A stretch of DNA of 63,743 nt, counting the filler, from Dirinaria sp. TL-2023a (Eukaryota), in assembly GCA_051941275.1 (NCBI GenBank). It is 5 parts of 5 records of this genome, joined end to end, with 100 filler letters (N's around TTAATTAATTAA, not from the genome) between each part and the next. Parts side by side here need not be neighbours in the genome. Positions count along the whole stretch, not along the records: positions 12,801 to 25,497 come from JAVEBF010000747.1; 4 more parts are not named here. One strand, written 5' to 3'. Below the pieces are notes generated by a model. That model ran no database searches. It saw only the letters and a program-made list of their open reading frames with translations, and was not told the origin of the DNA. Both the position numbers and the translations under genes were made by a program. Below, one piece after another: positions 1 through 63,743 of this stretch. Position 1 is the stretch's first letter. Each line of letters begins with the position of its first letter.

Positions 1-603
1 CCATCCATAGGTCGCTTGTTTTTGAAGGTGGTTTTCCTGCTCGACCAACCCCATCCCGCCACACATCGTGATCAAACTGTGCATCTGGCAGCACCCGAAG
101 CACCCGATCTCGTATGCATGCACTGCGCCCAACCAGGAACGCGCGGATGCTGCCCCCTCGCTTCGTCGGTAAGTGGCTGTTAAGCGTCCAGTCGTCAAGG
201 TAAGTTTAGCAGGTGAGGTCAGCTAAGGTAACCTACTAAGGTAGATGTCGAAAAAACATACCTTGCGGTACCTATGTCCGGGCCTCAAACGCTCCCCGGT
301 CGCTTTCTTACCTCCACACTGACTCGCACCAGGGCTTCCACCGTTAGACTTCGGTTTACCCATTCTTACGTCCCGTGACCCCCACTTCCTTACCACATAC
401 GCTCATGTTGGCTCGGACCTCTTGTTTGCTGACTACCTTAGGACCATGTTCAAGAATAATCGGCCTTACCTCAATCGATCTAAAAAGCACGGCGTTCAAT
501 ATTATGGCTGTCGTTGTCTTTCCTTTAAAAACTCTCTCCTTTCCATCCGCTTTCCTTCCTCTTCCTCTTCCCTTTACCCTCCTCAGTTACAACCTGGAGA
601 ACC

Positions 604-1680
604 ATGCCTACCCATGCTGATGCACATCGCTATTCACCGCAACCCTCGTCTCCACTTGATTCCATATATTCCCATTCGCAATACAGCGATTCGAACGATA
701 GCACACTGGCTTCTTCCGTCGAAGACGTTCACATCTCCCGGCCGTTGAGACCCGGCGTGTACGTGCCTACCTTGACCTTCTTCCACAACGACAGCGAGGA
801 CCTTGACCTCGACACCATCGCACGACATGCTGTTCGCCTCGCCAAGGCTGGCGTCGCCGGGCTCACGACTCAGGGGTCGAATGGTGAGGCGGTGCACCTG
901 TCACACGAGGAGAGGAAGCTGGTCACGAAGGTGACTCGCAATGCCCTGGACCGGGCAGGATACAGCAACCTTCCCGTGATCGTCGGGTGCGGCTCGCAAT
1001 CGACGCGTGAGACAGTTGAACTTTGTCGCGAGGCTCTCCAGTCAGGCGGCGACTACGCCTTAGTTCTTCCACCCTCTTATTACAAATCAATGTACGCGGC
1101 CACTTCCCTGGTCGAGTTTTTCCAGGACGTTGCCGACCGCTCACCGGTCCCCATCGTGATCTACAATTATCCTGGTGCGGTGGCGGGTGTTGATCTCGAC
1201 TCGGACGTGATTACCAAGCTCGCCAAGCATCCCAACATTGTAGGCTGCAAGCTCACCTGCGGCAACACTGGCAAACTAGGTCGCATTGCAGCAGCGGTGG
1301 AGGCAGCGACGCCGTCCGATCACGGCTCCGGCTTCATGTGCATGGGAGGCTCGGCGGACTTCACTCTCCCAAGCCTTATCGTTGGCGGTTCCGGCGTTAT
1401 CTGCGGTCTGGGGAATGTAACGCCCGAGTGCTGCGTCAAGGTAATCAGTCTGTATGCGGAGGGCAAGGTGGAGCAAGCGAAGAAGCTGCAAGCCGCGGTG
1501 GCCCGCGGCGATTGGGCGGCTATTAGTGGCGGAATCGTGGGCACCAAGAGTGCGCTGCAGACGTATTACGGGTACGGGGGTTATGCACGTAAACCCTTGC
1601 CTCGACCTACCAAGGACGAAGCCTTGAAACATGCATCTGCGTTCCGGGAATTGGTTCAGCTGGAAAAGTCCTTCTCATGA
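604..1680 (+). CDS. Dihydrodipicolinate synthase (DHDPS/NAL)-family aldolase, similar to fungal 2-keto-3-deoxy sugar-acid aldolases
   Basis: Intronless 358-aa ORF. GVYVPTLTFF, GSNGE substrate motif, catalytic Tyr (IYNYP) and Schiff-base Lys (VGCKLT). Ser-rich N-terminal extension. Confidence 0.88.
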   Translation: MPTHADAHRYSPQPSSPLDSIYSHSQYSDSNDSTLASSVEDVHISRPLRPGVYVPTLTFFHNDSEDLDLDTIARHAVRLAKAGVAGLTTQGSNGEAVHLSHEERKLVTKVTRNALDRAGYSNLPVIVGCGSQSTRETVELCREALQSGGDYALVLPPSYYKSMYAATSLVEFFQDVADRSPVPIVIYNYPGAVAGVDLDSDVITKLAKHPNIVGCKLTCGNTGKLGRIAAAVEAATPSDHGSGFMCMGGSADFTLPSLIVGGSGVICGLGNVTPECCVKVISLYAEGKVEQAKKLQAAVARGDWAAISGGIVGTKSALQTYYGYGGYARKPLPRPTKDEALKHASAFRELVQLEKSFS

Positions 1681-2565
1681 CCGTTCTGTGGGGGTGGCTA
1701 TCTGCTTTTTTTCTTTTCTCTCTTTTTTTTTTTTTGATGCGTGCGTGTGTTAGATTTTTCTAAGATTACAGTATAGTCTTGAGTTTTCTAGCGAACCGGG
1801 CGTCTACGCATGCAAACCCTTCTCCGAGATCTTTGTTCTTCTAACGATCCTTTGGGCTCGTGATGATTGATCCCTCGATGATTCCGGGGTTGTTGCTGAT
1901 TTGCTTGCTTTTTCACATGTCAAGAAGCCCATGATATATTAGTAAAGACAGTGATGGGGGGGCACAGCGTAACATGGCAAAAAGTCAAAAAACCCCCTAT
2001 GTTAATGTAATCATGTTTTACATCATTGGATCGTCATCCATCCTCATCCACAAACCCCCACACATCCGCATTCATCTACCCGCACCGTTAACAAGGGCCC
2101 GTTACGGCCGCCACGTTATCTAACAGCGGGAGCCTACATACAATGGAAGCATGCATGCATCCATGCATGCAGCGTGATATCCAATCGGCATTGAAACGGA
2201 ACTTTCGTGGCGAATCGTCCAAAGAAGGAAAAAAAATTAATTTGGTGGCATATTCGATTCCCGAATTTCCTCTCCCAGAATTTTTATTTTCACGATTTTT
2301 CCTCTGGTTTTAGATAGATGTGATGTTGAGATGAATCCCTAGTTGATATGTGGATGGCGGCCGCCGGTGGTGGAGAGCAAAGAAGGAAAATCTACAGAAG
2401 CAGAAACAGGTGGCACAAATTGGGGAAAACTTCCCCTTGATGCAGTGCACCATTTCTCCCACGATTCTATTCTACTGTGATTCGTCCGTGCACGAACAGT
2501 CCTACAATTACATCGAGCATTGCGAAATGTTTCGATGCGGGTGACTGCAAGCTGAGGGGGTGCGC

Positions 2566-4001
2566 TCAGTACCCCCGCTTTCTGTCCACCTCATTGACCA
2601 GTTTCTCCCCGTTCTCCCTCCTCTCGAGATTGACCTCCAGGACCTGGAGCGCTCGGTCCATGTACTCACTGCTCAGGCCGGAGATATGCGGCGTGACGAT
2701 CGTGTTCGGGGCGTCCCACAGAGGGTGGTCTTCCGGAAGGGGTTCTGGATCCGTAACATCTAACGCCGCGCCCCGCAATCCTCGGAGGGCATCTCCTGTC
2801 TTACCTGCTTTTCGGTCCGTGTCATACTGACGTAAAGCGCTGATGAGATCGTCTTGGTTGATGATCTGACCACGTGCGATGTTGGACACGAAGGTGTTCC
2901 GCTTGCTGAGGATCTCGAACTCGGGTGCGGCGAGGAAGTGTCTCGTCTGCTCTGTAAGTGGGACACAGACTAGCAGGTAATCCAGATCCTGCGCCAGAAA
3001 ATGATGCAGGTCCTCTTTATCAAGCCCACTGTACCAAGCTTCGGGGATTGTGCCATCTGGGTCGCCAGTTCTTGGCACAATAAACCCTTTGTCCTTCTTC
3101 GAGTCCCGTGTAGCACGAGGGCTGGCGGTATAGGCCAATACGGACATCCCCATAGCAGAAGCAACCCGCGCGACTTGACGGCCAATGCTGCCATAACCGA
3201 GTACCCCTAATCGTTGACCGACCAGATCATGTAGCTGGCGTAAGTCGACGTAGGCCTCTGCATAATCTCTCCGCCACTGGTGTTCCTTCTGCCAACGATG
3301 AAGCAGATTGTAGGAATGGGATTGGACCAGAGTGGTCATTATCACCCTATATCTCTATATTAGTCCTAATATGACTGTCGTGAGGGTTACGAGATAACAA
3401 CCATTCGGAAATTTGCGGACCATGAATACCTGCCAGTAGACAACTTTAGTCGCGGCATTCGTGAGCCTGCCAGGGGGCGATAGGTTTACCTGAAGAGTTC
3501 GTTAAATGTACGGAAGTCTTGTTCCAGAAAGGAGATTTTGGGAGTCGGTTCAACCTGGATCGTGCTTAGCTGGTTGCGTATGTCTAAACCGTTGCACGTT
3601 ATGCAAACCCAGCAGAGACGACGTGAATAAGCTCTGAGAGAACAGTCAACACTTGGTAGGTGTTCGAGATCGAGCTATTTACCGAGCCTGGGTGCGTCTT
3701 CCACAGTTTCGGGTAGGGCGGATAAAGTGCACAGGATCGTGGCATCCTGGAACAGCTCTTGCCAATGCAAACACAATTATCAGAGAGGACCGGCGATTTG
3801 CCATCGGTGCGCAGCTTGATAGATACCTTTCGGAACATGCCTCGCCACATCCTCCCAAAGGGATGGCAGATTATTCAGGTTGACATAAGAGACTTTGATA
3901 CGCGGAAAGTTTTTCTTGAGGCGCTCAAGGCTCTTGGTCGGCTCTTCGAAGGGCAATGCAATGAGCAGATGCTGCTGCTCCGTGTCTGACCCTCCGCCCA
4001 T
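2566..4001 (-). CDS. D-isomer-specific 2-hydroxyacid dehydrogenase (multi-exon)
   Basis: ATG at 4001 (MGGGSDTEQQHLL). Several short introns at 3350-3830. Last exon has Rossmann GYGSIG, NIARG, AALDVTDPEPL and TPHISG. Confidence 0.88.
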
Positions 4002-4669
4002 CGTGACAGTTGCAGTGAGCAAACGGAGACGTCAAGAAGCAATAGGCTGGGACGGTTCCAGCTGAGAGCGGTTGATTCCCTCACGGGCAGTTTCTCTTAA
4101 ACATCGCCTGGGGAGCCACGTCTCCGAGTCAAAAGTACCCGCTTCATCCGAAGGCGTTATTACAAAGCAAGCAATCGAGTAGATCGATGCTACGTACATG
4201 TAACCAAGCGCTTATGTTCACCTGTGTGCTGGATCCTTGGAGGCTACTAATGTAGGCATTTAAGGTATTATTGTACCTTAGGCGCAATCCTTATCATGTA
4301 AGGTAACTCACATTATTGCTGGCGTGAAATAGCCGTTAATAGCCGACCGCATCAGACAGAATGAATGGATAGTCGGCATCTACTGTATTTCACATTACAC
4401 GCGTTACCTTTCTGAAGGTAGCAGGGCACGTTTACGATCAATCTCACTGGCTCAATCCCTTGCTGGTGCAGTGCCTACGCTACTGCCGCCACACCCAACT
4501 CCGAAGCCGTCTCCCGTGGAAAGCACTAGAGCATGCATAGCATCTTCGTTGGAACAGTGTGAGTCATTTTGATTTCAGCAATTCTCATATCTCGCACTCA
4601 CAAGTGATGGCCTGGAATGTGCAGCTACCTTACCATACAAGGCTATGCACAGTATGACCAGGACCTTGG

Positions 4670-7036
4670 CTACGGTTCTTCACCATACTCAAATTCCTCG
4701 ACCGGCCGAGGATGCTTGACACGAGGGACAATGGCTCTCCGTGATCCATCCTGCTTTCCGCTAGCCACAGTCAGCGGTGGTCTTCGGTTGCGTGCGCCTT
4801 TTCGCTGCAAGATGTAATAGCGGAAGGCCCAAGCAAACTCGTTTCGAGCCCATTGTATGTGTTCTCGAGTGTGGATTTCAAAGCGCGCATCGAGTTGTTC
4901 CAAGGATAAATCCTTCGTTTCGACGACGAAGAAGAATATCAAAAACCATCCAACGACACACCATGCTGAGTAATAGCCGAAAGCGCCCGCTTTGCCAAAA
5001 GTGTCCTCGAAGCTGGGGAACGTTACCGCAAGGAGAAAGTTGAAAAGCCAGAGTGTTGCTGTTGCCATGGACATTCCAAGATCTCGGACATAGAGTGGCA
5101 TACTCTCCGCGGCGTATACGAACGGCACTGGACCTGTAGAGAAGTTGAGTTATTTTGCCCGATGCGCATAACGAGCATGGGGAGAAACCAACCTTGACCC
5201 GGGCTATAGAAGATAGTGAATAGATACATTCCTGCCAGCATCATCGATATTTGGCCGGTCGTTCCAGTCTTTTGTACAAAGGACAGAGCGATCAGTCCCT
5301 GAAACAAGGCTAGGAATGGATACGTGAATAGCAGCAAATTGCGCCTGCCGAAGGTCTTCAAAAATGACGAGTTAGCGGATTGTGTCGAAGCAGAGCATAA
5401 ATGGAAGTACAACGAAGCCGCGGATTACGCTGCGCTAGGAACCTGTGCTATCTCGCCCCAATAGCCAGGACGAGCACTACACTTGCGAAAGTACTGCACT
5501 CACATCGATGGTCCATACTGCCGGAAAAGCGAAGACCCAGTTTATGATTCCAAAACCCATTGAAGCCAGTAAAGCCTTTCTGTCTCCGTCTAGCTGGTTC
5601 TCAAAAGCCTTAGACAGTATGTCCGAGGAGTAGAACGCCACTTGACATTCACAGAGTCAGCATATTCTTCCTAAGCAAGATGGACATGGCGTGCGGCATC
5701 ATCCAAAAAGGACCATGCCAGACCGCCAACGAAAGTGATATGAGAAAGTAGTTCGTTACTTACTTACATTCACGCCGCAAATTTGTTGGAGGAACATGAC
5801 GATCAAGCTAGCTACCAAGGCCCTGCGATTTCTGTCGATCGCCCATAGATCGATGAATCGGTTGTGCTGCCTCTGGATTCTTTCCTCGCCATCGAGAAGG
5901 TGGTGCATTAGAAAAAGGTCTCGTGCGGCCTGGAGTCGGGAATGACGAAGCCTGATGAGCGAATGGAAAGCTTTTGTATAATATTCTGTCTTGCCATTCG
6001 GTCGGCGAGCTTTGGACAAGAGCCATCGAGGCGACTCCGGCAGCGTAAAAACGTACGCTGCTGCTATCAGCGGGAGAGCCATAGGACTCGCAAGCATGAG
6101 CCTCCAATTTAACGAGCATTTCAGGGTCAGCAGGTCGCTGTTCGAAGCTGTGCCAGCTGATTTTCCAGGGATTCGGATACTTCGGCACTGAGGAGTGTCC
6201 CCCTGTAAAACGTTCCTGAATATAACTCCAGCGATGTAGCCTAGCATGATGCCGAAGGCCGTCCACATTTGCCACATCATGACCAGAGCACCACGGATGT
6301 TTGCCGGTACGCATTCCGCAGAGAAGACCGGGATCGTTGCGCTTTTTGCTCCAAGTCCAATACCCATTACAAACCTTGCGACGAACAGATGCTCCCAAGA
6401 ATTGGCAAACGCCTGCCAGACGCAGGCGAAACTGGACACGAGACAAGTGACGAAGATGGTTCCTCTTCGACCGAACACATAATTCAAGGGCTGGGTCAAC
6501 CAGCACCCCAAGACCGCGCAGGCTAAATAAGGCGCCGCGTTGACCAGACCTCTGATGCCAGAATTGTGATTCAAGTTATGAGCACTGAACTCGTGGTCGA
6601 TGCCAAATGCGTACTGGTAGAAGATTTGGGCTCCATTGACCGCCGTCTCGTCCATACCTTGCACAGTGGCGCCGAGTGAGCAGCATCCTACCAAGGCGTA
6701 AAGTATCCAAGGCTGATCCCATTTCCTTCCATGCACTGGATCCTCTCGTTCGAGTGCTTTTCTCTCCTCTTGCGTCAGTCGAAGGTTACCTGGCACTTCA
6801 TTTCCATGTTTGAATATTTCGGGATCCTGAGCCAGGAACGCTCCTTTGCGGATTGTGTCCTTGTATATATCCTCGATGTTTGTTTTGGTCATAAAATTGT
6901 CGATAAGGGTTTCCATCTCTTCTTGGCGTTTACCTCCAAAAGGGTTGATCAAGAGACTGTCGATGTTGGATGCATTGACGGAGAAATCGTCCTCGTCTTC
7001 ACGGTCATGGTGTTGCGTTCCACTATCGCGACCCAT
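4670..7036 (-). CDS. MFS sugar porter (polyol/myo-inositol transporter-like), multi-exon
   Basis: GMDET, FGRR, ECVPANIRGAL, PESPRWL, QQICGVN, AESMPLYVRDLG and ETKDLSLEQLD sugar-porter motifs across ORFs 5756-7036, 5023-5412 and 4670-5128, separated by GT-AG introns. Confidence 0.9.
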
Positions 7037-7833
7037 CTTTTGCGGACGGGATCGGGTATACGTGCACGTTTCCGGCCTTGTATATCAAATGCAGATTTTT
7101 TAATCTTTACCAATTCAATTCCAAAACCTTGGGATGATTGGGAGGAAGTTAACTTTCATCACATATCTACCATCAATGACTCGTGTGCTAAACATGTATG
7201 GAAAGAAGGCTTATCAATTGTCACTTATATGCGGGTACTATGGAAGCGAGGCTGAATCCGTGGCAGACTGTTTTCATCATAAGGCCAGGGATTGTTTCGA
7301 ATCCAGGCCTATACACCTCCTTCATCTCGTATGGCATGATCAGTGGCCAAGTCCTCTCAGCCCCGCGCGCTCACTGCACTTGCATCGTGCAACCAACACG
7401 CATCCCAGAAACTCGCAAATGTCCCCGCTCTCGAAGACGCCCATCACGCTTTGCAAGTCAAGCTTACGTTGCTCGTCTTCTGCTGGAATAAACTGCTTCA
7501 GTTGGCGACTGTGACGAATCAGATCTGCTTGATTCTCATGAATTGGGGGTTCGGCGGGATTTGCTTACTTAGAGCAATCTGCCTTACACTAGTGACAGGT
7601 GAGGTGGGAGGCGCAATGCATGTGTAGGCGGCGTTTCAGCCTGCGATGCACACCCCCCCCCCCGATCCAGTGACTGGATCTGCGTCATCCAAATACATCG
7701 CGCACCTTCTCAAAAAGAGGATCTGATGCCGGAAGATTTCAAAAATCCTACGGAATGATGGGTTCTTCACATTGCCCTGCGAAGTGCACTATGTGATGTA
7801 CGAGTACTGCACTGCTGGCTGGGAACCGCCAAG

Positions 7834-10800
7834 ATGAGCGGACTTTCCCCGATTGGCGATACGATCGCTCTCACCACACTAGCCTACAAGCTCTATCAGA
7901 AAGGCTACCTCGTAGCTCGAGATGCACCTCGACATGTCAGGGATCTTGTCCAGGAAGTTGAGACCATCAAGACGATATTGTACACCATCACAGATCAAGT
8001 CAAACAGGAGCCCTCCCCAGCCATCACGCGGGTCTTGGGCAATTGTTTTGAAACACTGTCGGAGTTTGGCGCCCTGATAGAGAAATATGAGATTCTCTGT
8101 AAGTTCGTTTTCTATAACATGTTATTGGGTTGCTAAACGCTGTGGAAATGTGAAGTATCAGCGGTCGGTTGATATTTGTTCAAACGCTCTGGCTGAAATG
8201 AAGGGGTTTGCTCACCTTACATTCTGTCTTTGCATCTTCGCGACTTTGGCGATGGATCCAACATGGCCTATCAGCCGAACAAAGTTCAGCCCATTTCTGT
8301 CCATTTGCGAAAATTTCTGGACGACGCTTCATGATGATGCTGCAAACTCCCAAGACTTTCTGTTTCGATCTACTTACCTTTAACAGCTTTCAGCGACCGT
8401 GGTAATCGGTTCAAAAAGGTCCAATGGGCCAATGAACAAAATAAAATACGGGATTTGCGGGAAAAATTCCGCGACCATGAACGGCGACTTCATCTCATCC
8501 TCACTGCAGAGGGAAGGTGAGCCGCTACCTCGGGTGCCTCGAAGCTATTCACTTCTGCTCATTTTCCCTTTAGATCTGAACTAGACAAGTCCGCGTCGAG
8601 CAAAGACGCTAGCAGTGTCCAACAGGATCTGTTCCCAAATACCTCCCTATCTATGGCGAGAACACCAACCACAGGAACGACAGACACAGAACGAACACTC
8701 CGAGAAAGTTCTCGGAGTCCACGCGCAAGCATAGCTTCTCTAAGGTCTGCCCAAATGCATCGTGATCTTAGCGATCGCACCAGAGCATATAGTCGGAGTG
8801 GCAGGGTGTTAAAAGATCTCTGGAAATCGGATCTGCGCAATCTCAGCGTTTCGCAGACTTTAGCAGAATGTCCCAATTGTGCTACCAGAGCCGATGTGAC
8901 TCAAGCAATTGAATTAGATGACGAAGAAAACGATACTGCAGTCGCGCCATCAGAAGCACGTGCTAAAGAGCCGTTTCAGCCACACTCTGCCCGAGAAAAG
9001 TATCAAATATCCGCTGCGTTGCAGGCGTGTTTCGAAAAGAGCCATGATTCCTTGAAAACCGAATTTTCTCTTGAGTCCTGGCTTCGTATAGGGACGTGGT
9101 GGCTGATTAAGTCACGCATAATCTCGAGAGCGCTAACTCAAAAAGGTGTTCAACGGCGCAGCACTCGTACCTCGGAATTTGAGAGTCGTTGGGAAAGTAC
9201 TGTATCTGAAGAACAGGCTTCGTTAGACCTGCTTAAGAGCTCCTGGATATTCGAGGAGATAATACTGAAACAGCTCGAAGACGAGAGCTTTTTTGATATA
9301 TACATTCAGAAGCTCGCGACAGATCTCATGCGAAACATTGACGTCGACCTGCGGGACAATCGAGCTTCGGTGACAGCTGTATCGGCAGCAGACGATGATG
9401 GCTTAAGGAGGCTGAATACCGGTCTGTTGGAGGACTTTCAACAGCCCCTTGAAGCAAAAAGCGATGTGCCAAAAGCAATAGATGATCCGTCCACACCTTT
9501 CAGATGGATTGATGTGCGATTCCCGCCAATATGTCACAGTAAGAGACACTTGCTGACTCAAAGTAGGTAGATATTGATAATGCAGGCTTCGAGACTGAGA
9601 AGGTTGTCTTCAGGACGTTTGTCAATGCTCAATTTGGCATTAAGGAGCATCGTTCAAAGTCATTCAGCGCGCCTTACCTGCTGCTTTTATGGACAGCGGC
9701 TGGGGAAAATAACATTTTCCTATCTTTGATCAATCACCAAGGGACACTCAACTTATCGCGCAAGCTCTCTGTTCACGACTTGAAGCACTACGATAGTGCC
9801 GACGCAAGTCTGGCTCCGTTGGCTGTGGATTTCCCAAGCCATATTGATGCTGAGATCAAGTTCTTGAACGCAAATGACGTGGATGACTTTCTGGCATTAC
9901 CTCGGAGGTTCTTCGCAGCCATGGGAGAACAACTCGCCGGACCGGAAGAAATAGCTCTCTTTCAAACCCATGTGCTGTCTTACGACGATAAACTGTCTAG
10001 GTCTGGGGAGTGGAAAACCAGCGCTACAATGCGGGCAAGCAAGAGATCCTCGTGTGGGTTGCGCATGTACGAAACAGTGACTGGTGATCGTTGGACGGTC
10101 ACACGTCGTCTTGTCGTCAGCTCTGCACCAGACAGCACCGGCCCCTTTTGCATCTCGCATTGGCTCCCTCCCGATAAGATCGAAATTCAAGTGGATAGTA
10201 CTGCAGTCACTGTGGATTGGTCGAATTGTGCCCAGCATAAGCCTGAGACCACAAACAAGACGACATTCCATTACTACGGATACGATGCAGACCATCCCAA
10301 TTGCCAAGTACGCATGATCTTCGGTAACTCTCGAGACGCCAGATTGTTTAGAGACATTTTGCTATACCCAACAGAAATGCTGCCACAAGTCCGGCAAGTG
10401 GTGGAAATCGAGCCACCATCGTCGGTTCAAAACACCCGCATATATCGGCTCGAGGATGAACATGAACCCGACACACCCTACTCTGCCATTGTTTCGGCGA
10501 CTAAAAACCCTAAATCATTCCATAAATCCGAGATATTCTACGGTTAGTTTGAAATACCACTGGCTGCGGAGCTTTATGGCTGATAGTCAATAGTTTATAA
10601 GGACATCGATTTCGAATTCGCGGACAAGGACCTAAACGCTGTCATATTTCACCAAGTATGGAGCCCGGGCTACGTATCAACCAAGCCTCGTTCTAGTTAT
10701 CCGCTGAACGAGAAGGATCCAATGCCGAAGTTTGGGGGTGCGGTGATGCCTAAGGAAGGCAAAGATGCCAGATTTACGTTCGGCTGTGAGCACGGTGAGT

Positions 10801-11490
10801 ATTAAGCAGGCGACGTGGCGTATTGTAATGAAGCTAATTGTTTACCTGCTGATAGATTTGATAAGGTTCATGAAGAGCCTGACGGGCTGGCGATTGAAAT
10901 ACTATGGGTAAGACATCACCAGTGAATCCAAGGGGGGACAAGTCGGCTGATGATCAACACGAAGACCTCTCCTCAAGACCACGCTAATCAAGACCGGCGG
11001 TTTCCGTGAGAGAAAGGAGGATCTCAAGGATGTCTGTGTCCAGCTGTGGGAGAAGGCGTCGGCAGAGGGTACGCCACGTACTCAGCTCGTAATCCGGGTC
11101 AGTGAGAATGCCGCCGAACCGTGGATTACTGCAACGTGTACGTTCTCCTTTTCCTCCATTTACCTCTTCCAGATTCTCATAGTGCGCGGCCCAGTGTTAG
11201 ATCATTCCTACTACCGCGATCGCACCATACCTACCACAACGGAGACGAGCGTGGAGCTCAAGAGCTTAGACGTCCAACGTGGCAGCGTGGTCGACGAAAA
11301 CATGATGGCTATGACACCGGGGGTCAATGAGGCCGCAGGTGGCAAACGCTGGAAATTATTGCTGAAATTTCAAGATTTAGAAGGTGAGATAGACTCGGAT
11401 TCCCTCAAGGTCAGAATCGATCATAGAGGATTTACTAAAACCTTCGCCTTAGACAGGCGAGCGTTCAGCGAGGAATCAGGGCTGGACTGA
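7834..11490 (+). CDS. Large multi-exon hypothetical protein with HeLo-like/STAND-type N-terminal helical domain
   Basis: Exon 1 MSGLSPIGDTIALTTLAYKLY...DAP. Intron 8099-8386, then SFSDRGNRFKKVQWA. Large exons ~8573-9513 and ~9567-10542, then small exons ending DRRAFSEESGLD* at 11490. Canonical splice signals. Confidence 0.7.
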
Positions 11491-12465
11491 ATCACGACTG
11501 AACCCCTCCTTATCCTGAAGAAGATCATGCATGAAACACCAGAAGATCGGCAACATCAATTCCAAACTAGTCCATCGCACTCGCTTCTTCATCAACCAAC
11601 CCCCAAAAATCACACGCGCATGTCCCATTCCTCATGCACGCGATACTTGCAAACCACACAAGCAGCCAATGTCATACAAAAACCAAAAGCCAGCAGCATC
11701 GCGCAATTTTGCACAGGGACCTAGCTTCGCCCAGACTGACAACCATTCCTATATTTACCGATCAATCCCGATTCAACGAATGCCATTGCATTCGTCAATA
11801 CGATCACAATTTTCTTGTCGATAACCAGTCGTTCATCACAAAGCACGGCCAGCAAGCAAAGCAAGCAAGCAATATATTATTGTTCATATCCAAGCCTTTG
11901 CGGCTTTCGACTGGCGCAACCGGGCGTGGGGAGGGAAAAAAGGAAGAAAGGGATTATTTTGATTGATTTGCCCCTTCTTTTCTTGTTCCACTTCCCTTCT
12001 TGTTATGGGGATTCTATGCGCATATATCTGTTCGATGTGTATGAAAGTGCGATCGCACAAAGAAAGAAAAATTCTTCTCTCTTCTCAGTCAAGTCTCACA
12101 TGATTTCATTACTGTTACTTGCTAGTCTATATTTGTTAGTCTTGAGAGAGTGTGTGAGAAAGAGAGAGCGTTACACACTTTGTATTCTGCTGGAATCCTA
12201 TTACATATATTACTTTTCAGCATGGCGAAATTCACACGATTTGATACAGCTGTTGTAAAAAAAAAAAAAAAAAAAAAAGTTCTGCTCTTCGTTTCGAAGA
12301 ATATTTTATGCAAAACAAAACTTTTTTATCCTCTTTAGCAAAGAATCATATCTATTCGAATAATCAAACAAACGAATTGGTGCCCCTTTCCTAAATCCTT
12401 ACGCAAAACATCATACATCAAACTCATATATATACAACCACGATACACAATAACCCACTCATTTC

Positions 12466-12514
12466 CTCTCTCTCTCTCTTTCCCTCTTTTCTCTCTCTCT
12501 CTCTCTCTCTCTCT
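12466..12514. repeat. (CT)n microsatellite in an AT-rich contig end (also poly-A 12257-12278, poly-T 12643-12666)
   Basis: Directly visible simple repeats. Confidence 0.9.
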
Positions 12515-12700
12515 GTCTTGACGCAGTCATCTTGAGTGTATCTCCCCTCACACTGAATTACTCGTAAGAGATAAGTAGCGAACTTTTTACATCGCTCGCG
12601 CATTAGAGAGGGAGTATTGATTAATCAATTAGAATTTCGGAATTTTTTTTTTTTTTTTTTTTTTTTATTTTAATTTACATGAGATGCGTTACTTGGAAAG

Positions 12701-12800
12701 NNNNNNNNNNNNNNNNNNNNNNNNNNNNNNNNNNNNNNNNNNNNTTAATTAATTAANNNNNNNNNNNNNNNNNNNNNNNNNNNNNNNNNNNNNNNNNNNN
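12701..12800. other. Artificial contig linker
   Basis: N44-TTAATTAATTAA-N44; the spacer gives stops in all six frames. Confidence 0.98.
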
Positions 12801-13547
12801 AGTGCCGTTGACCTCGTAGCCGTAGATGCTGTCTGTGAAGAATAGGTCCCCGGTGCTGGAGTCGAAGGTGAGGTCGTTGGGCGAGTTGAGGGCGGTTCCG
12901 TAGTAGTTGTTTACGACTGTGTTCACTTCTCCCGAGAGTGGGTCTACGGAGTAGATCCCCGGCGCGAGACCATTGATCGTGGTGCCGTTTAGGAATAGGG
13001 ATTTGCTGCCGCTTGCGGCCCAGTATATCAGTCCGTCGTGGAGGACACCGCCGTTGACTTCCTGCACGACTGTTTGCGGCGTATACGGCGAGAGGAGGGG
13101 GGGAGTGGTATTGAGGTTGAGTTGCAGTTGCGAAACAACGCCGTACCCGAATTCGGAGAATATGATGCGGTTTTGCGAGGGTATATAGACTGGGGCTTCA
13201 TGTACGTTGGGGCTTAGGGGGAAGAGTTGCTTGTTGGAAGGATTGGGTCCTAAGAGCGATAGTCCTAGGGTCTGGTTGAAGACGAGGAAAGATGCATTCT
13301 TCGCGTTACTGAAGCTTGGGTCTGAGGGCACAGAGGTGTCTTGGAAGGAATCGGAAAAGTCTATGTCGCCGTCACGGGAGGTCTGGCGGTTGAAAGGCGG
13401 TGGGAGGACAGCGGCGTGGCGGGTTATGCACACCACAGAGGTAGAGTTGGGATGGCAGTAGGTTGTTAATTCGGTCAGAGAGCCGGATTGAGCGCCGATC
13501 AGAAAGAACAAGGCGGAGAAATAATAGAAAAGGCTAGGGCGATACAT
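12801..13547 (-). CDS. Secreted SMP-30/gluconolactonase (beta-propeller) family protein, 3' truncated by contig end
   Basis: Signal-peptide-like MYRPSLFYYFSALFFLIGAQS. HEAPVY and NNYYGTALNSPNDL...FFTD motifs. Confidence 0.82.
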
Positions 13548-14387
13548 CGTCGTGGGAAGGAGGTTGGTGCGCTCTGATTGAACTTGTGAATGAAATTTGA
13601 TATAAGATAATATAAAAGATAGACAAGATACTATCAAAAGCCCGGACTCTAGGTTCTCAACAATGATCCTTGCCCAAGGAATCTGTTTGTGTCTCGGATG
13701 TGTACGGAGACATAAGAATGTTTCTTTTTGTAAAGCTTCTCATGCGTTTGTGAAAAGTCGAACCCTACTTCTAGCGGGTATAAATCTTGATATAGTGTGC
13801 ATGACGATCTGAAATCGAATCGTTCACTAGTATGTTTTCTATAATCAACTGATCCCTTAGCTTTGCAAGAGTCAATTAAAGTGTAGGGTCGTAGTAGTAT
13901 TGGTATGTCATGATCGATCAGACATTTACCTCAATATTAGACTAAGCGCTAGGAAAGTTAGGTACATTTAGCGCTCGGTCTCCACATATCCGTTAAAGAG
14001 TACAGTAAAAAGACATTGGATCAAAATAATCGAGACAATAGAGATTAAAGCTGAATTTTGGACTCAACTTCTGAGAAATCGGAAGATCTGCACTTAACCG
14101 TTGATGTTCAAGTCCTGGGTTACAGCGTGATTAAATGAGACTGATTCGCTTACCAACACCCGTCATGTACACGCCATTTGTGCTGCAGAATTACGACAAA
14201 TACTCAGCCCCGCACATGCCGCCAGTTCCGAATGTGCTCGAGAGGCTGCCGACCACGGAGAAGTATGGGAAGCATTGTGTAGACTTTGCAGTAAGGCGTG
14301 TCTCGTCACCCAGAATCAGATGACACCTGAACCACAGGGCGTATATACGGAGAGACGCTGGAATTACAGGCCTATGTCCATATCACT

Positions 14388-15236
14388 TTACAGATCTGAG
14401 CTTTTAATAACGGTGGCAGAGACGTCGCCCAGCTCCGCCAACACGGTCTGATGTATGATATTTTAGTTCCAGGGAGGCTTGTAAAGTAGATAAAGGAGGG
14501 TACCTGAACGTACATCTACCAATTGCTCAGCCGAAGCTCCCGGAATATCACGGTCCCCGATGGCATCGCTTATCACAGAGACATCGTAGCCAAGCTCGGC
14601 TGCTGCTCGTGACGTACCGGACACGCAGACATGAGCCTTTAAAGGAGGATCAGCCTAGTTGACTTCGAGGGCGTAGATCAGCACCCACCATATAACCTAA
14701 TGGAATGAATCAGCGACTTTATATCTAATTTAATGTATCTAAATTAATATCATACCTGCGAGAACAACCTTCTTCTTGCCGGTCTTGTCAATCTGCTCCT
14801 TGAGATCGGTCTGGGTAAAGGAGCTCGGGTGAGATTTGTGTATGACCTGGTTACACAGATTCAAAATAATGTCAGACTTCTCACTTCTGCATCATGCACC
14901 AGGGCCTAGCGAGGAAAAACGCACAATCTCCCCTTCGCGGGGCTCCAGCTCGGAGAACTCCTCAGCGAGATCTGTTCCAGGTGTAAAGAGAGGCGCCCCT
15001 TCCGGCGTGCTGTGCGTCACATGCACAACATCGCCCCCCGCGTCGCGATACTTCTTCAGAACAGCTCCAATATTCGCGCGCGATTCTGCGACGTTTGAGA
15101 CCGCCAATAAGCCATGATCGTACTCATTTTGAGCATCAATGATGACGTAGACGCTATCCTGCGGGGTCGGATTCGATGGCGGGATACCGAGGAGAGAGCG
15201 AAAGCTTTTACCCCTTTGTCCGGCTTCTTCGGCCAT
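14388..15236 (-). CDS. Isochorismatase-family cysteine hydrolase (multi-exon)
   Basis: [11 protein letters not shown]...[14 protein letters not shown]. Later exons give [37 protein letters not shown], and TVLAELGD...SSDL* ending at 14388. Confidence 0.85.
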
Positions 15237-16397
15237 GATGTATACTCCCTGATGAAATGAGTTAAGGTGATTTAGGGGTTTCGCCAACAGTCTTTGCAGG
15301 CCACATAAGTCGCCACTGAGGAGTAACGTCAAGACGAGATCCGTGTATCCGGAGGCCATTGATTGGCTGCGAAAGAGGCGAGCACCGCGCGGCTGATGCG
15401 GCTACTTTTCATTTCGCTGTGTCCTGACATTTCCGATGATAGCAATCGTAGTAGAGACAGGCACTTCCGACTGCAGGAGGGTAGCTTGCATAATCCCGTA
15501 GATGGCGTGAACCACGTCACTCACTCTCTTTGATCTGCTAGGTCCTTGAACAGCATCGTCTTCCTGCCATACACCATCCGTATGTAGGGCCTAAATGTAA
15601 CAACTTGAACTCCATCAAATAGCCTGACTCCGATGGGAGAAAGTTGAACAACAACAGCTATTACATGGAGTTTGCCAAATCGCAGGAGCCCTTCACCACG
15701 TACTTTTACCGTATGGCCGGCTAGCCGGTCCGAGTTCCGGCAGCCCTGGAAGTGCCCTGACTTCGGATATCTCGGGATGGATCGCAGCGACTGCAAGGTA
15801 AGATCCGCTCACGGCTTTGCGTATCTTTACACCTTACCAAATCTAGTAAAGACCCAGCTCGTATATCAAACTTATCAAACGATTGATGTACCGTCGATGT
15901 GGCCCGCTGAGAAGCTAGTATAGCGAATGACTCTTCGTGTTGCCCGAAGGGTATCTCGAAGTACACGAGAATGATCGCTGAAAGTCTCCTACGATCATGC
16001 CTCTTCAGCCGAGCGAAAATGGTCGACGCTGCGTATAGCGTAATGCTGCTAGAGAAAATTCCAAAATGATTCGTTCTTGGTTGTGGGTGTAATATTGACT
16101 ATACCAAGTTGAGTGTAGGAGATTCACAAAAATGTCTTTGAAGTCAAGCATAAGCGTCTATGTGGAAACCGGAGTCGCATGTACAGTTGCGCTTTACTGA
16201 GTAGACTAATATAGTGTGGCAAAAGTTACACAAGGAACCGGAAGATGTGAGTAAGTGCTTACTTCCGCTGCAGTCAGCAGCCGCCTTGCTCAGCCCTGTA
16301 TACTGTAGGCATTGTGAGTCAGACTCAGCAGAGCATCATAAAAACCTCGATATGGTTCAGAAAACAGAGCTATCGCACGAAGTCAGGCCTGGACAAG

Positions 16398-17222
16398 ATG
16401 GCCGAGAATATGAGGATTGTGGCTTTAGAGGATGGGAAAGTCCAGCTTCGAACTTCGCGTCTTATTCTGCGCCCAGCATACACAAGCGACCTTGCCGACC
16501 TTCATGGCATGATGAGCAATGACGATGTAATGCAGTACTGGTATGGAATATATCCGTCCTTCGTCTCTGTTTCTCTTCTTTAAACCAAAATCTTTTGTGT
16601 TATAAATTGAGGAGTCTCAGTCGTATTTACAGCCTGCAGGTCCTGTGCACCACACACAACGATTTCTCAAACTCACAAATATCTCACCGAGATGATTGAT
16701 TCCCCCTGCAACGGAGTCCTCGATTTCATGCTCACGCTGCGCTCCGACCCCAAGATTTGCATTGGCGGCATAGGCATTTTCTCGCCGACAAAGGCGGAGG
16801 TGGGGTATTTGCTGGGACGTGAGCTTTGGCGGAGGGGATACATGCTAGAAGCGATGAGCGCGTGGCTAGACTATGTTTGGAGTAATGACTGTATCTCCCT
16901 CATGGATCAGGTGCGTCGCAATAAGCTTGCCGAAATGAGAGAGAAGGAAGAGGAGGAGGGAGAAGAGGAAGAGGAGATTGCGGTGGAGGAGGACCGGCCG
17001 AGGAAGAGCAAGGACGCCAATTTTACGTTTGTGGGAACTGGGTACGAGAACTTTAGGGTGGAGAAAGTAATGGCGGATGTGGATCCGAGGAATGAAGCCT
17101 CGCTAGCACTACTGAGGAAGGTGGGTTTCATAGATGTTGGAAGGAGGGAGAAGACGTTCGAGACCCATTTGGGTTGGTGCGATACTATTGATTTGGAGTT
17201 GGCACGGTCGATAGTGGATTGA
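16398..17222 (+). CDS. GNAT (RimJ/RimL-like) acetyltransferase, one intron ~16541-16639
   Basis: LRTSRLILRP, EVGYLLGRELWRRGYMLEA, ADVDPRNEASLALLRKVGF. Internal poly-Glu insertion. Confidence 0.85.
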
Positions 17223-17450
17223 GGTTTTCCGATAAAGTCCTGGTGTATTGAGCATGTGGTGCTTGTGCCGCTTGAGAGAGGATTTGAGCTTCTGGTTTCC
17301 CTGGTTAGCGAGGTGTCCTGGATTTATATGTAATATGTAAAGGATATATAGATGAGAAATGGGTGTAAGACTGCTAACGGCTTTGGCCTTTGGATAATCG
17401 AAAACGACGGAGGAAACCATATGGTATAAAGGTAGAGTAGAAGAAGAAAG

Positions 17451-18290
17451 AAAAAAAAAAAAAAAGTATCATCAGAAGCTCTAGAGGGTTTATGAAATGT
17501 TTTACTTACAGTTTGGGTTTGTTTTCCGATCTGTTTCCCGATTCGATTTTCGGTTCGTCTCCCGGTTCGGTTGGTCGTTGTACTTGTTCCCTTATCCCGT
17601 TGTTTCGCTTTGCACCGGGCGGATTCTCAGGTGTGGATCCATATCCAGGTTTCAACTCCGCCGGGGTCTACTCACAAGTCTGCGGTAGATGGTCGCGGGG
17701 AGAATTATACTCGGCGGAGCAGACATACCCTTCTCCCCCGCCCGCAGGCGAGGGCACTCGCATTCGTCCAGCACCATATCAGACAGGGAGCAACGTCCCG
17801 GCTCCGGAGGGGTTCCCGTATACCATGGGCGAGGCACAGTTCCCTGCCCCAGGGCCTGGGTCACCGGCCATCTATCTGATGTAGATGGAATCGCGGGTGG
17901 AATTATACTCCTGTGAGCAGACAACCCTTCTCCCCCTCCCGCAGGAGAGGGCACTCAATTGGGTCCGGTGTCCCCACACCGGCTGTCACCGGCCATCTAT
18001 TGACCCACGAACTTGCTTTCGGCCCCGATGCGTCGTATTCGCCTATTTGGCACCTTTGAAAGCCTATTGGTTGTTAGCGAAACTTTTTGGAAGAGGGTTT
18101 TGTACGCGTTTTGGCTTGGGGTTTTCGTAGCGAGGTTGAAGTGGTGATTTGGTTTGTTAGGTGGGTTGGGAGGTGGTTGGTGGATGTTTTGAATAAACTG
18201 AAAAGACTGTATGGCATTAGCGAGGTTCGAACACAGAGCTTCTGATAATTTTTCATAGCAGAATATTGCCAGTTGCGCCATGTTTTTGGG
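17451..18290 (-). ncRNA. Candidate RNA polymerase III structured ncRNA or tRNA-headed SINE-like element
   Basis: Minus-strand A-box TGGCGCAACTGG (18280-18269), B-box GTGTTCGAACCT (18234-18223), two tandem multi-stem domains (18000-17881, 17875-17685), a third hairpin (17664-17615) and a T15 run (17465-17451). Confidence 0.5.
17685..18000 (-). repeat. Tandem duplicated structured unit (191 and 120 nt), each closed by ATAGATGG...CCATCTAC
   Basis: Both copies share the blocks ATAGATGGCCGGTGAC, GAGTGCCCTC.CCTGCGGG.GGGGGAGAAGGGT, TGTCTGCTC....GAGTATAATTC and CCGCGA..CCATCTAC. Confidence 0.93.
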
Positions 18291-18860
18291 ATGTGGAAAT
18301 GAGGTTTTATTAGGAATATTTACGGTGGTTTGCGGAGGGATACAGACAAGTCCAAGGCTGGCGGGATGGGTGGATCGGCATATTATTTGTATGCAGCCAA
18401 TCCCAAATAGCAGCCGCTGCCTATTCTCTGAATAAGGTAGTTGCTGATGGCACTTTTGCTAGTTTCCCTATCATGTTAGAGTACGCAAGCCTGAGAAGGA
18501 CCAGGCTTATATTTCTTGTCAAGACCGGCATATTGGTGTTTAGCACTATAGACGTCTCTGAATATCCTTCAAAAGATAAGCTTATTAGTCCGATGACTGG
18601 TCATTGGAGATGATTTTCAGATACGAGTTATGAAATCTCATGGTGTGGATAAAGAGGATCAAATTCCATTTGTGAGATCCTGTATCAACTTCATAAAATC
18701 AAAGTAAAGTGAGAAGTAATTTCGAGTCAACCAACCTCTGAACTTCTACATGAAGCTTGCCATACGAAAAAATACTCGCAGCACCCTAGATGAACCTTCG
18801 AAGCGCTACCTCAAGCATTATATGCAAATCCTGGGCAGTGAGCTTCAGACCCGCCATGCT

Positions 18861-22731
<3,871 letters not shown>

Positions 22732-22754
22732 TCAGAATTTGGTGCGGTGAAATG

Positions 22755-22792
22755 TGACGCGGTGGTGAGAATTCGCGACCGAGGGGACGCGT
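22755..22792. promoter_or_regulatory. MCB-like (ACGCGT / CGCG) cell-cycle elements upstream of SMC5
   Basis: ACGCGT at 22787-22792 plus GACGCG (~22756) and TCGCGA (~22773), within 80 bp of the SMC5 ATG. Confidence 0.4.
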
Positions 22793-23853
22793 AGGATATG
22801 CGCCAAGCCTTGCCCAGACTTGCCAAGACGCTTTTAGATTTAGAGGCATTCTAGAACCAACCTCCAACTTCAACAGAGAGTACGGAGCCTCAACCCTACC
22901 GACGATGCGATGCATCGGACGATAGTTCATGGCATCCTAATCTAAGGTCTGAAGTAAAAGTACACTAACCCACCCAGAACACCAAGCTCAGCCTGGACAA
23001 AAGCGTGGATCTCTATCACTCAGCTCCCACTTTACTTCACTCCTCTCTACAGATAACGCCAAGATCCCGGTCTGCTATGATGGCCCAGAACTTACTCGTT
23101 TCTTTTACCGAAGGTGCGGGACTAATCAACCACCACATTCGAAATTTTGCAAGCTAAGTAATCCATTGTATACTTTCTCCTGATAGTCATGCCACAACCT
23201 CAGATGCTGAGCCTCAGACTCTCAATATCAAACTCGTAGAAATCATTTGGACCTTTTACCGGATCTGATATCCGTAGCTCAAATCCAAACTCACATATTC
23301 TCATAAGATCATGAATTCCTCCCAGCAAAACTCCTCAGCCCTGTATTGATCCATGTCTCCTCCCACACCATATGCCAGAAATCCTCTTCATCCAAGGACG
23401 GTCCCGTGCCTGGAAAAGGTCTGTAGGGATTAAAAAAGAAAAGCATCTGCAATCCCCCTCTACCACCTCATCGCACCGTTGAGTTCTGAGTCACCATTCC
23501 AATCATAACTCCACCCTATCCTAAGCCCCCCCCCTACATGAAAACCAGATGCACCAATAGTACGAGATAAATGCGTCGTGTCATAAACCATGTCCTTCAA
23601 AACTCGTCTGCCCCCATGTATGCCGCCGCCGCCTCGACAGACGCTTCCTGTCCAGCAGCAGCCCAAAAGCAGTTAATTTCTGTCGCGAGATCCAGCAGCG
23701 GCGCTGGCGCACCATTCGCATATTTGTAGGCATTGTACCAGACGGCTGACACGCGGACGGATATGGATGGTAGTTTGAGTAATGGAATGATTCCTTGGCG
23801 GAAGATATCATGAGGATACGATGGTATGATGGTGGTGCGCCAACTCGGCAGGG

Positions 23854-25363
23854 TTATAAGATTAAAATTTGGGATTGATACTGATAGAATCGGTTGAACG
23901 AGGTAGGCCGTAGGGTAATCTCCGTGTTCTGATTCTCAAATCTCTTCACCGCGCGATTTTGTCTGCGAATGTTAATTAGATCCTCGCTTGTGATGGTGCG
24001 AAGTGCGGCTTTCTGTTTTAGCTGCGCAGATAATTTTTCGTACAGAAGTCTACCATGCTCGCTCAACATGTCCATTCTCACTAAGTTGACGTCGGCACCG
24101 TGCTTGAAAAGCAGTTTCAAGGTCTCATCAAACTCCGAATCCCATTCGATATTTAAAGAAAAGCCGTATTGGTTTAAGACTCTTTCAAGAGCTGACTCAT
24201 CGTAGTCTGATCGAACATTCGGATCCGCTCCATTGACTAATAAAACTTTCACAGAGGGAACATACAATTGACCACAGGCTGCTTCTAACGCCGTAACGCT
24301 CTCAGCATTAGCATCGGACGTGACTTGAGTTCGAACATTGATATTGACTCCGTATGCTAGAAAAATCTGTATCAAGTGCTCTCTGTCCTTGTGGGTTGCT
24401 GCAATCACTAGACCCTTAGCGCCGTCGGCACCATATTCTAGAAGCGCTGCAATCATAGAGGAGTGATTGTTATATATGACTGCAGTTCCGATCGCAGGCT
24501 GATAATCTCTTGCATAAAGACGAATGCCGCATGCATCTTCAGTATGAACGTCAGCTTTGTGGGCCAATAGTTCTCTGATCACGTTGACTTCGCGCCAGTG
24601 CAAAGCTTCCGCCAGCGGCGTTCTTTCAATGTTCAGTATGGAAAGCCTAGATTGATGAGGTATCTTCGCATTTACATCGACGCCGCAAGCGAGCAGATGA
24701 CTTGTTGTTTGCGGTAAGCGGAAGTGCAGCGCAAAAGACGATGATCCCCGCCAGACTCGGGATTCGTCTTTTGAATGCGCATCAAAATTAGCATACACGA
24801 CACACTCAGCACAATGACCTTGTAAGTTGAGCCATAGATGGTAAGTCGGACGGTCGGCCATGAAGAGCTGCAGAGCAATAGGACCACAAGCAGAACTCTT
24901 CTCTACTACATAGTATCTCTAAATGATTAGGCCATCTCGATGCCGCCAATTGTGCAAGTGGGTACTTTAGATGGTATCTGTCGATTGAATGCTCGATTTT
25001 GCCATCATCAGCTCCAATATCATGATCGAGACATAGGAGATATGCGAGGTATGCCTGGGCAATGAAAAGGTTGCTGGAGATCTTGTCCATGTACCAATTA
25101 CTCGTAGAGCTGCAGCAGATCCTTTCCGATAGTAGAAATTCCTGTACTGAGAAGTGCGCCAATCTGATAATTGAGCTTCCTTCGATCACGCCATCCGTAG
25201 CGGTCTCGACAGTAACCAGGGCAGAGCACATCAGCGGCACATCTTCCGGATCAATCAATCTCCTTTCTGCCGCCAATCGGGGTGAACTGTCTAAGTCGAT
25301 AGGTAAGATCTCGGCGGCTTGAGAAACACTTATAGGTCTATCAGTGAAAATCAATAATGTCAT
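23854..25363 (-). pseudogene. Frameshifted fragment of a NACHT-ankyrin NLR-like gene (winged helix + ankyrin repeats)
   Basis: ORF 25363-24806 has the post-NACHT winged helix (RPISVSQAAEIL..RLAHFSVQEFL..YPLAQLAASRW). Ankyrin repeats continue in another frame (24861-23854). No NACHT P-loop before the contig end. Confidence 0.65.
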
Positions 25364-25497
25364 GTAAGGCCATAATCATTGTTCTGATGGCGAGATTATC
25401 TGATGCTGATATAATCGAACATCGACAAGGATGAAGAAGGCGCTACAGTGACGATCCACTATGTTGTATTTTAGGTAGTATCGAGGAGAAGTCTTAA

Positions 25498-25597
25498 NNN
25501 NNNNNNNNNNNNNNNNNNNNNNNNNNNNNNNNNNNNNNNNNTTAATTAATTAANNNNNNNNNNNNNNNNNNNNNNNNNNNNNNNNNNNNNNNNNNNN
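25498..25597. other. Artificial contig linker
   Basis: N44-TTAATTAATTAA-N44. Confidence 0.98.
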
Positions 25598-25893
25598 AAA
25601 AACAAAAAAACAAAAAAGAAAAAAGCGCGCAAGGCAAAAGTGTCCCTCCTTCAAAGGGTGGAAATGAAAGATCACGATTAAGGTAGATATTTATTTATTT
25701 CGGTAACTTTTTTTTTTTTTGGGATTAATAATAATAATGTACCGTAATGTATCTATTGTTAAACCCCCCTGGGCTTGCAACAATGTACGAGTACAGCAAG
25801 GTTGTTGCACGCAATTTGTTCTTTTCTCTTCTCTTGATATACATAATGATGTACGCAAAGGGGGGGCGATGTTTTCTTTTTTTTGTACATGGT

Positions 25894-25968
25894 GATCGAT
25901 CGATCGATCGATCGATCGAAAACTCTGCCTCCATCATGAACAAAACTGTACTGTACTGTACTGTACTG
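25894..25968. repeat. (GATC)n and (GTACT)n microsatellites downstream of BUD4
   Basis: GATC x6 at ~25894-25918 and (ACTGT) x4 at ~25945-25968. Confidence 0.85.
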
Positions 25969-26123
25969 CGAAAGCAAGAGAGGAAAAGGAAAAGGAAAAG
26001 CCAGCATGGTAGTACTACTAAGAAAAAAAAAAAAGAGCTTCTTGCAATCATAAAAGGTAGCCACCGTGCACAAACCGACCGACTGCGCCTGACTCGACAC
26101 TCCTCATCAGGTGGAAAAAAAAA

Positions 26124-29100
26124 TCAGAAGATCATCGACCTCGTCTTCTGCTTCGCGGCTTGCCTCCTCTGCTCGATGACCGCGTGCCGGGGATCCTTCT
26201 CAATGGGCGGGGGAGCGTAGGATCTCCTCGTTTCCGCTTTCGCGGGCGGCAGTGGTGCGGAGCGTGCTGGTACGGCCACGGCCTTCTGCTGTTCGGCCTG
26301 CGCTGCTTTGGCAGCGATGGCCCTCTGTTTTGCGAGCACCAGATCCGTCCACGCCTTGGGTTTACTCGAATCCTTGCCCACGACCTCTGCCAAGACCTTC
26401 ATCCAGCCATCCTTGTCTGCCGCGCTGTCCGCGTAGAAATCAATGGTCTCGCCGTTGGCGAAGCGGATCCGGAACCCTTCTTCGACGAACATGTAGCCCT
26501 CTTCCTCTTCTGCGAAGGCGGATTTGCGGCGCCCGCCAGACTTGGCCGAAGTCTCCCTCTGAGTCAAGGCGGATTTGTCGTCGATCAGCTTGCTGGCTTT
26601 GGCGAGGTTGATGGTTGCACGCGGTTGACGCGTAGCCTCATGATAGGCTGTGAATTTGGAGCCGTTGAGAGTGAAGAAGCGCCGACGCCAGTACTGTAAG
26701 TACATGTCAGTAATGGTTCTTCTCGTACGTGGAAACGTCATTAGTCAAAGCTTACTGGGCAGTCGCCACCTTGCTGGCTAAGGTGTCCTTCCCAGGACTT
26801 TGTAGAGCTAGCTTCTGCCTCCTTGAGTTCGCGTATGCAAGCGTTCATGCTCTTTGGCATGTCATCATCCTTCGCTCCTTTCGGCTTCGGAACGAACAAA
26901 AGCTGAAGTTCAAGCTTACCGACCCGGTACGGGGCTTTACGCTGTACGCCAGTGCTCATTGCACTACGCTTGCTCTTGACGCTGCTCATACTCTGTACAT
27001 CTTCTGTCGCCCATTCGTTGAAGCAAGGTACATCGACAGTGAAAGGCTTGCCGTACGCGTTAGATTCATGGTCCTTCAGGCAGACGTAGGACCTAGCAAA
27101 GCTACCGTCCTTGGCTACAAGGTTGTGCAGCAAGTCCCAAGCGGTCGGATTAGTTGCTCGTCGATTTGCTTGAGCTTGTTGCTGCCTCTGTCGCTCAGCC
27201 TTCTGTGCTTCTTCCTGCTGCTTCATCTCAAGCTCTTTTCGCTTCTTTGGAGAAGCGAAAACACGACTGAACGTTGAGGCCTTGGGTGTCTTGACGCTCT
27301 TTGTTGGAGACTCAGGAATAGGTTTAGCCTTCGGTTCCTCTAACTTCGTTTGAAGTGTCAGTTGAAATTCGAGGTCGTTCAGCACGACAAGTTCGAATTC
27401 CTGCCCTATAGGAGCAGTCTTGCCCAGTTCAAGCCATGCCGTTGTCACGCAATGGAGACCATTATCCAGCGTAAGTGCGAAGTATGAGCGTTCTCCTATA
27501 ATAAGTTTCAGCTTCTAAGACCTCAGCCAAATTTCCTTAGAGGCTCACCTTTCGGCAGTGGCAGGTCAAGGTCCTTGACCCGCAAGACCTTTACGAAAAG
27601 TCGACCACGCTCAGCGCCATCTTCGAAGTCTTCTGCGTTTAACATTGCCTGGTCCTCAGCAACACTATCGAGGCTGCTAGCGACGTTGCTGGCTTGACCC
27701 GGCAGTGGAGGTGCAGGCCCGCTCAATGGCTTCTTCTGAGGGCTGCCACCAGACTGCCGGATGCTCTTGCGTCTGATCTTACCGTTCCAAGGCTCTGTGG
27801 TCCAGGTCTGCTGGCTCGCTTTCCGAGGCGAGTTGCCTGCGGATCTTGTACCTCGAAGTGAAGGGTCTACGGCGTCCACAACGTCCGGCTCAGACTCGTG
27901 AGATGCGCTGCTGGCAACAACGACTTTTGTATTCTGTCTCATAAGATAACCCTTCTGTGTACGGAGACGTCTGTCAGCAACGTTTCTAGGAACAGGCCTA
28001 AACCCTTGGCCACCAATGTACTCTGCATGGCCTAAAGATGGGGACTGCAAGGGTACACTCGAAGAAGAAAACGTGTACGGCACCTTTTGGGCTTCGATCA
28101 AACGATCGAATTCCTTGTCAAGGCCAAACCCAGGTCCATCGGTCTCTGCCAGAGGAATGTCCAGCGGTACCAGGCTACTCTTGCGCTTTTCTTGTTTCGA
28201 GGGGTCCTTATCTGCTGCGTCGAGTCCTCGCTTCGTGTCATTCGGATCGAGAATAGATGTATCTCCTTCCACAATCATAGAAGGGCGGTTCTGGTGCCGC
28301 TCTGGGATCGGTGGGACAGCTGGAACTTCTTGACTAACCTGACGACGTGTCTCAGCCATGGCCTGAACGTCAGCCGGTGTGATTGAAGGTCGAGTCTTCA
28401 GTTTACTTCCTGGCGCTTTGATAGTAGCAACAGGTTCAGGCACGCCTGGTGAGTCCGGTGTGGGCGACTCTAAGACTGGGTGACGGATCACCGAATCTGG
28501 TGTGCCAGGGTCGTTACCAGATTCCTGGTCTTGGACGGAAAATTTAGGAGGCTGCAATTGTTCAACAGGCGTGATTGGTCTTTGCAAAGCCTGTTCAACT
28601 CGGTCTCGTTCCTCTGATACATCTTGCTTAACAGGCTCATCCTCTGCCATTGGCGGACTTGGGGTCAGATAAGGATCCAAGCCAAATCCGAAGTCTTGCT
28701 CTCCAAGCATAGCTGCGAATTGTGGGAGCGACATCCGATGGGCTTTCTTAACCTCGTCTTGTTTGCTCTGTGTCGGCGTACCTGCGCGGGGGGTGGGCGG
28801 CGCTTCATCGCCATTGACAGCTTCTGTTGGAACGAATTGTCGCTCTTCGCTCTTTGAATCTGTGGAATAGTGACTCTCATCGTCATCGTATTGCATTTCG
28901 CTATGGCCATCCAATCCATCACGCCCATCCAAAGACTCCGCGTATGCTTCAGCCTGCAGGTGCTGCCTATATAGATCCGGGATCGAGTAAACATCCACTT
29001 CACCGTCCTCGTCCTCTTGTTTGATGAAAACACTGTCCTCGGTGGCTGTTACTTCGTTTCCAGTCTCCAGAGACGGAAGTGGAGTGTCCGGATCTAGATT

Positions 29101-30849
29101 TCTGATCAAATTTCGATCATGGGTGTAGCTTGGTGTTGGTGACGCAAGCCGAATCTCTTCCTCCTCGATTACCTGACGCTTACTCTTCACCTTTCGAAGG
29201 ATTGATTCCCTGGAGATTCGGGGTGGCAGCTTGAATTCACCAAGATCTGCAACATCGTCGTCCTCTACCGAGTCTTCCTGGCTTTGGATGCCGTTCTCTT
29301 TGTCTTGACTGTCGCACTCTGGGCTAGGACCGTGGCTTTCTTGGCTGAGTCGCCGTTCATGTTGTTCTGCTGCTACCCTCTCAGACTTGCCTTCGTCTTG
29401 GATCATCATCAGCCGCAATCGGTCCTCAATCGACATTGTGCACCCTCCCATGCCTTGAATCTCAGCTTTACTAATCGAGGGGGGCGAAGGAGGCGACGTG
29501 ACGTTGCGCTGAACACTGCTCGCCCGTTCAGCAGCGGCAGAGAGACTAGCATTCGAATCAGATCGGGGCCGTGGGAATGCTGGCATCCCCAGAGGGGGTA
29601 AAGGCGGCAATGGTCGGCGTTCGCCATTCGAGTTGACAGAGTCTGTCCTTGTAGGCGAGGGACGAGCTTCAGCAGCTGGGCTTGGCTTTGAGATCGGGGC
29701 GGGACTGTTGACTTCTCTTTCAAAAGGATCTTCAACACTAGCAGCTAGATCTTCATTTGCTGCTGCTGGACTCATGAAGCGCCAATCTTCAGGTAGAACG
29801 ACTGGAGTCTTGTCCGCGTCTTCAAGCGATGCGTCAAAACTGTCCTCCCGCTCGAAAGAAGAACTCCTGTCGAAGCTCTCATCTTGATCCTCAGCCGAGT
29901 CATAGCTACCATCGCGAGACCCTGAAGCGACTGAGGATGGATCTGGAGTAGTCATTTCGTACTCGTTGACTTGCGGAGGGGCAGCATCGAATGTTACACT
30001 CTTCGCGTGTCGGTGCAGCGATTTACCAGGGGGCAGCTGCCGTTGCGTGGGTGGCTCTTCATCATCCGACCATATGCTACTCTCCGGATCGAAAGCTTGT
30101 GCATGCACGTATCGACTCTTGCTTGACATTGAGGACTTTGTTGGGGAGACCTGGGTCTTGCTCAGCGTTTGGGTGGGCTCGGGATTGAGGTTGATTTTTT
30201 CATGGCTCCTAACGGGGCTTGAGACTGGGATCCTGCTGTCTTTCTGATTGTTGTTTCGCAGCCCCTCAAGGCCGCGACCAGCGAAAGCATTACCTTGCAC
30301 CTGGACGTTCAGGGGCCTGCCTGATGCCAAAGGCCGCTCTAACATTGGGCTTGAAGATGGATCGTATTCATGTTTATGCTCGCGGGCAAACATATTGCTG
30401 TTCTTGACACGGGAAGCTCGCTTGAGATTCTCGATCGAGGACCGTTTAGTGGGGGATGGCGAGCCATTGCGTTGCGTGCCTGCTACCTGATTTTCGTTGT
30501 TGAAACGAGCCGGTGATTCCCGACTCTGCCAGTACAGACGTGGTGAGTTCGAGGCCACAGGTGATGGATCGAAAGGTGAGGAATTCTCATTGAACATTGG
30601 TTTCTCAGTGCCTGTTAGTGCTATTCTCACATCAAAGCGGCAAAGTCCTCGGATTACCTTGGTAGCTTGGTGAAAGCTGGGCGAGTTCCTCCGCTGTGCC
30701 ATAGGGCTCAGCTCTGTGAGTGGGCGTTGCATCGCCTTGTTTGGAGATGTTGATGATGCTGTGTTCTTCTGGATCCGAAGTGGCTGGATCTGGATTGTAT
30801 TAGCATACTGCTCCGGATTATGCGAATGTGAGCTTACTGATTGAGACAT
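26124..30849 (-). CDS. BUD4: Anillin-like septin organiser Bud4/Int1 (C-terminal anillin-homology + PH domain)
   Basis: Long disordered N-terminus. GRLFVKVLRVKDLDLPLPK, TTAWLELGKTAPIGQEFEL, PH domain WEGHLSQQGGDCP/YWRRRFF...FRIRFANGETIDFYAD. Introns ~30657-30604, 28083-27955, ~27549-27496, ~26756-26695. Confidence 0.9.
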
Positions 30850-31665
30850 AGTGCTGTCCAAAGGTGCCTTCCCAACGTGTGAGATCCAGCTGCGCTTGTC
30901 GCGGCCTTTGTCCGGTCCGAGAACCCTAGGAATGTACTCTTGACCAGATAAAGTCTGGCGAAAGGATCAAGGTATTTCTAAAGTACTTAGACCCTACTTG
31001 TCTCCAAAAGCTGATACAGCTCTGCTGACAAAAGAAGAGATCTTCAGACAAGCCTGCGATCTGGAATACATGTATGTTGGATCTTGGTGGAAGAGGTCGG
31101 CAGAAGGTCGCGGGAGCAGGCGCGAGATACTTAGATTCAACACGCTATGACCACAAAAGGCTTAGGGCTGTTGTCACAGCAACAACCCTAGCAAAAGCAT
31201 CTGTACGCGTACCTGGATTGAGTAGTGTAAATGACTGGCTAGAGTTTTCATTTTGTCGATGCAGGTGCGAGAGCTGCGCATATGCAGTTCATCTTACTTG
31301 AGATACCGCAACCCTTTGGTTTCGTCTACGAAGCGCAGTACGGAGTACTGGCTGTCCTCGTCAGACCAGCAGGAGACTACCTTAGGTACGGTACTCTGTA
31401 GGGTAGTCCTCGTTTAATGCAGTCCGTGCATCACATGTCGTAAATCTAAGGAATCAAATTACGTACCGTCGGTTCCTTAACCTTCACAAATCCTTTGATC
31501 TCGCATAGATTTGCAGACCCTTTGCAAGACGCATGTCTAATTAGGGTCGGAGCTTTCCAGCGGCCTATGAAGCCTTGAGTGCTTACTCATCATTCCCGCC
31601 CCGTCTCCTCCACGGCATCACGATAGACACTGATTCATCTTCGGCACCTACGCAACCACCCACGA

Positions 31666-33570
31666 ATGTTGTTAGCTTCTCGGCAGCCTATCTGCCTTTC
31701 ATGTCAATACGAGATCATCACAAGAGGAGCACAGACCGGATCATACCCATCATGGCACCCTTCGCGTGGCCTTGCACAAGCCCAACGCCGCCGTCCTCCT
31801 CCATCGAGGATGGTTTTATCGCCCAAGGTCTCTCGTTCATCCGGCGCACCTACTAAATCGTCAAAAAGGCCCAGCAGTAACCCCTTTAGCGGTCTTAATC
31901 AGACAGAAGCTGGCATTTCCTTGCAGCCACGCTCGCGTTTCGCCGCCGAGCAAATGAGAAGCGCAGGAGGGAAGAAGCAAACAGAGTCCAGAAAGGGGAC
32001 TTCAGGCACATTCAAGGCGCTTAAAATGCAAAGGGCATTAGCTTCAGTTCCGTACGGGCATAGAAATACTGTCAAAGAAATGATAAGCAATGTCCAGACC
32101 TTCGACGACTTCTCTCTCCTACCAGTAATAAAGGAGGCGATAGCTACAAACGCACTGTCTGGTCTGGAATATGTCACACCAACACCGGTACAACGCCTTG
32201 CCATCCCAGCATTACTGGGCCAGCCGGTGAAGTCTACTAGACGACCTAGTTCGGCTAAGGAGGGGGAAATGAATCAATTTCTTCTCGCTGCAGAGACTGG
32301 ATCCGGGAAAACTCTAGCCTATCTACTGCCAACTATTGACGCTGTCAAGAGGGCCGAAGCAGCAGATGCTGATATTGAAGCGTACGAAAAGGCTCGGCAG
32401 GACGAAGAACGCAGAAACAATAACCCATTCGAGCTGGAGCCACCTCAGTCAGACGAACCGCACCCGACTACTGGCAGACCTCGCGCGATAATACTCGTAC
32501 CTACATCGGAGCTCGTTACGCAAGTAGGAACCGTTGTAAAATCGCTCTCTCATAAAGTCAAGTTCCGCTCTGCTCTCCTCTCTTCAGCGTACACCGGTCG
32601 TGTGATACGCAACCGCTTATTTACGCCAACCGGCGTTGACGTCGTCGTATCGACGCCACATCTGCTTTCTAGTATCGCCGAGTCTGACCCTAATATTCTC
32701 AGTCGTGTTTCTCATCTCGTCATTGACGAGGCTGATTCATTACTAGACCGTTCTTTTACTCCTTCGACATCAGCCATTGTTGATAAAGCTACTCCCTCTC
32801 TTCGCCAGTTGATCCTCTGCTCCGCCACCATACCAAGGGGTCTTGACTCATACCTTCATCGGCGATTTCCTGATATCAATCGTCTTGTCACCCCGAATCT
32901 CCATGCTATTCCTCGGAGGGTCCAGCTGGGGGTAATGGATGTCACCAAAGATCCGTACAGAGGGAACAAGGACCTTGCATGTGCGGAGAGTATTTGGACC
33001 ATTGGAAAATCTGCTGCGGAGCAGGCCACGAGTAGTTCCGGAGAGCTCGATGCGGAACGGCTAGATGTCAAACGGATCTTGGTATTTGTCAACGAGCGCG
33101 AAAAAACACAAGAGCTAGCAGATTATCTAAATTCTAAGGGCATTGACGCGGTAGCATTGAACAGAGACGCCCCCGAGCTACGTCAGTCGGAGACCTTGGG
33201 GATTTTCACATCTGCGACGAAGGAGACCGTTCCGCTGATGGCCAAGAACCCCACGACACAGTCAGATGGAACGAATTACCGGCCAGCCAATCGCTCGCCC
33301 AGTCAACCGGTCTCAGTCAGGCGGCAGCTACCTAACACGAAAGTGCTGGTAAGTACAGACCTCGGCTCCAGAGGGATTGATACGGTCGCTGTGCGGCATG
33401 TAATTTTGTACGATGTTCCGCACTCGACGATTGACTTCATCCACCGGCTGGGAAGAACGGGACGAATGGGACGGCGGGGCCGCGCAATTGTACTCGTCGG
33501 CAAGGGGGATCGAGGTGACGTCGTCAGAGAAGTCAGGGAGGGCATGTTCCAGGGTCAAGCGCTGATCTGA
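31666..33570 (+). CDS. MRH4: Mitochondrial DEAD-box RNA helicase
   Basis: Basic presequence, Q motif PTPVQRLAIP, AETGSGKT, PTSEL, DEAD, SAT, SRGID, HRLGRTGRMG. Intronless. Confidence 0.9.
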   Translation: MLLASRQPICLSCQYEIITRGAQTGSYPSWHPSRGLAQAQRRRPPPSRMVLSPKVSRSSGAPTKSSKRPSSNPFSGLNQTEAGISLQPRSRFAAEQMRSAGGKKQTESRKGTSGTFKALKMQRALASVPYGHRNTVKEMISNVQTFDDFSLLPVIKEAIATNALSGLEYVTPTPVQRLAIPALLGQPVKSTRRPSSAKEGEMNQFLLAAETGSGKTLAYLLPTIDAVKRAEAADADIEAYEKARQDEERRNNNPFELEPPQSDEPHPTTGRPRAIILVPTSELVTQVGTVVKSLSHKVKFRSALLSSAYTGRVIRNRLFTPTGVDVVVSTPHLLSSIAESDPNILSRVSHLVIDEADSLLDRSFTPSTSAIVDKATPSLRQLILCSATIPRGLDSYLHRRFPDINRLVTPNLHAIPRRVQLGVMDVTKDPYRGNKDLACAESIWTIGKSAAEQATSSSGELDAERLDVKRILVFVNEREKTQELADYLNSKGIDAVALNRDAPELRQSETLGIFTSATKETVPLMAKNPTTQSDGTNYRPANRSPSQPVSVRRQLPNTKVLVSTDLGSRGIDTVAVRHVILYDVPHSTIDFIHRLGRTGRMGRRGRAIVLVGKGDRGDVVREVREGMFQGQALI

Positions 33571-33921
33571 TCGACTTTCGAGATGCGTCAGTACAAGATG
33601 TGATGAAGCTCTTTGTCATCGTGATCCTCTCTCAAGTCTTTGAGCGGCATTCAGATACCCAACATATGATGATCCCGTGGGGTTTGGATGGCATTTTTCG
33701 CGCTTTGTCCCTGGTAGCGATACTTCTGAAATCGTTGCTTGTGCGGTTTAATGGGAAAGGAGCGATATCTTCACGAATAACATCAACGGCATCACCTGCA
33801 GCCATTATGCAGAGAGTTCGGAATGTCGACAACTGTTCATGTACTCATGTACTCATACCTTAAGGTACGCGAGAGATATCCAAACATTATTCTAGTACAT
33901 GATTATCAGGTCGGCCTTGGC

Positions 33922-33955
33922 TAAGAATGGAATATTAAGAATGGAATATTAAGAG
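33922..33955. repeat. 14-bp tandem duplication TAAGAATGGAATAT
   Basis: TAAGAATGGAATAT TAAGAATGGAATAT TAAGA. Confidence 0.85.
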
Positions 33956-34450
33956 TTGACTCGATTGAGCGATTTGAGCCAGTGGTTAATTTTACCCTAT
34001 AGCAGTCGGACGAATGAGGGTTCTAGATCGTCTCGTATCCGCTGGCGTTGCGGTTGCACTACGCTCGCTAAGGTACCCGGAACAGGGAGATGGAATTAAG
34101 CGGGCCTCCTAATTACGAGCATGGGCTGCATAGTGCATGCCGCATTTGCAACCCCGACTCGGAGGCCAAGTGGTCCAGTAGAACAAGTTGCAGCCAGCTT
34201 GCAGCCAACTTGCAGCAACAATTCCCTCGGTGCAGCCGATCCTGCCCGCTAGACATGGGCCTTATCCATTCTAGCACCAGATCCAGCTGCCTTTTAGCAT
34301 CCCCAGTTCCCCATGCCGCCCCTCTGCAAAAAAGAAGTTGAGATCTTTCCTCCCTGTTGCATGATCTTCTTCTGCTGCTTTTCCTTTATAACCTTGTCTT
34401 TTGCGCTTTGTCCTCGTCGGCATCCCACTCTCGTTTGAATCCTGGTAAAG

Positions 34451-35769
34451 ATGCGTTCTACGCTCGTTTCCTCGGCCATTGTCGCATGCCTGGCTTCCCT
34501 CACCTTCGCTCAGCAGAAAGCGGTCGACCTTACCGAATTACTCAATGCTCAGAAAAACCTGTCCGAATTCACGACTCTGATCACCACACAGTATGGGGAA
34601 ATCTACGCCAATCTCTCCTTCCAGAAGGAAGTCACAATCCTCGCACCAAGCAACGACGCTTTCGGGAAAATTCCCTACTCAACCCTCGGACCGGCGTTTG
34701 AAAGAAACCAGAGCGATATCGTTCGATCGGTGCTCGAGTACCACATCTTACCCGGTCTACATCGAGCAAACTCCTACAATGGCAGCTTTAGTTTCACCCC
34801 GTCCTGGCTGAGTAACAAGACTTTTGCGAACGTCACTGGAGGTCAAGTCGTGGGAGGTGTCCAGCAATCTGGAAACGTAAACATCTTCACGAGTGGCCTG
34901 GGATCGAGGTCGACACTGACGCAAGCTGTGTGTTTATGAAGCCTACAACTCGCGAGGTGCAACTTGCTAATGTTCCTTCTCAGAATCTCGAATTCACTGG
35001 CGGTATTGTACATGTAATCGATACGTTTCTTACGCCGCCCGCAGATTTCATTACTACAGCGCCCCAATTTAACCTCACTGCTGCCGGCGGAGCCATCACA
35101 GACACCAATTTGAGCGATTATGTCAATACAGCAACCGACCTGACGATTTTCGCTCCAAACAATGACGCTTTCCAGAAGCTGGGCACTTTGCTCTCCAATA
35201 TGTCGACATCCGAATTATCCAAGGTATTGGACTACCATATTGTCAATGGTAGCAATTTTGTAGGCTACAGCGCCAATCTTCCGAATGGCACCGTCTTGAA
35301 GACTCGTCAAGGCGGGAACCTGACAATTACATTCGCTTCGAATTCGCTCTTTGTCAACTCAGCACGTGTGATCCAGGAGGACCTTTTGATCTCGAACGGT
35401 GTCCTACACGTCATTGACAACATACTTGATTACAACGCGACGGAAGTCAAGCCCGTGCCTGCAATACCCACGCAGCCCGCTATATTGCAAGGCGCGCCCT
35501 TGAGTGGCAATGTGGTTCCCTTCGCTTCAGATCTACCAACCAGCGTCTCCTCGTTCGTCAGCTCCACTCCTTCCGCGGGCGCCTCAAGCTTTGGTCTCTC
35601 GGGTATCGGTTCGAAACCGACCGGTACGCTGAGTGCATCACCAAGTGTTACGTCTGGCGGAGCACTGCACACCTCAACCAAGAAAGGGGCAGGAAGCGTG
35701 GTTGAGGCTCCTGTAACCCACCTAGGTGGCCTCCTTGGTGCTATAATTTTTGGTGCCGGTTTCTTGTAG
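34451..35769 (+). CDS. Fasciclin (two FAS1 domains) secreted/GPI-anchored protein, intron 34928-34983
   Basis: Signal peptide, TILAPSNDAF/TIFAPNNDAF, LEYHI/LDYHI, GIVHVID/GVLHVID, Ser/Thr-rich stalk, hydrophobic C-terminus. Confidence 0.92.
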
Positions 35770-37123
35770 AGACGAAGAGTTTCCTCAGCAATACTGACCT
35801 GTTTCGTTTGTTTTGATACCTATTTGTTGAAAGCGAAGGAGTTTGCGTTATCTTTTGATAGATAAAGACCGGATAGGATGCCACAGGATGCATATAGGCC
35901 ATGTTGGCCGAAGACCATAGAAGCTTATAATGCTAATCTGTATATGGGCATGATGTTGGTGTCGCGATTGGGGTAAAAATTTTCAAAGCAAATTTGATGG
36001 TTCGAATTTATATACCTTACGTTAAGACATGAAAAAGTTTCATCTCGCAGACACGGACATGTTAACGAAATAGTTCCCATGTCTTGTCTCATAGTTGATC
36101 AATCTACGTACTTGCGGGAGAATATTATTAGGTGATCGATCTTTGGTGCAACTTCAGGAACTCAGTAGTAGTGACGGTTTAAGTTACGAGTACGAGTATG
36201 GGTAAGACAGCCGAGGGAGGGGTGGTGAAAGGGAAAGGAACTCCAAGGGGGGGAAGACCTCGTGTCCTAGAGACCGAAAATCATTTGGCACAACCAACGC
36301 CTGGTGACACTAGCAACACTAATGTAGTAAAGGTAAAAAAGTAGAGCAAGTTTCACCAACGCTTTCTTACATTAGTCATCAAAGTATCGGTGGATAATTA
36401 TTATCCTTTGGCAACACCAACTCGAGCCACTACACATGTACATGCGATCTTCAAGTCCAAAATCATCTTTCCGTTCCTGGATTAGGTTGACACCAAGAAG
36501 ACAACATCGCCCTCTGCTCGCTTGAGCCATTAGTGTAAATTATTTTCTTAATAGAAGCCCCCTACTAGGGGATATCAGGAAGCCCTTGCGGCAATCTCAC
36601 GGTTCGAAATCCAGAAATCATTAAGTCACCGCTATTACATACCATCCTTCCTACTGCCCGAGTAGCACGACAAACTTGCTAGCTTCCGCAGTATCTGCCC
36701 GCAAGACCTGCCTACCAAGGTCTCACTTCCTCCACGAAGCCCTCGAAGCGTTTGTCCGCCTTTGACCTCAAAACCTTGTATCAACATTGGAGGCACAGCA
36801 TACGACAGCTCGGGAACCCCGCCCGTTACGAGCTCTTATGCAATACCCTTGACACCCCTTTCATTTCGTGTATAGCATTTCCAATCAGGGCGAGAGCAGC
36901 GCATAGGGTCAAAGTGGCGCTCGACTGTTCGTTAGCGGTGTACAAGGGCGGAGGTGGACCTAGGGAGTAGGTGGATCTTGTTGAATATATCCAGGATCTG
37001 GGACCAAAGCCTGCAGCAACGGCTCCCTCGTCTTTTCCAATCTCGGGATTGCAGCGATCGCATAGATGACAGCGATCTCCGCAATCTCCGTACAGACAAA
37101 CCCTATCCGCTAAGCCAACGGAC

Positions 37124-38259
37124 ATGGATGGGCAGTTTGCAGTGGCCTCTAGAGAAGATCTGTGGAGGCTGCAGAACGAGATGAAGAATGTCTACGCCAC
37201 CCAATCCGAACATGCAGACCGGCTCTCACGCTTGGAACGCCGCCACGATGAAGATACCCGTATGAAGTCTGTCTGGGGCCCTCAATCCCCCTTCCCAGGC
37301 ATTCTGAACGGGACCCCGCAACAAGGTATGCTTGCTTTTCTATAACTGATGAGTATGAATGCTAAGACCTGTTTCCAGATCAAGGTTACAATCCTGCAGC
37401 CGAAGCTTTCAAGAATTTCGATCAGGACCAGTCAAATAGCTTGCTGGGGTCTCTACATCTGGATACTGAGGAAGAGCCAAGACGGGGAGCCTCAAGAGCC
37501 AACAGCGTCCGCTTCGATGAAAAGGCATTGCATGGACATTTTTCTCGCTCCTCTACCGAATTCCTCCCCCTCAGGACAGGCAGTGGACTCGGCAGCCACC
37601 CAATGACCGAGCGCTCATCGTCCCACAAATCAGATGGTCGGCAGAGCTCTGCCGGGCAGTCAGTCCATTCACTCCAATCAGCAAGAGCAAATAGTTTCGG
37701 GTTGGAGTCACGGCCACTTTCGGCTACAGTGCCTCCATTCGTTCCACTTGGTCCCCCTCCCGGTCTTTTTATTCTTGGACCCGTGCCTGCCATCATCCGT
37801 TGCTGGCTCTCAACCACTTTCTCTAACGATGCTCTCCTTTATGCTGCTGTCTGCACTGCCTCCTACAAGTCGGTCCTGGATCTCAATCTGGCGTCCCAAT
37901 TGGGCATCCAAGATAACTTGTCAGAAAATCGTGACGGCGAGAAGGTGCTACGGCTTCCAGTCTACCTACCTGAGGCTACAATACAGCAATCGTCTTCGCG
38001 TTCTGCTAGTCCTGCGCCGCAGCTACCGACGATGACCGTTGAATTTATTGTCCAAGACCTCGGCTCCAATCCGGACAGCATGCGGATCTTCCTAGGCTGT
38101 GACACACTGCGAGCTCGGAGCGCTGATATCCAATTTTCTCTCGATCGACTGACCTTATTCGATGATGATCGCAATAAGCTGTCGGTACCTTTAGTCCGAC
38201 CGGAAAATGCAAAGATATTCCAAAGCCTTCTCACGACCAATGTCCGGAATGACGAAGCT
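37124..38259 (+). CDS. Conserved fungal hypothetical protein, 3' truncated (intron 37326-37378)
   Basis: MDGQFAVASREDLWRLQ coiled-coil start, SRANSVRFDE, IIRCWL..LLYAAVC. The ORF runs into the linker. Confidence 0.75.
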
Positions 38260-38359
38260 NNNNNNNNNNNNNNNNNNNNNNNNNNNNNNNNNNNNNNNNN
38301 NNNTTAATTAATTAANNNNNNNNNNNNNNNNNNNNNNNNNNNNNNNNNNNNNNNNNNNN
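38260..38359. other. Artificial contig linker
   Basis: N44-TTAATTAATTAA-N44. Confidence 0.98.
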
Positions 38360-38682
38360 ACCTTTGACAGCCCAGCCGCATCCAGCGGCGATGCTACTGG
38401 CAAGAGGATGGCTTCACGCTGCATTCATGAAATACGAAAAAAATGTCTCATTGATTCACAAACTCCCCTCCAAGCGAATACGTCGGGGCTTAGAAGAAAA
38501 AATGATGTGAGTACTCAATCCTGAACGTACAGTCTTATCAGCTAACAGCGTCACTTGTTAAACCTTCTTTAGCAGATATTCAAGAATGTTCACCTCCTAA
38601 TTCACCTAGTCCCTGGGTGTACTCCGTTGTGATCATTTGCATTGAACGAGATCCTCCATATTCTCCGTTATTCTATCATTTT

Positions 38683-39901
38683 TCATTTTCTGCCAAAAAG
38701 CTTCTTTCCATGTTCTTTGAGCAACTTCCCACCATTATGGCACTTCTCTCCTAATTGCTGCTGCCAGCGCTTGCGCTTCGGAGATTCGTCTTCGCTATTG
38801 CACGTGGTCACGTTTGCGACCTTATGCGGCGGTGGTGGCTCATCACGGCGGAAATGTGGGATAATCTGGTCGACTTTCGTGCCCCAAACCAGTCGGACCT
38901 TCCTCCGGCCCTGGGAGTCGAACTCTTGGACCTCGGAAAATGTCTCGTTGCCATCTCGGCTGCCGAATCTTGTGAAGACCTTTTTCTGAAGCGAGCGAGG
39001 GCTATCGGATAATCGATGCACGGGACTTTCGGAGCCGGGATAGACCGTGTGAACCTCGCACAATGGATCAGTCGGATTGGAGATGACGTGCACGATCTCG
39101 CAGGATGTGGGCTCGTCATCTTCTGGCTCGTAGAGCGGCTCACGAAACAGTGGCTTGCTGGAGATACTCCCTTGACGGAAATAGCGTTGGTTCATCCGCC
39201 ATACCGGGTCTTGTTCGAGTGGAAGCGAGATTCGGCGTTGCGAGGGAGAAGGCTCGGAATCTCGCATCAAATTCTTAAGAGCCTCGAAGCTATCGGAACG
39301 GGCAGGCGTGTTGCTTGCTCTCGACGCAGCCGAGGGGGTCGAGCTTCTGCTGTTCTTGCGAGGACTATTCACCGAGCTTCGCGAGGCCCATTTGGCAAGC
39401 CGATGTCGGAGGGAGCTGGTGCCGCTGGATGCTGCTAAGCTTACGGTGCTGTCGTTGCCGCCTTTGACCCTTAGATAGAGAAGTGTCTGTTGACATGCCT
39501 CTCGGAGCTCACGAGCATCTAATGAACGTTAGCAAAATTGCCAGCAAAGGCATGGTGCCTAACTCACTCTTTTCTTCCTCGCTTTCATCCCCGCTCAATC
39601 GACGCGACAGTTTGACTAATTTATCATACAACTCGCGAGCGAAGTTATCCATTCGGCTCCTCTCCGCACGCTCCACTATCTTCTTCTCACTCTCGATCAT
39701 GTTATGGTAGATTTCGCTTCCCGCTCCAGATGGATGAAGAGGTGTGTTGCTGTTTATGCTAAAAGAAATGGAGCTGTACGAGCTTGCGCTTGGGCTGCTC
39801 GCAGGCCTATCTTCACTGGGAACATCGTCGGATTCTCGACTCAAAGGTTCCTCACATATCGATTCTAGATTGTTACAAGCTCGAGACATTTCGGACGCCA
39901 T
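38683..39901 (-). CDS. Hypothetical Ser/Pro-rich protein, one intron ~39567-39518
   Basis: ATG at 39901. A GTGAGT...CTAAC...TAG intron joins the first ORF to an open frame (ARELREACQQTLL...) continuous with ORF 39372-38683. Confidence 0.6.
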
Positions 39902-39947
39902 TGTATGGTTGTAGGCTGAGCAGATATTCCAATTCTAACGAGATTAA

Positions 39948-39995
39948 AAAGTGTGGGTATGGTCAAGAATTTACAAAGTGTGGGTATGGTCAAGA
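39948..39995. repeat. 21-bp direct repeat AAAGTGTGGGTATGGTCAAGA (27-bp period)
   Basis: Two exact copies at 39948 and 39975. Confidence 0.9.
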
Positions 39996-41450
39996 TTGGA
40001 CGAATGTCAAAAGAGTGTTGTACGATCTGGCAGGTAATTCATATATTAACGAAGGAAAATCTGAGGATGAAATTATGGCGGACAGTCATCACTTATATGC
40101 CAGCTCGTAAAGAGCCGCACTCAACAGAACTTGAGGGAACCAGGGGAATGGCGATGACTCTTCCTCGATGGGTTGCTCGATTAGGAAGAAAATAGTAAGT
40201 AGATGAGCGTTATTTGCTCAAGTTCGGCGATTGACCGAACCCCACTAACTTCAAATTCTTTCATGCAAGACATGGGAATGTTCCAAGCGGTAACCGACAA
40301 GAGCGGGACTCAGGTTCGAGGTCCTTCATCCAATCGGTTGGACAAGGAGTCACCACATCACAAATGGTACCTCTAGCCCAACCGTTGAAGGCTTGTTCAA
40401 CGCCTCAATCGAACATTTTCAGGGCCCATACTTGGTTGCCTGACTGTTAGTACCCAACAGCAGCTTTCGCTCACCATGTCCGAGCCACATCCGGGCAATG
40501 ACAGAATTGGGTTTTGTTGAATCGTGGCGCCGGATGCTGGGCGCCATACGGCTTCACGGAGGGAACTTTACCTCCACCGGAGAACAATATCCGTCAAGCT
40601 CCGTAGGACACTTCTGAGATGAAGGAATTTGCTCTTTGTGTATCATGATGCAAAAAACCCGAAGAAGATGTCTCGATAGCCCTTCACGAGAGTTAAAAAA
40701 ACACCGAGTGAGGTCAAGTTAAAGAAGGAGCACACAGGCGTGTCTTGTGCTTCTTTTTTGGCTCGCTATCAGACCAAAATCTAGCCAAGCTCCGTAACGG
40801 CATCACCCTTGAGCGTAGTCTCGCAGCCGTGCCGCATAGTCTCAGCTCCTAGATTTTACCAGACCCTCAATTGAATATTTCTCGTGGTATTGGTTGAAGC
40901 TTGATGACTGGCCGAGCCATCAAGATTTCAATTTTGAGTTCTCAATCAGGACACGGTGCAGAGACCGCCTATGCCCTCGAGGTGCTTCTTTGTCTTGGTT
41001 CATCCGTCATCCTTTACACCCTGATCGGAAGCTATTAGAGCAGATGATGCTCCAGCGTTAAATACAGACATCTATCGAGCGTAGTGGCCTGGAAGTTCTG
41101 TCTATGAAGGACGTTGCGACTCGCTTGTATCTGCTAAAAATCGGTGATAGTTCTCAGAATACCAGGCGCAAGGCTTGCACGCGACAGACATAGTTGCTCA
41201 GTGCTTTTTTTTCCTTTCTTTTTTTTAATTTTGTTTTATTTTCTTTATATTGGCATTTATGCAATCATTTTATCTATTTCGAGGGAATTAAGCCTGAACT
41301 GATGCTTTCATATATACGAAGTATTGATCAATTTTTGGCATTTCGTGGATAAAATGTCATCTTTGTTAGACACTCGGATTTTTACAAGCAGCGACAGTCG
41401 GACCAAAGGCTGGGGCTTAGTGGTACATAGTATGCAAGATTAATCGATAC

Positions 41451-41984
41451 ATCGACAGCAATATGTCTTTGACGTGTGCATGTGTGTTGCGAAACCTTGG
41501 TATCCAAAGTTCTTTCTCTCCCCTACATGTCGCATTGGTCACTAAGGTACTTACTGTCGTCCATCAATGTCTTCGTTCTCAACTCGATTTAAGATTCTAA
41601 AAGTCATCCTGTTTCCAGCATCCTTTAACACTTAACGATTTGTCGATTTGACAGTGGCACTATCATGGCGAATCGATCCATCGACATTTCGTGAAATCAT
41701 TATTGTGCTAAAATCTCATTCTTTCGCTAGCGCTAGAGAGAAGCGACTACATTGAATTCTGAGACAGCAAAAGATCGAAGAAAATTTTTCTTGATAGATG
41801 GAAAGAATTGTTGCTACTAAACGGGAGGGATGGGACGGCAGTTATATTTCTCAAAAAAAAATTTGTCTTGCAGACTGCAGATGTAGGGAAGGGTATAAAT
41901 TCGAGATGCCAAGGTTTCGCAACACACATGCACACGTCAACTGTCTTCGATGTCAACTTCGAATCAACATGCCATGCTGTCGAT
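41451..41984. mobile_element. Inverted-repeat-bounded non-coding element (MITE/foldback-like)
   Basis: Perfect 32-bp inverted repeat 41469-41500 / 41909-41940. Extra inverted matches at 41521-41528 / 41881-41888 and 41451-41460 / 41975-41984. Confidence 0.55.
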
Positions 41985-42152
41985 CGCTGCTGGCAATCGA
42001 AGTAAAAGCCGACAAAGGCCGAGGGTGAGGCTGAAGTGTGCCCTGTACGGCTGTGTGGCTGGCGGCGCTACAGCCTGATCTGTCGCTGTCGCGAAGCCCA
42101 AGTACTTGTACCTTACTCATGAGCTCTTTTGTCTTTGTCTTGACTCGCCATC

Positions 42153-45100
42153 ATGGCCGAACCTATCAGTCTCTTAGCGAGCATCGTTGAGCTCACCCAC
42201 GTGACTTTGAAGGCGTTCCAGTCAGTGTACCTCCATGCGCATGCTTCAGCTAGTACTGTTGACTTTCGTAATCGTTGAAGCTGATAGGTAGGGTTGATTT
42301 AGGTACGCTAACGACTTCAAGAGCGCGGACAGAGAACAAGGCCTACTCGCGTCGGAACTGGCCCAGTTGCTGCCTCTACTCTCCACCCTGAAGTCTCGAG
42401 TGGAAAGTGCGGACTTTGATAATCCAGAGTGTGAGAGAAATTCGATTACGTGGTTTAGCTCTGAATCAGCGGTGACCACCGCCGGTTTGGAGGAAATTAT
42501 CAACTTTGTCAAGATCCTCCAACATCGTTTCGAGCTTGCAAATGCAGGAGGAAAAGGAACGGGAAAAAGGAAAGGAAAAGCTAAGTTGAAGGAGTAAGTT
42601 CTTCCGTTCTATTTATTTATGTAACCAACCACAGTCGTGTGCATGTTTCATGTCTCTGGAGGGCTGTAGCATTGAAATCTAAGTACTAAGATGATACATT
42701 GATGAAGGTGCGATACATTCGCCTCGGCTAATTTATTTTTGCTCCAGGCGACTCGTTTGGCCTTTCAAAAAGCATGAAGTAGGTGCGGCGATCGCCCGAA
42801 TCGAACGCTTCAAGTCATGGCTTGGACTAGCGCTCCAGAATGAAGAACTCAGACTCTCCTACGCAATAAAAGCAGATACAGCTGGCATCGAGCCACTCAA
42901 AGGAGATCTTCAAGACATAGGCCTCAGAGTTGAGACTTTAATCGCAAACGATGCGAGTCGCAAGAAGCAGACGAAGGACGCCCTTCGCCAGCAAATCCTG
43001 ACGTGGCTATCACCTTTCGAATCCCCCAAAAGTCACGCTACAGCACTTCAAAATCATGAGAAAGGAACAGGACAGTGGTTCCTCGATTCTGACGAATTCC
43101 GACAATGGGTTGAGAGGTCCGGAGTGACCCTCTACTGTCCGGGGATTCCTGGCGCAGGTAAAACTGTCATGGCTTCGTTGGTCGTGGAGCATCTCCGTAA
43201 ATTATTCCACCGCGATGACACAGCGGTGCTCTATACCTATTGCCACCACCGCGAGCAGTCGTCGCAGTCTCTCGAGAGCATCATCTCAGGCCTGCTAAAG
43301 CAGATTTTACTGAATAAAAGAGAGATTCCCCACAGTCTTGAGAAGGCTTATTCGGCGCACCTTGAAAAGGGCATTCGGCCTTCGATGCCAGAGCTGACAT
43401 CAATATTGAAATCTATGCTTGACACTATGTCACGGGTATTCCTGGTTGTGGATGCCCTTGACGAGTACAGTCAAAGCGAGTCGGCCTTGGAAGGGCTTCT
43501 CGACAATCTAGACGCTCTTTCGAAGGATGCGAATTTAATGTTGACATCTCGTTTCGCAAAATCCCTTACCGAAAGATACAAGGATGCTATCACGTTAGAG
43601 ATTCACGCGAAAGAAGCGGATGTGAGACACTATTTACGCTCACAAATGTCGAACCTGCCAAGATGTGTAAAGCAAAATCCAAGCCTTCAGCAGTCTGTTG
43701 AAGACACCATTTCTAACGCCGTGGAAGGCATGTGAGTACTCTCCTTCTTGGGTACTTCAGTCACATTGACAGTGTGCAGGTTCTTATTAGCGCAACTTCA
43801 TATGCGCTCCCTGGCCGACAAACTGACACCACGAAGTGTAAAGGCCGCTTTATCTCAGCTGGGCAGAGGTTCTGGGTCCGATGCGATTGACGCTGCTTAT
43901 ACAGACACTTGGCAAAGAATCGAGAACTCCGACAAAGGGTATAGGGAACTCGCTCACCGAGTCATTACGTGGATCGCATGCTCCAGTCGTCCATTGTTTT
44001 TGAACCAGCTACAGTATGCGCTTGCAATTGAGCCAGATGATGAAGAATTTGATGCGGATAATCTTCCGGACCCTGAAACCATCATGTCGGTCTGTGGTGG
44101 CTTAGTCGATATCGATCAAGAGACGAGTAATATTCATTTCGCTCATTACACAGCCCAAGAATACTTCGCACGTCGACGTGAAGAACTATTTCCCAAGGCA
44201 AATGCACGACTTGCGGCCATCTGTATCACCTATTTAATGTTCGATGTTGTGCCCGACGCTGATGATATACGCAAATCACATACTTTTGCAGGCTATTCAG
44301 CATGCTCCTGGAGCGAATACGTGCGAGATTCAGACAGTGAAGAGACAGTCAGCCGTGCTCTGAAGTTCCTGGACCACAAAGCTCACCGACAGCGAGCTGC
44401 AGCATTTGAGTTTGACAGTACCTCTGGATTAATCATTACTTGGGCTTTGCAATTGATCGATTACCAGCCGGATGAAAAAGATTTCCATAAGCTCGAGAAG
44501 GGTAAATATCACATAGGATCTGGCGGTTCCGCACTTTGCATGGCGTCGCGACTCGGCCTGACTGAAATTGCTAGTTCACTTTTACAGCAGGGCCCTGAGA
44601 TTTCTTGGAACGACGACGCTCATCCAATGACGGCATTACACTATGCAGTGATAGAAAGCCACCACGACGTCGTGCGAATCCTTCTTAAAGCAGGCGCTAG
44701 GATGGACATTCGCGATCAGCTTTCCGGTTACTCCTGGACGCCGTTACAGTGGGCGTCACATCAGGGTCGTGACGCTGTGGTGGAGACTCTTATAGCCTAC
44801 GGAGCTGATATAGGCGCAGGAAACGAGCAGGGAAAAACCCCGTTGAACTTGGCACTGAGCCGACGCCATTTCACAGCAGCAACACTATTGGTCAAACACA
44901 AGCCGCAAATCTGCTACGACCGATCACCACTCATCGATGCCGCCGTACAGAATTCTTTGGATATGGTGCGACTATTACTTGATCATGGCTTCGACGTGGA
45001 CGCAACGGAAAATACAATGTTCAATCATACAGCATTCGACATAGCTCTCTCACACTTTCACGTCGAAATGGCTCGGATGCTGTTGCAGAAAGGTGCTAGC

Positions 45101-45652
45101 CTTACGCGAGCAAATAATTACTTTTTCCCGTGGCCCGTTCAACCCATACAAAGAGCTGCTGCACAGGGCAGCGTCGAGACGGTCAGACTCTGTCTGGATT
45201 TCGGTGCAGATCCCAACACCCAAGCTCAAGACCAGTACGGGAACAAGTCTCCGACTCCGCTCATATTCGCTGTAACATACGGCTCGACAAGCAAGGATGG
45301 TCCTGGATACTTGAAGACTCTCCTCCCATCAAGACATGTTGCAACGGCTCGTTTGCTGCTTGAGGAGGGGGCCAATGTCGCATTCCGCGACACTCACGGC
45401 AACAACGCTCTCCATTATGCCATACACTACAAAGACTTGGACATGGCGCGAGTACTGCTGCACTATGGCGCCAAATGGGACCAGGAATCCGTTCAGAATA
45501 ACGTAGGCGCTTCGGAAATTGTCGAGGACATTACCTATAGACAAGCTTCTTGCCAGTCCAAAGAAGAATACTATTTTGAGGTGGCCTTGGCGGTATTCCT
45601 GAAATTGGGCACAGAATTCGGCAAAGCCCAATCTCTTGATCAAGGCAGCTGA
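42153..45652 (+). CDS. Fungal NLR-like protein: HeLo-like N-terminus + NACHT NTPase + ankyrin repeats
   Basis: MAEPISLLASIVEL, RLVWPFKK, ILTWLSP, GTGQWFL, P-loop GIPGAGKT, Walker B LVVDALDE, GMFLLAQL, HYTAQEYF, and multiple ankyrin repeats (TALHYA, TPLQWA, NALHYA). Introns 42221-42302, 42594-42747, 43732-43779. Confidence 0.93.
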
Positions 45653-46432
45653 TGAAGCCTGCCACTCCAAGCGACTCCTCTCTCACAATCTTTCCAACAC
45701 CCTCAACCTACTTTAACGGTTTGCCTATTTGATGATGGCACGTTCGTGGTGAATCAGTCCATCGTCATCTCGTGAAATCATCGTTGCGTGAAACTGGCAC
45801 TCTGTCAGAGCACGAGAGATCGATAGACTTAAGCCCGAGGCATCAAAGAGATCGGATGCATTATCACGCTATAATGAGTAGTAGTTAGTGGGGAAGGGTG
45901 GTGGGCCAGTAGAGTAGGGTGGTGTGGCGGCAGTGAGATCCTTGATTTAACATGTGATAGCAGATATGTTGTTGGAACTGATTGACTGTGCAATTAATAT
46001 CTATCAATGTGGGCTGCTTCTCTACAGTTGCAATAGTACTGAGATAGGTACTGAAGCGTCAACACATGCAACAATTCCTTCATTGTAACATTCCCAACGA
46101 TGCTGTCTCGCTAAAGAAGCCTTAGCGTGTGCGCTAGTGTGGCACTAAGGGCTCGGGCGCGCCCGCTTGATACAAAGCGAGCACTACCTTAGTAACACGC
46201 ACACAACCTTCTTTCCTTTCCTCTGCAACAAGACCATATGTGAAATCGACACCTGCACACTACTTACTGTGGTCTTCTTTTTCTCTTGATCCCTGTCGCC
46301 GGGCGTTTTCTGGGGTCCCTTTGAGGTCCCAGTTACTCCGGATCCTGAGCTTTGTCTCAAGCGGTGTGGGTTTTTCAAATCCCATCGCGTTTCTCCACCG
46401 CGTCTTTGGCGGGTGGATTATAAAACCACAAT

Positions 46433-47893
46433 ATGTCTACTCACACAAACCCTACTCCCCCGCAGGGGAATTCCGTGGAGCTCGCAGTCCTGAAATACAA
46501 GCTGGAGCGGGAGACGAGAAGGGCTAATCGAGCCGAAGAAGGAGCCAAGCGATTCGAAGAGGACCTGCGAGCGCTCGAATCTGACCATGAGCGTTTGGTC
46601 TCTCAAGGTGCCCTATCGTCCGAGAGGATCACTGAGCTCGAAATCGAGCGAGACCAAGCCGTGGCCGAGAAAGAAAAGGCATTGGTCGAAAAAGAAAAGA
46701 CCATCGCTGACAAAGAGAGCGCAATCGCAGAGAAAGAAAGCGCGTTGGCCGAGAAAGAGAGCGCGTTGCCCTCACTGAGAAAGGAGAACGGCGAACCGAG
46801 AGCCAAGTTAACCCGGTTCCAAGAGACCTCTCTCACGATCGAGCGCCGTCTCAAGCAGAAGTCAGCAAGTGTTAGTCAAGCACTCGATCACATGAAGGCA
46901 CTAGTCGGCCATATGAATGCACTAGGCCCCCATTTTCTCACAATTCAGGACCAGGAACGGGACATCATATCACATTTGCACCGTATGCATGGTGCAGCTT
47001 CCGACCTCGACTGGGCGAACGATCAAGAGGGAAATACCAGCAGTCCGCCTAACAACCCAGAGACGAACTTACCTGCTGACGTAGACAGGGACAATGAGCA
47101 GGTCTTTGGCTCTGGGGGGCCTATGATGGATGATGATCATACCACGCCCGCTGCGTCACTTCCCCATATTCAAGACCTGAGTCTCTCGGCCAAGGACGGT
47201 AAACGTCCAGCAGCCGACCCTCCAGGGCCGAAGGGGGGGAATGTAAATAAGAAACAAAGGATGGAGCAGGGCTCGAAGAAATCAGAGGAATTAGCCAAGG
47301 AAAAGCCAACGTTCGCCGAGGCTCTGCAACAGAGACCTAAGAAGCCGACGCCCTTCTCAATACTTTCTGTGAAATTGACTCCAGAGGACATAGAACGGAG
47401 GAATAGAATAAGAGAATTCCTGCGAAAGCGAGAAGAAGGTCCTATATTCCCCGACGACGAAGAGACAGCTGACACGCAGCCGCAGCAACCAGAGAGCGAA
47501 CAGCAGGTCCAGAGCATTGTCGAACAGGAACCGATCACGGCGGCGCAGACCTCGAGCCAGCAAAGCCCCCGAGATCAGGGCTCTCACCCCACTGGTGGGT
47601 CAGAGCAGTAAGCTTGGAGTACGGTGGCAGCTCGAAAGCCCCAGAAGGAGGTCGAAAATGTTGATACGCCAAAGAACCCGAGGGTCTTGCGTGTCAAGCG
47701 TCCTTCTGAACAAGACAAGCCGGAGCAAAAAGCCACCACAGCACCAGCACAGCCTTCGACGCAGCAGGCGGAGGCTCCATCGGCCTCCCAAGCACCTTCG
47801 GAGAGTGAAGACACCATGGCAGGCCCGGGCGGCGGCCGGCGTGCTAAGATCCGAAAGAAGAACTCATCGACTAGGAGAGGGAGAGGGAGATGA
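46433..47893 (+). CDS. Orphan coiled-coil / disordered protein; in-frame TAA at 47609-47611 (stop codon or nonsense mutation)
   Basis: 392-aa ORF with heptad EKEKAL/EKESAL repeats. The same frame stays open after the TAA up to 47893. Confidence 0.6.
46666..46770 (+). repeat. Coding 21-bp minisatellite (5 heptads EKE[K/S]xxx)
   Basis: Five 21-bp units, each beginning GA(G/A/C)AAAGA and the last two nearly identical (GAGAAAGARAGCGCGTTG). Confidence 0.85.
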
Positions 47894-48441
47894 TCGTAAG
47901 TGCCCTAATCCATGACTTGGACTCTTCTAATACTTGCTCATAGTTTGTCTGTCTGATGGACTCGGGTCTACGTGTGCTTGTTGAGATGGGGTTGGAGATT
48001 GGGGAGTACATCAAGTGATGCTACGATTATGTAGCTCTGATATCTCTTAAATCAAGATACAATTGTTCATTTTCTAATCGCTTCAAATACTTCGAAGCCA
48101 TTCTGTCCTTGGACTAATCCCTTCACTGGATGAAGGTGCTCTATCATGTTCTCCGCCAATTCCCTTCCCTTCCCCTTAGTTCGTCGTTCCCCATGACAGG
48201 CTTACTTAACAGAGTGAATCCGACCACTCAAATCATCCGTCGTCTTTCCATTGACATGTAAGCATACCCCTTTTGATACTGACACTTCCTGCGCCAGAGG
48301 TTGCCGTTACACAATTGGCTTGGCCGGGGCGTCTTATACTATATCAACTTACAACGCTTGCTACAATCTTCTCGACCATACCTTAGTTGTCACATCTTTT
48401 CACATCTGTCGCCTCCCCTTTCTATGGATAATAGCTAGCAC

Positions 48442-48606
48442 AGACTTTGTTCTTTTTCCAGCTCGCACCTTTGGTGGAGCGGTTATAAAATCTGTACATC
48501 TCGACGACCGTCATACCCCCATTGCCTCTCTTGGCATCATTAGCACTTGAAGAGACTTTGTTCTCTCGCTTTTTCCTGCTCGCATCTTTGGTGGAGCAGT
48601 TATAAA
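48442..48606. repeat. ~50-bp imperfect direct repeat immediately upstream of the 650-aa ORF
   Basis: AGACTTTGTTCT..TTTTCC.GCTCGCA.CTTTGGTGGAGC.GTTATAAA at 48442 and 48553. Confidence 0.88.
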
Positions 48607-48608
48607 TT

Positions 48609-50561
48609 ATGTCTTCCATGATGAATCTCATAGATTCTTCAGCTGCGGCTCCACGTCCTCGTAGTGAGAACACGGATCTAGAGCGGATGATTGAAGGCCA
48701 GGCCGCGAATACCGCGTCTCCCACGCCGTTGGAGGTGGACTTGACACCGCTGAGAAGTAGCACGTTCGGTCTCCACACAGCGGCGCAGTTGTTCGAAGAC
48801 TATGGTGGGCTACCGACATTGTCCGATGCGGACAGCTTTCGGAGTCCCAATCTCAATCACTTACTTGATGATGTTCAGAACTCTGTTAACCTTCTCATAG
48901 GTAGAGCCAATGAACGACAACGAGATCAAGCTCAAGAGCTCGCCCAGCTGGACGATTTGGCAATCGACGTACACCATTGGAGGGACGAGTTCAACCAGTG
49001 CATCGGCGAGCTCAATGCTACGAAGTTGGCGTTGAATCGTTCCAATTCAGCTTTGGACGCCATAAGCCACGGAGCCAATATATCCACACGAGACGAAGAG
49101 GAGGCTCGCAAAATGCGTATGGAACTGACCGATGCACATGAAAAACTCGCCAAGCTAGAGGAGGACAAAAAGAAAACTGCCCTGGCTTATGCAGATATGG
49201 CTAATCAAGTAGTAGGATTGGAACGGATCAACCACCGTCTAGCGAATCGCATAAGCAGTCTTGCGGAATCCAACGACCAACTTACTTCAGACAATGACGA
49301 ATTGTGGCGTGATACGGTAAGGATGCGAAGGTTGCTTGATGCCGAGCCCACCGAGCTCAATGAGCGTGATCAAAGAATAGTCAATCTGCAACAGGATATT
49401 GCAAGCTTGATCAGAGAGCGCCGAAGTGACGCTATCGAGATTGACCAACTGCAGAGTGCAATCGCCGATAAAGACCTCGCTTTAGAGTGGTCTGAGAAGA
49501 AATGTGACCTTCATAAACGGCCCTGGAACAATTCCAAAGCTACTGCGAATCAGTTGAGGCAGGACAAGAAACGTCTGCAGTCCGAGGTCAAAGATTTGAG
49601 GTCCCAGAAAGGCGATCTTCAAGATTTGCTGGACAATGCTTACAGAGATGCTACCAGGACTGAATCTGATCTAATTGAGGCACTGAACGACGCTAGTTCT
49701 CGACTCGATGCCCAAACCGCCGAGAAAGATAACTCCATGACCGAGAAAGAGGAAGCATTGGCGTCGTTGACTTCGCTGCGCCGCAAGGCTAACGTCGACA
49801 AGAGAGCACTGCAGTCAGACTTGGAAGCAAAGGACGTGGAGATAGCATCCCAGAAAGAGAGGATCTCGCAGCTAATGCTTGAAAAGGATGCCACTGGGAT
49901 AAATCTCAACAAAATTATTACAGAAGTGGGTGATTTGACTAGACAGGTCGAGAGTTTGAATGCAGAGTGCCAACAGCTGCAAGCTACTCGAGAGGTGATG
50001 CGGGCGGAGATGGATATGATGGAAAATCAGCCTCGCGCAACAATTACACTTTCAACAACTCCAAACCGCCCCTCTACTGACAATGATTCGGCTCAGCAGA
50101 ACGACGGTTCGTCTCGCAATCTTGAGGGACCTCCTAGACGCGGAAACACATCGCAGTCCACGGCCGAGCCCAGCGGCAGGAACCTCAAACGCAACGCTAG
50201 GGCGGCCGCATCGGAAGATCGACCAGCAACGACCGCCAAAGTAGCGCGCAACCTCCGTTGGACAATCGAAGAAGTGCGAGAGCCGGGATTCACTGCTGAC
50301 CCGATTCCGGCTCAGTTCTGGGCCATTGTTCGGCAGCAGCTGGAGCAATGGGACACCCGCGATTCAAAGCGTCTTTTTAGGAGCCAAAACAGGGTATGTG
50401 CAGAGACATATCTTCAACATCGGTCCACAGATTGGGATGAAGAGCACACCTGCCGGAGATGTAGGGCAGCTGGTCGGGTCTGTGTAGCTATTCAGCGTGA
50501 GAGGATGGATATTCTACCTCTGAGGGATGGTAGCTCGCGGGTGGAGGATCTGGGTCACTGA
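48609..50561 (+). CDS. Orphan long coiled-coil protein with a C-terminal Cys cluster
   Basis: Intronless 650-aa ORF with a heptad-rich middle and C-terminal C-x16-CRRC-x6-C. Confidence 0.75.
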   Translation: MSSMMNLIDSSAAAPRPRSENTDLERMIEGQAANTASPTPLEVDLTPLRSSTFGLHTAAQLFEDYGGLPTLSDADSFRSPNLNHLLDDVQNSVNLLIGRANERQRDQAQELAQLDDLAIDVHHWRDEFNQCIGELNATKLALNRSNSALDAISHGANISTRDEEEARKMRMELTDAHEKLAKLEEDKKKTALAYADMANQVVGLERINHRLANRISSLAESNDQLTSDNDELWRDTVRMRRLLDAEPTELNERDQRIVNLQQDIASLIRERRSDAIEIDQLQSAIADKDLALEWSEKKCDLHKRPWNNSKATANQLRQDKKRLQSEVKDLRSQKGDLQDLLDNAYRDATRTESDLIEALNDASSRLDAQTAEKDNSMTEKEEALASLTSLRRKANVDKRALQSDLEAKDVEIASQKERISQLMLEKDATGINLNKIITEVGDLTRQVESLNAECQQLQATREVMRAEMDMMENQPRATITLSTTPNRPSTDNDSAQQNDGSSRNLEGPPRRGNTSQSTAEPSGRNLKRNARAAASEDRPATTAKVARNLRWTIEEVREPGFTADPIPAQFWAIVRQQLEQWDTRDSKRLFRSQNRVCAETYLQHRSTDWDEEHTCRRCRAAGRVCVAIQRERMDILPLRDGSSRVEDLGH

Positions 50562-51003
50562 AAGACGCAGGCTTAGTCGTAGTTAGCGGAGAAAAGTTTG
50601 GAAAATGAATATGGCGTTTCCTCCTCTCCTTTGCCTATCACTCTTGTACTATGTGTATCCTCTTTCTAGTTCCATATTCCGATATCGCTAGCCCATTGAA
50701 CTTAGTGTCTCTTCCAATGTCTTGTATGAATCCATAAGCCCACTGTTGCGACGCGCTAAATATCTCCCAAGTTAACTTATCCCACATCTCCGAGAGATCT
50801 TAAGCCCATTGTTCACCATCCAAGAAATATCTCAATATTTAGTCCCCCCCCCCTCCTAACCTCTCCTCCTCCTCTCAGCAGTCTTGCTCAGTCCCAGGAA
50901 TCCCTACAAAATTTAATACTCAAATCACGTCTTCCCGAGTCGATCATCCCCTCCCATCCCAATGAAGAACCATCAATACATCTCAATCTTTTTCTTTATC
51001 TCT

Positions 51004-51103
51004 NNNNNNNNNNNNNNNNNNNNNNNNNNNNNNNNNNNNNNNNNNNNTTAATTAATTAANNNNNNNNNNNNNNNNNNNNNNNNNNNNNNNNNNNNNNNNN
51101 NNN
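51004..51103. other. Artificial contig linker
   Basis: N44-TTAATTAATTAA-N44. Confidence 0.98.
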
Positions 51104-51492
51104 AGATTATGCCGTTCCATTATGAGAGAAGGTGATGGTAAGTCCCCGTTGACCATGGGAATCTGAAGCCTCTCGCCAGTCAAAGATGTAACCGTAAAAT
51201 CGCCATAGTAGAACGTGCTCCCCAACGAACCTGGGGAGATGGGACAAACATCGTCGTCTTCAGGCTGTGCCGAGGGAGCACTTGTGTTGATGGGACGCGG
51301 TGGCCTGGCTCGTCGTACTGCATTTGATCTGTGAAGTTTGCCCTTCTGGTCCGTCAATTCTTCACTCTTCGATGCCGATACGGCGCTGTGGATATAATAG
51401 ATGGAACATCCTACTGCCAAGGCCGCAAGAGCGACTACAGCAGGGCGGTATCGAGTAAGAGATAGACCGTGACTTGCGTTTTGAGAAGTCAT
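51104..51492 (-). CDS. 5' fragment of a protein with an N-terminal membrane anchor (truncated by contig end)
   Basis: MTSQ...RYRPAVVALAALAVGCSIYYIH...LHRSNAVRR: a hydrophobic anchor followed by a basic motif. Confidence 0.6.
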
Positions 51493-52146
51493 TAGAAAAG
51501 AGAGATGCGTATAGATCAAAATCGAGTGGCATGTTCAAAACGAGAAGATCTGTTCAATGCTCCATCCTGAGCGCGCGTTTTTTTCGACGAGTGTAAGGAG
51601 CTTCACAAAGAAGACACATGTAATATTCGAGCGGGGTTTCTGGACTACACGTGTGTCATAGGCTACAAATCGAGCCAGCCTTTTGACTCTTGCTTACCGA
51701 GAGATTTCGGTTGGCCGGTAAATGGTCGAACGTGAAATATTGGAAAGCAGGATCCATCCAGCCCTACCAGGATCTACAAATTGACTCACGTCGCATCTGC
51801 CACTTGCCGCAGAGCCTCAATTAAATACTGGTACAGCTGAATAAGTAGAAGCATTCGTAAGATCTTACAACACGCTCGTCATCCCATTAACACATTTTTG
51901 CTCAAATTAGTAACTTACCTTAACAGAGCAGAGAAATGGCAAGTTCAATCCAGATGGTGGGAGGCATTGATATGTGAAAATGAACATAGATGAAGTTGGA
52001 CAGCGTCCAAGATCGAAGAACGGTTCATTGGTTGGAACCACAGTTTAGCATGAGTATCAGCGAAACGAGTGAAGGGTCTATCTTAACGTATCTATTAAGG
52101 ATCCTGCCTCTGACCCTGAGCCTTTAGACAGTATTCCAAACACTCA

Positions 52147-53655
52147 TCACTGATCGCGATAGTGGCCAGCCACGAGAAATGCCAGTTCAAGCGCTTGCTT
52201 CTCGTTCAACCGCGGATCACAGAAAGTGGTATATCTCTTCTCCAGATCGCTTTCTGCCAGCCCCTCGCTACCCCCGATGCATTCCGTCACGGCATCCCCC
52301 GTCATTTCCAGATGCACACCTCCCAAATAACTCCCTTGCTCACGGTAGATTCGCAGCGCGCTACCCACTTCACCCAAAATATCCTCAAAATGCCGTGTCT
52401 TGACGCCCGTGGGCGTGGAACGAGTATTCCCATGCATGGGATCACATTGCCATATCACGGTATTGTTATGAGGCGATTTCTGGACGGCCTGGATATGCGA
52501 GGGGAGGAGAGATGCGATCTTTGAGCTGCCGTAGCGAGTGATGAGAGTAACTTTACCAATTTCATGGTCTGGATTCACGACATCGAGTAGGCGTACTAGT
52601 TCTTCGGGATCCATGGACGGGCCAACCTTGATACCTATGGGGTTTTGAAGTCCACGAAAGTATTCAACGTGAGCACCATCAATCTGTCGAGTGCGGTCTC
52701 CCACCCACAGGAAATGAGCTGAGGTGTTGTACCAGCCTTTATCCTCTCCCCCGTTGTGATCTGAGGAGACACTGTGATGGTACGATGAAACCGAGCCTCT
52801 CCGCCCCGCTGTTGTTGGCTTCCTCAGCCACCGTGTAAGACTTTGTTCATATTCCAACAGCAGCCCTTCGTGGCTCGTGTAGAGGTCGACGGTTTCCAGC
52901 CCGCTCGCTACACTTTCGGCACCAACCGTTTGCATGAAGCGCAAGCTCCCGGTTATGCTATCCACGATTTTAGAATACTCTGCTCTGATTCTCTCGTCCC
53001 TCACATGTCCTAATCCCCAGTCTAATGGTGAATGCAGGTCGGCCATACCAGACGCGAGCGCTGCTCTCATATAGTTCGTAGTGGCAGCAGAGTGGAAATA
53101 CGCCGCTACCAATCTTTCTGGATCTGGTGTGCGATCCTCCGGATTGTAGCCGTTGATATTGTCGCCTCGAAAAGACGGTATCTCCCGCCCTTCGTAGATC
53201 TCTGTTGGACTGGATCTTGGTTTCGCGAATTGCCCTGCCATCCTTGCTATTCTCACGACGGGTTTGTTTGCGCCCCATATCAAAACCAGACTCATTTGTA
53301 GCAGTAATTTTATCTTTGATTCAATTGCGTTTCCTTCACAGTAGTCGAACAATTCCGCGCAGTCTCCACCTTGAAGAAGGAAAGCCTTTCCTGAAGCGAC
53401 CTCTCGTAGGCTTCGTTTCAATTTACATATTTCCGTCGGTGTTACTATTGGAGGCAGACGCTCGAGTTTAGCAAGTGCTTTGGAGACTGCTGCACGGTCA
53501 GCGTAGGTTACGTCTTGTTTTATGGGTTTCTTGGTCCATGAGGAAGGAGACCAATGTGGAGCAGCGCCGTTTGTTTGGGTTTCCTTCGAGACCTTCAATG
53601 ACGCCGCTGCCTGACCGTCTGTACTAAGGCTCGGCGCCGAAGAAGGAATCTCCAT
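52147..53655 (-). CDS. Class II DAHP synthase (3-deoxy-7-phosphoheptulonate synthase)
   Basis: LLQGGDCAE, RMAGQFAKPRS, YTSHEGLLLEYE, HFLWVGDRTRQ, CDPMHGNT, GVHLE, CDPRLN. Intronless. Confidence 0.96.
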   Translation of the reverse strand: MEIPSSAPSLSTDGQAAASLKVSKETQTNGAAPHWSPSSWTKKPIKQDVTYADRAAVSKALAKLERLPPIVTPTEICKLKRSLREVASGKAFLLQGGDCAELFDYCEGNAIESKIKLLLQMSLVLIWGANKPVVRIARMAGQFAKPRSSPTEIYEGREIPSFRGDNINGYNPEDRTPDPERLVAAYFHSAATTNYMRAALASGMADLHSPLDWGLGHVRDERIRAEYSKIVDSITGSLRFMQTVGAESVASGLETVDLYTSHEGLLLEYEQSLTRWLRKPTTAGRRGSVSSYHHSVSSDHNGGEDKGWYNTSAHFLWVGDRTRQIDGAHVEYFRGLQNPIGIKVGPSMDPEELVRLLDVVNPDHEIGKVTLITRYGSSKIASLLPSHIQAVQKSPHNNTVIWQCDPMHGNTRSTPTGVKTRHFEDILGEVGSALRIYREQGSYLGGVHLEMTGDAVTECIGGSEGLAESDLEKRYTTFCDPRLNEKQALELAFLVAGHYRDQ

Positions 53656-54049
53656 ATTGGTTAGGCTGGTAGGCAAAAATGCCGAAAGCAAGAGAAAACG
53701 ACTTTATATACTATATTGTCAAGAGTTTATGCGATATTCGCTCATCTATGGCTGAGGGACACAGTTGCGGACGAATGTAGTGGTTGCTTTTGGATAGAAT
53801 TGGCCTCTTCTCAACAGCTCAAATAAAATTTCAAGGCTACTTCAATGTCGCAATCAGTATGAATTCAGAAGAGAGAAAAATTAAATTGAGTCATTCCTCA
53901 CCTTTGGAAGAGAAGAAAGGGCTCTTTGCGATGGGATCGACGGCTTTCGCTGGCCGATCCGAGATTCAGCCGGCGGCCTCAACCACAATTATATCGAGGT
54001 CGTTTCTCCTCAACATTCCCTCACTCCACCATATCTGCAGGACCTAGCT

Positions 54050-54544
54050 ATGGCAGAACCTCAACCATCCACAGTGCAAGAAGGGATGGACCCTGAAGGG
54101 CCGCCCGCTCCCACCGGCGCCGACGCGCGCAAAGCAGCCGCTGCTCTGTCCTCCATCGATGCCCGCGGCGAAGAAGATGAGACGCAGCAATCTTCCACCG
54201 TCAAAAACATTGACCAAGAAGCTCTCGGTCAGGCGATTAGCAGGTTAGAGCTCAGCACTGGCAAAGTCACGCCTGGGGGCGAAGAGCAGAAGAGGAAAGA
54301 AGCGGAGAGGAGGAAAGAGAGGGAACGGAGGGCGAAAGTCAAAGTTGACGCTGCGGATGTTGGGTTGCTGGTGTGTAAAACTATTTGGTTCATATGGGAC
54401 GAAGGAGGGAGCAAGAGGGGCTAATGAGGTTTTTAGGTCGAGGAGCTGGATTTGACGAAGATGAAGGCTACGGATTTACTTAAAGCTCATGATGGTGATG
54501 TTATCAAGGCTATGACTGCGTTCGTCACTGCGAATTTATCTTGA
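54050..54544 (+). CDS. HYPK-like UBA protein (intron 54371-54436)
   Basis: KVKVDAADVGLL|VEELDLTKMKATDLLKAHDGDVIKAM is the HYPK C-terminal UBA-like motif. Confidence 0.85.
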
Positions 54545-55211
54545 GTTTGGGTGAAATTTTTGGCTCGGCCAATTGGCTCGCGCTCGACGAAGATCGCTTG
54601 GGGAAGATTTGGGACGCGGAGTGCGTAAACCACATAAAATTTAAGTACGAGAAATGCTCTGCAAGCGGGTCTACTACGAGAACACCGTACTGACAGAGGA
54701 CCAGATTATGCCAATGATGTAAAGGCGTCTTGGAATGCGCTCAAAGGGTTCGCGCGACAAGATAAAGAGCATCTTGAAAATCTCGACTAGTTGAATTGAA
54801 GAGCAAATTGAAGTATTTCTGCAAGCGATACGACATTACTCGTAACTGAATAGAAGGCTTAGCATCTGAAAATCCAATCTATCGAGATGATTAGCCTCTT
54901 CGATTCAGTCTCCAATTTACGGAGCTGATGCTGACTCCAGCTGCATTCGTTGTATATTAATGGCTGGTTTTGTCCTTTGCATCCTAGTGCTCGTCCTGGC
55001 GAAATCGTTTTTGAACTCCCTCGAGGAATTGCCTTTTTCAAGCACCAAAAATATACGAACCCGATATAAAAATCCAATTTGAACACGTTACTCTATCTGT
55101 ACGCCCACGGGATGCAGAGAATACCAAATGCTTCAGAAAGTGCACGCTTACAGGTTCAACCCCCAATGACCCTTACAATCGGCAATCTCAAACATTTACA
55201 ACAGTATCTAA

Positions 55212-58200
55212 TTAGCCCCCGATCAGTCTCCTCAGGCTGCCATGTCTTCTACCGATCAAATCTGTAAAACGTCCGCTTTCAACAACACTGCCGCCTTCTA
55301 GTACTACGCACTCAACGCACGTCCTCATCATCTCAGTTGCGTGGGTCACAACCAGACATCCAATATTCACTTTCTCAAGCTTCTGCACGAGGGTGTAGAT
55401 GCCTCTCGCTGACTCTCCATCTAGCGCGCTGGTCGCTTCGTCCATGATCAAGAGCTCCGGCCTCCGCACAACAGCCCGTGCGATCGCAAGCCGTTGTGCT
55501 TGACCACCGCTAAGACCAGACCCTCCGTCGCCAATGAGTGTGTTGTAGCCTTGCGGGAGAGACATGATAAACTCATCGATACCGGCAGACACGGCAGCAG
55601 CTTGAATGAGGCGAAATGTAGCCATTGGCGATCTTTCAGGTAATCCGTATGCGATGTTCTGAGCAACAGTAGCGGCAAATAAAGTAGGCGACTGTGGTAC
55701 GACTGCGATCAGGTTCCTCAGCGTGGGAAGATGCAGCGCATTTATCGGAAAAGATGCTATCTTTATCGTGCCAGAGCTTGGTGGGTAGAGACCCAAAAGC
55801 AGCGAAGCGATGGTTGATTTGCCACAGCCGGAGGAGCCTACTAAAGAGGTACTGGAGTGTGGATCCACGGTAAGTTTTAAGGACTTCAGGACTGAGGTAT
55901 CAGGTCGACTGGGATACGAGAAACAGACGCCGCTGAATTCGATCGGACCAAGTTTCGGCAGACGAACATTTCCAGCATGTTCATGTGATTGATGGAAAGG
56001 AAGATTTGCTAGTCGCAGAAGACGCGTAGCAGTATCCTGAGCAGAACCGATCTGTGGAACTGTGCATGGGTCAGTAACCGGAGCCTATGCCTCCCTAATG
56101 ACTACTTACTGAAAGCGACAAGATTGTTTGCATTTGCGATGCTAAAGAGGAGCATTGTAAAGACGGTAAGAATATCCTGTACGCTGTAACCGCCTGAAGA
56201 AGCAACAACGGCACCGTAATAGAAAATGAGGGCTGCAGAAGTCATAAGCCTAGCTCCTTTGAATTTGTAAGGTTATTCTCACCAGTGATGAAGATGATTC
56301 CCGAATCGGATATACCAAAGAATAATCCTGACAGTACTGACCTTTTGATACCAACTTTAAGACATTTATCCGTGGCTTTGGCATATTTCTCATGGAAGTG
56401 CCTTTCTAAAGTCAAGGCTCGTACGGTTCTGATGTTTCCGAAGGTTTCGGTGAAGATGGAGTTCGCCACCATGCCGGCACCGTTGCTCTTCCCCTCCCAC
56501 TTACCACTGACAGTCTCAAAGGCTTGACTGACGGCATACATGGCTGGTGCACATGCAAGACCAACCAAAGTTAGCTTCCAACATAAAACGAGACTCCAAA
56601 TTATAGCCATCGTCAACATTAGGATAGCAACAAATACAAAAGCTGCAAATCTTCCCAGCAAATTCCTCATCTCTTCCGCGTTTCGATCCAGGCACTCGAT
56701 GAGCTCGGTCAATTTGTTCTTGTCCAAATCAAACCATTCACGGGGCTGATCTAGAACTCTTTTCATCGCTTGCACGCGCAGGGTGTCGATCCAGGCCTGG
56801 CCACAATATTCGAGCAGATAATGAAGGAAGTAGGACGCAGTTGAGTCAACCGCGGCTACGCCGAGAACAGACAATGACCATTTTAGAGCCTTCGTTGCCC
56901 GCTCGTTCTGCGGGAGGAAGAACGTTCCAAGAAGCTTTGCAAACACCCAAGAGAACATGGGCGTTGCGGCGGCATGGACAGCTGCACAAGCAAATCCGCA
57001 AAGGAGTATCATACGCTTTCGCCACGTCAAATTGGGCCAAACAGTGTACAAGATCCTCTTCAGCGACATAACCTGCTGCGGTTTTTCTTGGGCTGATGAA
57101 TTTGTCAGTTCGCAACTGGCAATACTGATGGAGCTGGCGACGGATCCTCGTGTCAACAAGCCCTGAGAATCTGATTTTCTCCGGGCACCGGTGCTTACTC
57201 CACTAAGTTCAAAATTCGTAGATAGTCGTTTCCCTTCAGGCATTGTTGGGGATGTATGCGGGTGAAGTGGCTGGAATACAGAAGCTTTTCGTCGAGTAGG
57301 TAGGGCGGACATGCGGTGCATGGGGAAAGCCATAGGAGAGAGTGGCGACACAGGACCCTGCAAAGCTTTTCCCTGCCTGGAATCCTTTGGACCGGGGCCA
57401 AAAACGCTGGGTATGGACAACCGCCGAGGGTGGAATCGAATGTCCATAGGGTCTGCTTCGTCGACTGGAGACACAGGAGAAGGTGGTGACCTGGCACTGC
57501 CATCGAAAGGATTTGACGGACTGCGTGGAGCCCCATTACCCATGCTTCCGTAGGTTGAGAATCTCAATTCTGGCTGCAAGAGGCGTTCGAATGCACTTGT
57601 CTCAACGCCTTCCAACGCACGCCTGAACCCTTCTTGGACTATTCTTCCATTGTCCATGACATATACGTAGTCGTCATCCTTAACCTGTGACATATCATGT
57701 GTAATTATAATGGTTGTCTTTCCTCGTCGCCATTGCCTTATGGCATCGGTGACAATTGTCCTACTGATATGATCCAGCGCGCTGGTACCCTCATCGATCA
57801 CCAGTATCGGTGTGTCCCTAAGTCGTGCTCTAGCTATTGCCACCCTTTGCTTCTGTCCACCGCTCAACGCGCTACCGCCGAATCCGACAACAGTATCTAA
57901 CCCGTGCGGTAGCTCCTTGACGGTATGCTGTAGGTAGGCTGTCTGCATGGATGATTTGACTTCTTCCCTACTGACTCGATCGTGATCTCTGCGTCCAAAT
58001 GCGATGTTCTTGAATAGAGTCTCATTAAACAACACACTCTGCTGCTGGACCAGTGTGATATTGTTTCGAAGCCAGTTCATGTCCAGAGTTTGTATGGGGT
58101 TACCATCGACGAGTATATCGCCAGACCTCGGTTTGTAGAACCGTAGCAAAAGGTTGCCGATCGTGCTCTTGCCCGAGCCACTTCTACCGACTATAAAGGT

Positions 58201-59500
58201 CGTTTCACGAGCTGAAAAGAAGAAGCTTGAACAATCCAAGGCAAGATGATCAGGTCGAGCGGGGTACCTAAAGGAAAGCTTTCCAGATCAGACAGCGTCG
58301 ATATGGATATTTCGATAACTTACGTCGTGAATTTGAATGTCTCCTTCACAATATTCTGGTGACTTGCGGCCGAGCATCTCGACAACTTGGCGGCCAGTCT
58401 CCATCCGCATCAACGTGGCCCGCAGCGTAGCGCCTGCAGCTCTTCCTTTCTCAAGAACAATGATCTGTGGTAATATCTGCTCAACCGTCTGCGTAGCCAT
58501 CAGACAAGCCCAGAACGCTGTGAGCACGGCACCAGGCGTCTTCTTGCCCGTGTTGACCAGATGTGTACCGTACCAAAACCCTTGCACAAACATGCTCAAT
58601 GTGACGAAGCGGACGAAGCCGATCTGCAAAGCGTTGGATCGAGCCTGGCGAAGGTAAAATATGGCAGCATTCTTGACCGCGCTGGCGTACTGCCATGCCT
58701 CCCAGTCTTGCCCGTTGTAGCATTTGACTGTCTCGATTGACGAGATTGAACTGTTTGCCAGCTTTGAGGCTCTCGTAAGCTCTTGAAGATGGCCATTCAC
58801 TGTTGGCTGCATTCCAGCAGACAATTTTCCCAGAATCACGGCAGCGAACGGCACTGTGCTGAGCGTGATAAGTGTCAAGTCCCAGGAATAATAAAGGGCT
58901 AGACCGAAGGCTGCGACAGTGGTGACTGTGTACTGCACAGTAAAACCAAGTGGTTGCGAAGTCGCGAGTTGGAGCTCTCGGGTCTGCCTGGAATGCGCGT
59001 TAGAGACTATTGGTTCGAAAGGATGTGGAAACTCACGTCTGCAATCGAGATAGCAATGTATTGACACCAGATTTTCGCATATCAAACCATTCCAGATCTT
59101 TCTCCAGCAGGCCATCGAACAGCTTATCCCGCACGCTTTTAGCTTGAAGCTCTCCGTAGAGCAGCCAGAAGCCGAAGTAGCTGGCGTTGAGCACTATGAC
59201 GCCCACGCCGAGACCGACGAGATATAGCCCGTATCGAGAAATCTTATGTACAAGTTCGTGCCCTGAGATAGACCCTCCTCCATATTTGGTGAACAGATCG
59301 AAGAGCTTCCCCAGGAAGACGGCAAGCGCAGGAACGACAATACCAGATATTACTGAAAGTGCGATTGCCGCGATCACCGGGAAAAGGTGCGCTTTTGTCG
59401 TAAAGTTGAAGAGTGCGCGCCAGCTAGCTTTTTTGCCAGTATCCTGCACTTCTTGAAGACCAGCTTCATGGAAAGCCAGATCGTCGGCAACGTCGTCCAT
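55212..59500 (-). CDS. STE6: ABCB full transporter, a-factor pheromone exporter Ste6/Hst6-like (multi-exon)
   Basis: TMD-NBD-TMD-NBD layout. GRSGSGKST/LSGGQKQR and GSSGCGKST/LSGGQAQR. Ste6-type segments RELQLATSQPLG and LDRNAEEMRNLLGRF. Confidence 0.88.
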
Positions 59501-60048
59501 GGGTGGCCTGTGTTCTCCAGGTCGCGCCAAAATTAGTGTACGATGCGATTTTGTAGGTGAAGAGCTTCATATTCCGGGTATGAAAGCGCATCAAACGCGA
59601 TGGTCGAGGTCGAAAATAGTCTCTTACATGATGAACGGTATCATTCAATTTTGAAATATTTCGTTAACGACAACGAAGCACGGTGTGTGAATTGCTTCCA
59701 GAAGTTGAGAACAAGGAGATGAAAGAACTGGGCGTGGTGAAGGCTTAGTATTGTTGTTGGACGAATTCCGCTAAACAACAACACAACCCAATCGCCAGGG
59801 ATACATTTCGAACATCGAAAAAATTTTCACAATTATGATAATACCATAGCAAGGCGAAGTATTTTGAAAAATTACATCAAAGCCAAAGCTATCGGCGCTC
59901 GAGAGGATGTAGCCTAACTTTGCTACAGTACATGGCTGAGGATGATATTGGAGGGAAACTTTGATTTCATTGCGTGTAGGGAAAGCTACCACGTACTGGT
60001 ATTCTTTTGAGGGCGAAATAATTTGCACTTCGATGAGCGCATGGCTGG

Positions 60049-60731
60049 TCAAGGCTTGCTAGATGCCTCATTAGGATGTTCGCGTTCATATATCCAATCG
60101 TTCAAACCGGCTCGATTCCTGAGCGTGTCAGTCTTAAATATCCATGATCAGCGAGAGCATAGTGGATACCGTGAGATCTCTATAGCGTAGAATTGCATGC
60201 GCATCGCTGTATCTGATGAGCATGACTATCGCCGTTGAGTCATCCTCACGACGCACCAAAAATGGTCTCTTTCTCTCCATATTCGAATTTGGGGTTGCTC
60301 CTCAGCATTGTGCCAAAGTTGTAGTCCTCCACTATCTTCTCATATTTCATCATCCAATTGCGCCATTTTTCCTTGCCTTCTTTGCTCTTCATTTTGTCCT
60401 CGTCGATTGTCTCGCTGACATCGAATTCCGGAAACTCCTGCTTAAAATTGTCGTAGATATCGTCATCCATTTTTGTGAGGCGTAGTTTTGACCCTCGAAT
60501 GCCTTCGAGCAGCTTCCAGTAGGTCATCATATGTTCGACGGCTGAACGCGTTGTGAGCGGGCGAGATTCTGGTGGAGGATTTTGGGCGGACCTTTGACAG
60601 CGAATTGCTTCTCCATCTGCAAGATGTTAATATGGAAGAGCTATATGTTCATCGACTAGAGAAGCTTGTACATCCTCGAAATTCTCCGCCTGTTCCGGGT
60701 TCATGCTCAAGCCTGCCGGACCGAGAGACAT
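60049..60731 (-). CDS. PBDC1: PBDC1 / polysaccharide biosynthesis domain protein (multi-exon)
   Basis: AENFED|MEKQFAVK, LRLTKMDDDIY, KEKWRNW, DYNFGTMLR, RMQFYAIEI|RNRAGLND. Confidence 0.88.
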
Positions 60732-61368
60732 GGCTGCGACTGCAGATGAGAAGTGAATGAGAAACCAGTAAAAGATATTGTATCTCCAAAAATTGTCGGG
60801 TTTGAGCAAGATTCTAGAACCTAAAGCGCAGACTATTAATAATATTATTGAGTTGGAATAGATTTCGGTGACAACAGACACAGGGTTCGCTCGGCTACAG
60901 TACGCCACAGATGATAGTCCAGCCTCAACAAATCAGGCAAGGTACTCAAGCTCTTCATGTTCTCGTATTCATCTTGATCAATCAATTGCAGCTACATCTA
61001 ATAGCGGGCCAAATCCGAATGATAGCTTTAAGCTTCTACACTACTACAATCCAGCTTCGCAGTCGATCAATGTCTCATCCGAGTTCATACTCGAACGAAG
61101 ATCAAACCGACGCCTCAAACATATTGGCGCAAGTATGTTTGTTCCATCACCCTCCAAATCCGACTACAAGGCTGCAATTGCCTTCCTTGGCTCGGGGTTC
61201 TGTGGTAAGGTCTGGGTTCGCTTCAGGATTCGGCCGACGTGAACGGTTTTGATAGTCCTGTGATTGCACTGGCAGTACGGTATTTGCCGCCATCTTCAAG
61301 GCCTTGGATCAGGAAACGATTTGCCAATTCGATCTATTTTTTGTGAGATCGCCCAAGTGCATGCTGCT

Positions 61369-63388
61369 TCAGCCCTTCTTGCGCCTTTTAGGGGTCCTCT
61401 CCATAGTGTTCTGTTCTGGAACATCTTTTTCTGAACTCGCATGCTCGCCTTGTTCAATAGATTCATTAGGTCGCTTTCGAATGCCACCCATCTCGCCCAA
61501 TGCTCCTTTCCGGCCCTCGACGCCTTGGGGAGCATCCTTGTCTTGATTTTCAACGACTGGCGGAGGCGTATACCATGGAAGCTTGCCTCGTAGAAAATCA
61601 CTCAGAACCATTCTCGCTACTCCACTTACGTCTGGCTCTCCGCCCTTGAGTAGTCGGCCCCCTTTTCTGGCCAGCATCTCCAAGAATTCCGCGGAGGTAC
61701 TAGCACCTTTTATGTCATACGTACGTTCGATATGCTGTGGTTTAGTCCTCTCCAGAACAGCATCAATGTATTGCTCCGGATTCTCCAGCTTCTCAACCCT
61801 AACCACGCCTCTAAGCAGAATATCTTGAGGAGTGTCCTCGTTACTTGGTGGAACTACTCCCGGACAGTCGATCAGGTATATTCGTTTCATAAGCGTTATG
61901 TACTGCCAAACCTTCGTAGAACCTGGTATAGGCTCCACGCTACAGACCTTCTTTTTGCGCAAGGTATTGATGATTGAAGATTTCCCTGTGTTCGGATAAC
62001 CTATCATTCCCACGGATATTTGTTTGCGATTAGAGTGCAGAGAGCTGAATTGTCGTAAAAGCTGTATCAGGGAACCTTTGCCGAAGGAATTTGTGATAGA
62101 AGCGTGGAAAGCAAGTGTAGGGTACTCTTTAGAGAGAGCACGCACCCATGAAGCCTGCGATCGATATTAGAAGCCACTTCGACCTCAGAGTTAAGATTCG
62201 TGGCATGTATGAAGCATTACTAAGAAAGCCGCCACGTAGCTACTGCTAGTGCAGTAGAGGAGGCATTCAACTCAAACGCAGCATCTCCAGATCCTGTTCG
62301 ACTGACTCCCATAACGGAGAGCCTGTCTACCCCAGGCCTAGACCAAGAGTGGCGGATGAGGAATCAATCTACCCAGGCTGTAACAGATCACCATCCATGA
62401 AACAATGCAAGAAAATGCGGGAAGGAGTCTTGACTTAGCAAGGGGGATAGAAGAGACAGGAGTTAGGAAAGGAGCTCCTTGACTTACAGCAACTCCGGTA
62501 GGGACGAGATCGCACTTGTTGAGGACAAAAACTACATGCTTATGCGATGCTTCTTCTCGAATGTATTTCTCGATACTTCTGCAACGCGTTCCAATCGGGT
62601 CTCGAGCGTCCAGGACATGTATTACCACATCTGAAGAGTCGATGACTTTATAAAGCTCGTTCCATATGCGCTTGCTCTGCCCCTTGGAAAAGATTGGTTC
62701 GATAGCAGTAGAGACCACAGGATCCTCCTCCACTGCTTCCTCAATCGGCTCTTCGGTAGCAATATTCCCACTGAGCAGCTTCGCTTGTTCAAGGCGATCG
62801 CGGTAGGTATCGTGCATCTTGACCGTTTCCCCTGCCAAGTCTTCGAGTGATGCAACGCTGAGCTTCACCCGCTTCCTCTGCGCTTTTGGTCCAAAAGTAT
62901 CATTAAACGGGGCAGCCTCGACCTGCATCTTTGCTTGGTGCTCCTTGATCCCATTCTTTCCCTGCCCATCCCGAACAAGACTCATTGGTAGCTTATTCGA
63001 CTTTAGCAAGACCTGGTAAGGATCTGACGCTCGGTCTGCCATGGCCTCCCGAAATGAAGCTAGGGCGTCTTGAGAAATGACCCGCGTGTTGCCAAACCAT
63101 TTTCTGTTCGGCTCGACTCTAGCCTTTGGCTTTTCCCTAGATTGAAAGGAGGCGGCTTTGGTGATCTTCCCATCTGCATTACGTTGGGCATCGCCACCCT
63201 TGAACATATTCAGCGTCTTGGCTTTCTTCGCCGACCTGCAATTGTGTGAGCAAGGCCATCTCCAGCACCATTGTCATAAAAGTTTCCCACCGATAGAAGT
63301 TCTCGCCCTTCGTCCTGACATTGCTCATACCGTCCCCTGGCTTCCCCTGCTTCTCTCTGCGAGTCTTCTCCTTCTTTCCGGTACCCAT
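61369..63388 (-). CDS. NOG2: Nucleolar/nuclear pre-60S GTPase Nog2 (introns 63290-63236 and 62487-62155)
   Basis: [52 protein letters not shown]: a circularly permuted GTPase. Confidence 0.96.
62203..62450 (-). ncRNA. snR191: Intronic H/ACA snoRNA, snR191/U19 (SNORA74)-like
   Basis: Inside a 333-nt NOG2 intron. Guide halves AGTCA/GTTAC and GAGT/TAGT are complementary to LSU rRNA helix 69 (GUAACUAUGACUC). ACA box at 62208-62206, 14 nt after the start of TAGT. Confidence 0.82.
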
Positions 63389-63743
63389 TGCGAAGCCTGT
63401 GGAGCAGCGCTCCCGCGTCGACGAGATATATGCAACTGACGAAAAGTTCTAGATTGTGGTTTGAGATAACCTAGTCACTAGCGCGCCAAGATTTCGCAGG
63501 GTCTTGGCGCCAAATACGGCGGAAATGGAGGTTAAAGTATGATTCCATGCACTCCGCAAAACTTGTGTACAAGTACCACTGCGCCTGTTCTCATCTTGCA
63601 TGGTCATGCCGCCTCGAGTGAGCTCTAACCCTCAACTGCGGCCTCTGCGCCAGTCGTGTGTATGCCTCCGAAATCCGTATACACGCTGTCTTTCCACGAC
63701 ATCCACCTCCTTAGCCTCCATCCCCCCCGAATCGCCCCGATTC

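Follow-up and report, generated by a model that had tools for sequence, protein, structure and literature searches.

A candidate structured non-coding RNA gene, possibly transcribed by Pol III, in the GNAT-SMC5 interval of the lichen fungus Dirinaria sp. TL-2023a

Introduction

Pol III is regarded as a maker of short RNAs only. The SCR1 RNA of Saccharomyces cerevisiae is 522 nt long and forms a long rod by pairing of its 5' and 3' parts, with branched domains at the distal end. SCR1 is described as a long Pol III gene with transcribed A- and B-boxes near its 5' end and has been called the longest Pol III product of S. cerevisiae (PMC5356446). In yeast tRNA genes the gap between the A- and B-boxes is given as 31-93 nt (PMC5356446). 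The published box consensus sequences are TRGYnnAnnnG for the A-box and GWTCRAnnC for the B-box, and the leaders of RPR1 and SNR52 are described as sequences that cannot be arranged as tRNA-like structures (PMC2566860). Effective termination by yeast Pol III in vivo is reported to need more than six U residues and the polymerase is reported to continue through U-poor sequence (PMC4937561).

The locus described here was found in a window of 63,743 nt (63.7 kb, five contigs) from the lichen fungus Dirinaria sp. TL-2023a, which is represented by a MAG. To our knowledge, the non-coding RNAs of lichen fungi are essentially unexplored. The abstracts returned by a literature search held nothing on an RNA of this kind in fungi or lichens.

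Results

The element is 0.8 kb in size and occupies most of the 1.64-kb gap between a GNAT gene and SMC5. GNAT is encoded on the plus strand with its 3' end at 17222 (Pfam Acetyltransf_3, E 7e-17) and SMC5 is encoded on the minus strand at 22713-18864. The two genes are therefore a convergent pair. Like SMC5, the element is on the minus strand, 570 nt past the SMC5 stop codon. Both neighbors had been named in an earlier sequence-only reading and the Pfam match and the mapping of SMC5 bear this out. That reading had also listed an A-box, a B-box, a linker, a GC-rich core, an A/C-rich tail and a T15 run, each of which was found on the minus strand.

Two AT-rich TATA-like elements, TAAATATT (18322-18315) and TAATAAAA (18312-18305), are present on the minus strand approximately 20-30 nt upstream of the predicted start. 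We infer, from sequence only, a putative TFIIIB site there. The A-box-like sequence TGGCGCAACTGG (18280-18269, minus strand) matches the consensus TRGYnnAnnnG through TGGCGCAACTG (18280-18270) as well as the stricter pattern T[AG]GC..A.{2,3}GG. It is overlapped by the ATG (18281-18279) of a 94-codon ORF. The B-box-like sequence is GTGTTCGAACCT (18234-18223, minus strand), of which the inner GTTCGAACC (18232-18224) matches GWTCRAnnC. The gap is 34 nt between the two 12-nt boxes, or 36 nt from the 12-nt A-box to GTTCGAACC, which is inside the range given above for yeast tRNA genes. A strict pair was defined as T[AG]GC..A.{2,3}GG followed by GTTCGA..C with box starts 30-70 nt apart. One such pair was found in the 63.7-kb window, at this locus, with 0.06 expected, and at least one was found in 6% of 200 Markov surrogates. 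Pairs matching the loose consensus numbered four in the whole window compared to 2.5 expected, and the boxes alone therefore do not exceed chance.

The 5' end had been read as a tRNA-like head. This holds for the two boxes and not for the rest, as ARAGORN predicted no tRNA in the whole window or in the head at the default, 95% (-ps) or 80% (-ps80) threshold. At the 60% threshold (-ps60) a very poor 'Phe' cloverleaf was returned at 18286-18209 with 4/7 acceptor pairs. The Rfam tRNA model gave no match to the head at E up to 10. A T4 run (CTTTTC, 18205-18200, with the T run at 18204-18201, minus strand) is the sole run of at least four T within the body. It is located where the terminator of a tRNA gene would be and so could end most transcripts at approximately 95 nt. 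The caution about early termination that came with the first reading still holds.

The T15 run (17465-17451, minus strand) is a putative Pol III terminator and begins 2 nt after the terminal helix described below. Only six A or T runs of at least 10 nt occur in the window and T15 is among them. With T15 at the end, the element contains one internal run of at least four T, the T4. From base composition 0.79 T runs were expected in the body and one was observed. Depletion of T runs was rejected as a Pol III signature because base composition explains their scarcity. A runs outnumber T runs in the element, and the same is seen on the SMC5 coding strand.

The arrangement has the sequence features of a type 2 (tRNA-type) Pol III unit. 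It resembles RPR1 and SNR52 in having boxes outside a tRNA fold and a 5' promoter followed by a structured RNA and an oligo-T terminator. It differs in that both boxes of RPR1 and SNR52 lie in a leader that is removed, whereas here the two boxes flank the 5' arm of the terminal helix, so that the B-box at least would remain in the folded RNA. The body also matches no RNase P RNA or snoRNA.

The terminal helix is formed by an inverted repeat with a 5' arm, AUUAUCAGAAGCUCUG (18249-18234, minus strand), between the A- and B-boxes and a 3' arm, UAGAGCUUCUGAUGAU (17483-17468, minus strand), which ends 2 nt before T15. It comprises 16 bp including two G.U pairs, and 14 bp have a predicted pair probability above 0.9. 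This helix of 15-16 bp joins the two predicted RNA ends. Its alignment score was reached by 1/300 shuffles. At the DNA level 17468-17482 and 18235-18249 match at 14/15 positions, as in a terminal inverted repeat of the MITE type. The sequence CUGAUGA near the 3' end was considered as part of a hammerhead or C/D-box RNA and this was rejected; all of its bases are paired within the terminal helix, and Rfam gave no match.

Inside the terminal helix the 5' side consists of a C/A-rich arm, the linker (18199-18061, minus strand; A 39%, C 37%, G 7%, T 17%), and an inner arm before the core (18060-18004, minus strand) with a predicted partner at 17680-17618. The C/A-rich arm is mostly unpaired by itself and holds one strand (18083-18076) of an 8-bp helix. 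The other strand is AGCGAAAC (17609-17602) in the A-rich 3' arm (17609-17484, minus strand; A 45%, T 11%). The tail as a whole (17609-17483) is 45% A, 24% C, 20% G and 11% T.

Pairing of the 5' and 3' arms gave a gain of -42.7 kcal/mol compared to -13.8 ± 4.5 in 100 dinucleotide shuffles (z -6.5, reached by 0/100). When the terminal helix was left out the gain was -27.5 compared to -12.7 ± 5.1 (z -2.9, reached by 0/100 shuffles). On the plus strand the z values were -0.35 with the terminal helix and +1.04 without it. The observed gain was not reached by any of 160 controls taken from real sequence with the same geometry, the minimum being -38.9. Each arm alone folds worse than its own shuffles on the minus strand (z +1.3 for both). 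For the whole 840 nt the folding z was -2.77 for the minus and +0.07 for the plus strand (20 shuffles each). Three helices have G.U pairs on the minus strand, and at these positions the plus strand would have A.C mismatches. Of the arm pairs 74/79 are not G.U, so Watson-Crick complementarity is present on both strands. A long decayed inverted repeat, or foldback element, was rejected, the global arm alignment score being reached by 294/300 shuffles.

The GC-rich core (18003-17610, minus strand) has a GC content of 58-64%. It had been described as three folded domains. The GC-rich core was confirmed, with the correction that two of the domains (18000-17881 and 17875-17685) are paralogues. Domain 1 (18000-17881, minus strand) has a 7-bp closing stem, UAGAUGG/CCAUCUA, enclosing three hairpins: CCGGUGU-GGGG-ACACCGG, CCCUCUCC-UGCG-GGAGGGGG and UGCUC-ACAG-GAGUA. 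Domain 2 (17875-17685, minus strand) has an identical closing stem and the same module, and a hairpin of approximately 75 nt substitutes for the 7-bp hairpin of domain 1. The third GC-rich segment (17684-17610, minus strand) either folds into a hairpin of its own (CCGGCGGA...UCCGCCCGG) or supplies the inner rod with its 3' strand.

The paralogous modules differ at 10 positions and by two indels over 88 columns. The sole change in their helices is a compensated one in the UGCG hairpin, from a U-A pair in domain 1 to a G-C pair in domain 2, and this is the one compensatory pair. Between the modules the third hairpin differs at 4/4 loop positions with its stem intact. A two-module shuffle control of compensation gave 252/500 and is uninformative with two sequences only. 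The folding energy of the core alone was unremarkable (z -1.12 minus, -1.87 plus). Loops of the UNCG type are known for their stability, and the C(UGCG)G loop is of this type on the minus strand only. A covariance model of the duplicated module (R1) gave a best extra match of 13.8 bits at 46398-46479 on the minus strand. On a different contig, it overlaps both the start codon and the TATA box of a coiled-coil ORF encoded on the plus strand, and it was therefore rejected as chance.

The fold resembles that of SCR1 in that a long gene with tRNA-type boxes near its 5' end would give a rod with branched domains at the distal end. It differs in length (approximately 830 nt compared to 522 nt) and in that its distal domains are paralogous to each other. 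The candidate also has no Rfam SRP match at E up to 10, and no SRP helix-8 or Alu motifs were recognized.

One relative, X1, was found, and the contig collections scanned yielded no homologue beyond it. X1 is a 330-nt DNA-metagenome contig, approximately 93% identical, from a run with a 0.09 share of words. A search of sequencing runs for this stretch returned that run alone and no RNA run. It covers the element only and not the flanking genes, and the run was selected through this stretch. Substitutions in X1 were found at 1/123 positions of the core (17881-18003, including domain 1) compared to 9/99 of the 5' arm (Fisher p 0.006), and the C/A stretch was the most variable part. Predicted rod helices contain six of the nine substitutions of the 5' arm, and 3/6 of these would break pairs unless compensated in the 3' arm, which lies outside the X1 coverage. 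In the inner 5' arm (18060-18004) 3/5 substitutions in predicted helices would be pair-breaking. At the hinge between the domains X1 has lost 5 nt while both closing stems are kept. An H/ACA reading of this hinge, ACAUCA, was rejected because those 5 nt of it are missing from X1. X1 could be a paralogous repeat copy and not an orthologue. A scan of metagenome contigs with the hairpin motif GTCTGCTC-N3-6-GAGTATAATTC returned seven loci, of which 7/7 were chance by blastn, and the motif was found in 0 genome contigs and 0 viral contigs.

No Rfam 15 covariance model, those of snoRNAs, ribozymes and riboswitches included, matched the window at its gathering score. At E up to 10 only plus-strand chance matches were returned, to snR75 (15 bits) and mir-921 (14.7 bits). 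This agrees with the reported lack of RNase P/MRP, SRP, spliceosomal snRNA and U3 motifs. The cmscan-type check proposed at that time has thus been run; it found no known family and novelty was not refuted. The TTAGGG telomerase template was likewise absent as stated, and no (CCCTAA)n sequence of 7 nt or longer was found on either strand of 17451-18290, TTAGGG telomeres being assumed for the host. Pezizomycotina TERs, reportedly the subject of work by Qi and by Kuprys in 2013, are Pol II transcripts of 1.3-2.4 kb. The candidate resembles them in being large, lineage-variable and not in Rfam, in having a single-stranded C/A-rich stretch, in the pairing of its 5' and 3' parts and in a GUAAGU sequence near the 3' end (17509-17504). 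It differs in having no (CCCTAA)n template and in that X1 varies most within the C/A stretch.

Pfam gave no family for 7/8 ORFs of the region, with GNAT as the positive control, and for the eighth the sole match, to LEA_3a, was below threshold (E 0.12). An ORF of 100 aa in the core had two matches among 1.84 billion representatives, both to multi-stretch proteins (20 and 9 matched stretches), and these were read as low-complexity matches. No homologue of a 147-aa ORF was found.

Discussion

The element is a plausible new structured non-coding RNA gene, and it is proposed tentatively, as a candidate that may be transcribed by Pol III. The broader claim, that a structured minus-strand RNA of some kind is encoded here, is somewhat probable. 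The earlier proposal of an undescribed structured Pol III RNA is thus kept in part. A folded minus-strand RNA is favored by the terminal helix, the arm pairing, the paralogous domains and the X1 core, and the Pol III part is suggested by sequence motifs. The evidence also favors the view that the RNA ends predicted from the A- and B-boxes and T15 coincide with the ends of a discrete folded minus-strand RNA.

The motifs and where they lie, the complementarity of the arms, the paralogous domains and the conservation of the core in X1 are observations; we infer from them that the element is transcribed, by which polymerase, where the RNA starts and stops, and what it may do. The element would be an independent minus-strand gene of approximately 0.8 kb, running from approximately 18297 to T15. 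TFIIIC would bind the tRNA-type boxes at the 5' end, TFIIIB would occupy the upstream AT-rich stretch and Pol III would start approximately 17-19 nt before the A-box. It would then pass the weak T4 and the U-poor body (18% U) and end in T15. The RNA would close on itself through a 16-bp helix between the segment that separates the boxes and the 16 nt that precede the U-tail. Pairing of the G-poor 5' arm with the A-rich 3' arm would form an interrupted rod, carrying at its distal end two paralogous four-way-junction domains, each of which would display the invariant GAGUAUAAUUC and a hairpin capped by C(UGCG)G. The most likely role in this model would be that of an RNP scaffold for two copies of one protein or for two related proteins, with La on the U-tail. 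The predicted length of approximately 830 nt counts against Pol III, as it is above that of any Pol III product known to us.

The same folded RNA might instead be made by Pol II, either as an lncRNA specific to the lineage or as a long structured stretch that extends the SMC5 3' UTR, with the boxes there by chance or as the relic of a dead tRNA gene ending at T4. This is considered unlikely. The shared strand and the position 570 nt beyond the SMC5 stop codon would suit it, as would the length, the chance-expected number of loose box pairs and TATA-like elements compatible with both polymerases. T4 at the tRNA-terminator position and the poor cloverleaf at the 60% threshold fit a dead tRNA gene, and the greater number of A than of T runs resembles a Pol II sense strand. 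However, a window-unique strict box pair straddling the 5' arm of the helix, and T15 starting 2 nt past the 3' arm, would then be coincidences. A 3' UTR of 1.4 kb would also be long among fungal genes. A small protein gene is very improbable. It would use the 94-codon ORF from ATG 18281 (AACATGG, inside the A-box) to 17997, with the core as a structured 3' UTR. The 94 open codons and the upstream TATA-like element agree with this, and X1 has 4 synonymous to 5 non-synonymous changes in the ORF frame compared to 2:7 and 1:8 in the other frames. Against it, the ORF has no Pfam family, and 5.8 billion clusters contained neither a homologue in the 51-165 aa range nor the MAG's own annotation. X1 carries a 1-nt deletion at 18009 within the ORF, and the ORF region is the most diverged (9/99 positions). 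The entire ORF is predicted to be paired with the 3' arm, and chance ORFs are favored by the low-stop C/A-rich composition.

Two readings do without a functional RNA product. The locus may be intergenic DNA with a tandemly duplicated GC-rich palindromic segment, in which the motifs, homopolymer and inverted repeat are accidental or are protein-binding palindromes acting at the DNA level. CGG/CCG triplets are targets of zinc-cluster transcription factors, and the many such triplets in the core could be putative sites. The unremarkable core folding energy, the single compensatory pair, the Watson-Crick complementarity of both strands and the lack of deep conservation in the contig collections scanned are in line with inert DNA. 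This is nevertheless judged improbable, as the arm-arm complementarity is an outlier against both the 100 shuffles and the 160 genomic controls, the arms avoid self-folding on the minus strand only, and substitutions in X1 are significantly rarer in the core than in its flank. Promoters or enhancers would also be unexpected between two 3' ends. The chances of a mobile-element relic appear smaller. This would be either a MITE-like, non-autonomous DNA transposon with the 15-16-bp inverted repeat at its ends or a tRNA-derived SINE ending at a flanking T run. The element shares with MITEs a terminal inverted repeat, a size below 1 kb, no encoded protein and a foldback of the whole element. With SINEs it shares a head with A- and B-boxes, an unrelated body, an A-rich 3' part and termination at a downstream T run. 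X1, the sole matching metagenome contig, lacks the flanking genes, though its run was selected via this stretch. However, no direct repeat flanks the element (no shared k-mer of at least 8 nt between 18360-18250 and 17540-17400) and no target-site duplication adjoining the inverted repeat was seen by eye. The five contigs hold no second copy, a test of little power with approximately 51 kb beyond the element's own contig. Similarity of the inverted repeat at the DNA level stops at 15 bp, whereas the complementarity extends past the ends. Long-range pairing closes the GC-rich body, there is no transposase or LINE-like 3' end, and the box-bearing strand ends in T15 and not in an A-tail. With no target-site duplication, no second copy in the five contigs and a T15 end, the earlier suggestion of a SINE carrying an RNA module gains no support.

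Were it inert DNA or the relic of a transposon, the element would be ordinary. If it is a Pol III gene, a structured product of 0.8 kb from a tRNA-type promoter would stretch the short-RNA rule for this polymerase. Among natural Pol III products it would then rank as the longest known, taking fungal Pol III well past the SRP RNA of approximately 0.5 kb. It is rather doubtful, though conceivable, that the locus represents a hitherto undescribed family of near-kilobase structured Pol III RNAs in lichen-forming fungi, each a self-closed rod of approximately 830 nt with a tRNA-type promoter that lacks a tRNA and a scaffold with two sites. Should this be the case, lichen fungi would provide a new RNA family together with its protein partners.

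Genomic Location of the Candidate RNA Gene

The candidate RNA gene (17451-18290, minus strand) lies in a contig of 12,697 nt (window 12801-25497). The window is made up of five contigs of approximately 12.7 kb each joined by N44-TTAATTAATTAA-N44 spacers (12701-12800, 25498-25597, 38260-38359, and 51004-51103), so features on separate contigs are not neighbours. SMC5 was located at 22713-18864 on the minus strand by mapping of a 100% identical NCBI protein (lichen fungus Dirinaria sp. TL-2023a, MAG), the next relative being only 63% identical. On the plus strand, an ORF for a GNAT acetyltransferase (Pfam Acetyltransf_3, E 7e-17) ended at 17222. SMC5 and this ORF are convergently oriented, with most of the 1.64 kb gap between them occupied by the candidate. 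The 3' flank of SMC5 held, on the strand opposite this gene (18605-18685, plus strand), a snR75-like C/D box match that was below threshold (15 bits, gathering score 40, E 4.6) and is probably a chance match.

Putative Promoter and Terminator Motifs

The motifs described in the sequence-only reading were all found on the minus strand. These were an A-box, TGGCGCAACTGG (18280-18269), a B-box, GTGTTCGAACCT (18234-18223), a T4 run within CTTTTC (18205-18200), a linker, core and tail with 7% G, 58-64% GC and 45% A, respectively, and T15 (17465-17451). A strict tRNA-type A/B pair occurred once in the window, at the candidate, and 6% of 200 Markov surrogates held at least one. The looser published consensus TRGYnnAnnnG / GWTCRAnnC (quoted from PMC2566860) gave four pairs in the window vs. 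2.5 expected. The boxes by themselves therefore prove nothing, and their weight rests on where they sit. The small number of T runs in the candidate body follows from base composition and was not counted as evidence.

Just six A/T runs of at least 10 were present in the whole window. Near the end of the first contig (12257-12666, plus strand), A22 and T24 runs lay approximately 390 nt apart with a (CT)n microsatellite between them (12470-12515). A similar T13/A12 pair was present at 25708 and 26023.

In the S. cerevisiae rules quoted from PMC5356446, the A-box and B-box lie 31 to 93 nt apart and transcription starts 10-12 nt ahead of the mature tRNA 5' end, itself 7 nt before the A-box. The same source places both boxes within the mature RNA in SCR1 and in leaders in RPR1 and SNR52; these leaders are described as not adopting a tRNA fold (PMC2566860). 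More than 6 U are given as required for effective Pol III termination in vivo, with run-on through U-poor sequence (PMC4937561). By yeast rules, which may not hold in Lecanoromycetes, transcription would start near 18297-18299, leak through T4 and stop decisively at T15.

Terminal Helix and Pairing of the Arms

The two predicted ends of the candidate pair with each other. An inverted repeat of 15 bp (16 bp on the minus strand, where two of the pairs are G.U) joins 18249-18234 with 17483-17468. The first arm of this terminal helix is the segment separating the A-box from the B-box and the second is the 16 nt ending 2 nt ahead of T15. Its alignment score was matched by just 1 of 300 shuffles. 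This end-to-end pairing is an independent structural result which strengthens the confirmed observation of the motifs.

Nested pairing beyond the terminal helix was predicted between the two arms flanking the core, a 5' arm poor in G (18250-18004) and a 3' arm rich in A (17680-17467), and included a perfect 8 bp helix (18083-18076 with 17609-17602). With the terminal helix included, pairing the arms gained -42.7 kcal/mol, whereas 100 dinucleotide shuffles gave -13.8 ± 4.5 (z -6.5), and the gain was -27.5 compared to -12.7 ± 5.1 kcal/mol without the terminal helix (z -2.9). The corresponding plus strand values were z -0.35 and +1.04. Real-sequence controls of matching geometry (80 places on both strands) reached the observed gain in 0 of 160 cases (mean -11.6, minimum -38.9 kcal/mol). 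The strongest control (window about 41205-42063) was tentatively attributed to T8/T8 runs (41205, 41219) pairing with an A9 run (41853). Folded alone on the minus strand, either arm was worse than its own shuffles (z +1.3). Past the 15 bp, the arms showed no repeat similarity at the DNA level, and a decayed foldback repeat was therefore rejected.

Duplicated Core

Core segments 18000-17881 (domain 1) and 17875-17685 (domain 2) are paralogues. Each is closed by a stem of AUAGAUGGCCGGUGAC at its start and CCAUCUAC at its end and carries a variable hairpin, of 7 bp in domain 1 vs. about 75 nt in domain 2. The module after this hairpin was 90% identical between domains and contained CCCUCNCC-UGCG-GGNGGGGG, UGCUC-NNNN-GAGUA, and an invariant GAGUAUAAUUC. 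In the last hairpin, all four positions of the 4-nt loop had changed between copies with the stem intact. The helices showed one compensated pair only (U-A to G-C), a single event between two sequences for which the shuffle control was uninformative (252/500). The folding energy of the core alone was ordinary (z -1.12 minus strand, -1.87 plus strand).

A covariance model of the module gave a weak match on another contig (46398-46479, minus strand, 13.8 bits), with CCUGCGGG, GGAG-AGGGUU, and UAUAAU-CCACCCGC shared in unchanged order. The match overlaps a different gene at its TATA box and start codon, a plus strand coiled-coil ORF with no Pfam match (46424-47611), and was judged to be due to chance.

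Comparison with a Metagenomic Relative

The only public run containing part of the stretch was a DNA metagenome, X1, with a single 330-nt contig. This differed from 17830-18144 by 13 substitutions and 6 gap letters, and could be a paralogous copy instead of an orthologue. Leaving aside positions too near the contig ends for listing, 1 of 123 nt was substituted in the core vs. 9 of 99 nt in the 5' arm (Fisher p 0.006). The inter-domain hinge was shorter by 5 nt and both closing stems were kept. Six of the nine 5' arm substitutions fall in predicted rod helices, a point against the rod model. Three of these, C to U or U to C changes facing a G, keep or improve the pair. The other three would break it unless the 3' arm, lying outside the X1 contig, compensates.

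Searches for Known RNAs

The Rfam 15 search gave no matches at gathering scores, in keeping with the earlier failure to recognize known RNA motifs. The only two matches at E up to 10 were on the plus strand and are chance matches. The tRNA-like head proposed earlier held up as to its boxes but not as to its fold: ARAGORN predicted no tRNA, and relaxed settings gave a poor cloverleaf at the candidate head at the 60% threshold only.

Against a telomerase RNA identity, the candidate contained no TTAGGG-type template, as previously reported. The window's sole (CCCTAA)n-type match of at least 9 nt was the 10-mer AACCCTAACC (61795-61804, plus strand), about what chance gives. Fungal telomerase RNAs undergo spliceosomal 3'-end processing. 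Just ahead of the 3' arm of the terminal helix the candidate has GUAAGU followed 20 nt on by CUCUAG (17509-17484, minus strand), a splice-site-like pair resembling this processing, although the candidate lacks the template. The spacing is too short for a normal fungal intron.

Interpretation of the Candidate

A protein-coding gene is very improbable. A 94-codon ORF (18281-17997, minus strand) starts at an ATG within the A-box in good context (AACATGG), and in its frame the X1 changes comprised four synonymous and five non-synonymous ones (2:7 and 1:8 in the remaining frames). However, X1 has a 1-nt deletion within it, the ORF would be wholly engaged in the predicted rod, and ORFs of the region had no above-threshold Pfam match and no homologue. 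The terminal inverted repeat would suit a mobile-element relic, but neither a target-site duplication nor a second copy within the 63.7 kb of the window was found, which also counts against the SINE alternative raised earlier and leaves such an origin improbable. Inert DNA yielding no functional RNA is unlikely, and a Pol II transcript somewhat unlikely.

A structured minus strand RNA is the best single reading, at slightly better than even chances, because the ends predicted from the promoter and terminator motifs pair with each other, closing a rod that encloses a core both duplicated and conserved. Pol III is tentatively the likelier polymerase, with an RNA made by Pol III standing below even chances overall. 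The RNA may act as a two-site RNP scaffold.

Follow-up and report, generated by a model that had tools for sequence, protein, structure and literature searches.

Two tandem junction modules between the GNAT acetyltransferase and SMC5 genes of a lichen-forming fungus: a possible lineage-restricted structured RNA

Tandem glycine aptamers and the duplicated xrRNA/dumbbell elements of flavivirus 3' UTRs are each made up of two paralogous junction modules that are closed independently and joined by a short linker. In the hairpin ribozyme, as described by Weinberg et al. (2021, PMC8216279), G+1 and G8 of loop A are invariant, A9 occurs in 940 of 941 examples, a purine stands at position 7 (R7) and there is no constraint on N-1 and C+3. 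According to Li and Breaker (2017, PMC5640933), the fungal variant HDV ribozymes contain an E-loop in P4. The ‘conserved intergenic structures 1-4’ of Pezizomycotina, reported by Gao, Jones and Rivas (2021, PMC8216456), are single hairpins with H-box-like features that are found in many genera and show significant covariation.

The element presented here belongs to a lichen-forming ascomycete, Dirinaria sp. TL-2023a, of which a stretch of 63.7 kb (the window) was analysed. It sits in a 1.6-kb gap with the GNAT acetyltransferase and SMC5 genes on either side, as an island of 62% GC in a spacer of 37–47% GC, and consists of two minus-strand tandem paralogues, modules A and B. Contigs of two related fungi, X1 (depth 2.4) and X2 (depth 9.4), carry the same locus; of the four DNA sequencing runs considered, two contain part of the stretch, and X3 and X4 gave no contig over it. 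A covariance model, R1, was built on modules A and B. The features are as follows:

ends at 17222, plus strand: GNAT acetyltransferase gene, convergent, on one side of the candidate RNA locus
ends at about 18861, minus strand: SMC5 gene, the other neighbour
17882..17999, minus strand: module A, closed by P1 (118 nt; 147 bits with R1)
17993..17999, minus strand: P1 5' strand of A, UAGAUGG, with its partner CCAUCUA at 17882-17888
17985..17992, minus strand: invariant junction strand of A, CCGGUGAC, whose CCGG may extend P1 via CCGCG at 17892-17896
17957..17984, minus strand: variable arm of A (28 nt), a 7-bp hairpin CCGGUGU-GGGG-ACACCGG followed by ACCCAAUU
17952..17956, minus strand: invariant GAGUG of A, 5' side of the purine-rich loop, adjoining P3
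17932..17951, minus strand: P3 hairpin of A, 8 bp with a UGCG loop, U-A in place of the G-C of B
17927..17931, minus strand: invariant AGAAG of A, 3' side of the purine-rich loop
17906..17919, minus strand: P5 hairpin of A, UGCUC-ACAG-GAGUA, 5 bp including one G.U pair
17889..17905, minus strand: 3' junction strand of A, UAAUUCCACCCGCGAUU, in which CA is UC in X2, as in copy B
17875..17881, minus strand: spacer CAUCAGA (7 nt) between the modules, with different indels in X1 and X2 that leave about 4 nt
17686..17874, minus strand: module B, closed by P1 (189 nt; 239 bits with R1)
17868..17874, minus strand: P1 5' strand of B, UAGAUGG, with its partner at 17686-17692; the first U is C in X1 and X2
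17860..17867, minus strand: invariant junction strand of B, CCGGUGAC
17760..17859, minus strand: variable arm of B (100 nt), a long irregular hairpin whose apical fold of about 50 nt is kept in the X2 variant
17735..17759, minus strand: GAGUG of B followed by its P3 hairpin
17693..17734, minus strand: AGAAG of B, GGGUAUGUC, the P5 hairpin UGCUC-CGCC-GAGUA and UAAUUCUCCCCGCGA

The modules have in common a 15-nt 5' block (15/15 identical) and a 3' block of about 75 nt that is 86% identical, with unrelated arms between these blocks. A blastn search of the window returned only these two copies (E 3e-19 over 77 nt at 85.7%, and the 5' block as 15–16 nt), and R1 found no significant third copy there, the best extra match being 46409-46468 on the minus strand (11.6 bits, E 0.34). 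The presence of the tandem modules in the sequence at this place, as put forward in an earlier note made from the sequence alone, is confirmed. Both modules contain the closing stem UAGAUGG/CCAUCUA named there, and P3 reads as claimed, CCCUCUCC-UGCG-GGAGGGGG in A and CCCUCGCC-UGCG-GGCGGGGG in B, including the compensatory pair (U-A in A, G-C in B). The GCUC-NNNN-GAGU hairpin keeps its stem, with ACAG as the loop of A and CGCC as that of B; GGUGAC, GAGUG, AGAAG, UGUCU, GUAUAAUUC and CGCGA are indeed identical in both copies, and the one arm said to vary freely does so (28 versus 100 nt). The supposed CAG-GGAA-CUG hairpin of arm B is present as sequence but absent from the minimum-energy fold.

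As in the tandem glycine aptamers and the duplicated xrRNA/dumbbell elements, the junction nucleotides of the two modules are conserved and the peripheral helices vary. Unlike those systems, the modules lie in a fungal nuclear genome with no associated gene or viral context, and show no sequence or covariance-model similarity to them. The element resembles the conserved intergenic structures 1-4 in being a stand-alone, intergenic, conserved folded RNA candidate from an ascomycete, and differs from them as a tandem pair of junction modules, so far seen in one fungus and two close relatives. The main text of PMC8216456 contains none of the words ‘tandem’, ‘four-way’, ‘SMC5’ or ‘acetyltransferase’.

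The consensus fold consists of P1 (7 bp), P3 (8 bp with the UGCG loop) and P5 (5 bp), which are fully paired in both modules. All 40 pairing cells are occupied, with one of the 20 pairs changed on both sides and the other 19 invariant, compared with 42–57% of cells paired when the 3' partners are slid as a control; a shuffle control gave 230/500, which is uninformative with only two sequences. With RNAalifold, one of the checks suggested in the earlier note, the minus strand gives P1, P3 and P5 with an energy of -32.05 kcal/mol, versus -24.95 kcal/mol for the plus strand. When eight random substitutions were placed on the 90-nt core, all 20 pairs stayed intact in 2.8% of the trials, and stayed intact together with a double change in 0.45%. 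All structure tests, the random-substitution test included, are post hoc, made with the sequence already seen. Fold z-scores are ordinary on the minus strand (-1.56 for A, -0.41 for B), those of the plus strand being -1.77 and -0.79. The consensus lies above the minimum-energy fold by 0.7 kcal/mol in A and 3.5 kcal/mol in B. Copy B folded alone gives P3 and P5 a pairing probability of only 0.01–0.04 (0.02–0.04 for P3), and has a competing helix, GGCGGGG/CUCCGCC. Thermodynamic support for the fold is weak, weaker than the earlier note implies. Should a wider search bring no covariation, the element would serve as a caution: one compensatory pair that separates two paralogues does not suffice to call a structure.

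Conservation in the two relatives was measured away from contig ends and without the 3' core of B. The module cores changed by 0–3%, versus 6–11% in arm, spacer and flank, in two relatives that are only 5–10% diverged, have several changes in common and hence are not independent. X2 has 3 substitutions in 102 nt of cores versus 20 in 234 nt outside (p 0.044), or 3 versus 25 with indel events counted (p 0.011). X1 has none in 102 nt of cores versus 8 in 139 nt outside (p 0.011), with 12 events giving p 0.001, although its differences may be errors because of the depth of 2.4. The conservation ends at the P1 boundaries, the outermost P1 pair being lost in the relatives; in A, 6 bp of P1 count as conserved because X2 lacks the outermost U-A pair. 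The cores look selectively conserved, judging from these sequence comparisons, and the suggestion that the element is more than a plain neutral duplication is supported by the lower rate of change of the cores relative to arm, spacer and flank in both relatives.

Several features distinguish the strands. The tetraloop is strand-specific, as proposed, with UGCG on the minus strand reading CGCA on the plus strand, and P3 and P5 each contain one minus-strand G.U wobble in both copies, for which the plus strand would have A.C mismatches. In P3 of A, the change 17947 G>A in X2 turns a minus-strand C-G into U.G, where the plus strand would have A.C. At 17815 and 17802, G.U becomes A-U on the minus strand (A.C mismatches if plus), and at 17964 A-U becomes G.U, which is compatible only under a tentative pairing register. 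The stem changes compatible with pairing on the minus strand only are three single-sided ones and a tentative fourth. In arm B of X2, mutation clusters at arm positions 31–33 and 61–64 face each other in one stem, and among their mutations is a C>G exchange together with an A>C one. With arm B folded alone, the X2 variant keeps 28 of 31 pairs, whereas random mutation sets keep 5.4 on average and 0.4% of them reach 28; with random bases at the same positions, 7.2% of the sets keep at least 28 pairs. The plus-strand arm keeps 0 of 32. When the whole of module B is folded, 25 of 63 pairs are kept (18 of 31 in the arm), which 35% of the random sets match. The retention of arm structure is a fragile result, significant only with the arm folded alone.

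The element was also compared with known RNA classes and with coding sequence. No Rfam family reached the gathering score in the whole window. The ribozyme and riboswitch models (TPP, glycine and others) gave no match even at E 10 with queries of 901, 127 and 194 nt on both strands; the ribozyme or aptamer nature considered in the earlier note finds no support in these searches. ARAGORN found 0 tRNA genes in the window and Rfam no tRNA match, and on these blanks a tRNA-like cloverleaf with D and T arms was discarded. A C/D snoRNA was rejected for lack of a box C (RUGAUGA, at most one mismatch) on either strand of 17660-18030; box D (CUGA) sequences near the element are confined to arm B on the minus strand and, on the plus strand, to the spacer, which is not conserved. 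An H/ACA snoRNA was likewise rejected: the ACAUCA hinge (the end of P1 of A plus CAUCAGA) fits ANANNA in the window only, not with the roughly 4-nt hinges of X1 and X2, and the tail after module B, ACCGCAGAC, contains no ACA box. As to telomerase RNA, neither a 7- or 8-mer of (CCCTAA)n nor an A-U(4-6)-G Sm site was found on either strand of 17223-18861, taking TTAGGG as the presumed telomere repeat of the host; of 7 near-matches to CCCTAACCC across the window, none falls in that interval. Dispersed repeats or MITEs have many copies, terminal inverted repeats of at least 10 nt and a target-site duplication; here, there are two adjacent copies in 63.7 kb, a 7-nt end repeat and X2 contigs that are collinear with the flanks. 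The K-turn and loop E readings were dropped by eye, and that of a MITE provisionally so, since the long terminal repeats or the GA/AGUA-GAA geometry they require are absent.

Eight ORF translations were scanned against Pfam, with 0 matches among the five in or beside the element, and neither the 100-codon minus-strand ORF nor the 147-codon plus-strand ORF has a protein homologue at E up to 1. The flanks contain frameshifting indels (1-nt deletions) in X1 and X2, because of which a 153-codon minus-strand ORF at 17997-18458 was rejected as a gene. This ORF stops at the UAG of P1. Homologues were sought with the exact pattern AGAAGGG-N(1-3)-GTCTG-N(10-14)-GTATAATTC. Viral contigs gave 0 matches, JGI metagenome contigs one locus in a bacterial coding sequence read as glyQ-like (L001; R1 9.8 bits) and GTDB genome contigs one locus in a Saprospiraceae MAG (L002; R1 0.3 bits at the pattern site, 7.0 at best), both dismissed as chance matches. 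These blanks say little, because none of the three collections is one of fungal genomes. Among the literature matches listed for the sequence words of the element, there were only two 10-mers, in unrelated papers, and no 11- or 15-mer; the search on lichen ncRNA returned nothing relevant, and the literature searches as a whole gave no conserved structured RNA of unknown class for lichen-forming fungi.

What the sequences show at this locus is an architecture that is repeated, cores that are more conserved than their surroundings, and substitutions compatible with minus-strand pairing. Our leading, still tentative, explanation is an unannotated, lineage-restricted structured non-coding RNA that comprises two junction modules and probably serves as a protein-docking scaffold. 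The minus strand of the gap would be transcribed as a non-coding RNA, whose ends are likewise conjectural; no promoter, terminator or RNA end was identified at the locus. Each module would fold by itself into a multi-helix junction, in which P1 (6–7 bp) closes the module and is followed by an arm hairpin that is free to vary. P3, capped by UGCG, would adjoin an invariant purine-rich loop (GAGUG opposite AGAAG), and P5 would be a hairpin with a free loop, leaving CCGGUGAC and UAAUUC..CCCGCGA as invariant single strands at the junction. Such a module may offer a platform on which a protein, or a tertiary contact, docks, and two of them would make the RNA a scaffold able to bind two copies, or else a dimer.

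A quite possible, if somewhat doubtful, alternative is that the element has no RNA function at all: an old tandem duplication, with cores kept by gene conversion or for a DNA-level reason, e.g., binding sites with CCGG/CGCG/CGG motifs, and a P3 pair that arose by template switching in an inverted repeat. The correction of quasi-palindromes is an established source of paired changes. The ordinary z-scores, the 19 invariant pairs and the loss of significance of the arm test when the whole module is folded all fit this alternative, as does the CA to UC change of copy A in X2, which makes it identical to copy B and resembles gene conversion. However, gene conversion homogenises copies within one genome and leaves the low core divergence between species unexplained. 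Moreover, the changes to and from G.U break a DNA palindrome and keep RNA pairing on one strand only, and the locus is flanked by two convergent 3' ends, a position in which promoter elements are not to be expected.

It is unlikely that the modules act in cis as a switch, i.e., as tandem ligand- or protein-sensing domains controlling the processing of a host transcript. With its two homologous junction modules and the short linker between them, the element does resemble tandem aptamers, and a candidate target is the splice-donor-like GUGAGU (17675-17670), 10 nt downstream of module B and the same in X2. Mutually exclusive pairings are also conserved in both copies: UGCUC can pair either with GAGUG upstream or with GAGUA downstream, and GGGU.. 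either with CCC or with the strand that separates the arm from P3. However, alternative pairings of this kind are frequent by chance in G/U-rich sequence and a 6-nt motif is weak evidence. The minus strand downstream holds no gene or ORF, only the tail of the opposite-strand GNAT gene, and the riboswitch models of Rfam are silent.

Self-cleavage is very unlikely. Under this reading, the modules would be distant kin of, or convergent with, the hairpin ribozyme, with P3 as helix 1 and AGUG/AGAA as loop A. Tandem copies are usual for genomic self-cleaving motifs, and GUAUAAUUC agrees at 7 of 9 positions, that of A38 included, with what we take to be the loop B 3' strand. In both modules, within a multi-helix junction setting, AGUG lies opposite AGAA and adjoins P3; the strand order (helix, N-G-U-N, helix 1, R-G-A-A) is that of loop A and the nucleotides fit its rules (PMC8216279). 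The likeness pointed out in the earlier note stops at loop A. It fails for the 5' strand of loop B, where UGUCU faces GUAUAAUUC without G21, A22-A24 or any G-A-A-A run, and is doubtful for helix 2, whose register differs between the copies. Candidates for helix 2 are ACCC/GGGU (pairing probability 0.39) or CAAUU/GGUUG (0.19) in A and AUGC/GUAU (0.48) in B, and helix 2 and the helix closing loop B need the same GGG and are mutually exclusive. The position matching A43, of the sheared G21-A43 pair, is a U (positions in part from PMC8216279). The purine loop lies at the junction or close to it, whereas loop A of the hairpin ribozyme is one helix removed from the junction, and the element is tandem and chromosomal, in contrast to the small circular RNA that carries that ribozyme. 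P1 delimits the conserved unit, which is not a permuted cleavage-to-cleavage unit. With RF00173 among the models without a match, the modules do not appear to be members of the hairpin ribozyme family.

The fungal variant HDV ribozymes resemble the element as GC-rich motifs of about 100 nt in Pezizomycotina intergenic DNA with purine-rich non-canonical loops (PMC5640933), but the modules have no match to an HDV-type model of Rfam. Threading the modules through the HDV fold by eye failed, and a descriptor of its nested double pseudoknot (P1/P1.1/P2/P3/P4 with a C in J4/2), which is crude and loose with 0–124 chance matches per shuffled sequence, yielded 0 folds on either strand in which the two copies agree in the strings of P1-3', P3 and L3. 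The motifs of the element are absent from three short supplement files of PMC5640933, whose alignments and figures might hold a related motif.

Least probable of these alternatives is a divergent known class (snoRNA, tRNA-like, telomerase RNA, RNase P/MRP or SRP) or a protein-coding exon: the 7-bp closing stem with four helices is loosely cloverleaf-like, the window hinge fits the H box pattern and the 100- and 147-codon frames span the element, but these meet the blank searches described above and, for an exon, the fact that both differences in P3 from one copy to the other fall on second codon positions of the sole shared frame.

We see a slim chance that the modules represent a new class of catalytic or ligand-sensing RNA on a eukaryotic chromosome, with an active loop that either is a homologue of hairpin-ribozyme loop A or has converged on it. 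If so, this would be the first DNA-encoded hairpin-like self-cleaving motif, or the second eukaryotic riboswitch-type aptamer, and it would come from lichen-forming fungi. To our knowledge, very few conserved structured RNAs of unknown class have been described in filamentous fungi. Two conserved, paired junction modules whose purine loop resembles that of the hairpin ribozyme would make a compact, testable candidate for new RNA chemistry, or for a ribonucleoprotein of a new kind, in a lineage that has received little study.

The element is directly observed as two tandem copies of one GC-rich module, with P1 as the closing stem of each module and P3 and P5 as hairpins:

17999-17882, minus strand: module A, 118 nt
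17874-17686, minus strand: module B, 189 nt
Between modules A and B, minus strand: spacer of 7 nt
5' end of both modules, minus strand: UAGAUGG-CCGGUGAC
Arm: 28 nt in A and 100 nt in B, the sequences unrelated to each other
Between arm and P3, both modules: GAGUG
P3, both modules: 8-bp hairpin with a UGCG loop
3' of P3, both modules: AGAAG, then GGGU(A)UGUC
P5: UGCUC-NNNN-GAGUA, 5 bp, loop ACAG in A and CGCC in B
After P5 and before the 3' CCAUCUA, both modules: UAAUUC-NN-CCCGCGA
3' end of both modules, minus strand: CCAUCUA

All details listed for these multi-stem copies in the earlier note were found on the minus strand, except one hairpin of arm B: its CAG-GGAA-CUG sequence is there, but the hairpin is absent from the minimum-energy fold. 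Blastn within the window returned two copies only (an alignment of 77 nt at 85.7% identity, E 3e-19, together with the 5' block, which is identical), and a covariance model built from both copies found no third significant copy in the window. Its top extra match (46409-46468, minus strand; 11.6 bits, E 0.34) is not significant, as chance pattern matches in a metagenome contig (L001) and a Saprospiraceae MAG (L002) reach 9.8 bits. This stretch, antisense to the start of a plus-strand ORF (46424-47611), holds a CCCC-UGCG-GGGG hairpin, then GGGAGUAGGGUUUGUGUG and UAUAAUCCACCCGC, in module-core order, and may be a decayed third fragment.

On the minus strand, RNAalifold, one of the checks proposed in the earlier note, returned P1, P3, P5 and a weak 3-bp helix for the two copies, with -32.05 kcal/mol versus -24.95 kcal/mol on the plus strand. 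In each copy, every one of the 20 pairs in P1, P3 and P5 is formed; with slid 3' partners as a control, just 42-57% of cells pair. The compensatory change already noticed from the sequence is in P3, where A has U-A and B has G-C at one pair. In a post hoc simulation, the 90-nt core was given eight random substitutions: all 20 pairs survived in 2.8% of trials, and survived along with a double change in 0.45%. One more helix can be drawn in A and B, joining the strand between arm and P3 to the GGGU.. segment; since its registers differ, it was not counted as established.

The locus is also present in contigs of two related fungi. Four DNA runs were named in the run search, two of which carry part of the stretch (80% likeness was used for placing contigs). 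X2, from a lichen metagenome, comprises a 400-nt contig (depth 9.4, 17735-18100) and three further short contigs (17602-17764). X1, from a phyllosphere run, is a 330-nt contig (17830-18100) whose differences may be sequencing errors because its depth is 2.4. Since X2 carries both modules, the duplication is older than that split. The count takes in positions for which differences were listed (over about 30 nt inward from a contig's end), with the 3' core of B left out; there, the X2 contigs have 8, 1 and 1 differences, and the three listed all fall outside the module. In line with the earlier view that this is not a neutral duplication, the cores changed less than arm, spacer and flank: 3 substitutions in 102 nt versus 20 in 234 nt in X2 (p 0.044; 3 versus 25 with indel events, p 0.011), and 0 in 102 nt versus 8 in 139 nt in X1 (p 0.011; 0 versus 12 with indel events, p 0.001). 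X1 and X2 share several changes and hence are not independent of each other; their spacer indels differ. P1 has lost its outermost U-A pair in the relatives, leaving AGAUGG/CCAUCU as the closing stem that is conserved. P1 is thus directly seen to bound the conserved stretch on either side, which argues for each module being a unit and speaks against a permuted unit that runs from one cleavage site to the next. The module repeat is genuine and looks to be under constraint. At 17898-17899, copy A of X2 has UC where the window has CA, making it the same as copy B at that point and pointing to possible gene conversion between A and B.

The changes within stems are compatible with one strand. In copy A of X2, 17947 G>A turns a P3 C-G pair into U.G on the minus strand, and would give an A.C mismatch on the plus strand. 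In arm B, G.U pairs become A-U at 17815 and 17802, and in both relatives A-U becomes G.U at 17964 in one candidate helix. Up to four of four single-sided changes fit the minus strand only (coin-toss chance estimated at about 6%). Arm B has two mutation clusters, 17825-17829 and 17796-17799, on opposite sides of one predicted stem; they combine a C>G plus A>C exchange with deletions on both strands of it. Arm B of X2, when folded alone, retains 28 of 31 pairs, compared with a mean of 5.4 for random mutation sets of that type (0.4% reaching 28), and its plus strand retains 0 of 32; with random bases at the same positions, 7.2% reach 28. When the whole of module B is folded, the X2 minimum-energy fold keeps 25 of 63 pairs, equalled by 35% of random sets. 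Only the apical ~50 nt are unchanged across all folding treatments. As retention depends on the treatment, the arm is suggestive of structure, not decisive.

The best-supported reading of the element is an unannotated ncRNA, putatively transcribed from the minus strand. A DNA-level or neutral explanation is a serious contender that falls well short of an even chance. Between the copies, 19 of 20 consensus pairs are invariant, and two rows leave the shuffle control (230/500) without power to discriminate. Folded singly, neither copy has an unusual energy: z-scores are -1.56 (A) and -0.41 (B) for the minus strand and -1.77 and -0.79 for the plus. In favour of the shared fold, the consensus costs only 0.7 kcal/mol in A and 3.5 kcal/mol in B relative to the minimum-energy fold. 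The slower change of the cores and the minus-strand fit of the stem changes favour the ncRNA.

Based on ORFs and Pfam, a plus-strand GNAT acetyltransferase gene ends at 17222 and the last ORF of a minus-strand SMC gene at about 18861, so that the element is housed between two genes that converge on a 1.6-kb gap. An upstream part of the SMC gene has 100% identity to P0001, an NCBI-named MAG protein of a species of Dirinaria, by that naming a lichen-forming fungus; the next best protein matches are SMC5 of other Lecanoromycetes (~50% identical). The GNAT ORF contains a (GAGGAG)6 repeat (16941-16976), giving an acidic Glu-rich insertion. Paired 44-nt N runs (12701-12744 and 12757-12800, plus three more pairs, ~12.75 kb apart; 352 N in total) look like masked stretches, not biology.

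Weak candidate transcription signals occur on the minus strand. CCAAU (18070-18066) lies ~70 nt upstream of module A in a C/A-rich setting (18000-18200; plus-strand GC skew +0.38 to +0.52), with no TATA-like element seen. GUGAGU (17675-17670), 5' splice site-like and unchanged in X2, lies 10 nt past module B, and a U19 run (17465-17447) ~220 nt further downstream. Either of the latter could mark processing or termination of the predicted transcript. That the element is a processing switch is unlikely. The shared fold is weakened by copy B folded by itself: P3 and P5 then have pairing probabilities of 0.01-0.04, because B-specific bases (17708-17759; the G and C of P3 together with the CGCC loop of P5) permit a competing 7-bp GGCGGGG/CUCCGCC helix. 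The same bases allow a GCGAG/CUCGC hairpin; these alternatives beat P3 and P5 in single-sequence folding of B, and neither is possible in copy A.

A ribozyme is highly improbable. The earlier note had drawn a loose likeness to the hairpin ribozyme. GUAUAAUUC agrees at 7 of 9 positions with the 3' strand of that ribozyme's loop B. The strand facing it is UGUCU, not the AGAAACA type, which had rightly been called missing; candidate helix 2 and the loop B-closing helix need the same GGG, and the family model gives the element no score. As far as the available part of PMC8216279 describes it, this ribozyme is made up of loops A and B and helices 1-4; G+1, G8, C25 and A38 are invariant, A9 occurs in 940 of 941 examples, R7 is a purine, N-1 and C+3 are free, and loop B, with a sheared G21-A43 pair, spans positions 20-26 and 36-44. 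Against that description, AGUG opposite AGAA beside P3 matches loop A in sequence and strand order. The element does not belong to the hairpin-ribozyme family, though it may work through a similar purine loop. An HDV-type descriptor was applied because the available text of PMC5640933 (Li and Breaker) reports variant HDV ribozymes in fungi (E-loop variants in 26 species); this loose descriptor gave 0 folds common to A and B.

A known RNA class or coding sequence is very improbable. Rfam 15 returned nothing in the whole window at gathering score, and noise only (miRNA models, an 8-bit SNORD17 fragment) at E up to 10 for the region or single copies. ARAGORN finds 0 tRNAs in the window, box C is absent from both strands of 17660-18030, a conserved H or ACA box is lacking, and the intergenic gap holds neither a telomere-template word nor an Sm site, against telomerase RNA. 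ORFs across the element are without Pfam domain, and the two longest have 0 homologues among 5.8 billion clustered proteins; the flank in relatives carries frameshifting indels, including within a 153-codon ORF ending at the UAG of P1. The core pattern gave chance matches only in metagenome, viral and prokaryote collections; the sole metagenome match (L001, 208-241, minus strand) lies inside a bacterial CDS that appears to be a glycyl-tRNA synthetase alpha-subunit-like gene.

Returning to the minus-strand ncRNA, the two paralogous junction modules would form a docking surface from their invariant, purine-rich single strands, in the simplest case for two bound copies of one protein, with the arm and P5 loop free to vary; the transcript, its ends and its partner are predictions. 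The data behind this reading are two paralogues and two close relatives. The sequence family matches nothing described in Rfam 15 and the literature searched, and the available parts of PMC8216456 and PMC5640933 offer fungal precedents for orphan, lineage-restricted structured RNA candidates. The appeal of the element lies in a genuine repeat, apparent constraint and an intriguing loop.
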